Virus record (IMG/VR): IMGVR_UViG_2602041644_000008 | Coordinates: 1 to 37,809 of that record | DNA length: 37,809 nucleotides | Direction: 5' to 3' (one strand) | From: a virus | Lineage: Duplodnaviria > Heunggongvirae > Uroviricota > Caudoviricetes | Part shown: positions 1 through 37,809 of the stretch, piece after piece | How the letters are laid out: each line of letters starts with the position of its first letter | Position numbering within the stretch: the stretch's first letter is position 1 | Position numbers and translations under genes: made by a program | The notes under the pieces: model-generated | Seen by the model: only the letters and a program-made list of their open reading frames with translations | Databases searched by the model: none | What the model was told of the DNA's origin: nothing

Positions 1-516
1 ATGAAATTTAAAAAATGTCTTCTGCCTGTGGCAATGTTAGCGTCATTCACTCTGGCAGGATGCCAGTCAAATGCTGATGATCATGCCGCCGATGTTTATC
101 AAACCGATCAACTGAATACCAAACAAGAAACTAAAACCGTTAATATTATTTCCATTCTTCCCGCAAAAGTTGCCGTAGACAACTCCCAAAATAAACGGAA
201 CGCACAAGCCTTCGGCGCGCTTATTGGTGCAGTCGCTGGCGGTGTAATCGGCCACAACGTGGGGTCTGGCAGCAATTCCGGAACGACGGCAGGTGCAGTT
301 GGCGGCGGAGCTGTTGGCGCGGCAGCGGGTTCTATGGTGAATGATAAAACCTTAGTGGAAGGTGTTTCTCTAACGTATAAGGAAGGCACCAAAGTGTATA
401 CCTCTACCCAGGTGGGTAAAGAGTGCCAGTTTACGACAGGTTTAGCCGTTGTTATTACCACGACGTATAACGAAACGCGTATTCAGCCAAATACGAAATG
501 TCCTGAAAAGAGCTAA
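1..516 (+). CDS. yfgH: Host outer-membrane glycine-zipper lipoprotein (YfgH-like)
   Basis: 171-aa ORF with a signal peptide ending in lipobox LTLAG|C and a Gly/Ala-rich glycine-zipper core (GALIGAVAGGVIGHNVGSGS...). I recognise the sequence as E. coli YfgH from memory. The yfgH-yfgI-guaA neighbourhood is reproduced here. Confidence 0.8.
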   Translation: MKFKKCLLPVAMLASFTLAGCQSNADDHAADVYQTDQLNTKQETKTVNIISILPAKVAVDNSQNKRNAQAFGALIGAVAGGVIGHNVGSGSNSGTTAGAVGGGAVGAAAGSMVNDKTLVEGVSLTYKEGTKVYTSTQVGKECQFTTGLAVVITTTYNETRIQPNTKCPEKS

Positions 517-531
517 TGATCAGGAGGAGTC

Positions 532-1071
532 ATGAAGAAAGTTTTTCTTTGCGCCATCTTAACCTCCTTAAGCTATCCGGCTATCGCCTCATCATTGCAG
601 GATCAACTCTCTGCTGTCGCAGAAGCGGAACAGCAAGGTAAAAATGAAGAGCAAAGGCAGCATGACGAATGGGTCGCGGAGCGCAACAGGGAAATCCAGC
701 AAGAGAAGCAACGTCGCGCAAACGCCCAGGCCGCCGCTAACAAAAGAGCGGCAACGGCAGCGGCAAATAAGAAAGCTCGTCAGGATAAACTGGACGCCGA
801 AGCCACTGCGGACAAAAAACGCGATCAAAGTTATGAAGATGAGCTACGCAGCTTAGAGATTCAGAAACAAAAACTGGCGCTGGCGAAAGAAGAAGCCCGC
901 GTTAAGCGAGAAAACGAATTTATCGATCAGGAACTGAAGCACAAAGCTGCGCAAACCGATGTGGTGCAATCTGAAGCTGACGCAAACAGGAATATGACTG
1001 AGGGCGGTCGCGATCTGATGAAAAGCGTGGGCAAAGCAGAAGAGAACAAATCGGACAGCTGGTTTAATTAA
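532..1071 (+). CDS. yfgI: Host secreted, highly charged coiled-coil protein (YfgI-like)
   Basis: 179-aa ORF with SD AGGAGGAG 5-12 nt upstream. N-terminal signal peptide (MKKVFLCAILTSLSYPAIA), then a Lys/Glu/Ala/Gln-rich helical sequence. Recalled as E. coli YfgI; sits directly after yfgH. Confidence 0.75.
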   Translation: MKKVFLCAILTSLSYPAIASSLQDQLSAVAEAEQQGKNEEQRQHDEWVAERNREIQQEKQRRANAQAAANKRAATAAANKKARQDKLDAEATADKKRDQSYEDELRSLEIQKQKLALAKEEARVKRENEFIDQELKHKAAQTDVVQSEADANRNMTEGGRDLMKSVGKAEENKSDSWFN

Positions 1072-1115
1072 TCGATGTAAGTAACTTCAAGCCTATAATT
1101 CTTGAAGATAAAAAA

Positions 1116-1141
1116 CCCTCTGTAGTAACAGAGGGTTTTGT
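1116..1141 (+). terminator. Rho-independent terminator after yfgI
   Basis: CCCTCTG-TAGTAA-CAGAGGG stem-loop followed by TTTTG, with an A-run upstream (possibly bidirectional). Confidence 0.8.
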
Positions 1142-1165
1142 TCATTCATAGTGCAGGGATCAAAA

Positions 1166-1180
1166 TCATTCCCACTCAAT
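1166..1180 (-). other. Remnant of the guaA 3' end at the host/prophage junction (att core region)
   Basis: The minus strand reads ATT GAG TGG GAA TGA (I-E-W-E-stop), matching my recollection of the GuaA C-terminus (...TIEWE). An in-frame TAA lies two codons upstream, so only the last few codons are present. Phage lysis genes start about 90 nt further on. Confidence 0.55.
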
Positions 1181-1267
1181 TATTTACGATACACATAAAC
1201 AATTGACTGATAACAACTTTCTTCCACATGATTTTCACCGTACCGTTTTATATACCGTCACCGGAAA

Positions 1268-1765
1268 TCAGTGCCACGATTTTTGCTTCTTCAGTGAATC
1301 GTATTGCTGTTCGCAGGATTCTCCTGCAATCCGATACTTTTCAGCCTCAGCTGCTGTTGCGTTGTAAACTCGGTTGCTTTCTTCAAGCATGTCGGCGAGC
1401 ACACCGATGACCTTGCTGGCTGGCGTGCCAGTGGGGAAAGATCCGGTATAGTGTTCGGCGAGTCGCTTGGTTTTGTCAAGCTCGGCGCGCAGGCTGTCAG
1501 CAGCGGCATTAGCATGCTCAGCATCAACACGCGCCACATCGATACGGGATTGTGCTTCACGTTCAATTTGTGTTTTCTCCTGATCACGTTGTGACCTGGC
1601 CTTATCATCAGCCTGTTTCTGATCTTCCTGTGCCTGCGCATACCCGGCGTCGTACTGACGACTGCCGTGTGCATTCCAGGCTACAACTCCTGATATGACC
1701 AGAACAGCAAGCATCGCCATGATAACCAACTGTTTCCAGTATGCTTTTGCGAATGCCCAGATCAT
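1268..1765 (-). CDS. i-spanin (Rz-like)
   Basis: 165 aa with an N-terminal TM helix ([18 protein letters not shown]) followed by a charged coiled-coil periplasmic domain. Start overlaps the endolysin stop. Last gene of the lysis cassette. Confidence 0.85.
1291..1539 (-). CDS. o-spanin (Rz1-like), fully embedded in the +1 frame of the i-spanin gene
   Basis: The internal Met of the 127-aa alternate-frame ORF gives [16 protein letters not shown]|C with lipobox LTAC, followed by a Pro-rich mature part ([24 protein letters not shown]). Starts at 1524 or 1515 are also possible. Confidence 0.7.
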   Translation of the reverse strand: MWRVLMLSMLMPLLTACAPSLTKPSDSPNTIPDLSPLARQPARSSVCSPTCLKKATEFTTQQQLRLKSIGLQENPANSNTIH

Positions 1766-2391
1766 ACCGCCAGCACCTTACTGGCAGTGATGTATCGCGC
1801 GCGCCGGTCATCAATGCCGTTCCGGCCACCATTGATAAGCAGAGTTACACGTGCAATATCTCCGGTATACTTCATGCAGCCTTTGCTGGAGAAGAACCAG
1901 GCCGCGCTACGAGCCGCGTATTCGTCCTGTGCCAGCAGTTCAGGATTCTCCAGCAGGTCAACTTTCAGACCGTTTCCGCAGTCACGATAGTTATTCAAAC
2001 CGGTAATCTGGATAAGCCCGCGCCCACGGTAATTCCAGCCATCGCCGGGAGCATTGTTACCCATGCGTTTGCTGTATACCAGATTTGCGATCGCGCGCTG
2101 GCGCTCAAGTGGCAATGGTGGTTCACCAGCGCGGCGCCCCAGTGCATTAGCCTGTCCCTGGGTGAGGCGTCCAGTCCGGACAAAGCTTGCCAGTCCGGTA
2201 ACGCTGTAGTTGAAATTCTCCTGCAACCTAGTGAACCCCCCAGACTCATGCCCAACTTGAGCAATAAACATTGCCTGATCTTCTGCTTTGCTGATACCAA
2301 ACTCTTTCATCGCAGAAGTTATATGCGAGAACCAGCGAGCGGCCAGCGCCTCGCTAATACCAGCAGCTCGCTGGAATTGTTTAATCTCCAT
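1762..2391 (-). CDS. Endolysin, glycoside hydrolase family 19 (chitinase-like)
   Basis: 209 aa with GH19-type motifs ([31 protein letters not shown]). Lies between the holin-like genes and the spanins. Confidence 0.85.
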
Positions 2392-2689
2392 GTTTAGACC
2401 TCGTTATTTTGAAAATCTGAACGACGTTACCGCGCGTTTTAATAACCGCAGCAAGCATGACAGCGTTGATAATGACCTCAGATAAATCCACAGCCATTGG
2501 CGTGCGTAACCAGATTGCATAGACGACACGAACTGGAATACTGGCTGCAGCAACAATCAGGAAATAAGCAAGCCATCCCCCCCATCTTCGGTGTTGTGAA
2601 CCGTTACGCCGGAAAGTGACAACGCGAATTGCTATGCCAGTACAAATAACTGCATTGGTGATAAGCAAAAAAAACTCATGCGTTACCAT
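2381..2689 (-). CDS. Holin-like small membrane protein
   Basis: 102 aa with about three hydrophobic helices and a charged C-terminus (KITRSKHGD). Overlaps the endolysin start. Confidence 0.6.
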
Positions 2690-3092
2690 CGTCTTTTCTC
2701 CCCGGAATTAACTCGCGTGGATTATCGGAACGGTGATAGAGCCAGATGCCAATTCGTACTGCGACGATTGCTGACACAAATGCGCCAGCAGAGAAAACAA
2801 TCCCTTTCTCGAAAGAGTCCTGCGTGATGGTAGGTATCAGGCTGGCTATGCCGATAAGAATTGATGCTGCTGGTTTGTAGAAAAGAAGTCCGCAGAGAAA
2901 ACTAAGCATCGACAAGAGTACGCGACGACGAATTGGGTACTCTACCGCAGAGGTAACAAAAATTACCGCGCCAGCCAAAGCTCCCAAAGCAACCTCAGGA
3001 GGCACTCCTGCTATCACCGCCGCCAGAGAACTCATGCTAAGCCACTGATTTAATGTTTCACTGGTTAGTTGAGCTGACATATTTTCCACCAT
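2676..3092 (-). CDS. Holin/antiholin-like multi-TM membrane protein
   Basis: 138 aa with about four TM segments and a charged C-terminal tail. Two close starts (MVENM; GGTGGA precedes the second ATG at 3080), as in dual-start holins. First gene of the lysis cassette. Confidence 0.6.
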   Translation of the reverse strand: MVENMSAQLTSETLNQWLSMSSLAAVIAGVPPEVALGALAGAVIFVTSAVEYPIRRRVLLSMLSFLCGLLFYKPAASILIGIASLIPTITQDSFEKGIVFSAGAFVSAIVAVRIGIWLYHRSDNPRELIPGRKDDGNA

Positions 3093-3301
3093 TTATATGC
3101 ATAACGACCCCCTAAATAGTAAAACATCATGCATGATAAACCATTTGTGGTTTTTTGTTACCCTGACATCGTCAATCCCCTGCCTTTGATGTCGATAATA
3201 AGGCTCGCCTTTTACATAACTCTGAACAGATTGCAGTACAGAAATGATTTAAAATATAGAGGCTTAGTTGAATTCCGCGCCATCAAATGGCGCGGTAGCA
3301 G

Positions 3302-3586
3302 TCAAATATAGAAATAAACACCAAAACAAACAGTAACAGGAACAACAAAGTCAAACAGGCTTCCAACATCCCATACGCGCGGATCAAAACCGCCCCACCA
3401 CGGCATGTTCATACGCTTGCCATGCCCGAACATTTCAATCCAGCGATATTCTGCCTGGGTGTGTTCACGCGCAATGAAGAACGTACAACCAGCTATCGCT
3501 CCATAAGCCCAGTTTCCGGTAAAAAGGCCAATCAGTACCTGCGAAGCCACAGCACAAAACGCATGAAGGAAAGGTGTTATATCCAT
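3302..3586 (-). CDS. Small polytopic membrane protein of unknown function (candidate surface/O-antigen modifier or exclusion factor)
   Basis: The track ORF is 3302..3649, but ATG at 3586 (MDITPFLH...) has SD AAAGGAG 6 nt upstream, giving 94 aa with about three hydrophobic segments. Lies immediately downstream of the tailspike gene. A CCGCGCCAT-CAA-ATGGCGCGG hairpin sits at 3276-3296 after the stop. Confidence 0.6.
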   Translation of the reverse strand: MDITPFLHAFCAVASQVLIGLFTGNWAYGAIAGCTFFIAREHTQAEYRWIEMFGHGKRMNMPWWGGFDPRVWDVGSLFDFVVPVTVCFGVYFYI

Positions 3587-3620
3587 TATCGCTCCTTTAA
3601 CATAAGGATAAATAAACACT

Positions 3621-5936
3621 TCATAAAATAGATTTCGTCTTTGTAACAATAATATCTACAAAATCACCTGCAGATATAGCTGATGGTACTGTATCTGCAA
3701 GAGTAATCTTTTCTGAAGAGATGTTTTGCACATCTAATAATTTATTTTCAACCCCATCCGTATATACCAATTTGACATCACTGAATGGAGGGTAATAAGT
3801 GACTGTTCCTTGGTATACATATATTTCAATGCCTGAAATTGATTTCACTACATACCTGCCCCTTACAAGATTAATTTTGAGTTCAGATAAATCGGTTTTA
3901 TAACAGGTAATTCCTGAACCAATGTTAGCCATACTAATATCAGTATCACTATAATAAGTAATTGCTTTTCCTTGTTTTAAGGTGAAGTTATCTTTGCTTT
4001 TCCTTGGCAAGGATGTGCTATTTTTGTAATATCTACCAGTTAAGCATAGCCATGAAAATGCAGTATTCGCTACATTACCACCAGAATACACAGCTAAACG
4101 AATTGCACTAACTGGAACCCCTTCATTATTAATCCTGATCTTAATGGAAGAAATGTTAGCAACAGTAGCATATCTATGGTTAGATGAATCCCATTGCATA
4201 GAAGAAGTTATTGCTTCTGTTTGTGAAGTTATGACATTCCCATCTCCATCTAATGCATACAGGTAAATGCGAAACGATGCCGTATCTGCTGAGAATGTAA
4301 ACATATCACCATTTCTTACTGGTACATCTCCAGATTCCCATAACAACCCAAAATTCCGCATAAAAGCAAACTTAGAAGAAACTAGGTGACGGATATTATA
4401 TAAACCATCTACATCTGTTTGATATGCTAATACACCAACTTCTCCATTGTTGGCACTGGATATAAATGGGGTGTTAGCATTTAAAGAAAACAATGTTACT
4501 TCATCGGATATATTTTCCTGAACATGAAATACTGCATTCCCCTTGCCATTATCAGTTACCTCTACATAAGTGTAAGGTGATGGATTGTATGGTTCATTTG
4601 TATAGTAAGGAGAACTTAACCATGAAGCCTCAATTGAGTTATTCCACGTATATTCACCAAAGTTAATTATCAACTGTTGGTTAGTTGGGGATGATGGATA
4701 TCGTTCAAAACGAAACCCGTAGAAGTAATTGTTATCACCTCTTTGAATATCAATTTTACCTGCCCCCTCCATAGTTCCACCATAAAACTTATTGTGGTTA
4801 TGATGATATGGATTATCAGCGAAAATTATATTATTCGTACGATTCAGATAAAAATAGTTTTCATTTATCCATCCGTTCTCAACTCCAAGAAAATGAATTG
4901 TATCGACCTTTTTCAGGTTAAAGGTTGAGTATGCTATTGAATAATCCGTCGATGCCACCGAAGCATTATAATTTGCATATAACTGTAAGTAGTCGCAACG
5001 CTCAATGTTTATATGCTGCCCTTTTGCCCCGATAATACGAATATCCGGTGTCGTTTCAGATGAAATACCAGAATTTCTGATAATCGTTCCGAAGTTTTGT
5101 CTTGGGTTGTTAGGGTTTGATGCATTCCCGCCAAGCAATACCCCTATTCCTGAGTGGGATATGGTAAAAACAGCATTGGTCATTTCGAGGCTGACATTAC
5201 GAAGATTTAATGTCTCCGTAATAATAAAATTACCTTCCGCTCGTAATGTTCTGGATGATTCTCGTGCATATTCTGCAGCCAGGATCAATGCAGATGTATC
5301 ATCTGTTATACCATCGCCTTTTGCCCCAAAATCGCAAACACTAACGGTGTCTCTCATCTTATCCTGGAACGTTCGGTATACTGCTCCAGAACCATACTGA
5401 ATAAACCAACCAAAACCACCAACAACCCCGGCGATTGCAGCATCGACATAATTACGCATTGAGCGATTATTTACAGCGTCCTGCTCAAGTGATGGATCTG
5501 CAAGGTTAGAAATTTTGTTTTGCTTTGCATCGTAATATTTTGCAAGCAAAGATGGTTTCATCAATGCACGTCTGAACCACCCAAAACATTGCTGGATCAG
5601 CATCGTCAGGTAGTCAAAAGCATCTTCATGCACTTCGGGGAAAAATTTTCCCTGATTGCGAAGATCTGTCTCCTGCACTACATCAAGCACACGATCTATC
5701 GTAATTCGCCAGCCAGCAGCAAGCGGAGACGGCAGAACCACTGAACCGCCACTATAAGTGCCCGCCCCAGTTACCGTATAACCGGTATCCAGAACCAATT
5801 CTGTTACGTTCCCGTTCAGGTCAGACACCTGAACAACCAGGTCTGATTTTCTGAAAATTCGAAAAGTATACGGAAACGATGTCGTAACGCCGTTACCTGT
5901 GTATTCGTTGTGGTCAACTTCGGTTGAGACCGTCAT
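3621..5936 (-). CDS. Tailspike (conserved N-terminal particle-binding domain + pectate-lyase-like beta-helix receptor domain)
   Basis: 771 aa. The N-terminus (MTVSTEVDHNEYTGNGVTTSFPYTFRIF...) is the type I recall from epsilon15/phiV10 tailspikes. Motif VCDFGAKGDGITDDTSAL is typical of Pectate_lyase_3 beta-helix tailspikes. The C-terminal two thirds are AT-rich. Confidence 0.85.
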   Translation of the reverse strand: MTVSTEVDHNEYTGNGVTTSFPYTFRIFRKSDLVVQVSDLNGNVTELVLDTGYTVTGAGTYSGGSVVLPSPLAAGWRITIDRVLDVVQETDLRNQGKFFPEVHEDAFDYLTMLIQQCFGWFRRALMKPSLLAKYYDAKQNKISNLADPSLEQDAVNNRSMRNYVDAAIAGVVGGFGWFIQYGSGAVYRTFQDKMRDTVSVCDFGAKGDGITDDTSALILAAEYARESSRTLRAEGNFIITETLNLRNVSLEMTNAVFTISHSGIGVLLGGNASNPNNPRQNFGTIIRNSGISSETTPDIRIIGAKGQHINIERCDYLQLYANYNASVASTDYSIAYSTFNLKKVDTIHFLGVENGWINENYFYLNRTNNIIFADNPYHHNHNKFYGGTMEGAGKIDIQRGDNNYFYGFRFERYPSSPTNQQLIINFGEYTWNNSIEASWLSSPYYTNEPYNPSPYTYVEVTDNGKGNAVFHVQENISDEVTLFSLNANTPFISSANNGEVGVLAYQTDVDGLYNIRHLVSSKFAFMRNFGLLWESGDVPVRNGDMFTFSADTASFRIYLYALDGDGNVITSQTEAITSSMQWDSSNHRYATVANISSIKIRINNEGVPVSAIRLAVYSGGNVANTAFSWLCLTGRYYKNSTSLPRKSKDNFTLKQGKAITYYSDTDISMANIGSGITCYKTDLSELKINLVRGRYVVKSISGIEIYVYQGTVTYYPPFSDVKLVYTDGVENKLLDVQNISSEKITLADTVPSAISAGDFVDIIVTKTKSIL

Positions 5937-6040
5937 GTTAAATCTCCAGATAGTCGCAGCACCCGTTGCGCCGCATATCTGGTTATTCTATTACCCAAAA
6001 AACCATATATGGATAGAAAGACTGTGAATATGAATAGATA

Positions 6041-6055
6041 TTACCTTTCAGGTAA
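6041..6055. promoter_or_regulatory. Operator copy (exact TTACC-N5-GGTAA)
   Basis: TTACCTTTCAGGTAA, intergenic, about 50 nt upstream of the LexA box and small antirepressor gene. Preceded by TAGATA. Confidence 0.75.
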
Positions 6056-6092
6056 TTTGCAAAACGTGCTGGATAGCAAACAAATTATTTGC

Positions 6093-6112
6093 TACTGTAT
6101 AAATATACAGTT
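6093..6112. promoter_or_regulatory. LexA (SOS) box
   Basis: TACTGTATAAATATACAGTT is a CTG-N10-CAG palindrome with an AT-rich centre, a near-perfect match to the E. coli consensus TACTG(TA)5CAGTA. It ends 5 nt before ATG 6118 and 20 nt before ATG 6133. Confidence 0.85.
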
Positions 6113-6132
6113 ATTGCATGGAGAAGATTAAG

Positions 6133-6390
6133 ATGCAGCAGTATCACTATCCACTGGAAGACGGATTTACCGAAAGGATTCACACGCCGGGAGGCGTCAG
6201 GTCACTGGTGGAGGGATCGCACTTGATGAAATTACTCCGGGATCTCGATAAGGATGGATTTAATGTCGATGGCCCACTTGCCGAACTGACTGCACTGATT
6301 AACTACGTCACCAGCTCACAGATGTCTATGCAGGATCTGCAAACACATCTCGACTATTGTGCCGAACAATTACGAAAACAAACCACATAA
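6133..6390 (+). CDS. Small LexA-controlled antirepressor candidate
   Basis: The track ORF starts at 6118. ATG 6133 has SD GGAG at 6121-6124 and leaves room for a transcript starting after the LexA box, giving 85 aa. The C-terminal 60 aa are homologous to the C-terminus of the Bro-N protein at 7536-8228. Confidence 0.65.
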   Translation: MQQYHYPLEDGFTERIHTPGGVRSLVEGSHLMKLLRDLDKDGFNVDGPLAELTALINYVTSSQMSMQDLQTHLDYCAEQLRKQTT

Positions 6391-6396
6391 AGAAAA

Positions 6397-6412
6397 GGCC
6401 GCTAGAGCGGCC
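6397..6412. terminator. Bidirectional terminator between convergent genes
   Basis: GGCCGCT-AGA-GCGGCC hairpin flanked by an A-run (left) and a T-rich tract (right). Lies between the stop of 6133-6390 (+) and the stop of 6412-7140 (-). Confidence 0.7.
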
Positions 6413-7140
6413 TATCGTTTCGCTTTGTGCTCGTCCCAGCACGTTTTGCACCATGCCATTAAGCCATCCGCATTTTGATTATTAGGGTAAAAGCTGGTTC
6501 GTTTTCTGCGGACATTACAAATTGGGCACCACTTCATATGGCGTGTATTCTTTGGACCATCGAGACACCTTGCACACCACTTAGTCAATCCATCTGGATT
6601 TTTTGACGATTTCCTGAATTTTTCATATGGAAGGTTTATTCTGCATCGCAAGCACTGCTTGCTACCACTTGAAACTCTGTTAGCTGATTCTTCTTTTGGC
6701 GGCGATACAGAAGGTATTCTTGCTGGCTCTGATACTGCCTGAGGTGCTTTTTTAGATGACTGAGACGATATGTCATCACCAGGGAATCGTCCATGATATG
6801 CCGGACGCGTTGACACTCCAGGTGGAAGCTCTGCTGTAAATGGCTTTGGCTGAATCAGTTGCCTCTCTTTTGCTAACTCCTGCTGTTTATAATATGTCTG
6901 GATTACCGCACTATCATAAGCAGGAGGTGCGGAAATATTAGGCGCATTACCTCCAGTTTTTTGAAACTGAGTAGAGGTGTGTTCTATCACCTGTGTACGA
7001 TTAATCGTTATCTCCCCATCTTCGGTCTTTATCGTTTTGTTATGATTAACGACCGTACGATCAGAGATCTTAGTCTTGTTCTGGTTGATAACATAAATAA
7101 TCACCGCAACCACACCAACAACTATCCAGAAAACTTCCAT
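6412..7140 (-). CDS. Membrane-anchored protein with two C-terminal CxxC...WCxxC zinc-ribbon repeats
   Basis: 242 aa. N-terminal TM helix (FWIVVGVVAVIIYVI) followed by Lys/Arg (N-out/C-in predicted). About 130 aa of low-complexity Pro/Ser/Gln linker. Two repeats: CLRCRINLPYEKFRKSSKNPDGLTKWCARC and CPICNVRRKRTSFYPNNQNADGLMAWCKTC. SD GAGGAAAAG. Confidence 0.8.
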   Translation of the reverse strand: MEVFWIVVGVVAVIIYVINQNKTKISDRTVVNHNKTIKTEDGEITINRTQVIEHTSTQFQKTGGNAPNISAPPAYDSAVIQTYYKQQELAKERQLIQPKPFTAELPPGVSTRPAYHGRFPGDDISSQSSKKAPQAVSEPARIPSVSPPKEESANRVSSGSKQCLRCRINLPYEKFRKSSKNPDGLTKWCARCLDGPKNTRHMKWCPICNVRRKRTSFYPNNQNADGLMAWCKTCWDEHKAKR

Positions 7141-7160
7141 TGCTTTTCCTCACAATAACA

Positions 7161-7175
7161 TTACCTTAAAGGTAA
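7161..7175. promoter_or_regulatory. Operator copy (exact)
   Basis: TTACCTTAAAGGTAA, 20 nt upstream of the start of the minus-strand Zn-ribbon gene. On the minus strand it is preceded by AGATAT (-10-like). Confidence 0.75.
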
Positions 7176-7224
7176 TATCTTGCTTTCAGGTGATCAAGCG
7201 TTAAACGCAATCAACCAAATAAGG

Positions 7225-7254
7225 TTGATTTTAATATTTCTTCGCGTTTATCAT
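7225..7254 (+). promoter_or_regulatory. Sigma70-like promoter for the antirepressor leader
   Basis: TTGATT-N18-TATCAT. The -35 hexamer is the right arm of an 8-bp inverted repeat AATCAACC-N6-GGTTGATT (7209-7230). The last T of the -10 is the first T of the operator at 7254. Confidence 0.5.
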
Positions 7255-7268
7255 TACCTTTTAGGTAA
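7254..7268. promoter_or_regulatory. Operator copy (exact)
   Basis: TTACCTTTTAGGTAA, abutting the -10-like hexamer TATCAT. Confidence 0.75.
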
Positions 7269-7381
7269 ATTTACATCGCACTCCTCTTGTGCCATAGTAA
7301 TTGGGCACTGGCAAAATCCAGTGCCGGGATTGGTCTCCCGGATTACTACAGAGGCACATATGCCGCATAAGCGGTTTTTTT
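7262..7381 (+). ncRNA. Candidate small RNA / terminated leader upstream of the Bro-N antirepressor gene
   Basis: No credible ORF. Hairpins GGCACTGG-CAAAAT-CCAGTGCC (7304-7325) and CCGGGA-TTGGTC-TCCCGG (7325-7342), then CCGC-ATAA-GCGG + T7 (7363-7381). The start is inferred from the promoter above. Confidence 0.35.
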
Positions 7382-7535
7382 ATGTGTAAAGCGCACCTAT
7401 TCTATGGTGAGCTGTGTGGGGGCACCGAAAGGTGCGCCGGGTTCCTTTGTAGCCGGTAAGACCAACTCTGCACAGTTCACCACCATCTGATTGGTCTCAG
7501 CGGTGGTGATTAACCTAACTACAAAGGTGATCGCC

Positions 7536-8228
7536 ATGAATACCAAACCTTCCATCTTTTCCTTTGAGTCATCCTGCCAGATCCGTATGTTCATGATTGA
7601 CGGAGAACCTTGGTTTGTCACCAAAGATGTGTGCAATGCTTTGAATATTGATGTTACACAAGCGAGAAAACTTGATAAAAAAGGCTGGAACAAAAAGGGG
7701 CTGTATTCAATACAGACCCCTGGTGGAATACAAGAACTATCCATCGTTTCAGAATCAGGTCTCTACATCCTTATTCTGCGTTGCAAAGAGGCAATGACAG
7801 AGGGAACGAGAGCGTTCAGATTTCTTGAATGGGTTACAGGTGAGGTTCTTCCTCAGATCCGCCGCACCGGAAGTTACATTAAAAACTCGCTCCCGCAGGA
7901 AGAACGCATAAAGATGGTTGCCGACCAGGTAGCCAACGCCACAGCATCAGCAATGATGCAGGCAATGAAGATAGAGAACAAAACCTACAGTGCCCCACTG
8001 AAGCCCGGCTACCGTAGCCTGATTCATTCTCCGTCTGGTGTTCTCGGCCTGACGGAGAACTCACTGCTGATGAATCTGCTGAACCAGTTACAGGAAGACG
8101 GGCACGATGTATCGGGCGCGGCGGCGGAGCTGACCACCATGTTCTGCTACATCGTCGGTGTGAGCAAATGCCTGCGTGATATCCAGACCCACGCGGAGTA
8201 CATCAACGACAAAGCAGGATTCTTCTGA
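7536..8228 (+). CDS. Bro-N domain antirepressor-like protein
   Basis: The track ORF starts at 7491; ATG 7536 (MNTKPSIF...) has SD AAAGGTGA, giving 230 aa. Bro-N motif FSFESSCQIRMFMIDGEPWFVTKDVCNALNI. The C-terminal 65 aa are paralogous to the small protein at 6133-6390. Confidence 0.8.
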   Translation: MNTKPSIFSFESSCQIRMFMIDGEPWFVTKDVCNALNIDVTQARKLDKKGWNKKGLYSIQTPGGIQELSIVSESGLYILILRCKEAMTEGTRAFRFLEWVTGEVLPQIRRTGSYIKNSLPQEERIKMVADQVANATASAMMQAMKIENKTYSAPLKPGYRSLIHSPSGVLGLTENSLLMNLLNQLQEDGHDVSGAAAELTTMFCYIVGVSKCLRDIQTHAEYINDKAGFF

Positions 8229-8236
8229 CGGGCGGC

Positions 8237-8256
8237 GGCACAGGGATGTGCCTTTA
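8237..8256 (+). terminator. Terminator after the Bro-N gene
   Basis: GGCACA-GGGA-TGTGCC hairpin followed by TTTAAATAATT. Confidence 0.55.
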
Positions 8257-8272
8257 AATAATTCTGTACAGA

Positions 8273-8301
8273 TTGCAGACCGGGGGTGAATAGCGTACTA
8301 T
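8273..8301 (+). promoter_or_regulatory. Sigma70-like promoter of the YafO-like cassette
   Basis: TTGCAG-N17-TACTAT. The last T of the -10 is the first T of the operator at 8301. Confidence 0.55.
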
Positions 8302-8315
8302 TACCTTAAAGGTAA
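8301..8315. promoter_or_regulatory. Operator copy (exact)
   Basis: TTACCTTAAAGGTAA, identical to the copy at 7161. Confidence 0.75.
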
Positions 8316-8357
8316 ACCTGTTTTTATTTTATACCTGTAACTTACCGGAGATTAAAG

Positions 8358-8684
8358 ATGACAAAACTTGGATTCGTGATGAGAGGTCCGGTAAGAAGCG
8401 GAACTCATGCAAAGCGTAGCAAGAGTCGTATTTTTACTGGTAAGGTTGTAGCACGTAAATCAGCTATTGGCTCGTTCAATAGTGAAAATGCGGCATTGCG
8501 CCATATTTTTATCAGCACAAAGCCAAGAGCATCCGCTGATGTGCATACAATGTCTATTCCTATCACAAAGAATATCAAGCGGATAAAAAAGCTCTCATCT
8601 GCAGAATCAAAAGAGATATCTTTCCGCCAGCTTAACTCATTAGAAACGCATATGAAGGAAGAGGAATTCGATGTTTTTGAGTGA
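8358..8684 (+). CDS. Basic 108-aa protein of unknown function; candidate partner/antitoxin of the downstream YafO-like protein
   Basis: SD GGAG 7 nt upstream. Lys/Arg-rich N-terminal two thirds and an acidic tail (EEEFDVFE). Its 3' end overlaps the next gene by 14 nt. I recognise no family. Confidence 0.6.
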   Translation: MTKLGFVMRGPVRSGTHAKRSKSRIFTGKVVARKSAIGSFNSENAALRHIFISTKPRASADVHTMSIPITKNIKRIKKLSSAESKEISFRQLNSLETHMKEEEFDVFE

Positions 8685-9183
8685 GTATAGCGGGAAGGTT
8701 ATACCTACTGGTGAGTTTAAAACTGATGACTTTCTGATTTCGCTAAAAGATGCTTTTAAACAACACTGGCGTCATGGTCATCATCCTGATCTGGGAAAAG
8801 ATACTCTTTTTGAAAGACCAGACGAAGTATTAGGCTTCCATCTCAGAAAGGTTCATGTCAATATTGGTGAATATGCATCATATTCATACTCATGTACTGA
8901 ACAGTGTTGGGATGAGTGGTCATATGGATTGATTGATGAACAAGGAAATTACAGGCCAAAACCAACCAGTAACGCATATCTCATATATGCAGTCAATGAA
9001 ATAAGAGATGCAGCCTTACTAGCTTATTGGGACCCGCCCGCACACACCAAAGCTAACGCAAAAGTTTGGATGGATTCCGTATTGAATTTCACAAAATTAT
9101 TTCATGAACGAACTAATACAGCTCCACTTAGTAGAAATGTTTATCCGTGGGATTATTCGTACAAATCCAAAAAGCCTGCATAG
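8671..9183 (+). CDS. YafO-family toxin-like protein (putative ribosome-dependent mRNA interferase) with an insertion
   Basis: 170 aa. GKDTLFERP...LRKVHVNIG and TSNAYLIYAVNEIRDAALLAYWDPPAHTKA parallel the YafO blocks FGRDALY...VAHIHL and SHLVYC...YLLIAVISPDAH, as I remember them. An extra Cys/Trp-rich segment (YSYSCTEQCWDEWSYGLIDEQGNY) lies between the blocks. Confidence 0.55.
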   Translation: MFLSEYSGKVIPTGEFKTDDFLISLKDAFKQHWRHGHHPDLGKDTLFERPDEVLGFHLRKVHVNIGEYASYSYSCTEQCWDEWSYGLIDEQGNYRPKPTSNAYLIYAVNEIRDAALLAYWDPPAHTKANAKVWMDSVLNFTKLFHERTNTAPLSRNVYPWDYSYKSKKPA

Positions 9184-9264
9184 TAGTTTTTTATGGACGA
9201 AACAAAAGTCAGTGCTACACTCATTGACGCCACATTGAGGTGGCTTATAGATGGAAATTTCACA

Positions 9265-9426
9265 ATGAAAAAAGCATTTGCTGCACTGTTCGTTTTGTTG
9301 TCTCTGGTAGCTTCAACTCAGGCCTTTGCCGGTCGTTGTCAGCACGACAGCGATACTGCCGCTGACGGCTCCCGCTGCGGTGGGCGTTCTGCGGATTCCC
9401 GCCCGGGCGGCGGTGGCATTCGTTAA
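9265..9426 (+). CDS. Secreted mini-protein (53-aa precursor, about 31-aa mature, 2 Cys, Gly/Arg/Asp-rich)
   Basis: The internal Met of track ORF 9193..9426 gives a canonical signal peptide MKKAFAALFVLLSLVASTQAFA|GRCQHDSDTAADGSRCGGRSADSRPGGGGIR. The SD is weak and the start is uncertain. Confidence 0.45.
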   Translation: MKKAFAALFVLLSLVASTQAFAGRCQHDSDTAADGSRCGGRSADSRPGGGGIR

Positions 9427-9432
9427 AAACAA

Positions 9433-9448
9433 GGCCGCGAAAGCGGCC
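9433..9448. terminator. Bidirectional terminator between convergent genes
   Basis: GGCCGC-GAAA-GCGGCC (GNRA loop), with an A-run on the left and TGTTTG on the right. Confidence 0.7.
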
Positions 9449-9455
9449 TGTTTGA

Positions 9456-10307
9456 TCACTGTGCAGTTTTCGCTGATCGATTTTCAGCTCTAAATTCAAG
9501 AACCGTTTCAATATTTCTTTCCTTCAGCATATCAATAACATTTTTATTCACTTGACTATCACTGGTTAATAACTGGTAAACGTTGCTTCTCTCTTTATCA
9601 GAGTTTTCTTTAACAGCTGCTTTGCATGCCAAATGCTTATTGAAATTTTCTACATCGCTAGTACAGGAATTTACGGCTGCTGATGAAATATCAGACGCTG
9701 AAGAAACACCATCATCCAAACGTTTTATAGCATTTTCTATACATGAGTTAAGGGAATAAACGACAACTGAGCGATACCCTTCAGACGCACACCATTCTAA
9801 ATTTCTTGAAGGATCGAGTGGTTTTACTTCGCTGGATTGAATTAACTTGTCAAAAACTGACTTATATTCAATCTGTTTTTTATCTATAGCCCATACTTCA
9901 GTAGCTGATTTATAATTCCCCGTATGCCTATTAACATCAAATCCATGTTTTATAAGCAAATCTGCCCATGAAAGATTTATTGATTCATTGTTATGAGGCC
10001 ATTTTCCTGTCAGAACCGCCCCCATAGACCCCATATATCCGCCATATGATGGTATAGCACCATGGCTCAGTAACTTCTCAGCAACCACAGGGCAATTAAT
10101 TACATAAGAGGCGTAAAGCCCATTCCATAAAGCCCCTCTATAGTAATCGCCACGATTAGGTTCTTTTAAGTCGATAGCCTTTGATAATTGTTCACACGTT
10201 TTGCATGCATCAAAGTTATCCTTATTGCATTGCAATGAACTGGCAGCTGTAGGATTTACAGAGACTATTGAAAGCACTATGCCAAAAAACAAATTTATTT
10301 TTTTCAT
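9456..10307 (-). CDS. AT-rich periplasmic protein of unknown function (possible ankyrin-like repeats)
   Basis: 283 aa with signal peptide MKKINLFFGIVLSIVSVNPTAA. Motifs EKLLSHGAIP and ADLLIKHGFDVN resemble the ankyrin LLxxGAxxN signature. Many Cys. ATG lies 2 nt after the stop of the 1129-aa gene. Confidence 0.6.
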   Translation of the reverse strand: MKKINLFFGIVLSIVSVNPTAASSLQCNKDNFDACKTCEQLSKAIDLKEPNRGDYYRGALWNGLYASYVINCPVVAEKLLSHGAIPSYGGYMGSMGAVLTGKWPHNNESINLSWADLLIKHGFDVNRHTGNYKSATEVWAIDKKQIEYKSVFDKLIQSSEVKPLDPSRNLEWCASEGYRSVVVYSLNSCIENAIKRLDDGVSSASDISSAAVNSCTSDVENFNKHLACKAAVKENSDKERSNVYQLLTSDSQVNKNVIDMLKERNIETVLEFRAENRSAKTAQ

Positions 10308-10308
10308 C

Positions 10309-13300
10309 CTATTTCATCTGCTCTTCAACTTTATTTAGTAATGGTGATATCGCCCACAGATTCTGAAAAGGTAGCATTTTACGGACAGCGTGGGTTTGCT
10401 GGCTGTCAAATTCTCCGTTAAGTACACCATTCGCAACCGTCGCGGCATCACCGCCAAGATCAAAGGTAGGACCAAGTAAAGCACCAATAGTATTACGACT
10501 CTGAAACCTTGATACCGGAGGCGCACCAAACATCGCGCCAAGACCAAACCTACCGCCGCTTATGTTCTCAACGGTATTCAGCGGCTCAGAGAGCCAGCCA
10601 AGCATTCCGCCCCGGTCGATCCCCTCTTTCACAAGGTTATTCCAGCTGTAGTCGATATCGCGACCGCTTAACTTCTGTTTCATCATATAGACCATTGAGC
10701 CAAGCGCAATCGTGCCAAGCGCACCAAGATAGAATGCAGCATCGCCCTGCTGGATACCAGATACTAGCACCCTGTTATGCTGTGCGAAGATAAACGTTTT
10801 GAACTGCGTGATCATCTTCCAGCCTTCTTTACTAAAAAACAGCGGTGTATCACCTACGCCAGGCGTTACAATCACTGAGTCTACATCTTTCAGCACTGCA
10901 GACTGGAAAATCTCTCTAGCGAAACGGTCATCCCACAGATGACTATGCCCGGTTAACAGCCCGTCCATATCCTCTCCGTGCTTCCCGAATTGCTCCCCGA
11001 TTCGGCGCAGAACATCTTCATTGATGCCGACCTGTGCCATCTTCCGCATTTCACTTTTGGAGAGCGTGCCACCAGCAGAAACTTGGCGAGCCGCGTCAAG
11101 TATCCTCGACTGCACTATCATCCCGGACCATGATTTAAGTGCGCTGTTCCACTGATTCATCAGCGTCCAGTTACCGAATTTCTGCGTCATCCAGTTCAGG
11201 CCTCGCTCAGCGGCGCTTCTCCGGCTATAGGGGTCAGTAAGATCCGCTATAGCCTTTGTACGCGTAGACAGGACATAATCAAGCCCAACGGCCATTTCTC
11301 GCAAATCCCTGGTTGCAATCTTCACTGAGTCCATATTTTTAAGCATGCTTACCATTGGTCCGAGAGATTTTCTCAGGCCATGCTGCATCATCGGTCGCAT
11401 CAGATCAGTTGCAGCGGAGACGGTCATTCCACCAAGCAAACGGAGGAAGTTAATATTCCTAGCAACTCGCCCGGCACGAACAAAGAAACTGCGTGGATCT
11501 TGAGGTGCGCCGTAAGTACCAAGCAGTCGGTCACGCATAGCCGTAATATCCCTAATATCAGCCTCCCGTTGCTTCTCAAGAGCTGCACGTCGTTTAGGTG
11601 TTTTAGCCTCTTTTATTAGCCGGGTATATTCCTCACTAACCTGACGGATTTGCTCCCCCATATCTTTACGGCCAAACTGCGCAGTCAGCTCAATTTCTGG
11701 CGCCACCTGCCGGAGATAACTTTCCATGATGTAGTTAACATCTGATTCAAGAAAATCTTCTATACGCTCATCAGGAATAAGCAGCGTTCGGCTTTTAGTG
11801 AAACCAGCCCGACCAACGAGTCTCTCTGGGATAATATCGGCTGGTACAAGCCCGGAAGGTGCGCCTATTATTTTATTCACGATCTCGTCAGCAGCGTCCT
11901 CTGCTTCCTCTCGGGATAGAGGCTCCATCTGCTTCAGTGCTCGCTCGCGGCTTGCATTCAGCCTTGTGGTTGAATTTGCCCGTTTTTGCAGTCGGCGAAG
12001 CTCAGAACGATATTTCCGTGGATTATCCAGCAACTCCATATGGCGCTGATAGACAGGAAGCTCACTCTTTGCCTGCGCTATATCATCAAGGCGAGTTTTA
12101 AGGTCAGAGCTTTCTTTCATCATTCTTGCCTGAAGTTTTTCTGATGAAGTCTCGGCCAACTCTTTTTCTATTCTTGTAAGACGCGCCTGTGTGTCAGTCT
12201 CCTGAGATATAAGCCTATTTCGTTTATCCAGTTCTTCCATGAGTAGAATTTTTTTACCAGACCATTTCTCCGCTTCAGCGATTTCACTAGCGAGAGCATC
12301 AGCGCGCAGTGCTGATTCCTCTGCAGTTTTTAGCAATGAATTTATCTTTTCAATTCGCTGACCTGCTTTGTCAGCACCTTTGGCACTAATCCCTTGTATC
12401 CAGTTGGCAATTCGCCCTCTGAATTCCGTGCGGTCGGAAAGTATCTTATCGAACTTATAAATGCGGGGAAGATAACTTTTCGCCGTCACGACATCGATAT
12501 CCTCAGGAAGGATCCCCAATTCCTGCATACGGGCTTTTGTGGTCTCAAAAATGGGGCGGATTCTGGCGGCTGCTTGTGAAACCTCAGGAATATCACTCTG
12601 ATCACCACGGCGCATAGCCATGCCAACAGCTTCATTGAAATCAATAAAGTTCATCCTCTTCACGCCGCGGGCGCTGACAGATTTGCTGTACTGCTGGTAA
12701 GCATCACGAGTAGCTTCCATCTGCTTATAAAGCATGGCGTCGTATTGCTTAATCTTAGTCTCGACTGCCGTAAACGTAGCCAACCCCTCATCATTTTTGG
12801 CGAAGAAATAGTTATTTTCGGCAAGCTGCTGGTTAATCTGACGGGAAACAAGAGATGGTGATTGCGCCAAGCGGCCAGCAGGAGTGACACTCAACGTTTT
12901 GTTAGCAAGTCCAAGTCCAGCGAGCTGTTCCTGATCGAGTGTGGTATTGAAAACCTGAGCTGCACCAATGCTTTGAGGAGAATCCATACCTCGCAAATGA
13001 TTACCTACTGAGTTAACCACTGCCTCGCGCGCGCTAGGTCCAGCAAGTAGCTGTGCACCAGCACCAAGGATCCCACCAACGAGAGCATCAACAACAACGT
13101 TCGATACGCTCTCCATCGGTGAGCGAGCTTCCTGAGTGGCCTGCAATGCGGCCTCTGAAGCAACACTGCCAGCAGCATTGGCTAAAGCAAAACGTCCGGC
13201 TGTTTCTGCAATACGACCGCCACGAACGACAGCGCCGAACGGAATAAACATAGAAATCGCATTGAATGGATCTGCTAATCTCATTGCTACAGAAGAGACT

Positions 13301-13698
13301 GTACCAGCAAATCCCAAGCCTGAATTGTATTCCATGTCAGCTCTCTGCTGATCGATTCGATGTTTAATTGCCATTGTTTCTTCAGGCGAACCGGAGTTGA
13401 TAAACGAATCTGCAAAATCTTCATAGCCTTTAATATCTGCTGCATCGTTATCAAATGGGTTATATCCTTCAACCCTGTCAAACTGACTGAAAGGAGCACT
13501 GGCAATAAAGCTACCCAGCGTGTTATCTATACGAAATGCTGCTTGTCTAGACCTTTGAACGCGTTGATCACTGGTAAATGGGTTCACAGCAGAAAGCAAA
13601 GAAGGTGTTTCCATATAGAAATTACTGTCATCAGGTGCTGCTATTTGCTGAATATCCTCGCCAAGCAACTCTTTAGGATCCTGTTCATATATCGGCAT
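10309..13698 (-). CDS. Large internal virion / DNA-ejection protein (T7 gp16 positional analogue)
   Basis: 1129 aa, last and largest of three consecutive overlapping-start genes after the tail hub. Long coiled-coil centre and Gly/Ala-rich hydrophobic stretches. Confidence 0.6.
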   Translation of the reverse strand: MPIYEQDPKELLGEDIQQIAAPDDSNFYMETPSLLSAVNPFTSDQRVQRSRQAAFRIDNTLGSFIASAPFSQFDRVEGYNPFDNDAADIKGYEDFADSFINSGSPEETMAIKHRIDQQRADMEYNSGLGFAGTVSSVAMRLADPFNAISMFIPFGAVVRGGRIAETAGRFALANAAGSVASEAALQATQEARSPMESVSNVVVDALVGGILGAGAQLLAGPSAREAVVNSVGNHLRGMDSPQSIGAAQVFNTTLDQEQLAGLGLANKTLSVTPAGRLAQSPSLVSRQINQQLAENNYFFAKNDEGLATFTAVETKIKQYDAMLYKQMEATRDAYQQYSKSVSARGVKRMNFIDFNEAVGMAMRRGDQSDIPEVSQAAARIRPIFETTKARMQELGILPEDIDVVTAKSYLPRIYKFDKILSDRTEFRGRIANWIQGISAKGADKAGQRIEKINSLLKTAEESALRADALASEIAEAEKWSGKKILLMEELDKRNRLISQETDTQARLTRIEKELAETSSEKLQARMMKESSDLKTRLDDIAQAKSELPVYQRHMELLDNPRKYRSELRRLQKRANSTTRLNASRERALKQMEPLSREEAEDAADEIVNKIIGAPSGLVPADIIPERLVGRAGFTKSRTLLIPDERIEDFLESDVNYIMESYLRQVAPEIELTAQFGRKDMGEQIRQVSEEYTRLIKEAKTPKRRAALEKQREADIRDITAMRDRLLGTYGAPQDPRSFFVRAGRVARNINFLRLLGGMTVSAATDLMRPMMQHGLRKSLGPMVSMLKNMDSVKIATRDLREMAVGLDYVLSTRTKAIADLTDPYSRRSAAERGLNWMTQKFGNWTLMNQWNSALKSWSGMIVQSRILDAARQVSAGGTLSKSEMRKMAQVGINEDVLRRIGEQFGKHGEDMDGLLTGHSHLWDDRFAREIFQSAVLKDVDSVIVTPGVGDTPLFFSKEGWKMITQFKTFIFAQHNRVLVSGIQQGDAAFYLGALGTIALGSMVYMMKQKLSGRDIDYSWNNLVKEGIDRGGMLGWLSEPLNTVENISGGRFGLGAMFGAPPVSRFQSRNTIGALLGPTFDLGGDAATVANGVLNGEFDSQQTHAVRKMLPFQNLWAISPLLNKVEEQMK

Positions 13699-16445
13699 TA
13701 TTTGCCCCCTGCGTATATATTGCTCGGAAGGTAATTGGCTGAACCATAACCGAATGGTTTGGTCAGATCTGGAGGAGTATATCCATCTTTATTGCTGAAC
13801 TGCGGCAGCGGATTGCCTTCTCTCCGCACTCTAGCCTCATCAACACGCTGTTGCTGGAACTGAATGGTTTGCCTGTACATTGGAGATGTCAGCTGATCCG
13901 GCTTGAAACGAACAGGGAGACCATTTTCTCCAATATAATTTCTCGGTTCTATCGCTCCGTTTGCGTCAGGCTGTAAAACCATAACAGCATAACTCCTATC
14001 CCTTGCCGTAAGGCCATCAGAAACAAGTATTAAGTCCGTATCACTGCGAGGACCGCCAAAGGATTTTGATTTAAGCTCGCGTTTTTCCTGCTCCCACTGC
14101 CCCTGTATCCAGTTACCAGCACCATTATTTACTCCGTACAATGCCTCAGGTGCATACTTCATAACCTCTGCTTTGCCATTAACCGTAGAAACTCCCCAGG
14201 TGGTTCTGATCATGGCATTGGTCATTTTCTCAGCCTGTTCTGCATCGCCACCTGTCTGTACAAAGTTAGCATCGTAAATTGTCTGGTAATCTCGCTGATA
14301 GGCCGCATTTGATTTTCCTGGATCGGTAATATCCGGAGACCACGAACCAAAGGAAGTCAGACTGCTGGCGTTATTTTGTGCAGCAGTTGCCCTCGCCGCG
14401 ACATATTTTTTGTCTCGCATGGCAGTGGAAAGCATCTGTTTCATTCGGTCATCCTGTTGGAACACCTGGCTGTAAGCCATATCAACAGCCTTATCCTCCG
14501 GCACTCCAGCGCGGGAATAATCGTAAACCTTGCCGTAAAATGCCATCGTACTTTTATCAAGTGTTGCCGCTGCCGCCGGATTATTATCGAATAACTGACC
14601 GTAGAATTTTGCCATCGGGACAACCAGCGCAGGATCTCTTGATGTTGCTCCACTGTTAAGCATTGTTTTAACCTGAGTTGGTATCATGCCGCTTTTAGTT
14701 GTGACGGTGACCAGTGTATTGATGCTCTGCGGATCAGATATGGAAAACGAAGGCGCGATATCCTGCGCGAAATAACGGTCTACCGCTGCCTGATTGTTTT
14801 TGTCGTTCGGGTCCAGCGGGAAGTTATTTTGCATTGAAGACACGAACCTGTTTCTTCCCTGCTGAATCTCCCACTCCCTATCCATCTCTTTAAATTTGGC
14901 CTGCATTTTCTCCCAGCGTTGCTGGTTAGCTGCAAATCCAGGAGCGTTTGGATCCTGTGGACGTAAACGTTCAAGAATGTCTTGTCGTCCTTCTGGAGTG
15001 AGGTCTTTAGCGGCACCAATGACACCTCCATATTGTATCTGCGCCTGCATATCCTTCCACTTCATAGCGCCAATGCGCGGACCATTGGCCCGGATAAAAT
15101 CGTCCTCAGAAGGTAACTTCTCAGGTTTCAATCCTTCATCAAGGGCTGAATATGCATCTTTAACTACGGTGCTAAGCTGGTCCGCATACTGCTGGCGGTA
15201 CTGATTTCTCAGCTCATTAGCCTGCCTCAATGCCTGTATTTGCATTTGAGGGCTCATAGCATCAAATGCCGCATTGCCCGTATAACGCTTAGGTGAATCA
15301 AGGTTAGTTAGACCAAGGGCTGCCGAGATACCAGTTTCAAGCTGTTCGGTGCTATAAGGCATACTGCCATTTTCGTGTTTAATAATCCCAGCACATAAAG
15401 CAGCTAGTGTCTTTGGGTTAGAGATATCAAGCTGATCATTCTCCCCAACACCAAGCTCACCACACAATGCCCTAATATAAGCATCAGTATTATTACCATC
15501 ACTAGCCGGAGCATAGCGATTAACAATCTCGCTAACGGTGTCATAGCCTTGACGCTGGTAAGACAACATATTTTTACCCAACGCGCGGATTCCATGCTCA
15601 GGGGTAGCAAACGTTGCAAAACGTCCATCGCTACCGATCTGACCTTCCCACGGGTTAGATTTGCTCGCTTCAATATTACCAGGGTTATTATTACGTAAAC
15701 CACGAGCATCCAATGAATTACCATGTGATATTGCACGACTCACACCATCAAGATCCCCTGGCTCTCCATTAACCTGAAGAAACTCGTTGTATTTTTGAGC
15801 GATATTTCCTATCCATGCTTGCTGCCCCATTTGTTCCTTGAGCTGAGTTTTCTGCTGAACACGCCACTCATCAGGAAGCCCATGCGCATCAGCGTATTGA
15901 TCAATAGATTCAAATCGCTGCTTGGCTAAATCGACAAATGCTTGGTTATCGCTATATAGCCCCGCAGACTGAGTGACAGCCAATGCATTTCCTGACAAAT
16001 ACGTTTGATCTTGGAATTGCTGAAACTGCCCAACTTCATATCGACGTGCCTGATTGTAATAAGACTGCATAGACTGCTGGAGTTGAAAGGATAATTTATT
16101 CCTTTCCTCACTTTCAGGAATTGAGCCTAATAATGCCTGAGCCCTTTCCTGCATATTTTTCATAACAGCGTCACTCTGACCAAGAGCGTTTTTACCCTGT
16201 TTAGAAATCAGCCCACTTTCAGGGTTGTTAATCTGGTCATCTGCAAATTGGTTAAATTGCAGTAACGCCTCCTGGGCCATAGCAACATTCGCTTTCTGCC
16301 TGGCTTCACCATATGCCACCGCATACTGATCTGCGACATTCGCCAGCACCTGACCTGCTTGAGGAACATCGAAGATCTGAAAACCACCGGTTTGCACACC
16401 ACGACTTTGCACCTGGCGTCCGGATGTAGTAGGAACAACAGGCAT
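13698..16445 (-). CDS. Internal virion / ejection protein with conserved NNPGNI domain (possible cell-wall-active domain)
   Basis: 915 aa. The segment RGLRNNNPGNIEASKSNPWEGQIG...FATFATPEHGIRALGKNMLSYQRQGY is a domain I recall from phage virion proteins. ATGA-type overlaps with both neighbours. Confidence 0.55.
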   Translation of the reverse strand: MPVVPTTSGRQVQSRGVQTGGFQIFDVPQAGQVLANVADQYAVAYGEARQKANVAMAQEALLQFNQFADDQINNPESGLISKQGKNALGQSDAVMKNMQERAQALLGSIPESEERNKLSFQLQQSMQSYYNQARRYEVGQFQQFQDQTYLSGNALAVTQSAGLYSDNQAFVDLAKQRFESIDQYADAHGLPDEWRVQQKTQLKEQMGQQAWIGNIAQKYNEFLQVNGEPGDLDGVSRAISHGNSLDARGLRNNNPGNIEASKSNPWEGQIGSDGRFATFATPEHGIRALGKNMLSYQRQGYDTVSEIVNRYAPASDGNNTDAYIRALCGELGVGENDQLDISNPKTLAALCAGIIKHENGSMPYSTEQLETGISAALGLTNLDSPKRYTGNAAFDAMSPQMQIQALRQANELRNQYRQQYADQLSTVVKDAYSALDEGLKPEKLPSEDDFIRANGPRIGAMKWKDMQAQIQYGGVIGAAKDLTPEGRQDILERLRPQDPNAPGFAANQQRWEKMQAKFKEMDREWEIQQGRNRFVSSMQNNFPLDPNDKNNQAAVDRYFAQDIAPSFSISDPQSINTLVTVTTKSGMIPTQVKTMLNSGATSRDPALVVPMAKFYGQLFDNNPAAAATLDKSTMAFYGKVYDYSRAGVPEDKAVDMAYSQVFQQDDRMKQMLSTAMRDKKYVAARATAAQNNASSLTSFGSWSPDITDPGKSNAAYQRDYQTIYDANFVQTGGDAEQAEKMTNAMIRTTWGVSTVNGKAEVMKYAPEALYGVNNGAGNWIQGQWEQEKRELKSKSFGGPRSDTDLILVSDGLTARDRSYAVMVLQPDANGAIEPRNYIGENGLPVRFKPDQLTSPMYRQTIQFQQQRVDEARVRREGNPLPQFSNKDGYTPPDLTKPFGYGSANYLPSNIYAGGK

Positions 16446-17020
16446 CAGTAACCTCCTATTTTGAATCGGGAGTCAGAATTCATAAAACCTGAGTTAGATA
16501 ACATTGGCGTCCCACCACTAGATGTACTTCCTTTAGAGAACGGACTCCACGTCCCACCAAACATCTGGTACGCACCGTATGCCTTCAGAGGCGCAGTGAG
16601 TAAAGTTGTTGCTGCTCCCACATTCCCCTGTTTACGGGCTGAACTGGCTTCTGCTTTATAGTTGGCAGCCTGAACCTGATAACCGTAAGCCTCGCGTTGC
16701 GCGTTATTCACCGTCGTCAGAGAATCAAGAGCGCCAAACTGGGCAGTGTCGCCAAATATATCCAGCGCGTTACCTGTAGATAAATCAGCGCCGGTAGCCC
16801 CCATTGTCGCCGCCTGTGTACCAAGCCGCTGTCGGGTCTCTCTGCGCCGTTGCTCAGCTTCAGCGTTACCTCTGTTTATTGCATCATTTGCCTGAGCTGT
16901 GGCTATATCTGCGTTCGCTTCTGCAACCTTCGAGGCATACTTTCCCTGTTGGTACTGGGTGTATGCCTGAATGCCACTCATGGCGAGCATTGCGCCACCA
17001 GCAATAACCGGATCGCACAT
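16445..17020 (-). CDS. Internal virion protein (T7 gp14 positional analogue)
   Basis: 191 aa, Ala/Gln/Gly-rich, translationally coupled within the ejection-protein block. Confidence 0.45.
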   Translation of the reverse strand: MCDPVIAGGAMLAMSGIQAYTQYQQGKYASKVAEANADIATAQANDAINRGNAEAEQRRRETRQRLGTQAATMGATGADLSTGNALDIFGDTAQFGALDSLTTVNNAQREAYGYQVQAANYKAEASSARKQGNVGAATTLLTAPLKAYGAYQMFGGTWSPFSKGSTSSGGTPMLSNSGFMNSDSRFKIGGY

Positions 17021-17484
17021 TATTTTCTCTCCATGTGAAATCTGTGGAAATTAAGACCAAGAGCACCATAAGGCGCGGCTTCTTCAAGCCTGAATCCAAG
17101 CCAGTGCAGCCATGCTTTGGCAACATGGTTTCGCTCGTCGACATAGTTTTCCAGGCGCGGATAAACTGCCAGCATCTGCTGCAATACAGGGCGGCAGTGG
17201 CGAAGAAATGTCTTCTGATATTTTTCGATACGGCTGGTTCCGACCAGCCAGGGCGTACCATTGCCACCGATCATTGACGCCGGAGATACGCCAAACATGG
17301 TTACCAGTTCTCCGTTCGCAAATCCTGACCAGGCCATAGTCGCAGTACGCAGACCAACACGCAGCGCATCTTCGGTAGTCATCAGTGATACCGCATACAG
17401 TTCGTCAATATCAGCCTGACGAACATCCGGCAAAATCATCTGAAGATGCTCTTCGGTTGCGGGAATAATTTGAACACCGATCAT
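17020..17484 (-). CDS. Small virion-module protein (T7 gp13 positional analogue)
   Basis: 154 aa. Start overlaps the tail-hub gene stop. The function call is from position only. Confidence 0.4.
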   Translation of the reverse strand: MIGVQIIPATEEHLQMILPDVRQADIDELYAVSLMTTEDALRVGLRTATMAWSGFANGELVTMFGVSPASMIGGNGTPWLVGTSRIEKYQKTFLRHCRPVLQQMLAVYPRLENYVDERNHVAKAWLHWLGFRLEEAAPYGALGLNFHRFHMERK

Positions 17485-19955
17485 CAGAATCCCCCAACAG
17501 TAAGGCGAGGAATAACGGCAAGAACAGACAGCGGCAACGGATCAAGCTGACGGATTTTTACACGTCCGTTTTTGCCCCAGTTACTGTCCAGTTTCACTTC
17601 TACTTTTCCGGTAGCATCATCAACAGGATCATCGTAGAACTCGAATTCACGCTGTGGATATTCGTACCATTTACCGCCGGGCGTAGTCGCCCAGATGCCG
17701 CGACTGGCATTCACAACCAGAGTAACGGAGGGGATCACCTGTTTTTTGTCCAGCAGCGTTTCCTGTCCGTTAATGTTGATATCCAGTGTTTCGAATTCAG
17801 CAGTTATTGGCAGGCCGATGTGCACTACAGCCCCCGGAGATTCCAGCGTGACGGCACCTCCGGAAACCACTTTCTGTGGTTCCACGTTCGCATCAGAGAG
17901 AATGTTTACGGTCTGGCCTTCAAGATGAGACAGGCCTCCAAATGTCCGGCGCGCCATCTGCCAGTTCGTGGTGGCCACATTCCTGAGGGATGGCGGGACG
18001 TTCCTGTTAGCACGAACCACTACAGCGGTGTTGCTGGTTACAGAAATAATGTCGCAACGTAATTCTTTTGACACTTCATCGCCAGTATCAGGATCAGTTC
18101 CGGTATAAGGGAACTGTAGTTGCGCGCCGACATCACTACTGGTGAAGTACGCACCACCAGAAACACTGATTGTATATTCCGCATGGTAATCCCATTCACC
18201 AGAACCACCAGTGATGGTCATCGTTCTGTCAGACGTATTTCTTCCATCATAGCTAAGGCCAGAATCAACAAAGAAAGCATCTTCATCGCTGGTAAATAAA
18301 CGGCTGGACAGTCGCTCGATGTATCTCACTGTTTGCCCGTTAACGGTTCGGTTAACGACGAAATACACCGCATCTTCATTGCCTTCGCTGATACTGCATG
18401 TGCTTTCATATTTTCCGGTACTGGATTGTGGTGCCCATGCAAAAACCTGCTGATCACGCAAATAGGTCATCACCAGTAATTTACCGTCATCACGAATGCA
18501 GAAGGCACTGGAGTAAGGGACAATCGAGAAGCACCAGTCAACAATGCTGTGCTTCTGAAAAAGATGATTGGCAAGGATGGTCAGGTCGTTCCCCTGATAG
18601 CCGTCAACATCGAATGAGTAGGCCAGATCACGGACAACGCTGCCTTTCTCCTGGACGAACAGAGCAATATTCGCCACGGCAATTGGCGGGACGTTGCTTG
18701 AGCCATTTGATCCCTGAGAGCTGAATGCAAATGATGATGGGGTTAACACTTTGTTCTGGTCGCCGGTGATGACGTACTCACCTCCGGAAGTCAGCGCCAC
18801 CAGAGAACCAACATCAATCAGGTGACGGATCTCATTAACCTGACGCCCGGCATAGGTGTAGATAATTCTGTCGTCATCCTGCGTAGGATTGCTTTTGCCA
18901 AAATCCTTATAATCCCCGGTACGGCTGGCCCAGATAGTCTGAGGGAACGCAGTCGATGCGGCGAAGTAAAGACGTTGTTGATAATAAACAACAGTGCCAG
19001 GATAACCATTAACACTGTTCCAGGCATATTTAGCCCATTTATAGCTGGCATTATCCTCGCCAACGACCTGCGAAGGGATATAGGAAATCACCTCGGCAGT
19101 TGCAGTAGTTCCATTTGCAGCAGTGATACGGGCAATGCCAAAACCACTGTGCAGATATTCCCACTCAATGCCGGTATCATCATCACCGGATCCGCCCCAG
19201 CCATCCCATGATGTGCCTTCTGTATGCGAAGGGCGCAAAGTGCCTGTTTTACCTGCTGTAACAGCGCGATAGTAGTTACTGTCTGCACGGCGAACATCGT
19301 CAATCGACGTACTCTTACTGGTTTCCCATACCGGCACTGAATCCACTGCAGGCTGTTCCAGATAGAACAATTTGCCTACCTGCTCCGAGCCAAAAATAGA
19401 GGCGCTTGCCGTTAACGTAATTGTCCCGGTGCTGGCGCTGGCATAAACCGTCACTGACTCGTCAATATTGATATCTTCAAATGGTCCGTTCTTCGTTACC
19501 ACATCAACCAGTTGCCAGTTGTCATGCGCATAGCGACGCAACTCTTTCGGCGGGTATGCCGGATGAACCAGCGTAAGCACGTCTGCGCTTTGCGTGAATT
19601 TAATTCGGAACAGATCGGCTTCAGTATATGGCGTGGCAATTTCATAAATAACATTGCTGCTGTTCAGCACCAACGCACCATCTTTGATAACGCGCATGTA
19701 CTGGTGTCCGAACTCCAGAGCATAGGTCTGAACCGTCGAGAACTGGAACGGGATCAGGCGGCATTTCCGATTTTGGTATTTGGCGGCACCGACAAAACGC
19801 GTACCAGGTCGATTCTCAACGCCGCCATACTGCCGCACGATAAAGTTATCGCACTTGCGCAATGCTACCTGGTACTTCGCCATGTCAATACGCCCGTACA
19901 ACGACGGTCCAATCTCACCACCGGCAAAACTGGGCTGGATCCAACTGATAGCCAT
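17484..19955 (-). CDS. Tail hub / nozzle protein (tail tubular protein B-like)
   Basis: 823 aa, beta-rich. Lies directly after the adaptor candidate and before the ejection proteins, as in T7-type podoviruses. Confidence 0.55.
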   Translation of the reverse strand: MAISWIQPSFAGGEIGPSLYGRIDMAKYQVALRKCDNFIVRQYGGVENRPGTRFVGAAKYQNRKCRLIPFQFSTVQTYALEFGHQYMRVIKDGALVLNSSNVIYEIATPYTEADLFRIKFTQSADVLTLVHPAYPPKELRRYAHDNWQLVDVVTKNGPFEDINIDESVTVYASASTGTITLTASASIFGSEQVGKLFYLEQPAVDSVPVWETSKSTSIDDVRRADSNYYRAVTAGKTGTLRPSHTEGTSWDGWGGSGDDDTGIEWEYLHSGFGIARITAANGTTATAEVISYIPSQVVGEDNASYKWAKYAWNSVNGYPGTVVYYQQRLYFAASTAFPQTIWASRTGDYKDFGKSNPTQDDDRIIYTYAGRQVNEIRHLIDVGSLVALTSGGEYVITGDQNKVLTPSSFAFSSQGSNGSSNVPPIAVANIALFVQEKGSVVRDLAYSFDVDGYQGNDLTILANHLFQKHSIVDWCFSIVPYSSAFCIRDDGKLLVMTYLRDQQVFAWAPQSSTGKYESTCSISEGNEDAVYFVVNRTVNGQTVRYIERLSSRLFTSDEDAFFVDSGLSYDGRNTSDRTMTITGGSGEWDYHAEYTISVSGGAYFTSSDVGAQLQFPYTGTDPDTGDEVSKELRCDIISVTSNTAVVVRANRNVPPSLRNVATTNWQMARRTFGGLSHLEGQTVNILSDANVEPQKVVSGGAVTLESPGAVVHIGLPITAEFETLDININGQETLLDKKQVIPSVTLVVNASRGIWATTPGGKWYEYPQREFEFYDDPVDDATGKVEVKLDSNWGKNGRVKIRQLDPLPLSVLAVIPRLTVGGF

Positions 19956-20560
19956 CAGGACAACCTCGCAATGGTAAACTCGTCAACCGGTGGCTGTGGT
20001 TCCTGTGATTCATTCTGGCTATGCGAGCCAGCACTCAGAATCACGCGATTGTACATATTGAGGGCAAACGTACCGAGGTCTGCCTTCCCAGTCAGCGCCA
20101 TGTTAATAGCTGCCGCAAGACGCCAGGCCAACGCCTCCATAAAAATGGCATCAAACATGTTCACATCTGAAACGCGAGAGACATACTTGAGCCATGCCTG
20201 CGGCTGGTCTGTGTAGATCAACTTTCCTGTTCCGTTGGTGTCTGCACCAACTTCGTACTGAACGCGCATTGCTGCTGTTGGATTGCGTACACCAGGAAGC
20301 ATAATTTCAGTAATGCGCAGACAATCGGACGGGTACTGGTACGCATATTCCCAGTCAGGCGGTGGATTGCTCGTATCTGCAAGCGCCACGCGTTTGGTAG
20401 CAAAGTTCCAGTCAAAATCAGAAAGCACAGCATCACGGCAGGCCTCAAAGTGCAGCGAACATTCCCCCGCTTCCTTGCTGGCTTCCGTCAGGCTGTTAAT
20501 ACTGCGGCTGTTGCCAATATTGGACAGCGCACGATTGCAGATCTCTACTACAGAGGCCAT
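19955..20560 (-). CDS. Head-tail adaptor candidate (tail tubular protein A-like)
   Basis: 201 aa. The N-terminus MASVVEICNRALSNIGNSRSINSLTEASKEA... resembles adaptor proteins of podoviruses as I recall them. SD GGAG. Confidence 0.45.
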   Translation of the reverse strand: MASVVEICNRALSNIGNSRSINSLTEASKEAGECSLHFEACRDAVLSDFDWNFATKRVALADTSNPPPDWEYAYQYPSDCLRITEIMLPGVRNPTAAMRVQYEVGADTNGTGKLIYTDQPQAWLKYVSRVSDVNMFDAIFMEALAWRLAAAINMALTGKADLGTFALNMYNRVILSAGSHSQNESQEPQPPVDEFTIARLS

Positions 20561-20582
20561 AAGTTTCTATACTCCTGCAATA

Positions 20583-20600
20583 AAGGGGCCGAAGCCCCTT
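20583..20600 (-). other. Intercistronic stem-loop in the late operon
   Basis: The minus strand reads AAGGGGC-TTCG-GCCCCTT (UUCG tetraloop) between the 114-aa gene and the adaptor gene. There is no strong U-tract, so it is likely an attenuator or stability element. Confidence 0.4.
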
Positions 20601-20616
20601 GTCTGATTCGCGAGGC

Positions 20617-20961
20617 TTACACGCCCAGTTCTTTACGCTTATCTGCGATCTTCTTGCGTAGCGTTTCGGCTTTGGCGTTATGGTGTGGCTTCTCGTTAAA
20701 GAGCAATTCGTACTCTTCACGGAGCTTATCCAGTTCACCATCATCTGACACATCGTTGATGATTTTGGTGCTGGTTGCTGCCATTGACACCTTTCCTGCA
20801 ACTTTTGCTTTTGCCTGTCTGGCTGCATCGTTAACAGGTTCCAGTGCGCTACCAGGCTCACCTTCGTATTCGATTTCTGCCCCCTCCGGCCACAGAGTGT
20901 TATGGATATGAGAGAGGCGCAGAACGCGGTATCTTGGTTTCTCACCTGACATCGATATCAC
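20617..20961 (-). CDS. Small capsid-module protein, function unknown
   Basis: The track start is GTG 20961. ATG 20952 with SD AAGGTGA gives 111 aa. Charged helical C-terminus. Confidence 0.6.
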   Translation of the reverse strand: MISMSGEKPRYRVLRLSHIHNTLWPEGAEIEYEGEPGSALEPVNDAARQAKAKVAGKVSMAATSTKIINDVSDDGELDKLREEYELLFNEKPHHNAKAETLRKKIADKRKELGV

Positions 20962-20962
20962 C

Positions 20963-21400
20963 TTAACCAGTTACTTTTGAGCGGATCGGGTACGGCGTAT
21001 TGGCATCAACATCCAGACTGATACCCGCAGTGAATTTGCCAGCCGTTAGTGGGCCAGTTGCGACGGAGTAGTTAACACGCAGATATCGCTGAACACCGGC
21101 AGGCACCTTTGCAGAAACAACTCGTTTACCTGCTGTCAGGGCGGTCTTTGCCAGTGCGCCACTATCATAAATAGTGGTCCATGAGCTGTTATTCTCACTC
21201 GTCTGCAACTGGATGTTTACAGTTGCCTCACCACTTGCCGTGGCGGCTTCGTTAACCAGCACCCAAAACTCAAGCGGATAACCCACGCCGATATCACGAC
21301 GTTTTCCGTCAATTGGACCGAGATCGATTACGTCAGTAGAAGCCGCGGTATTCGTAACCGCCTGAGCTTCGGAGAACATCAACAGTTTGTCGGTGATCAT
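20963..21400 (-). CDS. Capsid decoration/cement protein candidate
   Basis: 145 aa, beta-rich, immediately after the major capsid gene. SD GGAGAAAG. Composition resembles BPP-1 Bbp16-type cement proteins (recollection). Confidence 0.45.
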   Translation of the reverse strand: MITDKLLMFSEAQAVTNTAASTDVIDLGPIDGKRRDIGVGYPLEFWVLVNEAATASGEATVNIQLQTSENNSSWTTIYDSGALAKTALTAGKRVVSAKVPAGVQRYLRVNYSVATGPLTAGKFTAGISLDVDANTPYPIRSKVTG

Positions 21401-21415
21401 CTTCTTTCTCCATTA

Positions 21416-21435
21416 GTGGGTCTGTTACGACCCAC
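21416..21435 (-). other. Stem-loop after the major capsid gene
   Basis: GTGGGTC-N6-GACCCAC immediately downstream of the capsid stop. No U-tract. Confidence 0.4.
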
Positions 21436-21451
21436 AGGTTAATAACAGGCG

Positions 21452-22438
21452 TTACACCACGCGGGCTTCTGTTTCCAGAAGCGCATCAGTTTCACGGATT
21501 GGTACACCACGGAATGAAGTCCACCACTCGCCTTCTGTCTCTTTTACGCTGATCGCCAGAGATGTTTTCTCCAGAGATTGCAGATCAAGAGCCTGGCCTA
21601 CAGTGCGGTTCATGTAGAACACCGGGCGACCCATGCCACGATTTGGAATGCGATGCAGTGCTTTAACCATCAACTTCGCAATATTTGCGGCAGAGGATGG
21701 TTCTGAAAGATTGCTGACATCGATGTTTGCAATGCGAACAACATAACGCCAGTCACGCAGAGCAAGTCCGTTATCCCATTTGTAATGGGTACGGTAGCCT
21801 TCGTACTTGCCGCCATTAGCATCTTCCAGTGTCACCTGGCCTTTATCTTCCATCTGAATGCCAGCCTTCTGCCCTTTCGGGAAGATGCCATGCACGGTGT
21901 TTTCGCCCCACACCACTAACCAGATTGAGGTGTTATCTGTACCCGTGCCACCAGCATCAATGATGTTCTGAGCATTACCTGCAGACAGGCTGGAATAGCG
22001 GGAGGACAGTCCCATAAACTGCTGAGGGTTAACGCTGGAATCACCATAAAACAGCGTCTGCGCCATCTGCTGATTCATCGCTTCAATAAATGCGCGGTCT
22101 TCAGACAGGCGGAATTCGGCGGTATTGCCGTTCAGATCAGCCAGTGACTTATCGACTTCAGCATAGGTTTCCAGCATGCCCACGGAATCGGTTACCTGCA
22201 CTGTGGTTGATTTGCTTGGCTGTACGCCATAGTTCAGCAAACGCCAGGTAGCTGAAGGTAAACCAGAACGAATGGTGGTTTTGTGTCCGGTAGGAAGGTT
22301 CCCTTCGACAAAAGGCATATCCTGAAGGATCGGGTTAGTTTGACCGAGAAGCTCGATAATCTTATCGACTTTCCCATCTGGATCGACGCGCTTACCCCAG
22401 TCAGCCAGCGTTAGCGCAGTTAAGCCTTTAACAGCCAT
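21452..22438 (-). CDS. Major capsid protein
   Basis: 328 aa, directly after the scaffold gene. Strong SD GAGAGGAAA. Size and position are typical for an HK97-fold capsid protein. Confidence 0.8.
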   Translation of the reverse strand: MAVKGLTALTLADWGKRVDPDGKVDKIIELLGQTNPILQDMPFVEGNLPTGHKTTIRSGLPSATWRLLNYGVQPSKSTTVQVTDSVGMLETYAEVDKSLADLNGNTAEFRLSEDRAFIEAMNQQMAQTLFYGDSSVNPQQFMGLSSRYSSLSAGNAQNIIDAGGTGTDNTSIWLVVWGENTVHGIFPKGQKAGIQMEDKGQVTLEDANGGKYEGYRTHYKWDNGLALRDWRYVVRIANIDVSNLSEPSSAANIAKLMVKALHRIPNRGMGRPVFYMNRTVGQALDLQSLEKTSLAISVKETEGEWWTSFRGVPIRETDALLETEARVV

Positions 22439-22452
22439 TGTTATTTCCTCTC

Positions 22453-23148
22453 TTATTTGCCATAGAGCACTTCGGCCGCACTACGCTGGCCTTCATTACC
22501 ACCGGTGACCATGCCATCTTCAGACATCGCCTTTCCGATTTTCACGAACGTTTTGACCAGATCAGGGTGATTACCCAGCCCGGTGGTGTTCAGATATTCT
22601 TTGAGTTCAGGTGTCCCGAACTGGTCAAGCGCACGCTGTGCGGCGCTAAGGTTAGAAATCAACTTGTCGCCACCGATTTCTTTGTCAGCTTTTACATCAG
22701 CAGCCCACTGCTCGGTTGTTTTCTGCCAGGCTTCTGCCTGGCGCTGCTGAACACCTGCCAGAATCTTCGGATAAGCATCAACCAGCTTTTGCGCTTGCTC
22801 GTTGGTCAGGTTAAGTTCTCGCGCCACCGGCTCGAATTCCTTCAACGCTTCTGTATCCAGCTCTACGCCTTCGGCAGCCTGAAACTCGTACTTCTCCGGC
22901 GCACCATCCGGTTTATCGCCGTCCTTTTTTTCACCCTGCTTATCGCTTTCAGGCTTTTTGTCATCAGCAGGTTTATCGCCATCAGCAACAGGTTGCGGCT
23001 TATCACCTTCTTGTTGTGATGGATCACCAACTGGAGCATGGTTATCACCTGCAGGCGCTGACGGTTCTGACGCAGCCGGAGCTGCTCCACCATCGACTGG
23101 TTGCTCATTGCAAAGACGGCGATACAGCAAACGCTCAAATAAATTCAT
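22453..23148 (-). CDS. Scaffolding protein
   Basis: The track start is GTG 23154; ATG 23148 has SD AGGAG 5 nt upstream. Acidic/Lys-rich, low-complexity N-terminal half (DKPQPVADGDKPADDKKPESDKQGEKKDGDKPDG) and a helical C-terminal half. Lies between portal and capsid. Confidence 0.75.
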   Translation of the reverse strand: MNLFERLLYRRLCNEQPVDGGAAPAASEPSAPAGDNHAPVGDPSQQEGDKPQPVADGDKPADDKKPESDKQGEKKDGDKPDGAPEKYEFQAAEGVELDTEALKEFEPVARELNLTNEQAQKLVDAYPKILAGVQQRQAEAWQKTTEQWAADVKADKEIGGDKLISNLSAAQRALDQFGTPELKEYLNTTGLGNHPDLVKTFVKIGKAMSEDGMVTGGNEGQRSAAEVLYGK

Positions 23149-23150
23149 GA

Positions 23151-23447
23151 TCACTCCTGTTCACTGGCCTCTTTGGCCATCTTCAAATACTGTTCAGGGC
23201 AATGCGCCATAACGCGCTGAAACAGTTCCAGCGCCAGATTGCGTTGCCCCTCATTAAATGCCATTGCCATAGCGTCCATCGGTGAGATAGCGGAAAACAC
23301 ACGGCCTTTCTCCAGCACCGACCAGACAACGCGACGCCCCTGTTCACTGCTCATGACAAAGCGAATGTCATCAATTTCACGCTGCGCCATGTCACGTTGC
23401 TTACGGGCGTTTTCTTCTTTCAGTTGATCGTCTTCGTAATCTGTCAT
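23151..23447 (-). CDS. Small conserved head-module protein, function unknown
   Basis: 98 aa. Overlaps the portal stop (ATGA type) and ends at the scaffold SD. Confidence 0.6.
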   Translation of the reverse strand: MTDYEDDQLKEENARKQRDMAQREIDDIRFVMSSEQGRRVVWSVLEKGRVFSAISPMDAMAMAFNEGQRNLALELFQRVMAHCPEQYLKMAKEASEQE

Positions 23448-25123
23448 TGTGATTGCCCACCCTGACCACTAACTGCATTCGCCATAGCTGACAAAACACT
23501 CGGATCCGAAGTTTTAGCTTCGCTTAGCGTCTTGGCACCCTGTGCCGCCGCCATCCCCATCGCCATCATTTGTTGCTGCTGTTGCTGCTGTGCCCGTTGC
23601 TGGCGAGCCTGCTCAACCTGTTCCTGCGGAACAATGACGGTTGGAGACACTCCGGACATATCAGCGAATGCATCGATCGCCTGATCAACGTTGAGTTTGT
23701 CGAGAGCTTCTGGTTTCGCTTGCGCAAGTTGACCAATGAAGTTGACCGTAGACGCCAGACTGGACAGGCCGATAGACTTCTGCGCCTGAGCCATGACGGA
23801 AATGTATTCGACCTTCAGGGGCATACCTTCCATCGCGTCAGGCGGTGGCGGCAGCATGTTTTTACGCACCATCATCGAGAAAGAGCGGTCAATGAGAGGA
23901 TTAAGACATTCGTCGTTCAGACGCTCCAGAACCGGCCCCAACATCAGAAGTTTTTCTTCTTTCATTTCGATCACCGCTTCAACAGGCATCGAGCGGGTAT
24001 TGATGTTCTGCAACATCATGAACAGATCGACAAAGTAGGCGCTGTTAATGATTTGACGAGTGTCCTGAATGTCTGCTACCAAATCTGCTGTACTGGGGTT
24101 AACCAGATAAGCAGGCCTGAAGCCATCCTGACCAGTAATCTGATCGATATACGTGATGTCGCCAGGAAGAAGGGAGGCGCGCTGATTCTTGAGGGAAATC
24201 GGAGCAACCATCGGCGGATTGGTGGCTTTATCAATCAACTGCGACTTGCGCTTCTGGAGAAGCTGCAATGCCTTAACAGGTCCAAGCGCCAGCATACCCG
24301 GGCATGATGATCCATAAACATCTTCGCCGTTAACTTCCCAGCGCGGAGCCATAATTGGAAACTCATCGAATCCGGACTCACGCAACAACTTGTCGTTATC
24401 GCCACCAACCTCGTAATAAACCGATTTGAATGGCTTGTTCTTGCTATCCAGCTTCGATGTATCGCGGTCAATGTTCGGGTAAACCGAATGCATCACTTCA
24501 ATCCACTTCTCGTAGGTGCCGCTTTCCCACATGCTTTTTACGGATTCGCTGACGTTATTTAGCCCGAACTCCTGAACAAGCTGACGAACAGTCATAGAGA
24601 ACTTGCGAAAACAGGTGTCCACACTGCCACGAGGTGAGTTAGCCAGGTAGTAACTGCCTATCGGGAATGGCATTGTGCGAATGATGTCCTCGTCATCCTC
24701 CAGCACTGCCATTGCACCAGTGCTGTATGTGCCGAGGCTTCCGTATAACTGCGGCAGCGACTGATAGAGATTCGACTTATTGAACATATCGTTCATGCGG
24801 TTCTGCACCGCCTCAAGCCACAACTTAACAGGGCCATAATCCATCATTTCAGGATCTGGCGTAGCCAGGCGAAACCACGGACGCGCGGGGCTTGTGATGC
24901 CTGACATCATGCCGCTGGCGAGAGTGCGCGCCGCCATAGTCCCGGTCGAATCAATAATGCGTGTATTGCGTCGATCGTTACGGTTGACCTCAGAAGTCAG
25001 AAAGCGGGAACCACGCGGGTTGATGTAATCACTCAACTCGCGCCAGTGCGGCTCGAACGACTGACGCTCGCTTTCAAGTTGTGCGAACTGTTTGTTCAAT
25101 CGCTCTTTAGTTGTTTCCGCCAT
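23444..25123 (-). CDS. Portal protein (T7-type head-to-tail connector)
   Basis: 559 aa. The N-terminus ...RLNKQFAQLESERQSFEPHWRELSDYINPRGSRF... is typical of podovirus-type connectors. Gln-rich C-terminal tail. SD GGAG. Confidence 0.85.
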   Translation of the reverse strand: MAETTKERLNKQFAQLESERQSFEPHWRELSDYINPRGSRFLTSEVNRNDRRNTRIIDSTGTMAARTLASGMMSGITSPARPWFRLATPDPEMMDYGPVKLWLEAVQNRMNDMFNKSNLYQSLPQLYGSLGTYSTGAMAVLEDDEDIIRTMPFPIGSYYLANSPRGSVDTCFRKFSMTVRQLVQEFGLNNVSESVKSMWESGTYEKWIEVMHSVYPNIDRDTSKLDSKNKPFKSVYYEVGGDNDKLLRESGFDEFPIMAPRWEVNGEDVYGSSCPGMLALGPVKALQLLQKRKSQLIDKATNPPMVAPISLKNQRASLLPGDITYIDQITGQDGFRPAYLVNPSTADLVADIQDTRQIINSAYFVDLFMMLQNINTRSMPVEAVIEMKEEKLLMLGPVLERLNDECLNPLIDRSFSMMVRKNMLPPPPDAMEGMPLKVEYISVMAQAQKSIGLSSLASTVNFIGQLAQAKPEALDKLNVDQAIDAFADMSGVSPTVIVPQEQVEQARQQRAQQQQQQQMMAMGMAAAQGAKTLSEAKTSDPSVLSAMANAVSGQGGQSQ

Positions 25124-25137
25124 TTCAATGACTCCGG

Positions 25138-25344
25138 TTACTGACCAAGCAGCGTTTTACCGCTGGTATTAGCGGTTGATGTGTCACCCTGAGAACCGGT
25201 AAGCAGCGTAGAACTACGACCAGCAGCAGCGCGACGGCGACGTGTTTCTTCGTCGCGGGCATCAACAACGGCGGCATCCTGCTCCTGTGGTGCTGCCTGA
25301 ACTTCTGGTGTTGCAGGCACTGATGGTGAGCTACCCATGCACAT
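25138..25344 (-). CDS. Small protein preceding the portal gene, function unknown
   Basis: 68 aa, SD GGAG 8 nt upstream, Ala/Arg/Thr-rich and probably disordered. Confidence 0.55.
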   Translation of the reverse strand: MCMGSSPSVPATPEVQAAPQEQDAAVVDARDEETRRRRAAAGRSSTLLTGSQGDTSTANTSGKTLLGQ

Positions 25345-25434
25345 ATCAATGACTCCGTACGCAATTAAATTATTACCAATTTAACCACATATGATTTATT
25401 TATCGTAGATAATTGACATTTAACGCACGAGTTA

Positions 25435-25449
25435 TTACCTTTCAGGTAA
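25435..25449. promoter_or_regulatory. Operator copy (exact)
   Basis: TTACCTTTCAGGTAA, identical to the copy at 6041. A TTGACA hexamer lies at 25413-25418 on the plus strand, 16 nt upstream. Confidence 0.75.
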
Positions 25450-25771
25450 GCAAAGAGTTCATTCCGGTTATTAACCTGACTGGCTTGTCGTTAAATTGAA
25501 CAGGTGGAGTGAGCTTTTATTTTGAGCAGTACGGCGTATGGCACATGCGCCGATAGCGGTCTGGATACGTTTAAGGGGTACCCTCCCTTGCTCGGGCAAA
25601 CGAACCAGGTAGCCGGAATGTGCAAGTCGAGCGGTTTTATTCCGCGCACGGGGATTCACCATCCCGGCGATTCGGTGTGACGCCTCGGAAGAGACGAGGG
25701 TACAACGATGAGAGCATTTATGGAGCCGCGACAAAGTGTGGCGCCTTAACAGGCTAAGTGCTCTCAGCGTT
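25450..25771 (+). ncRNA. Unassigned structured noncoding segment, probably co-transcribed with the downstream tRNA
   Basis: Stops occur in all three plus-strand frames. Long-range pairing GTACCCTC (25578-85) with GAGGGTAC (25696-703). Local hairpins TTGC-UCGG-GCAA (25588-99), CGGAAT/ATTCCG (25614-19 / 25639-44), GGGAT-TCACC-ATCCC (25651-65), GGCG/CGCC (25666-69 / 25681-84) and AGAGCA/TGCTCT (25711-16 / 25759-64). I could not assign it to a known family. Confidence 0.45.
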
Positions 25772-25848
25772 GTGGCATTAGCTCAGTTGGACAGAGCAAC
25801 CGCCTTCTAAGCGGTTGGTTGCAGGTTCGAATCCTGCATGCCACGCCA
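25772..25848 (+). tRNA. tRNA-Arg (anticodon UCU, reads AGA)
   Basis: Hand-folded 77-nt cloverleaf: acceptor GTGGCAT/ATGCCAC, D arm GCTC-AGTTGGACA-GAGC, anticodon arm ACCGC-CTTCTAA-GCGGT, variable loop TGGTT, T arm GCAGG-TTCGAAT-CCTGC, discriminator G, encoded CCA. Confidence 0.9.
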
Positions 25849-25891
25849 GAATCACGCCTAAGGACCGTGATGCCAGAAGTTCCAGGTGCTT

Positions 25892-25933
25892 GGCGGTGAC
25901 AGTTTCCCTTGAAGGACTATCACCGCCCTTTTT
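25892..25933 (+). terminator. Rho-independent terminator about 45 nt after the tRNA
   Basis: GGCGGTGA...TCACCGCC stem (8 bp) followed by CTTTTT. An additional ATCACG/CGTGAT hairpin lies at 25851-25871. Confidence 0.7.
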
Positions 25934-26011
25934 ACAGCAGGACGCCATTGCGATGACTTCATGCTGTAAACCCGTACAGCCACGGAAGGCATAACTCATT
26001 GCTTCCAGTTC

Positions 26012-26035
26012 GCCCGGTTCGCCGGGCATTTTTTT
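26012..26035 (+). terminator. Strong rho-independent terminator just upstream of the Gp49-like gene
   Basis: GCCCGG-TTCG-CCGGGC followed by A and T7. Ends 11 nt before ATG 26047. Confidence 0.8.
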
Positions 26036-26046
26036 AAGGTGAGATT

Positions 26047-26403
26047 ATGAACGACCAGCAAATCGAAAAAGAAATCGTTGAGAAAGGCAAAACCGCTCCG
26101 CGAGTTACGCCTCAATATATCGAAAGCATCATTCTTGAAGAGCATTTCTTTACTGCTTATGACGGCATTCGTGCTGCCAATATGGGCGTTGGCGATACGT
26201 GGACAGCGCATAAATCTACAGACCTCCTTACTTTCTGCGTACTGGTGCTGAAGAATGGCTTCACCGTCACCGGAGAGAGCGCATGTGCAAGCCCGGAAAA
26301 CTTTGATGCAGAAATTGGTCGGAAGATTGCCAGGCAGAATGCTGTAAACAAAATCTGGATGCTTGAAGGTTACTTGCTGAAGCAGAAGTTAAGCGAGCAA
26401 TAA
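26047..26403 (+). CDS. Gp49-like phage protein (N4 gp49 / Sf6 gp66 family), function unknown
   Basis: 118 aa, SD AAGGTGAG. The block NGFTVTGESACASPENFDAEIGRKIARQNAVNKIWMLEGYLLKQ matches my recollection of that family. Confidence 0.7.
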   Translation: MNDQQIEKEIVEKGKTAPRVTPQYIESIILEEHFFTAYDGIRAANMGVGDTWTAHKSTDLLTFCVLVLKNGFTVTGESACASPENFDAEIGRKIARQNAVNKIWMLEGYLLKQKLSEQ

Positions 26404-26407
26404 CACC

Positions 26408-26419
26408 GTGACATGTCAC
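26408..26419. repeat. 12-bp perfect palindrome GTGACATGTCAC, copy 1
   Basis: Lies between the Gp49-like stop and its terminator. The 14-mer CGTGACATGTCACA is identical to the copy at 28672-28685. Confidence 0.7.
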
Positions 26420-26423
26420 AAAC

Positions 26424-26452
26424 AGCCAGCCTATGAGCTGGCTTTGTTTTAT
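26424..26452 (+). terminator. Terminator after the Gp49-like gene
   Basis: AGCCAGC-N6-GCTGGCT followed by TTGTTTTAT. Confidence 0.7.
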
Positions 26453-26493
26453 CCTCACCAGAGGATATCAACGACATTATCCCCACCAGCGGA

Positions 26494-27969
26494 TTAAGCA
26501 TAGGGATCGTAATCTGTAATGGCCTTGCCTTGCTGGTTCTGCTGACCTGGAATTCGCAGACGCTTCGACACAGGGAAAGCAAACGTCAGCAATAGCGCAT
26601 CGCCTTTACCCGGCGAACGCCCAAGCCGCTCCTTGATATCTTCCTTCGGTTCGATAACGATTTTACCGTCCACTCGAACTTTGTACTCTGCCGCCGACAG
26701 GTCGTCCGCTGTTTCCTGGTCATCAAGCATCCCGCCCAGCCTCAGCCATGTCTTGCATGAGTTGAACATCTCCCCACGCTTGTTGAGCATCTGCGGGTCA
26801 GTAGACGCGCCACCGAACGGAACAAGTTGCCATGTGCGCCCCCAACCGTCACCGATTGACTTCAGACCGGTACCGTAACCAAAGTCGATGAACACTGCGT
26901 CAGCCTGATACAGGTCTTCAAAGTCAGCGATACGCTTCGCCATAATCAGATCGTCGGTAGTCTTGTTGCCAGTCCACAGCACCTTACTGTGTAGCCCCTG
27001 CCGCAGGTATATCACCGCGTCATCAACGCCTGAATATGCCGGGTCAACACCGATTATCACCGGAGCATGCGCCACCTGCGCAGCGGTTACCACCCGTTTC
27101 ATTGCCTCATCAGTAAGACCGGTAGGGATAAACTGCAATTCAGATGCATCAGGGAATATGCCGCGCACACGGATTTTAACGAAGTCGCTGTCTTCCCCGT
27201 AGTCATCAACCCATTTCTGCAACTGCTGTTTGTTAGTGCCTTCCACCGTCCGGCTGTCAATCTGCGCAGTTTTCCAGCGGTGTTTATATTTGCGGAAACA
27301 TTCGCGGAAACGCCCGGTGTTACGTGTAGGGTTTCCGAACGCCACCCAGATAATCTCAGTGTCTTCGTCCGTAAGCGCACCCTCAGCAACTTCCCACACC
27401 AGATCCGCAATGTTCGACGCTTCATCGAATACCACGATGATGCGTTTGCGCTCGTTGTGTAGTCCGGCGAATGCCTCAGTGTTGTGCTCAGACCAGGGTA
27501 TTGCGTCAGCCCGCCACCGCTTGTCGTGCCCAGGGTCATTGCTGTACATCGCGGTAGCGGTACAGGTAAACCAGTCTTTCGTGATAGCAAGGTTAGACCA
27601 CTTGATAATTTCCGGCCAGGTCTTCGTTCGTAGCTGGTTGTCGGTGTTAGCGGTCACCACAACCTTACAATCCTCGCAAGTGGACATGCCCCAGTTGATC
27701 AGCATTGAGATGAATGCGGATTTACCAATACCGTGACCAGAAGCGCGTGCCAGCATAAGCGGCTGATAGCGCGTCTCTGGATTCTGCAGGTGATCACGTA
27801 TCTCTCGGAACGCATCAGCCTGCCACTGACGTGGGCCGGTGGCATGTGCCAGTTCAGTCCCCTCTTCCCCCCACGGGAACGCATAGAGAGCATAGCCAAG
27901 CGGATCGTGAGTGAACCCTGCAATATCCTCGATCAACTGCTCTTCAGGAGATAACGCTGTATCTGTCAC
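26494..27969 (-). CDS. Terminase large subunit
   Basis: 491 aa. ATPase-like N-terminal half (ARASGHGIGKSAF Walker-A-like; IIVVFDEAS Walker-B-like). ATGA overlap with the small-subunit gene. Confidence 0.85.
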   Translation of the reverse strand: MTDTALSPEEQLIEDIAGFTHDPLGYALYAFPWGEEGTELAHATGPRQWQADAFREIRDHLQNPETRYQPLMLARASGHGIGKSAFISMLINWGMSTCEDCKVVVTANTDNQLRTKTWPEIIKWSNLAITKDWFTCTATAMYSNDPGHDKRWRADAIPWSEHNTEAFAGLHNERKRIIVVFDEASNIADLVWEVAEGALTDEDTEIIWVAFGNPTRNTGRFRECFRKYKHRWKTAQIDSRTVEGTNKQQLQKWVDDYGEDSDFVKIRVRGIFPDASELQFIPTGLTDEAMKRVVTAAQVAHAPVIIGVDPAYSGVDDAVIYLRQGLHSKVLWTGNKTTDDLIMAKRIADFEDLYQADAVFIDFGYGTGLKSIGDGWGRTWQLVPFGGASTDPQMLNKRGEMFNSCKTWLRLGGMLDDQETADDLSAAEYKVRVDGKIVIEPKEDIKERLGRSPGKGDALLLTFAFPVSKRLRIPGQQNQQGKAITDYDPYA

Positions 27970-28562
27970 TGATTACCATCCTGACGTTCTTTGAGTCGCT
28001 TCCTGGCTGCCGCTATGCGATCAGCAATTGTCACATTCACATTAACATCCAGGCGTTCTTTGAACGCGTTGACATCAACATGCTTACCAATCAGCTCAAG
28101 GTTCTTCACCTTGTCAGGCCATTTAATTTTTTTGAGGATTGTCTCTATCGAATCCTCGTTCATGTTCATGATGGTCGATGACAGATCAAAGCCACTAAGC
28201 GTAGTGCGCCAGATTTTCGGCCACTCACGGATTGGTTTAAGGCTCCCATCGTCGTTGAGGATGTCGATCACGTCCATCTGGTCGATCTCCACCAGGCGCA
28301 TGAGAACGTAATCAGCACTGACGCGCATTCGTTTGTTGCGCTCCTCCATCAACTCGGCAATCCGTTTTTGAATGCGTTCATCGCGCATCATGACACTGGC
28401 TTTAACTGCCGCTGTATTTGGGGAGAATCCTGCGTTAATCGCTGCCTGAGTTTGGTTTTCAGGCGTTTTGATGTATGACTGGCAATAAGCCTCCTGCATT
28501 GTTGTTAGTGGCTTAAATTGCGTTGATTTGCGTTTATAGGTTTTAGGTTCAGCAGGCATCAT
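27966..28562 (-). CDS. Terminase small subunit
   Basis: The track ORF extends to 28640, but that extension contains a terminator hairpin and two operator copies. ATG 28562/28559 (MMPAEPKTYKRK...) follows SD GGTGG. The HTH-like segment QEAYCQSYIKTPENQTQAAINAGFS is typical of Terminase_2-type small subunits. Confidence 0.75.
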   Translation of the reverse strand: MMPAEPKTYKRKSTQFKPLTTMQEAYCQSYIKTPENQTQAAINAGFSPNTAAVKASVMMRDERIQKRIAELMEERNKRMRVSADYVLMRLVEIDQMDVIDILNDDGSLKPIREWPKIWRTTLSGFDLSSTIMNMNEDSIETILKKIKWPDKVKNLELIGKHVDVNAFKERLDVNVNVTIADRIAAARKRLKERQDGNQ

Positions 28563-28576
28563 AACCACCGTGGTAA
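28562..28576. promoter_or_regulatory. Operator-like copy (1 mismatch) over the terS SD/start codon
   Basis: TAACCACCGTGGTAA, 18 bp centre-to-centre from the exact copy at 28580. Confidence 0.5.
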
Positions 28577-28579
28577 TAG

Positions 28580-28594
28580 TTACCGTTGTGGTAA
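28580..28594. promoter_or_regulatory. Operator copy (exact) in the terminase leader
   Basis: TTACCGTTGTGGTAA, about 20 nt upstream of the terS start. Confidence 0.7.
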
Positions 28595-28600
28595 TAGTAC

Positions 28601-28631
28601 CATGCAAAATAAAGCCGCCATAGTTGGCGGC
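28601..28631 (-). terminator. Rho-independent terminator in the late-operon leader
   Basis: The minus strand reads GCCGCCA-ACTA-TGGCGGC followed by TTTATTTTG. It lies between the palindrome at 28673 and terS. Confidence 0.7.
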
Positions 28632-28672
28632 AGTATTCAAAATCCATCAAATTCATCATGCATAATCTACTC

Positions 28673-28684
28673 GTGACATGTCAC
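28673..28684. repeat. 12-bp perfect palindrome GTGACATGTCAC, copy 2
   Basis: Overlaps the TGA stop of the 115-aa gene, about 40 nt upstream (minus-strand sense) of the leader terminator. Confidence 0.7.
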
Positions 28685-29028
28685 ACTATTAATTTCGTTT
28701 CATGCCAGCCTTTAGTCACCCAGCATTGCGAGTCACCATTACACGGGCATGAATTAACGGGAACTCTCTCGCCGCACTTACCGCAAAGTTTTCTGCTGAT
28801 CGATTTTATACGCCCGCGCACACGTGCATCATCCTGGCGGATCAGCAGCGCGATGTACTCGGCCATTTCATAGGGATCGCGACCAGGGCGCCGGGCGGCG
28901 CAGTTCCGCGCCAGCATTTCCTGCTCCTGCTTATCCAGCACCAGTTCAATTTTGCGCTCACCGGCGGCGGACTGCCGAGCGCGCTGCGCGGCTTTGCGTT
29001 CTGCGGGGGATTTAGCCACGAATCGCAC
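28681..29028 (-). CDS. Small basic protein with C-terminal Cys cluster; candidate late-gene regulator
   Basis: 115 aa with a GTG start. Arg/Ala-rich N-terminus (KSPAERKAAQRARQSAAGERK) and C-terminal CGKCGERVPVNSCPCNGDSQC. Last gene before the late leader. Confidence 0.55.
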   Translation of the reverse strand: MRFVAKSPAERKAAQRARQSAAGERKIELVLDKQEQEMLARNCAARRPGRDPYEMAEYIALLIRQDDARVRGRIKSISRKLCGKCGERVPVNSCPCNGDSQCWVTKGWHETKLIV

Positions 29029-29134
29029 TCCACGCCAGATTGATTAATGACTCCCAGGCAATATAAACCCGGATACCAGCAGCCAGGCCGAAACCAATCA
29101 CCATGGCATAAAGCAGAGCGTTGCACTTGTTCAT
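29012..29134 (-). CDS. Unlisted 40-aa single-TM peptide ORF
   Basis: ATG overlaps the TAA of the DUF551 gene (TAATG). Sequence MNKCNALLYAMVIGFGLAAGIRVYIAWESLINLAWSAIRG. Below the ORF-track size cutoff; no independent support. Confidence 0.35.
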   Translation of the reverse strand: MNKCNALLYAMVIGFGLAAGIRVYIAWESLINLAWSAIRG

Positions 29135-29904
29135 TACTTCACCTCCTGCGGTGGTTCCGGTAGCGGCATCCAGTGGGTTGCTTGCTCAATACCATTACCC
29201 GGCTTAATCGTTGCATCTCCGCGCCGAAAGGTGCTTCCGGTATAGCGTGCGGAGCATATTAGCGGTTCAACCAGAGAGCTATCGAAATTCACCGAAATAA
29301 GCACGTTCTGGCCCTTTTCAGGCATTCGCTCACTACAGCTTATCCAACCATCCGGAGTTACCGGAGTTGGTCCATCGAATTCGGGCATGTCAGGACCTTT
29401 TCTGATAGCTTTAGCCAGCTCCAGCGGGTCATCGTAAAGCCAGTCGCCAGTTTGTGGGTGATTTGCTTCTGCAAGCTGCGCAGCCCATTCAAGACCATCT
29501 TTTTGACCTTGGAGATAATCAAGTGGCAACTCTTCATGATTACTTGCAGGTTCGGCACCATGAAGCATGGCGGCGCGGCAGGCGTTCCAGCCTCTCACCT
29601 CTGCAATAGCGGCAACAGCATCAACCGCGTACATGCTAAGAGGATTAGGCATTGGTTTTTCTTCCGGTACTACTGGCACTGGAGGGGTGGCGTAGAGTGG
29701 AACTCCTCCCCCTCCACCAGAAAATTCATTGCGAGCGTTATACTCACGACCATCTGCGTCATCACGCATCCACGCCACCGCTTCTGCTTCCAGCGATGCC
29801 AGTGCGATTTCATAAGCCCGACGCTCAATATTGTCTCGGACGTCCAGGCTGCCTATACGCTCTCTGATTTCTTTAATCAGTTCTTTGTCGGTTAAAGTGG
29901 TCAT
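29134..29904 (-). CDS. DUF551-domain protein
   Basis: 256 aa. The C-terminal WISCSERMPEKGQNVLIS...ATHWMPLPEPP is the DUF551 signature common in enterobacterial prophage early regions. Confidence 0.7.
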   Translation of the reverse strand: MTTLTDKELIKEIRERIGSLDVRDNIERRAYEIALASLEAEAVAWMRDDADGREYNARNEFSGGGGGVPLYATPPVPVVPEEKPMPNPLSMYAVDAVAAIAEVRGWNACRAAMLHGAEPASNHEELPLDYLQGQKDGLEWAAQLAEANHPQTGDWLYDDPLELAKAIRKGPDMPEFDGPTPVTPDGWISCSERMPEKGQNVLISVNFDSSLVEPLICSARYTGSTFRRGDATIKPGNGIEQATHWMPLPEPPQEVK

Positions 29905-30434
29905 GCTGCGTTTCCTTCTTTCTTATTAACAATTACACCGTCATATATTTCATTAAGGTGTCCTCTTAGCTCCATGCGCCTTAATGCAGATAACATGTAA
30001 TCGCATTCAACCTGCTTATTCCCAGTAAATGGCTTATCGTCAGGATTACCCCAACAGCAATTACCCCTGGGCCATCCATGTACTTTCCGTACTCTTCCGT
30101 TAACAACGTGAAGTAATCCCCAGCCGGGAGGTAAATCCTCAACTGAAATAATTTCCGGCTCACTAATAAAGAATCGCCAGTCGCCCATGCCAAGTGAGGG
30201 ATTTTTACGGAAACGCTTTTTTCTATCTGCCAACAAGTCAGCACGAGAACACTTCGCCTCTATCAGGCATGATGCTGAATTTCTGAATCCCATAGCATCT
30301 GGCTGTTCTCCGGTACTGGTTACAGCAACAAAGCGGTCATGAAAGCAAACCTTGAACCCGTTGCGCTTAAGGAACTTGTACGCAATCTGACAGAGTTCGT
30401 GGTGTGTTAACGCCATATCACTTTCCTTTCCCAT
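29901..30434 (-). CDS. PD-(D/E)XK-type nuclease-fold protein
   Basis: 177 aa; a more likely start is ATG 30416 after AAGGAAAG. Motif ...GEQPDAMGF...CLIEAKCSRADL has the D...ExK arrangement. Confidence 0.5.
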   Translation of the reverse strand: MGKESDMALTHHELCQIAYKFLKRNGFKVCFHDRFVAVTSTGEQPDAMGFRNSASCLIEAKCSRADLLADRKKRFRKNPSLGMGDWRFFISEPEIISVEDLPPGWGLLHVVNGRVRKVHGWPRGNCCWGNPDDKPFTGNKQVECDYMLSALRRMELRGHLNEIYDGVIVNKKEGNAA

Positions 30435-30452
30435 GTTGTCATGTGTTAGTCC

Positions 30453-30716
30453 TTATCCTGCTGTGCTTTCAACTGATGAGGGGAATAAAATCTTTTCATC
30501 AAATCCGGCATTCATATCATGGACAGCAACACACCAATCCATCGACGAACGATTATCAAGAGCCTCCATGATTTCATCCATGCGGCGCAGGTCATACAGG
30601 TAAATGCTTTTATCGCCAATGGTGTAAAAACCAATTTTTTTCGGTGATGGGCAGCGATCAAGAACGTCCTGTAATTCGCTCAACCATGCTTGTTCTTTTT
30701 TTGTCAAAGTTGCCAT
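30453..30716 (-). CDS. Hypothetical early protein
   Basis: 87-aa ORF in operon context, 1 nt after the upstream stop. Confidence 0.55.
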   Translation of the reverse strand: MATLTKKEQAWLSELQDVLDRCPSPKKIGFYTIGDKSIYLYDLRRMDEIMEALDNRSSMDWCVAVHDMNAGFDEKILFPSSVESTAG

Positions 30717-30717
30717 A

Positions 30718-31212
30718 TCACTCTCCTTTGATGCGAATGCCAGTGGTACTCATTCTCCTGATTTCCCAGAGCACACGAGGAACACCACCGTTTCCGACCG
30801 GATCGCGCTTACTCCGCATGGCGACGCTTGATTCCGCCCAGCTTTTTCTTGGAGGAAGCTCTTTCACACGAACAAAACCAGCTGCGCGAAGAGATGCTCC
30901 TGATTCATCTGCCTGGGTGTACGTAATACAACGTTGATAACCCATAGCCTTTGCTGCCCGCCAGACAGCACCATAAAGCGCGCTGTTAGCGTTGCGTTCT
31001 CCTGTGGTACATGTGCGATTTACTTCAAGCGTTAATCCATCGTCCAAATGTCGTGCAACAGGTCGACCAGCTGTCGCCACACCTATCAATTCTCCGGCAT
31101 TATTTCTCAGACCAATGCTGAATTTATGCCCCACTGGTGGTTTATTGTGTCGGTGGTGCTGTGCGATAAATTCCTGCGCCGCTTTCAGCGTTATAGGTGA
31201 AATGACCATCAC
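30718..31212 (-). CDS. GNAT-like (acetyltransferase-fold) early protein
   Basis: 164 aa. The pattern AQEFIAQHHRHNKPPVGHKFSIG...LIGVATAGRPVARHLDDG...LEVNRTC...ALYGAVWRAAKAMGY recalls a phage-associated GNAT-related family. Not verified. Confidence 0.45.
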   Translation of the reverse strand: MMVISPITLKAAQEFIAQHHRHNKPPVGHKFSIGLRNNAGELIGVATAGRPVARHLDDGLTLEVNRTCTTGERNANSALYGAVWRAAKAMGYQRCITYTQADESGASLRAAGFVRVKELPPRKSWAESSVAMRSKRDPVGNGGVPRVLWEIRRMSTTGIRIKGE

Positions 31213-31901
31213 TCAGACTCCTCCTTGATGCCAGCGGCGCGGGAATCATTCCATCGCTTTACTTCTTCACGAATTACGTCAATGCATTCTTTCGAATCCA
31301 TTAGGTAATCTTCATCAAAAAGACGTTCCTGTTCGTTTTCTATCGCAACAATGATTGCTTCAACTAATTTTTGTGCCTGAGAATCACTTTCTAACTCTGC
31401 AATGCGCTTCTCTGCGGCTTCCAACTTCTCGCGCATATCGTCAACGTACTCGACCAGAGAACCGCCAGCAGGAATTTCGCACTCCTCGACCAGTTGGAAG
31501 TAGATATCAGCTGCGGCCCGTGTGTTGCTATGCCTAGCGTCGCCCATCTCACCTTCACGAAGAGCATCGCGTTCGGCGGTAAGATTGGCTATTTTGCTGT
31601 CTTTGCCTTCCAGCTCAACGCGCAGCTTCCCTACCGTTAGCGCAATATCCTCGTTCTCCTGATCGCGGGATTTGATGTATTGCTGGTTCCTTTCCCGTTC
31701 ATCCAGTAGTGCCAAAGCAACCTTTGGATTAAAGGCAGCAATAAATTCAGCGTTGTTTTTCAGAACGTGTTGCGCAATGGCCTGACCACTTAGTCGGACC
31801 TTATAACCACGTGCGCCACGGTGTGGTTTATATGAGTCCCAGTCTCCCCACGTTGCTTTTTCTGCCTTTTCACGCAGTGCCTGATAGTTAATGTTGGTCA
31901 T
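31209..31901 (-). CDS. Ead/Ea22-like coiled-coil protein
   Basis: 230 aa. NAEFIAAFNPKVALALLDE and long coiled-coil segments are typical of Ea22-like prophage proteins. Confidence 0.65.
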   Translation of the reverse strand: MTNINYQALREKAEKATWGDWDSYKPHRGARGYKVRLSGQAIAQHVLKNNAEFIAAFNPKVALALLDERERNQQYIKSRDQENEDIALTVGKLRVELEGKDSKIANLTAERDALREGEMGDARHSNTRAAADIYFQLVEECEIPAGGSLVEYVDDMREKLEAAEKRIAELESDSQAQKLVEAIIVAIENEQERLFDEDYLMDSKECIDVIREEVKRWNDSRAAGIKEESE

Positions 31902-31902
31902 A

Positions 31903-32202
31903 TCACATCACCCTGAAGCCGTTGCATTTACGTAAAAAATCGCAGATATAGCCCTTCATTTTTTCGTGCCAATCTCGATCATTCCCATTGCACCAACCAT
32001 CAGGTGGAGTCCAGTTTTCTATCAGAGCAGCCATTTTCTTTGCTTTCGCCGGAGTAGCTGTTGCGGTATCGCAGTAATGACGAGTGTCAACCAACGTATC
32101 CATACCATCGATATCAAGTACGCAAAACCATGTGTGATTCGGAATTCCTACAGGTGGTATTTGTTGCCCACGTCGACGTTTATCAATAAGATATACACTC
32201 AC
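31903..32202 (-). CDS. Hypothetical early protein
   Basis: 99-aa ORF tightly packed in the operon. Confidence 0.55.
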   Translation of the reverse strand: MSVYLIDKRRRGQQIPPVGIPNHTWFCVLDIDGMDTLVDTRHYCDTATATPAKAKKMAALIENWTPPDGWCNGNDRDWHEKMKGYICDFLRKCNGFRVM

Positions 32203-32768
32203 TGGTTACCTCCTTTGCGAAGCTCTGCGGCGATATCTTCGAGAACGCCATCAGAGAATGAGCGGTCAAAATCGCCTTCCGGCGCATTAGCCATAAACTC
32301 AGTAGAGGTAAGAATCATCCGGGCAATATCCGCGGCGTTCTTCGCAGTATCATCAATAAAACCAGCTTCCCAGGCAGCCAGCATTCTGTTCGCCACAAAG
32401 TAAGCGCCCTCCTTGCGTGCTTCAGTCTTCACTTCAGCTAGGAAAGCATCGGTGGCTGGAATGGGCTTTTGTGGTGATATAGCAATGCGAATTGTCTCAA
32501 GGTCTGGAGCTGTTTCCGCTGTTGGCACCTTGATATAACCCGTCTGCACCCCATTCATGATGAACCTGCGACGGTCATCACATATCGCCTTAAGCCCCGC
32601 ATTCTCCGCTGCCAGCGCATTAGCACGCACCAGTTGCACTTCCAGTTGCGTTGCCAAATCGCTGATCAGCTTTGTCACACTGCGCATATCAACGGCACCA
32701 CATTCTGCTTTCAGTTCCGAAGCCATCTCATGCCCGGCGGCAACTAACCCTTTGATATTACTTTCCAT
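32199..32768 (-). CDS. Hypothetical early protein
   Basis: 189-aa ORF, SD GAGGGTAAAG. Confidence 0.6.
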   Translation of the reverse strand: MESNIKGLVAAGHEMASELKAECGAVDMRSVTKLISDLATQLEVQLVRANALAAENAGLKAICDDRRRFIMNGVQTGYIKVPTAETAPDLETIRIAISPQKPIPATDAFLAEVKTEARKEGAYFVANRMLAAWEAGFIDDTAKNAADIARMILTSTEFMANAPEGDFDRSFSDGVLEDIAAELRKGGNQ

Positions 32769-32829
32769 CTTTACCCTCGCTTATCCACATAACTTATTGA
32801 TTACACTGATAACTAAAAAGATCGTCGAT

Positions 32830-33174
32830 TCAGAACTCTTCGATGTTCCAGCCACCACCTGCTTTCTTTGGCTTAACCGTTACCCCGATGATTCGGAACG
32901 GATACTGATCTGCGGCGACTTTGGTTTTCACCCTGGCGTCGTCGGTCCAGAAACCTTTCACTTCGTGCAGTTCCATCTCGCCGGTGGCGAGCATCACAGC
33001 AAAATCGGGCGTATAGAACGTGTTGTCAGCTAACCGCAACTTGATACCCTCGAATCGATACCAGGCGATTTCCCCTGCACGTTTACGCTGCTCAAGGTGC
33101 TGGCAATACGCAGATTCTGTTTTGTTCATCTGGCCTGTTTTGAGTCGACCAAGAGCCTGCATCTGTTTTCTCAT
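32830..33174 (-). CDS. DUF1064-type putative nuclease/resolvase
   Basis: 114 aa. YTPDFAVML...ELHEVKG is the PD-(D/E)XK-like core of DUF1064 proteins. Confidence 0.65.
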   Translation of the reverse strand: MRKQMQALGRLKTGQMNKTESAYCQHLEQRKRAGEIAWYRFEGIKLRLADNTFYTPDFAVMLATGEMELHEVKGFWTDDARVKTKVAADQYPFRIIGVTVKPKKAGGGWNIEEF

Positions 33175-33177
33175 GAT

Positions 33178-33192
33178 TTACCCATGAGGTAA
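33178..33192. promoter_or_regulatory. Operator copy (exact) abutting the DUF1064 start codon
   Basis: TTACCCATGAGGTAA; ends 4 nt from ATG 33174 (minus strand). Confidence 0.7.
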
Positions 33193-33233
33193 TTAAAAAC
33201 CACATAAGACACGAAATCAATAGATCTTAGAAC

Positions 33234-33261
33234 ATTTTATTACCTAGCAGGTAATTATCAA
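33234..33261 (-). promoter_or_regulatory. Near-consensus internal early promoter with an exact operator copy (33240-33254) filling its spacer
   Basis: The minus strand reads TTGATA-N16-TAAAAT, and the 16-nt spacer contains TTACCTGCTAGGTAA. A weak GCGC-GATA-GCGC + T7 hairpin lies just upstream at 33270-33289. Confidence 0.65.
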
Positions 33262-33291
33262 GACGTAAAAAAATGCGCTATCGCGCTGGTA

Positions 33292-34092
33292 TTACTTGAT
33301 AAATCCTGCCGCCTTTCCCCGCCTGTATTCCTCCATCAGCCACTGCGCCGGTGTTATTCCCCCCAGGGTAGCGGCGTTAGGCATACACCCGAAACTTCGC
33401 CCTGGTGGATGGTAAACGCCTCTCCCTGTGTCCGGAGGCGTACTCATGGGTTCTGGCTTTGCCTGTATGCTGATCACCGGATCGGGTATCTGCTGTCCGG
33501 AAGCCACCTTTTTCGCCCAATCATCAAGCAGCCTGCGCGCGTGTTTCTCAACCTCAATCTCGCTAAGCTGGCGCTGATACATTGCACGGCGGGTATCACA
33601 TACGACCCAGTACATAACCGGATGCCGCCACGGGAATCTTTCGGGACCACCAGGATATAAACTTTTTTCCTTGCTGTACCGGTGAAACTCCGCCATCACA
33701 TCGTCAATGGTGACGCCAAGAACCATCTTGCTGTCTTTACACCACTTGATAAATTGCCCTGGCGACGGCCAGAACGGAGATTCACTGGCGCGGGCGTGGC
33801 GCATACCAGCAGAAACCTGTTCACGGGTTCGGATCCCCCCTTCGGCAAACGCAGCAATCCACTGCTGTTTTGCAGCAACTTCCTGCTCTGGCGTCTTCAG
33901 GTTGGTTACCACTGCCGCCGGAAACAGTTGTTTCAACTGTTTGAAAAGGGCATCAACAAGCCTCTCTGCTGACATGTTCACTACGTTGTCATTGTTGGTG
34001 TACTGATGCTCATAACCTGACATGCGAGAAAGGGCTTCTCCGTCACGGTTTTGTATCGCGGTAAAAACGTTGTTCACAAGAAATCCTCCCAT
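33292..34092 (-). CDS. Lambda P-like replication protein (helicase loader)
   Basis: 266 aa. The alternative start GTG 34077 has SD GGAGGA and a GTGA overlap with the O-like stop. The block QQWIAAFAEGGIRTREQVSAGMRHARASESPFWPSPGQFIKWCK parallels lambda P RRQWVLAFRENGITTMEQVNAGMRVARRQNRPFLPSPGQFVAWCR. Confidence 0.85.
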   Translation of the reverse strand: MGGFLVNNVFTAIQNRDGEALSRMSGYEHQYTNNDNVVNMSAERLVDALFKQLKQLFPAAVVTNLKTPEQEVAAKQQWIAAFAEGGIRTREQVSAGMRHARASESPFWPSPGQFIKWCKDSKMVLGVTIDDVMAEFHRYSKEKSLYPGGPERFPWRHPVMYWVVCDTRRAMYQRQLSEIEVEKHARRLLDDWAKKVASGQQIPDPVISIQAKPEPMSTPPDTGRGVYHPPGRSFGCMPNAATLGGITPAQWLMEEYRRGKAAGFIK

Positions 34093-34889
34093 GCTTCAGG
34101 GCTGTTCCAGTGCGGAACGTTGTTATCAGGTAATGTTGATTGCTTCTGTCTGCTAATCTGCAGCCGCCTTGCCAGCTTCTGCTCCCACTGTGCCTGATGG
34201 TATGCCCTACCCTCAGCCATCCAGTAAATTCTGAACTCTGCAAGTTCCTGTGCCGTTGGCAGACTGTCCAGGTAGATCCCCTGCAATGAGCTTTTCCGAA
34301 GAAAGTCATCTGATGGCTGCCATTGTTCATGCATGACAAATTTGCCTAATTGCCCTGGCCCACCAGGAGGAACAAAGTTATTCATCACGGCGTTGTTTGC
34401 GCCGGGGTCATGATGCACAGAATCCCCGTTTTTTGTCCTGCTCTCCCTCTCTTGGTTAAATGACTGGTTATATGACTGGTTCTGGATCCCGTTTTTGGGA
34501 TCATTCAACATCCCGTTTTTGGGATCATTCAACATCCCGTTTTTGGGTATATTCCCGTTTTCGGGAACATTACCGTTTTCGGGTTCATTACCCCCTTCCC
34601 GGTTGCCTTTAATGTTCCCGTTTTTGGTTATATTAAGAGAGAAAACCCGCACTCTTTTCGTCGCTCCCTTTCTCTCTCCGGTATCTGAAATAAGCCCCAT
34701 TTTCATGAGCGATATAAGCCCGGCCTGCACGGTTTTTTTATTCAGGCAAGTGTCTTTAACGAGGCGTTCTATGCTGGGGTAGCAGAGGTTATATTCATCG
34801 GCTCTGTCAGCCATCGAGAGCAGTATGAGCTTTAATGACGAGCTACCTGGATCTGTCTCCCAGGCCCAATCTGTTGCATGTCTGCTCAT
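34074..34889 (-). CDS. Replication initiator (O-like functional analogue; N-terminal winged HTH)
   Basis: 271 aa, SD GGAG. N-terminal wHTH (LKLILLSMADRADEYNLCYPSIERLVKDTCLNKKTVQAGLISL). The central repeat-encoded NGN/PKNG segment coincides with DNA iterons. Lies directly upstream of the P-like gene. Confidence 0.75.
   Translation of the reverse strand: MSRHATDWAWETDPGSSSLKLILLSMADRADEYNLCYPSIERLVKDTCLNKKTVQAGLISLMKMGLISDTGERKGATKRVRVFSLNITKNGNIKGNREGGNEPENGNVPENGNIPKNGMLNDPKNGMLNDPKNGIQNQSYNQSFNQERESRTKNGDSVHHDPGANNAVMNNFVPPGGPGQLGKFVMHEQWQPSDDFLRKSSLQGIYLDSLPTAQELAEFRIYWMAEGRAYHQAQWEQKLARRLQISRQKQSTLPDNNVPHWNSPEAWEDFL
34460..34629. repeat. Origin-like iteron array inside the initiator gene
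   Basis: TCCCGTTTTTGGGA-type units start at 34487, 34511, 34535, 34553, 34571, (34589 degenerate) and 34616, with spacings of 24, 24, 18, 18, 18 and 27 bp. A tandem ATGACTGGTT x2 lies at 34460-34482. Confidence 0.8.
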
Positions 34890-34904
34890 GATTAATCTCC
34901 GCTA

Positions 34905-35105
34905 TCAGCTTGAATGTTGTGGGGAGGAATTAATCATGATCTGCTTAATCTCTGCCCTGATACGACGGTTTGATTCCATGGTGCACTCAACACAGTGTCC
35001 GTTGTAAACCCAGCGTTCACTGTCATGTCCGTGCTTACATGGTTTTCCGGTGTAGTAGCGTTTAAGTCCGCGCTTTGCGGCATCAATACGTGTAATGATT
35101 TCCAT
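34905..35105 (-). CDS. Small Cys/His protein, function unknown
   Basis: The track ORF starts at 35174, but its N-terminal extension is hydrophobic junk across a promoter region. The start MEIITRIDAAKRGLKRYYTGKPCKHGHDSERWVYNGHCVECT... gives 66 aa with a putative zinc-binding motif. Confidence 0.5.
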   Translation of the reverse strand: MEIITRIDAAKRGLKRYYTGKPCKHGHDSERWVYNGHCVECTMESNRRIRAEIKQIMINSSPQHSS

Positions 35106-35185
35106 GGTAAGCCCTGTTATTAGTATTGGGATTACGGTCATTTTGTGCTGACACAAAAAAAAGATCAACCACATTTGGTTATTTA

Positions 35186-35200
35186 TTACCTTTGAGGTAC
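35186..35200. promoter_or_regulatory. Operator-like copy (1 mismatch)
   Basis: TTACCTTTGAGGTAC, immediately downstream (minus-strand sense) of the post-cro terminator. Confidence 0.45.
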
Positions 35201-35206
35201 GAATAG

Positions 35207-35233
35207 ATATGAAAAGACCGCCGGGTGGCGGTC
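35207..35233 (-). terminator. Rho-independent terminator after the cro-like gene
   Basis: The minus strand reads GACCGCC-ACCC-GGCGGTC followed by TTTTCATATC. Confidence 0.7.
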
Positions 35234-35255
35234 TACAGAGGGTTGTAGCTGGATA

Positions 35256-35486
35256 TCATGAGTAGAAGAAGTATGCCAGTTCTGCTTTTGAGTGCAGCCA
35301 TTGTCTTGATTTACAGGCTTTAAAAAGCCCATTCATCAATACCTTACCTGGCATTTTGCGCTTACCTGTTAAGTGAGTCTGGATATAGTGACTCGTCGTT
35401 CCGGCTTCCTGTGCGAAGGCTTCACGCTCATCCGGAGTAAGTGCAAGCCAGTGCTTTTTGAAATCGAAATGTCCGTTATCGCTCAT
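35256..35486 (-). CDS. Cro-like HTH regulator (first gene of the rightward early operon)
   Basis: 76 aa, divergent from the repressor gene across a three-operator region. HTH-like AQEAGTTSHYIQTHLTG. Confidence 0.65.
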   Translation of the reverse strand: MSDNGHFDFKKHWLALTPDEREAFAQEAGTTSHYIQTHLTGKRKMPGKVLMNGLFKACKSRQWLHSKAELAYFFYS

Positions 35487-35522
35487 AGCTATTGCCTGAT
35501 ATTTATTTCAGATAATAAATAT

Positions 35523-35537
35523 TCACCTATAAGGTAA
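35523..35537. promoter_or_regulatory. Operator-like copy (1 mismatch) in the switch region
   Basis: TCACCTATAAGGTAA. Lies in the spacer of a minus-strand TTGATT...GAATAT promoter-like pair. Confidence 0.55.
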
Positions 35538-35553
35538 CAAAAATCAAGGATAG

Positions 35554-35568
35554 TTACCCATGAGGTGC
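35554..35568. promoter_or_regulatory. Operator-like copy (2 mismatches) in the switch region
   Basis: TTACCCATGAGGTGC. Its left 13 nt are identical to the copy at 33178. It is 17 bp centre-to-centre from 35571. Confidence 0.45.
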
Positions 35569-35570
35569 AT

Positions 35571-35585
35571 TTACCTGTTGGGTAA
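35571..35585. promoter_or_regulatory. Operator copy (exact) in the switch region
   Basis: TTACCTGTTGGGTAA. Overlaps a plus-strand TTTACC-N18-TAAATT promoter-like pair facing the repressor gene. Confidence 0.7.
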
Positions 35586-35640
35586 TATTGCTTTAAATTG
35601 AATCATCTTCTGATTCAGATATGAGGCGATTTTCCAGAAA

Positions 35641-36225
35641 ATGAAAAGTATCCAGGACGTCCGCAGGCAAAATCTCAACGACTTGATCGACCGTGAATTC
35701 AATGGTGTTCAGACGCGGATGGCTGAAAAACTTGGAACTCAGGCAAATCTGGTAAACCGCTGGGCTCTTGGCAAGAAGGTTATCGGCGACCAGGTTGCGC
35801 GAAAAATTGAAGCTGCCGCCAATAAACCCCGTAACTGGCTTGATATCGATCGCTCGCTTTCTCAGGAAGGTTTTCAGCCTGTCGGACCAAGCGACATTGG
35901 TCAACTGGCGGCTCACAACCTGGAACGCTGGATGAGCGAAAGCCGCGACCTTTCAACGCAGGGAAAACTTCACCGCGCATCCGGCGTCGCCCAGGTAACA
36001 ATCAGCCGCCTGTTAAACAATGAGGTCAGCGTTTCCATTTCCACCCTGGAGAATGTTGCATCCGCATTTGGGCGTCACGGATATGAATTACTGATTCACC
36101 CGCACGACCCCGCGACTATCAACTATGACCGCTCGCGCTACGCATTGTTACCTGAAACAGAGAAGGCAAAGATCGAAAGTTACATTGAATTTGTCATCAA
36201 CCAGAACGAAAAAAACAAACAATAA
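35641..36225 (+). CDS. Prophage repressor candidate with two HTH domains and no S24 peptidase domain
   Basis: 194 aa. The N-terminal HTH ends in ARKIEAAANKPRNWLD (CI/C2-like). The second is XRE-type (LHRASGVAQVTISRLLNNEVSVSISTLENVASAFG). No Ser/Lys autocleavage module is recognisable. Divergent from cro; a strong terminator follows. Confidence 0.7.
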   Translation: MKSIQDVRRQNLNDLIDREFNGVQTRMAEKLGTQANLVNRWALGKKVIGDQVARKIEAAANKPRNWLDIDRSLSQEGFQPVGPSDIGQLAAHNLERWMSESRDLSTQGKLHRASGVAQVTISRLLNNEVSVSISTLENVASAFGRHGYELLIHPHDPATINYDRSRYALLPETEKAKIESYIEFVINQNEKNKQ

Positions 36226-36246
36226 AATCATATTTTTCAGTAAGTA

Positions 36247-36270
36247 AGCCGCCTTCTGGCGGCTTTTTTA
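36247..36270 (+). terminator. Terminator after the repressor gene
   Basis: AGCCGCC-TTCT-GGCGGCT followed by TTTTTTA. Confidence 0.85.
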
Positions 36271-36282
36271 TTGCCTATTTGA

Positions 36283-36297
36283 TTACCTAACGGGTAA
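36283..36297. promoter_or_regulatory. Operator copy (exact), upstream of the early-left promoter
   Basis: TTACCTAACGGGTAA, 20 nt upstream of TTGACA. Confidence 0.7.
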
Positions 36298-36316
36298 TTT
36301 TTTTAACTCATATCTA

Positions 36317-36345
36317 TTGACATCAAACCAGATACGCATAATTAT
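36317..36345 (+). promoter_or_regulatory. Early-left (PL-like) promoter
   Basis: TTGACA-N17-AATTAT, bracketed by operator copies at 36283 and 36345. Confidence 0.55.
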
Positions 36346-36359
36346 TACCTCAACGGTAA
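36345..36359. promoter_or_regulatory. Operator copy (exact) at the -10/+1 of the early-left promoter
   Basis: TTACCTCAACGGTAA. Confidence 0.7.
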
Positions 36360-36378
36360 CAGACCGAGGTAACAAGTT

Positions 36379-36531
36379 ATGCAGTGGAAAATCATCAACG
36401 GTTGGTACTGCGTTACTGCATGCGGATTCATGAGCTGGAAGTTCCGCACCTTACAGGAAGGCATTAAGTGGGCTTTCGTCAGCAAAGAAGCTCGCGATGT
36501 GGCCAACGATAACGAGATATGGGAGGGCTGA
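36379..36531 (+). CDS. Unlisted 50-aa ORF, first gene of the early-left operon
   Basis: SD GAGGT 8 nt upstream of the ATG. Sequence MQWKIINGWYCVTACGFMSWKFRTLQEGIKWAFVSKEARDVANDNEIWEG. The stop lies 2 nt before the next start. Below the track size cutoff. Confidence 0.5.
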   Translation: MQWKIINGWYCVTACGFMSWKFRTLQEGIKWAFVSKEARDVANDNEIWEG

Positions 36532-36533
36532 TA

Positions 36534-36833
36534 ATGAACGTTAATCAGCAGAAAAATCTTCAAAAAATCATGCTGGCATTCGACAAGGACTACCGCCTGT
36601 CAGAACAGCTATATGACCGACAAGTTGAACTGATTGAGAGTATCCGGCTTCATCAACTGGCATCAACTTTCGACGTTGTAACAGTTAAAGGCGTTCGCCA
36701 GGAAGTACTGGAGGCCGCTAAAGACAGTCCAGAGTTCGAAGAACTGATGGATTCCTACCGGCGCGAGGCAATGGCAATTATCGCCCGCTGGGATCTGGCT
36801 GATCAGCTTGATGGGCAGAGGGACGCGGCATGA
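36534..36833 (+). CDS. Hypothetical early-left protein
   Basis: The track start is 36519. ATG 36534 follows SD GGGAGGG by 7 nt, giving 99 aa. Confidence 0.6.
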   Translation: MNVNQQKNLQKIMLAFDKDYRLSEQLYDRQVELIESIRLHQLASTFDVVTVKGVRQEVLEAAKDSPEFEELMDSYRREAMAIIARWDLADQLDGQRDAA

Positions 36834-37036
36834 AACCAACACTCCTCTCATTGCTGCGAGGTGGAAAACACAGCATCCGAGATATGGCAAAGATTCTTGG
36901 TATCTCAAGATCGAAGGTTTCTTGGTTCATCGCTGAGCTTGAACGTCGCAAATGGGTAGAGGTAACCAGGAGCGCAATATATTTCCACGATGGAACCAGA
37001 TCCAACAAGCAGAACGAATACAAGGTTAAGTTATGA
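36830..37036 (+). CDS. Small winged-helix DNA-binding protein
   Basis: 68 aa. SIRDMAKILGISRSKVSWFIAELERRKWVEV looks like an HTH/wHTH. ATGA overlaps on both sides. Confidence 0.55.
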   Translation: MKPTLLSLLRGGKHSIRDMAKILGISRSKVSWFIAELERRKWVEVTRSAIYFHDGTRSNKQNEYKVKL

Positions 37037-37578
37037 ATACTGGCATCTATTTCGACATCAGCAATGAGGACTACCACGCCGGTGACGGCGTGAGTAAGTC
37101 GCAACTAGACATGGTTGCCAAGAATCCGGCGCTTCTTAAATGGGTTCAGGCAGCACCAGAAGACGAAGAGAAAAAGTCTGCACTGGATATGGGAACCGCA
37201 TTGCACTGTCTGCTTCTGGAGCCTGGAGAGTTCGACAAACGCTTCATTGTTTCACCGAAATTCGATCGTCGGACGAAACAAGGTAAAGCTGACGAAGAGG
37301 CATTTCTTCGTGATGTGGCGGATATGGGGATTACGGTACTTGATGCCGAGCAGTGGCGGAAACTGGAGCTGATGCGTGATAGCGCAATGGCTCACCCGGC
37401 GGCACGCTGGATGCTGGAAGCACCTGGTTACTGCGAAGCATCAATGTACTGGAACGATGAAGATACTGGTGAGTTGTGCCGCATTCGTCCAGACAAATGG
37501 CTGAACGAGCACAACGTGATCGTCGACGTGAAAAAGGTTGCAGATATGGACCGTTTTGCATGTCAACGCCACGATGTT

Positions 37579-37581
<3 letters not shown>
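37033..37581 (+). pseudogene. RecE-like PD-(D/E)XK exonuclease gene, 3'-truncated by IS insertion
   Basis: The N-terminal FDISNEDYHAGDGVSKSQL and the nuclease core IRPDKW...VIVDVKK match the DUF3799/exodeoxyribonuclease VIII-like family as I recall it. The reading frame ends in a TGA (37579-81) that belongs to the terminal TG... of the IS element. Confidence 0.65.

Positions 37582-37809
<228 letters not shown>

Follow-up and report, generated by a model that had tools for sequence, protein, structure and literature searches.

Here, by comparing sequences across phages, we identify the palindrome GTGAC-NN-GTCAC as a conserved DNA site that travels with the gene of a small, predicted DNA-binding protein in many unrelated temperate phages. 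In the window (the whole stretch of viral DNA analysed, 37,809 nucleotides) the site occurs as two copies of GTGACATGTCAC, one of which overlaps the end of a gene encoding a 115-aa protein. The best explanation, to which we assign a probability of roughly 0.55, is that the palindrome would be the operator of this protein and would control the boundaries of transcription units. The parts of this explanation differ in firmness: the palindrome is very probably the cognate site of the 115-aa protein family, and the function of site and protein may be transcription-boundary control, at odds somewhat short of even. The window features concerned are as follows.

9433..9460, minus strand: third junction, the end of the late structural operon, with terminator GGCCGCTTTCGCGGCC and AGTGATCAAACA ahead of it
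25434..25450, no strand: operator-like site where the next late unit (small gene and portal gene) begins; epsilon15 equivalent at 2931-2947
25772..25848, plus strand: tRNA-Arg(TCT), sharing with the Gp49-like gene the opposite-strand insert that separates terL from the portal gene
26047..26403, plus strand: Gp49-like moron gene (PF13876), with site B at its 3' end
26408..26419, no strand: site B, GTGACATGTCAC, 4 nt past the Gp49-like stop and 4 nt ahead of the terminator
26424..26443, plus strand: terminator hairpin common to the converging Gp49-like gene and terL; an annotated terminator in phiV10
26494..27969, minus strand: terL, 491 aa
27966..28559, minus strand: terS, probable true start MPAEPK at 28559 (compare the epsilon15 terS start)
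28561..28595, no strand: two repressor-operator-like sites, ATTACC-N5-GGTAAT with 1 mismatch each, between terminator and terS
28614..28631, minus strand: intrinsic-terminator-like hairpin GCCGCCAACTATGGCGGC plus T run, 41 nt downstream of site A, closing the early operon
28673..28684, no strand: site A, GTGACATGTCAC, overlapping the TGA stop (28681-28683) of the 115-aa gene; the primary, gene-linked copy
28681..29028, minus strand: gene of the 115-aa protein, the predicted and probable site binder

The sequence-only reading had reported an identical pair of perfect 12-bp palindromes, one after the Gp49-like stop and one overlapping the stop of the 115-aa gene, and our coordinates agree: GTGACATGTCAC is present exactly twice, at 26408-26419 and 28673-28684, both copies share the 14-mer CGTGACATGTCACA, and a search allowing 1 mismatch adds no further match in the window (0.06 expected; 0 of 100 shuffles reached 2). 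Its statistics were also about right, with about 9 perfect 12-bp palindromes expected compared with a shuffle mean of 10.1 (the window holds 7), and a probability of 0.01 for the duplication compared with a p-value of ~0.024 for the window only (47 of 2000 dinucleotide shuffles). This within-window p-value is weak by itself, and conservation in relatives is the decisive evidence. In terms of geometry the description of the pair as flanking the terminase genes is correct, with site A 113 nt ahead of terS, site B 75 nt beyond the terL stop (26494), and the two copies bracketing terS-terL, but it is misleading in that the copy near terL goes with the 3' end of a moron on the opposite strand. At each window copy the gene stop comes first, then the site and then an intrinsic terminator, which assigns site B to the end of the Gp49-like moron gene rather than to terL.

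The surroundings of both sites can be read with the help of annotated relatives. In epsilon15 the counterpart of the hairpin at 28614..28631 is annotated as a terminator (39646-39672), and an operator is annotated at the place equivalent to 28561..28595 (position 12-27). The mechanical open reading frame and the phiV10 annotation both start terS at a TTG at 28640, which would take in the terminator and the operators; homologues of the 115-aa protein begin at a codon near 29019. At the third junction (9433..9460) the site is absent or degenerate in the window, and relatives carry there GTGACATGTCAC, a single A and then the terminator. A candidate sigma-70 promoter over site A (GTGACA-N18-CATGAT, 9/12) was rejected, there being 4 such matches in the region against 4.3 expected.

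Comparison with relatives, which the sequence-only reading had put forward as a check, found both the site and its position to be kept in epsilon15, phiV10 and IMG/VR relatives. The Salmonella phage epsilon15 has 3 exact copies, each at the end of a transcription unit beside an annotated terminator (two on gene stops, that of gp49 at 39612 and that of gp18 at 19517, and one past terL at 2142), and phiV10 has both window copies, site B exactly and the other with a single mismatch. Among close IMG/VR relatives, site A is retained in 79 of 80 despite differing sequence right after it, and site B is exact in about 60. More broadly, 9 of the 16 lineages sampled, with N15, ZF40, P2-like Yersinia phages and metagenomic phages among them, have GTGAC-N2-GTCAC no more than 20 nt from the start or stop of a homologue of the 115-aa gene; simple arithmetic gives an expectation of ~0.04 occurrences per 40 kb. 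In most site-bearing lineages the TGA stop of the homologue is the TGA of the half-site (G-TGA-C). For example, GTGACTGGTCAC runs across the stop of N15 gene 46 and GTGACGCGTCAC across that of gp13 in a Yersinia P2-like phage, while TGTGACATGTCACA stands immediately past the stop of ZF40 gp22. The overlap with the stop recurs at 92 of 102 further IMG/VR loci and extends to divergent homologues of 28-31% identity, in which the site lies over the stop (L318, L323, L324), over a GTG start (L311), or 15 nt ahead of the start (L312). Two lineages have several GTGAC-N1-GTCAC sites in place of N2, which indicates that spacing varies by protein lineage; for 4 of the 16 lineages no site was found in the DNA retrieved. 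Across lineages the half-sites are invariant, spacing alone varies, and the centre of N2 sites is free in sequence. Because the half-sites never change, covariation between protein and site cannot prove recognition. On this comparative record the gene and its primary site form one co-inherited unit, and duplication of the palindrome by chance alone, for which the unimpressive window-only p-value might have left room, is rejected as having negligible probability, given that epsilon15, phiV10 and ZF40 have exact copies at homologous junctions and at further ones, and that in N15 and in Yersinia, Vibrio and metagenomic phages homologous genes are accompanied by the same half-sites and spacing.

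At 50% identity the family of the 115-aa protein divides into ~180 clusters; its carriers are the temperate phages, prophages and phage-plasmids of enteric bacteria and vibrios. No Pfam, NCBIfam or PADLOC family matched the window protein. An AF2 model built from a diverse alignment reached a pLDDT of 93.3 (59.8 for an earlier model from a shallow alignment) and predicts a basic N-terminal helix, a ribbon-helix-helix (RHH) core and a domain with four cysteines, C82, C85, C94 and C102, spaced C-x2-C-x8-C-x7-C in the family. The monomer model has the beta-alpha-alpha fold that defines RHH proteins, and its second RHH helix runs into the four-cysteine domain. RHH proteins act as homodimers that read the major groove of a palindrome through their paired beta-strands, and a palindrome with fixed spacing is consistent with such a dimer. 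Searches with RHH models of Pfam gave sub-threshold matches only (RHH_5 at 0.013, RepB-RCR_reg at 0.028 and RHH_1 at 0.071, each in 1-2 of 57 members), and a Foldseek search of the pLDDT-93.3 model against the PDB gave no match. Four fusion proteins (P0253, P0248, P0123 and P0163) look like products of gene calling or deletion and were set aside as giving no functional hint.

The four-cysteine domain has a moderate profile likeness to TraR, one of the TraR/DksA C4 zinc-finger proteins (F TraR, lambda Orf73, P2 Orf82). These too are small mobile-element proteins in which a CxxCG..P zinc domain stands between a long helix and a C-terminal helix, and members of the family bind RNA polymerase at its secondary channel. 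YbiI and TraR rank top in an hmmsearch against the PDB (E ~0.05), and hhalign against TraR gives a moderate likeness (probability 69-71%, P ~4e-5, TraR residues 5-65), compared with 0.2-0.4% for the controls MatP, DksA (0.4%) and Ogr (0.3%) and about 2% (2.3%) for P2 Orf82. The Pfam model zf-dskA_traR (PF01258) matches neither the window protein nor any of 57 family members, and matches TraR itself at 1.7e-13. An apparent correspondence in position between P2 Orf82 and the Yersinia homologue proved wrong, Orf82 lying before gene A and the Yersinia gene after it. TraR-family proteins bind RNA polymerase, and TraR depends on a DxxDxA tip at its N terminus, which extends to the polymerase active site (PMC9239242); the binding partner of TraR is RNA polymerase, not DNA (PMC6970531). 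The tip is not conserved in the phage family, where the residue aligned with TraR D6 is R50 and D3 is without counterpart; in comparison with TraR, the tip is replaced by a loop of the RHH domain, and ~50 residues predicted to bind DNA are added in front.

Additional copies of the site lie at the borders of transcription units or modules, often just upstream of terS. In the window and in epsilon15 the order is always gene stop, site, then intrinsic terminator, and other lineages have a copy immediately ahead of the lysis cassette and a further one immediately ahead of terS. A second site stands 19-28 nt ahead of terS in three lineages (K308, L318 and L323), where it occupies the gap between an HNH gene and terS, and an N1-spaced copy stands 55 nt ahead of terS in a fourth (L314). 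N15 has three sites, at 28.5, 33.2 and 39.3 kb, one of them inside repA, and the sole copy in P2-like Yersinia phages is at the gene end, far from cos. When read in the late direction the order varies, the site preceding the terminator at junctions 1 and 3 and following it at junction 2. A terminator is found near the site in 43% of distinct contexts compared with 8.5% of random positions, a figure that reflects epsilon15-type junctions and contexts that are not independent; as a general rule the association fails for the gene-end sites of N15-like and Yersinia phages. The palindrome was also considered as an RNA hairpin, a reading set aside because the stem would be only 4 bp and because the half-sites are kept in sequence and not by compensatory change. 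A full-text literature search with five 12-mer variants returned only two matches, both unrelated and mammalian (epidermal stem-cell).

For the operator reading, the following mechanism can be proposed. The 115-aa protein, made as the last product of the early operon, would read as a dimer the two GTGAC half-sites across a fixed 2-bp spacer of free sequence, would occupy the borders of transcription units, and would govern the behaviour of RNA polymerase there. It might do so by forming a roadblock or insulator, which would keep polymerase from reading through into the packaging genes or out of them and would limit the protein's own transcript, and its TraR-like domain may contact polymerase. 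Work by Abo and colleagues in 2000 reportedly found that LacI at O3, an operator overlapping the coding end of the regulator's own gene, acts as a roadblock that truncates its own transcript. The two arrangements share an operator at the 3' end of the regulator gene that would truncate the gene's own transcript and limit read-through. They differ in that the folds are unlike and in that the phage arrangement spans many lineages with extra copies at other unit borders, its roadblock effect being putative. Against a roadblock, a block 19-28 nt before the terS start codon would also stop late transcripts crossing there. Among proteins of the predicted fold, the RHH repressors and antitoxins (Arc, Mnt, CopG, MazE, ParD, TacA) are likewise small dimeric binders of short palindromes. 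Their operators lie in promoters upstream of their genes, whereas the phage site is at the stop codon of the gene and beside terminators, and the phage family has the extra Cys4 domain. A bolder, model-based and rather unlikely proposal is that these proteins represent a new class of polymerase factor, a TraR-type zinc module fused to an RHH domain and parked at unit borders by GTGAC-N2-GTCAC, where it would act on arriving polymerases (through pausing, termination or roadblock stability) and not globally from solution.

The extra copies also invite an unlikely reading in which the site is a recombination joint only, having no protein partner and serving either as a microhomology common to different phages that, along with the adjacent terminators, lets phage recombinases exchange morons and modules, or as the target of a site-specific cassette-exchange system. 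At three junctions in relatives, the site is the exact point at which variable sequence gives way to constant sequence. At junctions 2 and 3, several families of cargo genes have their ends 1-4 nt away from it, among them several different genes that, in close relatives, end exactly 4 nt from site B. In one case (L155) two cassettes stand in tandem, a hairpin and a site belonging to each, and epsilon15-type phages encode RecT/RecE-like proteins. These features resemble the boundary or linker sequences of phage mosaics, the ends of morons and, more loosely, integron attC, in that a short conserved element ends swappable cargo genes and tandem cassettes each finish in the element. In contrast to attC there is no integrase, and the element is a strict 12-bp palindrome of the type bound by proteins, tied to one regulator gene, rather than an imperfect structured site. 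The site is accompanied by no dedicated recombinase, and a role as joint only leaves unexplained both why the site is welded, in unrelated phages, to the stop or start codon of one DNA-binding-protein gene and why the half-sites and spacing are conserved around a free centre. The same breakpoints fit the operator reading as a secondary consequence: because a 12-14 bp site is common to many phages, it doubles as a joint for swaps of morons and modules. As a description, then, the module-exchange boundary suggested by the sequence-only reading is borne out, the mosaic breakpoints of relatives coinciding exactly with the site.

A role as late activator or antiterminator is distinctly unlikely. 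By analogy with lambda Q, the product of the last early gene would bind beside the terminators that stand between early and late genes and would allow read-through or initiation there, which would suit the place of the gene as the final one of the early operon, with the terminator and terS coming next, the lack of an annotated Q-like gene in epsilon15, and the polymerase contact suggested by the TraR-like domain. Yet N15 and ZF40 carry Q-like antiterminators with their own late promoters in addition to the gene-site module, late transcription would meet the terminator before the site at junction 2, a promoter would not fit between terS and the copies 19-28 nt ahead of it, and the sigma-70-like match over site A does not exceed chance expectation. 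The earlier suggestion of a binding site for a late regulator thus divides in two: a regulator site is the best supported role, with the site locked to one gene family across unrelated phages and an RHH model for its product, and that regulator is only possibly the late one, given the Q-like antiterminators that accompany the module in N15 and ZF40.

The nearness of terS raises the further idea of a packaging accessory, in which the site-bound protein, as an auxiliary element of pac or cos, would assist terminase in locating or cleaving the concatemer close to terS. Cos sites of such phages usually lie in the gap between the HNH gene and terS, where the terS-side copies of L318, L323 and K308 are found; the recurrence of the site 19-28 nt upstream of terS in these three lineages, beside the N1 copy of L314 at 55 nt and the bracketing of terS-terL in the window with site A at 113 nt, leaves a link to packaging some room. 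The idea is nevertheless quite improbable, and the packaging-related site of the sequence-only reading finds no support as a general role. In the cos phage N15 the 12-nt cohesive ends are annotated at position 1, far from its three sites; P2-like Yersinia phages have only the gene-end copy, distant from cos; and one epsilon15 copy is found where the structural operon ends, at 19.5 kb. That the site opens the phiV10 and Tyrion records is a matter of convention, both having been cut after the stop of the last gene, and a physical end of the phiV10 genome inside the site was rejected, the record ending at the stop codon of its last gene. A search for literature on Uetakevirus DNA ends found nothing usable.

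The half-sites GTGAC and GTCAC are identical to those of E. coli matS, the site of the host protein MatP, which organises the Ter macrodomain, an identity that had been overlooked in the earlier note. The matS consensus is GTGAC[AG]N[TC]GTCAC, and prophages have been reported to avoid it (PMC3603311). Both systems have palindromic sites, several of them dispersed in each genome. They differ in that matS is 13 bp with a 3-bp spacer, whereas the phage site is 12 bp with a 2-bp spacer (1 bp in two lineages), and in their proteins, MatP having a four-helix bundle and a C-terminal coiled coil (PMC6538776) compared with one N-terminal helix and a Cys4 domain in the phage model. Sequence comparison gave no support for homology to MatP (BLASTP E of 13, hhalign 0.1-0.2%, no Pfam MatP match, with the MatP query verified against 4D8J), and only RHH similarity at the level of the fold remains. 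It is very improbable that the phage copies are sites or decoys bound by host MatP, even though the window site is matS minus its central base and the module-bearing phages infect host groups that presumably have MatP. The spacer is 2 and not 3 in every N2 lineage, the window contains no matS even at 1 mismatch, a host factor leaves the tight linkage to a phage gene unexplained, and the reported avoidance of matS by prophages argues in the same direction. In addition, matS is not known to be linked to the matP gene. The phage RHH domain and its GTGAC half-sites may be kin to, or the source of, MatP/matS, through a drift in spacing from N1/N2 in phages to N3 in the host, and the phage protein might then bridge sites as MatP does.

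Together, the gene and its site tie a short, exactly definable DNA element to an unnamed protein family that lacks a Pfam or NCBIfam model. If the protein binds the site, the palindrome would offer an annotatable cis-element for the borders of transcription units and modules in these phages, would explain where mosaic breakpoints and moron ends fall, and would provide a testable case of a TraR-like module gaining DNA-sequence specificity. The identity of the half-sites with those of matS raises the question of the origin of MatP/matS and of cross-talk between the two systems. phiV10, epsilon15 and N15 are all cultivable.

The 12-bp palindrome GTGACATGTCAC on either side of the terminase genes in this phiV10/epsilon15-type (Uetakevirus) prophage is a conserved cis-element, linked to the gene family of a 115-aa protein encoded beside it. 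Both copies that the sequence-only reading had placed at 26408-26419 (site B) and 28673-28684 (site A) are present, share the 14-mer CGTGACATGTCACA, and are the sole matches in the window at up to one mismatch (0.06 matches expected; none of 100 shuffles gave two). Perfect 12-bp palindromes as a class are represented by 7 examples against 10.1 expected. Chance duplication of such a palindrome, previously judged improbable, is indeed rare (47 of 2000 shuffles, p ~0.024), but is only mildly unusual if the window is judged alone, and the decision rests on comparison with relatives. A two-mismatch relative, GCGCCATGTCAC, lies within the gene after portal (23384-23395), and many close relatives carry the one-mismatch form GTGACATGGCAC at the equivalent position; it may be a site of low affinity or simply a coincidence within coding sequence.

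Late genes are on the minus strand, and their elements are ordered as follows.

Elements around the terminase genes, in minus-strand order
28681-29028, minus strand: 115-aa gene
28673-28684: site A, containing the TGA stop of the 115-aa gene
28631-28614, minus strand: terminator-like hairpin, 41 nt past site A
28561-28595: two operator-like sites, between this hairpin and terS, which is followed by terL
26443-26424: hairpin between terL and site B
26408-26419: site B, past that hairpin

Beyond site B lies an opposite-strand insert, consisting of a Gp49-like gene (PF13876) and a tRNA-Arg, and past this an operator-like site (25434-25450) and the portal unit. Read on the plus strand, the Gp49-like gene ends in its stop, CACC, site B, AAAC and a terminator, and therefore both sites obey one rule: gene stop, site, terminator. 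The positions around the terminase genes thus hold, but site B is part of the 3' end of the Gp49-like moron (an interchangeable extra gene), not of terL.

With up to two mismatches allowed, the window holds 16 copies of ATTACC-N5-GGTAAT, the repressor-operator motif of epsilon15 (1.26 expected).

Copies of the repressor-operator motif
6040-6056, 7160-7176, 7253-7269, 8300-8316
25434-25450 and 28561-28595, immediately upstream of the portal unit and of terS
33177-33255, 35185-35201, 35570-35586, 36282-36360

Each late unit therefore seems to bear a prophage-repressor site, as in the epsilon15 annotation. In the mechanical ORF and the phiV10 annotation terS starts at TTG 28640 and so takes in both operator-like sites and the terminator hairpin; translation probably begins instead at ATG 28559 (MPAEPK), matching the epsilon15 annotation. 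Neighbouring Rfam matches lie at 7305-7381 (isrK, 74.7 bits) and 7400-7487 (C4 antisense RNA, 78.2 bits), a pair that we take to be small-RNA antirepressor control as in P1/P7 immI and N15 immA.

Within the same phage group, motif and position are largely kept together in phiV10, epsilon15 and 80 IMG/VR relatives whose terL is 99-100% identical. Of the 80 relatives, 79 have site A, while site B is exact in about 60 and has one mismatch in 7. PhiV10 retains site B unchanged and has a single mismatch in site A, where its record also starts, simply because the cut was placed behind the final gene's stop codon. The epsilon15 sequence is strongly divergent outside the sites, yet three exact copies are kept, at all three junctions of consecutive rightward transcription units, each with an annotated repressor operator further downstream.

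Copies of the palindrome in epsilon15
2142: just past the terL hairpin
19517: covers the gp18 stop, with an annotated terminator 2 nt further on
39612: covers the gp49 stop, with an annotated terminator 22 nt further on

At the third junction of the window, where the late structural operon ends (9433-9460), there is no site, and AGTGATCAAACA precedes the terminator at 9433-9448; relatives L012, L076, L077 and L092 read GTGACATGTCAC-A-terminator here, and the window has either lost this copy or never gained it. In epsilon15 (L203) a two-mismatch form, GTGACATGGCAT, lies at the extreme end of the lysis cassette (26618-26629, Rz/Rz1 stop).

Homologues of the 115-aa protein were found by tblastn in phages of Vibrio, Yersinia, Klebsiella, Pectobacterium and others, N15 gene 46 among them.

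Sites at homologous genes in other phages
ZF40 gp22: TGTGACATGTCACA, immediately past the stop
N15 gene 46: GTGACTGGTCAC, over the stop
Yersinia P2-like phage gp13: GTGACGCGTCAC, over the stop
Vibrio phage K308: GTGACACGTCAC, two copies, one 226 nt past the gene, the other ending 19 nt before terS
L318, L323, L324 (28-31% identity): GTGAC-N2-GTCAC, over the stop
L311: GTGACAGGTCAC, providing the GTG start codon
L312: GTGACAGGTCAC, 15 nt upstream of the start
L314/L315 (11222, 14056) and L320 (7631, 7662), two divergent family lineages: GTGAC-N1-GTCAC

Searches with the N15, Yersinia and Vibrio proteins brought in 102 further loci, and 92 of these have the site across the stop codon. With a chance expectation for GTGAC-N2-GTCAC of ~0.04 per 40-kb genome, the site lies within 20 nt of gene boundaries in 9 of 16 lineages; two carry multiple 11-bp GTGAC-N1-GTCAC sites in its place, and in four no site was found in the DNA retrieved. 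N15 has a second copy in the 5' region of the repA reading frame (L310 33237-33248), kept in all N15-like loci examined, and a third at the repA operon end, before a terminator. Five IMG/VR fragments unrelated to the window (L026, 12274; L053, 1463 and 6515; L112, 2009, 5267 and 7190; L105; L116) hold two or three GTGAC-NN-GTCAC sites, with no family gene in the fragments fetched; in L026 a terminator hairpin immediately adjoins the site.

The centre varies by lineage (AT, TG, GC, AC, CC, AG), the half-sites do not, and within a lineage their spacing is fixed, a pattern characteristic of sites read by a dimeric DNA-binding protein. In E. coli, matS has the consensus GTGAC[AG]N[TC]GTCAC (PMC3603311), and the window site is matS minus its central base, so that one half-site pair recurs at three spacings: N1 (two family lineages), N2 (the 12-bp site) and N3 (matS).

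The 115-aa protein has no Pfam, NCBIfam or PADLOC match, its only family match being PHROG 536, 'transcriptional regulator'. In a set of 1.84 billion proteins its small family accounts for 182 representative clusters, with lengths almost always of 105-135 aa. Common to its members are a basic stretch at the N-terminus (RK..QR.R), four cysteines and, in the second helix, a Glu and a Leu that never vary. The structure predicted from a shallow alignment was poor; a good one (pLDDT 93.3), built on 57 diverse sequences, shows helices at 8-22, 33-45, 55-77 and 103-111, with an extended segment between the first two and a Cys-rich stretch (80-102) before the last. YbiI and TraR were the top PDB sequences for the family profile (E about 0.05), and hhalign aligned family residues 49-109 with TraR residues 5-65 (Prob 69-71%, P about 4e-5), against 0.2-2.3% for MatP, DksA, Ogr and P2 Orf82. 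TraR and its phage homologues bind RNA polymerase, at its secondary channel, by three elements: a helix at the N-terminus tipped by DxxDxA, a zinc domain of the C4 type and a helix at the C-terminus (PMC9239242); in the 115-aa family the DxxDxA tip is not conserved, and a ribbon-helix-helix (RHH) loop stands there instead. We interpret the protein as an RHH core for DNA binding that passes, through its second helix, into a TraR-like zinc module, the predicted RHH part being well supported and the TraR-like part suggestive.

Copies of the element are positioned at unit borders and mosaic joints. Two flank the lysis cassette in K308, L318 and L323, the second 19-28 nt upstream of the terS start codon, and in L314 the N1-spaced copies precede the lysis cassette and, by 55 nt, terS. 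In the window group, sequence changes abruptly between relatives just beyond the site: site A is followed by the usual leader or by an additional small gene, the ribosome-binding site of which directly adjoins site A; opposite-strand cargo genes (Gp49-like, or coding for a 113-aa protein or for one of three versions of a 140-aa protein) all end exactly 4 nt from site B; and three different morons at the third junction stop inside the site or within about 3 nt. Two of these three have, by eye, signal-peptide/lipobox-like N-termini. L155 carries two tandem opposite-strand cassettes after terL (about 6491 and 6884, 0-based offsets), each ending in its own hairpin and GTGACATGTCAC, which suggests that a cassette was gained when unequal exchange took place at the site. 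The abrupt changes, cargo ends and tandem cassettes therefore mark the site as a module-exchange joint too, bearing out the boundary role first proposed for it. A pure recombination joint would nevertheless fit the gene-site linkage less well than a regulator does, as would a packaging accessory or the target of a late activator or antiterminator; host MatP binding, for all the likeness to matS, is likewise a poorer fit to this linkage.

Regulators of the RHH type with palindromic operators are familiar; the 115-aa family itself is unnamed, and the five 12-mer variants of the site had no phage-context match in a full-text literature search. New here are a candidate operator built into the stop codon of its own regulator in many phage lineages, half-site identity with matS, coincidence of the site with module borders, and a regulator that may be fused to a TraR-like module. 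In the regulator reading, the 115-aa protein would be made at the early operon end, bind the site as a dimer, limit its own transcript and control polymerase traffic at unit borders, its TraR-like module possibly touching the polymerase, and the shared site would secondarily favour recombination between phages.

Follow-up and report, generated by a model that had tools for sequence, protein, structure and literature searches.

The packaging genes of the phage analysed here are most likely transcribed from a repressor-controlled promoter of their own, so that, as read from the leader sequences, antitermination would not be required for their expression. This promoter is one element of a wider model, to which we assign a probability of roughly 0.6, in which a terminator insulates terS from the genes upstream, the prophage repressor Rep controls the terS promoter, and a small protein acting at palindromes tunes read-through at operon junctions. 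What is new here is a palindrome that is conserved across the stop codon of the gene for this small protein, an unexpected result, whereas the leader per se is ordinary in epsilon15-like phages, was previously annotated in epsilon15, and offers little that is new.

Results

The DNA analysed, hereafter the window (37,809 nt; IMG/VR record IMGVR_UViG_2602041644_000008), is an epsilon15/phiV10-like (Uetakevirus-type) temperate podophage, a prophage of E. coli, and the region of interest is the junction between its early rightward operon and its packaging operon. Read along the minus strand, the junction comprises the small Cys-cluster gene, a palindrome, a spacer, a terminator, a predicted promoter fused to operator O1, operator O2, and terS, an architecture that is directly homologous to that of epsilon15 (AY150271.2). 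All of the sequence features listed in an earlier note on this DNA were found where it had placed them, with refinements to the cysteine spacing of the small protein and to the description of the operators. The small terminase gene terS (27966-28562, minus strand) belongs to the Terminase_2 family (Pfam PF03592, 1.5e-29; PHROG 51) and has two candidate start codons, the ATG at 28562 and the ATG at 28559, the first of which occupies 28562-28560 and is preceded by the Shine-Dalgarno sequence GGTGG at 28569-28565.

The early operon ends in a hairpin (28605-28631, minus strand) that was detected by a terminator scan and that, judged by its sequence, is a canonical intrinsic (rho-independent) terminator. 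Its stem of 7 bp, 6 of them G-C, is formed by GCCGCCA (28631-28625) and TGGCGGC (28620-28614), which enclose the 4-nt loop ACTA and are followed by the U-tract TTTATTTT (28613-28606; tract UUUAUUUU). The hairpin folds at -13.8 kcal/mol (z = -3.9), a value that none of 200 shuffled sequences equalled and that bears out the strong terminator proposed upstream of terS. The homologous hairpin of epsilon15 (GCCGCC-GACTA-TGGCGGC, 39646-39672 in AY150271.2) is annotated as a stem_loop and 'rho-independent terminator'; for this terminator, as for the epsilon15 repressor site described below, our source is the GenBank annotation, which does not imply an experimental basis. Comparison with known RNA families returned only a sub-threshold match to rseX (28.6 bits versus a gathering score of 50; E 0.09-0.44) that was driven by the terminator.

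The spacer between the palindrome and the hairpin (28632-28672, minus strand) is the most variable part of the leader, with 7 of its 41 columns varying among 18 distinct close leaders, and it is longer than and different from its counterpart in epsilon15. Relatives fill this position either with an ORF of 70 aa or with a promoter bearing a LexA box, together with a gene that is umuD-like or encodes 85 aa, and the spacer of the window looks like the scar of such an accessory-gene ('moron') slot. The sole promoter candidate between the palindrome and the hairpin, GTGACA-18-CATGAT, is weak. A sigma70 promoter at this place was rejected, as the candidate matches at only 9 of 12 positions and is not conserved in epsilon15; no promoter in this interval is conserved in the epsilon15 group. 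The promoter and short terminated RNA that had been envisaged here are thus not borne out by the most variable part of the leader.

Downstream of the terminator, the sequence TGgTACTAT (28594-28602, minus strand) is predicted to form the extended -10 promoter of terS-terL, with a start site near 28587. It has no -35 element and an imperfect -10 hexamer (TACTAT), and, as in extended -10 sigma70 promoters, it has a TGn directly before the hexamer, an A at position 2, and a T at position 6. In all 30 distinct leaders compared, TGnTAnTAT is present and fused to O1, the 'n' and the third position of the -10 being free to vary, and the whole element TG.TA.TATTACC.....GGTAA is invariant. The same register of -10 and operator recurs at three other operator-linked promoters of the window (AATTAT/TACC at 36340, TTGCAG-17-TACTAT/TACC at 8301, and TTGATT-18-TATCAT/TACC at 7254). 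An extended operator consensus, and not promoter function, could account for the TAT part of this invariance. The terminator is missing from four leader variants (L087, L088, L064, and L077), all of which retain the promoter and operator. Taken together, the invariant extended -10 fused to O1 and the leaders without a terminator argue for a repressor-controlled promoter belonging to terS itself, and against the claim of the earlier note that late expression needs antitermination or a dedicated activator.

Upstream of terS, ACTATTACCAC forms an exact direct repeat of 11 nt, its two copies spaced by 18 nt, and is better described, from its sequence, as two adjacent palindromic operators of the form A-TTACC-N5-GGTAA-T. 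O1 (TTACCACAACGGTAA, 28580-28594) matches this consensus exactly, and the final base of the -10 and the predicted start site fall within it, while O2 (TTACCACGGTGGTTA, 28562-28576) has one mismatch and covers the Shine-Dalgarno sequence and first ATG of terS. The tandem operators that had been placed over the Shine-Dalgarno sequence therefore both conform to the operator consensus of the prophage repressor. With up to one mismatch allowed, TTACC-N5-GGTAA was found 16 times in the window versus a mean of 0.67 in shuffled sequences, none of 100 of which reached 16 (enrichment of at least 16-fold), and its further occurrences, at about 13 places, include the immunity region, where they cluster around the Rep gene, and the starts of other operons. 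The half-sites of O1 are invariant in all 30 distinct leaders; O2 is degenerate in epsilon15 too and is not conserved in Klebsiella-type leaders. The epsilon15 site homologous to O1 (TTACCAAAACGGTAAT, upstream of terS; 12-27 in AY150271.2), which differs from it in the centre, is annotated as 'protein_bind: repressor', and the same record lists 7 other repressor sites. The earlier remark that direct repressor sites are an unusual feature of a terminase leader may hold for phages generally, but such sites are the annotated state in epsilon15.

The predicted trans-acting factor for O1 and O2 is the product of the prophage repressor gene rep (35641-36225, plus strand), which matches the repressor of SPC32H (5d50_A, E 4e-42) and shares 42% identity with the repressor of epsilon15. 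The window also encodes an antirepressor, Ant (6118-6390; match to 5d50_E, E 1.4e-47), with a LexA box upstream of the gene (6093-6111). In having counterparts of Rep and of Ant, a LexA box ahead of ant, and multiple palindromic operators, the window resembles the Rep/Ant system of SPC32H (PDB 5d50), which reportedly constitutes a lysis-lysogeny switch; the assignment of O1 and O2 as Rep sites is a prediction.

The position of the repeats directly upstream of terS also invites the reading that they are packaging signals, that is, pac- or cosB-like sites of the small terminase, instead of operators. In SPP1-type phages pacL is likewise located directly upstream of terS, and several GenBank records of the epsilon15-like group are linearised within this intergenic region. 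However, the starts of these records differ between phages (window equivalents 28680, 28660, 28634, and 28605) and so look conventional, not physical, and the motif, labelled a repressor site in the epsilon15 record, recurs across the immunity region and other operon starts. As the motif is a genome-wide predicted Rep operator, we rejected packaging sites, which we regard as highly improbable. Hardly credible in our estimation is control at the level of the leader RNA, in which the repeats would form a stem-loop that hides the Shine-Dalgarno sequence and start codon of terS and thereby controls translation. When the whole 161-nt region was folded (z = -3.3 overall), ACCAC paired with GGUGG in a second long hairpin, but this z-score is owed mostly to the terminator, and the RNA that would begin at the predicted promoter start is not unusually stable (z = -0.08). 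The pairing follows from the palindromic nature of the operators and, as is the case for O2, is not conserved in Klebsiella-type leaders; occlusion of the ribosome-binding site was rejected as not significant once the terminator was removed. The ACCAC common to the leader of the window and to distant late promoters was dismissed as a coincidence, since the epsilon15 group does not conserve it.

The early rightward operon closes with an ORF (28681-29028, minus strand) that encodes 115 aa when read from the GTG at 29028. Most homologues have 112 aa, corresponding to a start at the GTG at 29019, and this is probably the true length. The product is 82% identical to gp49 of epsilon15 and represents an uncharacterised family. 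Its cysteines are spaced C82-x2-C85-x8-C94-x-C96-x5-C102, correcting the x9 of the CxxC-x9-CxC-x5-C cluster given previously to x8, and the pattern CxxC...C...C is found family-wide, with two cysteines invariant and a third conserved in at least 90% of sequences. An AF2 model of the protein was confident and consisted of a strand-helix-helix core, a basic N-terminal helix, and a C-terminal Cys4 cluster that probably binds zinc. The top structural neighbours of this model are ribbon-helix-helix (RHH) proteins, with low structural scores, and 5 of 54 family members gave weak RHH matches in Pfam; Foldseek searches of the PDB and BFVD returned no informative match. We predict from the model an RHH-like fold combined with a Cys cluster. 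The strand-helix-helix core, and a candidate target that is a short palindrome with invariant arms, recall the RHH regulators P22 Arc, Mnt, CopG, and MetJ; the MetJ box, AGACGTCT, is a site of comparable type. Unlike these regulators, the small protein has the additional N-terminal basic helix and C-terminal Cys4 cluster, and its candidate site is located at the 3' end of a gene and not at a gene promoter.

The earlier note had compared this protein to the late activators Ogr of P2 and C of Mu. Like these and P4 Delta, it is a small phage-encoded protein, and Ogr also has a Cys4 zinc site, but no homology is detectable: neither the protein nor any of 54 family members matched Ogr_Delta, Mor/C, or any Q family in Pfam at E<=1, and identity as an Ogr, Mu C, or Q homologue was rejected. 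The cysteines of Ogr are spaced CxxC-x22-CxxxxC versus CxxC-x8-C(xC)-x5-C in the small protein, and Mu C has no zinc cluster. What survives of the comparison is the role of candidate regulator, as the protein is plausibly a DNA-binding regulator encoded at the early/late boundary.

A different role, as a DksA/TraR-type factor, was also considered. The protein would then enter the secondary channel of RNA polymerase, instead of or besides binding DNA, and reprogramme transcription globally, and the palindrome would be unrelated. When PDB sequences were searched with the family profile, the top three matches were TraR (twice) and YbiI, at E values of about 0.05-0.065 and covering the long helix and Cys cluster; hhalign of the family profile versus TraR gave a probability of 57%, and the order helix, Cys cluster, helix is that of TraR. 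However, the TraR and YbiI scores are not significant, and 0 of 54 family members match Pfam zf-dskA_traR at E<=1. The DksA/TraR family is defined by a CxxC-x17-CxxC zinc finger after a long helix, and the alignment leaves the fourth cysteine of the TraR motif unmatched, the small-protein family using a different one. In addition, the helix that would have to enter the channel comes after an N-terminal extension of 47 residues, and the co-occurrence of palindrome and gene favours DNA binding. We consequently consider a TraR-like role quite improbable.

The stop codon of the small-protein gene (TGA, 28683-28681) is contained within a perfect 12-bp palindrome, GTGACATGTCAC (28673-28684), a candidate binding site for the RHH-like protein. 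None of its 12 columns varies among the 18 distinct close leaders, and as RNA it has a negligible fold (-2.9 kcal/mol, z = -0.3). The same palindrome covers the stop codon of gp49 in epsilon15, and GTGAC-NN-GTCAC overlaps or follows the stop codon in homologues of 30-40% identity from independent clades, among them those of N15, Yersinia P2-like phages, Vibrio phage K308, and the metagenomic clades L092, L093, L101, L102, and L103; three clades (L098, L099, and L104) have no palindrome near the gene. Scans of viral contigs with individual distant family members yielded few loci. Across these groups the arms are invariant and the centre is variable. Genomes contain 2-3 copies versus roughly 0.035 expected (an estimate for 10 fixed bases in about 37 kb), and all of the copies inspected are intergenic and located at operon junctions. 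The second exact copy of GTGACATGTCAC in the window (26408-26419) lies between the stop of terL (26494) and the end (26403) of a gene for 118 aa that runs in the reverse orientation, and is directly adjacent to a bidirectional terminator hairpin at 26424-26443. Whereas the window has two palindromes, epsilon15 has three, and the epsilon15 counterparts of the second copy, at 2142 and 19517, are each 2-5 nt from a terminator hairpin. The orientation of the palindromes relative to terminators is not uniform. A fixed distance of about -93 between palindrome and start, suggested by L092, L093, and the window, was abandoned because L096 and K308 give 115 to more than 700 nt. A literature search on the palindrome yielded only unrelated papers. 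The likely DNA target of the small protein is this palindrome, a pairing that we infer from co-occurrence only, and a regulatory role for the palindrome at operon junctions is plausible.

These arrangements are reminiscent of the lambda Q/PR'/tR' system, in which a small regulator encoded by the last early gene adjoins a DNA site, with one or more terminators ahead of the late genes. The late genes of the window might accordingly be reached only by read-through, the 115-aa protein being an antiterminator analogous to Q that loads at or near the palindrome and causes RNA polymerase to ignore the hairpin at 28631-28606 and those at later junctions. The small-protein gene occupies the position of Q, all three epsilon15 palindromes lie 2-22 nt from terminator hairpins, and the predicted terS promoter is weak. 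In the loci of distant homologues (L092, L093, L102, L103, and K308), the palindrome is followed by a promoter, ranging from near-consensus to weak (TTGACA-16-TATAAG in L102, for example), a leader with one or two strong terminators, and lysis genes, and Vibrio phage K308 has no other annotated antiterminator. It is these distant homologues, at the position of lambda Q ahead of promoter, terminator, and lysis genes, that keep the regulator idea alive. In the epsilon15 group, however, no conserved promoter precedes the terminator, and the late genes have a predicted repressor-controlled promoter of their own; the four leader variants without the terminator keep the gene, the palindrome, and the promoter/operator. 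N15 encodes a separate Q-like 'late transcription activator', gp40, beside the homologue gp46. The small protein has no similarity in sequence or fold to any Q family, and the candidate site, instead of lying inside the promoter as for Q, is separated from it by distances that range from about 50 nt to over 700 nt. We therefore view exclusive dependence on a Q-like antiterminator as unlikely.

Discussion

In the model that we favour, the terminator at 28631-28606 would end or attenuate transcription arriving from the early operon and from accessory genes in the upstream slot, insulating terS, and terS-terL would be transcribed from the extended -10 at 28602-28594, the last base of which is also the first base of O1. 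In the lysogen, an SPC32H-type Rep would bind O1 and the adjacent, weaker O2 and thereby block access to the -10 as well as to the start site and ribosome-binding site. Inactivation of Rep by LexA-controlled Ant would then free the terS promoter along with about a dozen further sites under Rep control. The small RHH-like protein would target GTGACATGTCAC both at the stop codon of its own gene and just past terL, and from its placement at operon junctions beside terminators it would most likely modulate transcription crossing between operons, boosting or timing late expression over and above the repressor-controlled promoters. The observations behind this model are the sequence features, their enrichment and conservation, and the homology of Rep and Ant; we infer that the promoter is active, that Rep binds O1 and O2, and that the small protein binds the palindrome and in this way affects transcription. 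The epsilon15 record annotates neither a promoter at this junction, nor the palindrome, nor a function for gp49.

Relatives of gp49 occur in epsilon15-like, N15-like, P2-like, and Vibrio/HK97-like phages. We tentatively raise the possibility, without favouring it, that gp49-like proteins are unrecognised, widespread regulators of late transcription that recognise GTGAC-NN-GTCAC and either carry RNA polymerase past terminators or activate a late promoter, which would make them an analogue of Q built on an RHH-plus-zinc scaffold.

Epsilon15-type phages are common prophages in pathogenic E. coli, Salmonella, and Klebsiella. Of possible importance is the gene-plus-site module itself, in which a probable target lies across the gene's own stop codon in lineages whose versions of the protein are only about 30-40% identical. 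Should the protein govern read-through or late promoters, this would explain the timing of late genes in Uetakeviruses and in many Vibrio, Yersinia, and N15-like phages lacking a recognised late regulator, and annotators would gain a simple rule for locating the boundary between early and late genes.

Organization of the terS leader

The window is 91-99% identical to epsilon15/phiV10-type temperate podophages such as EC.W1-9, TL-2011b, phiV10, and vB_EcoP_ZX5, and its genes are read from the minus strand in the order immunity region (~35-36 kb), early genes, 115-aa ORF (29028-28681, minus), terS (28562/28559-27966, minus; Terminase_2, 1.5e-29), terL, and structural genes. The replication-initiator (O-like) gene at 34074-34889 contains three adjacent tandem-repeat arrays (34453-34592; periods 12, 24, and 18, with the 24-nt unit 100% identical across 2.6 copies), which are probably origin iterons. 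The earlier note had described a palindrome, a hairpin, and a tandem repeat ahead of terS, and their positions were confirmed in the sequence, by a terminator scan, and by an exact 11-nt repeat. The 115-aa ORF is present as described, but most homologues start at the equivalent of a GTG at 29019, giving 112 aa. A 40-aa hydrophobic ORF at 29012-29134 (PHROG 5525, 7e-30) runs into the region where the 115-aa ORF starts; the 112-aa start shares 8 nt (29019-29012) with the stop region of this small ORF, which suggests translational coupling of the two genes.

The hairpin, GCCGCCA-ACTA-TGGCGGC followed by UUUAUUUU (28631-28606, minus), folds at -13.8 kcal/mol (z = -3.9; 0/200 shuffles as good), and AY150271.2, the epsilon15 record, lists its homologue (39646..39672) as a rho-independent terminator, bearing out the strong terminator proposed before terS. 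A match to the Hfq-binding sRNA rseX at 28607-28692 (minus) spans the full Rfam model length, mainly through the terminator and U-rich tail; at 28.6 bits versus a gathering score of 50 it is not significant, and this identity was rejected. Within the leader, variation is greatest in the 41-nt spacer that separates palindrome from hairpin, with 7/41 variable columns in close leaders versus 1/27 for the terminator and 0/12 for the palindrome. In the corresponding slot (window 28632-28672), relatives (L005, L064, and L086-L090) carry either an ORF of 70 aa or a umuD-like or 85-aa gene behind a LexA-box promoter. The slot between palindrome and terS leader is an insertion hotspot, of which the window retains only a scar, GCATGAT. 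The spacer's sole promoter-like match, GTGACA-18-CATGAT, is not conserved in epsilon15, which argues against the promoter and terminated short RNA that had been envisaged here.

Predicted Rep operators and promoter for terS-terL

In the terS leader the 11-nt unit ACTATTACCAC is exactly repeated 18 nt apart, an apparent direct repeat that arises because ACTAT precedes each of two palindromic operators. AY150271.2 annotates TTACCAAAACGGTAAT at 12..27, just upstream of terS, as "protein_bind: repressor" and carries seven further repressor sites, several next to the repressor gene; the consensus common to these sites is A-TTACC-N5-GGTAA-T. Operator O1 (28594-28580) matches it exactly, while O2 (28576-28562) has one mismatch, covers the terS Shine-Dalgarno sequence together with the first ATG, and is not conserved in Klebsiella-type leaders. 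The proposed tandem operator pair is supported, as predicted repressor sites, by the consensus matches, by the epsilon15 annotation, and by the 16 sites (≤1 mismatch) found in the window versus 0.67 expected, a count reached by 0/100 shuffles. That the terS-leader repeats are instead pac sites appears very improbable, and RNA-level control of this leader extremely so.

The 16 sites span 2187-36359, the whole prophage, and precede several operons (for example 6041, 7161, 7254, 8301, 25435, 33178, 33240, 35523, 35571, 36283, and 36345), with sites clustered near the repressor gene (35186-36359) and two in the terS leader; those at 2187 and 2942, with one mismatch each, may be due to chance. Two arrangements are seen repeatedly, one with the operator beginning at the last T of a -10 (7254, 8301, 36345, 28580) and one with it occupying the -35/-10 spacer (33240, 35523). 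The order terminator, operator, promoter recurs at 33225-33300, where a GCGCGATAGCGC+T7 hairpin (33261-33234, minus) stands immediately ahead of TTGATA-a-operator-TAAAAT, and at 36246-36360, where a plus-strand hairpin (36246-36265) comes first, then the operator at 36283, then TTGACA-17-AATTAT as the promoter. The Rep gene (35641-36225) matches the SPC32H repressor (5d50_A, 4e-42), its product being 42% identical to the epsilon15 repressor, and the SPC32H antirepressor finds its match in a 90-aa ORF (6118-6390; 5d50_E, E 1.4e-47). A LexA box, TACTGTATAAATATACAGT (6093-6111), lies directly upstream of this Ant ORF, and the operator at 6041 is just upstream of the box. Judged by these matches, the window encodes the predicted cognate Rep/Ant system for the operators.

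Alignment of 30 distinct leaders drawn from 86 related loci revealed an invariant block, TG.TA.TATTACC.....GGTAA, comprising an extended -10 (TGnTAnTAT) whose final T also opens O1; variation is confined to the "n", base 3 of the -10, and the centre of the operator. In the window the predicted extended -10 of terS-terL, TGgTACTAT, lies at 28602-28594 (minus), with a predicted start near 28587, and other operator-linked promoters of the window have the same -10/operator register: AATTAT/TACC at 36340, TTGCAG-17-TACTAT/TACC at 8301, and TTGATT-18-TATCAT/TACC at 7254. Four leader variants (L087, L088, L064, and L077) lack the terminator, and in these the umuD-like gene adjoins the promoter/operator. 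The invariant -10 and the terminator-less variants speak against the claim that terS needs antitermination or an activator. We conclude that the terminator would shield terS against upstream transcription and that transcription of terS-terL most likely starts at a predicted, putatively Rep-controlled promoter of its own. A leader with the terminator as insulator and an extended -10 promoter that Rep would repress at O1 and O2 is given a probability of roughly 0.6.

A palindrome accompanies the Cys-cluster protein gene

The TGA stop of the 115-aa ORF falls inside the palindrome GTGACATGTCAC (28684-28673), which in close relatives follows the gene regardless of what comes next. Homologues at only 30-40% identity likewise have GTGAC-NN-GTCAC across their stop codon, as GTGACTGGTCAC in locus L092 and N15 gp46, GTGACCGGTCAC in L102, GTGACGTGTCAC in L103, GTGACACGTCAC in L101, and GTGACGCGTCAC in Yersinia vB_YenM_201.16; it lies 14 nt past the stop in L093 (GTGACAGGTCAC), 137 nt in L091 (GTGACGCGTCAC), and 226 nt in Vibrio phage K308 (GTGACACGTCAC). 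In three clades no palindrome was found near the gene, and L096 has two copies 2.1 kb downstream, beyond inserted genes. Only the central two bases vary, the arms being invariant; half-sites alone are not enriched, and the palindrome has hardly any structure as RNA (-2.9 kcal/mol, z = -0.3). Invariant arms, a variable centre, and a negligible RNA fold are the signature of a predicted DNA site for a symmetric dimer.

Genomes carry 2-3 copies versus ~0.035 expected by chance (estimated for 10 fixed bases and a genome of ~37 kb), and every copy inspected is intergenic, at a junction: 28673 and 26408 in the window, 39612, 2142, and 19517 in epsilon15, and 21342, 33227, and 35942 in K308, the last 31 nt upstream of terS. 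The second exact GTGACATGTCAC of the window (26408-26419) is flanked by the terL stop and a 118-aa gene in reverse orientation (stop 26403) and adjoins a bidirectional hairpin, AGCCAGC-CTATGA-GCTGGCT (26424-26443), that can terminate transcription of both; epsilon15 has the same arrangement downstream of terL, and its copy at 19517 overlaps the gp18 stop, 2 nt ahead of a terminator.

The 115-aa protein matches PHROG 536, "transcriptional regulator", and has no significant Pfam domain. An exhaustive search yielded 149 representative clusters of homologues, and 54 diverse members share a basic N-terminus with nearly invariant R8 and R13 and a strand-helix-helix pattern followed by CxxC...C...C. 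The Cys cluster noted earlier is present, with the spacing CxxC-x8-CxC-x5-C rather than x9. The AF2 model is confident (pLDDT 92.6; helices 5-18, 30-42, 52-74, and 100-108), and 5/54 members give weak ribbon-helix-helix (RHH) Pfam matches. None of the 54 matches the Ogr_Delta, Mor/C, Q family, or zf-dskA_traR models, leaving the suggested likeness to Ogr or Mu C unsupported. TraR and YbiI top the family profile's matches to PDB sequences (E ~0.05; hhalign 57%), a possible similarity; as a model for the protein, a TraR-like polymerase binder is considered quite improbable. The favoured model is an RHH-like, zinc-stabilised DNA binder that would recognise GTGAC-NN-GTCAC at operon junctions and modulate transcription passing across them.

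As a rule, the homologue gene closes the early region or comes near to doing so. Downstream of it, L092, L093, L102, L103, L091, and K308 have the palindrome, a promoter, a leader with a shared (A/G)CGTGGTG-like motif, 1-2 strong terminators, and holin and lysozyme genes, in that order, matching the lambda Q/PR'/tR' layout; promoter quality varies between near-consensus and weak (for example TTGACA-16-TATAAG in L102). This layout, and the lack of another annotated antiterminator in K308, would favour full dependence of terS on Q-like antitermination. However, N15 has a separate Q-like gp40, the palindrome-to-promoter distance varies widely, and the epsilon15 group has no promoter ahead of the terminator, making such dependence rather unlikely. 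Late promoters past the palindrome in L091, L092, L093, L096, L102, L103, and L116 share a motif ~8-11 nt after the -10, (A/G)CGTGGTG, CACGGTGG, or AACGTGATG, with ACCAC-AAAA repeats ahead of the -35 in several of them; such elements may serve in pausing or loading, or may be bound by another regulator.

Discussion

The earlier reading of the sequence was accurate, yet epsilon15, the type phage, already had the terminator and repressor sites annotated: both are known features of epsilon15-type phages, and the extended -10 is a modest refinement of their leader. A positive role for the Cys-cluster protein, in antitermination or activation of late expression, is possible though doubtful; it comes near the original proposal, but with another protein family and another DNA logic. 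We found no mention of the palindrome motif in the literature searched. The gene-plus-palindrome module appears to be undescribed, and its function, as predicted from sequence, is testable with simple experiments.
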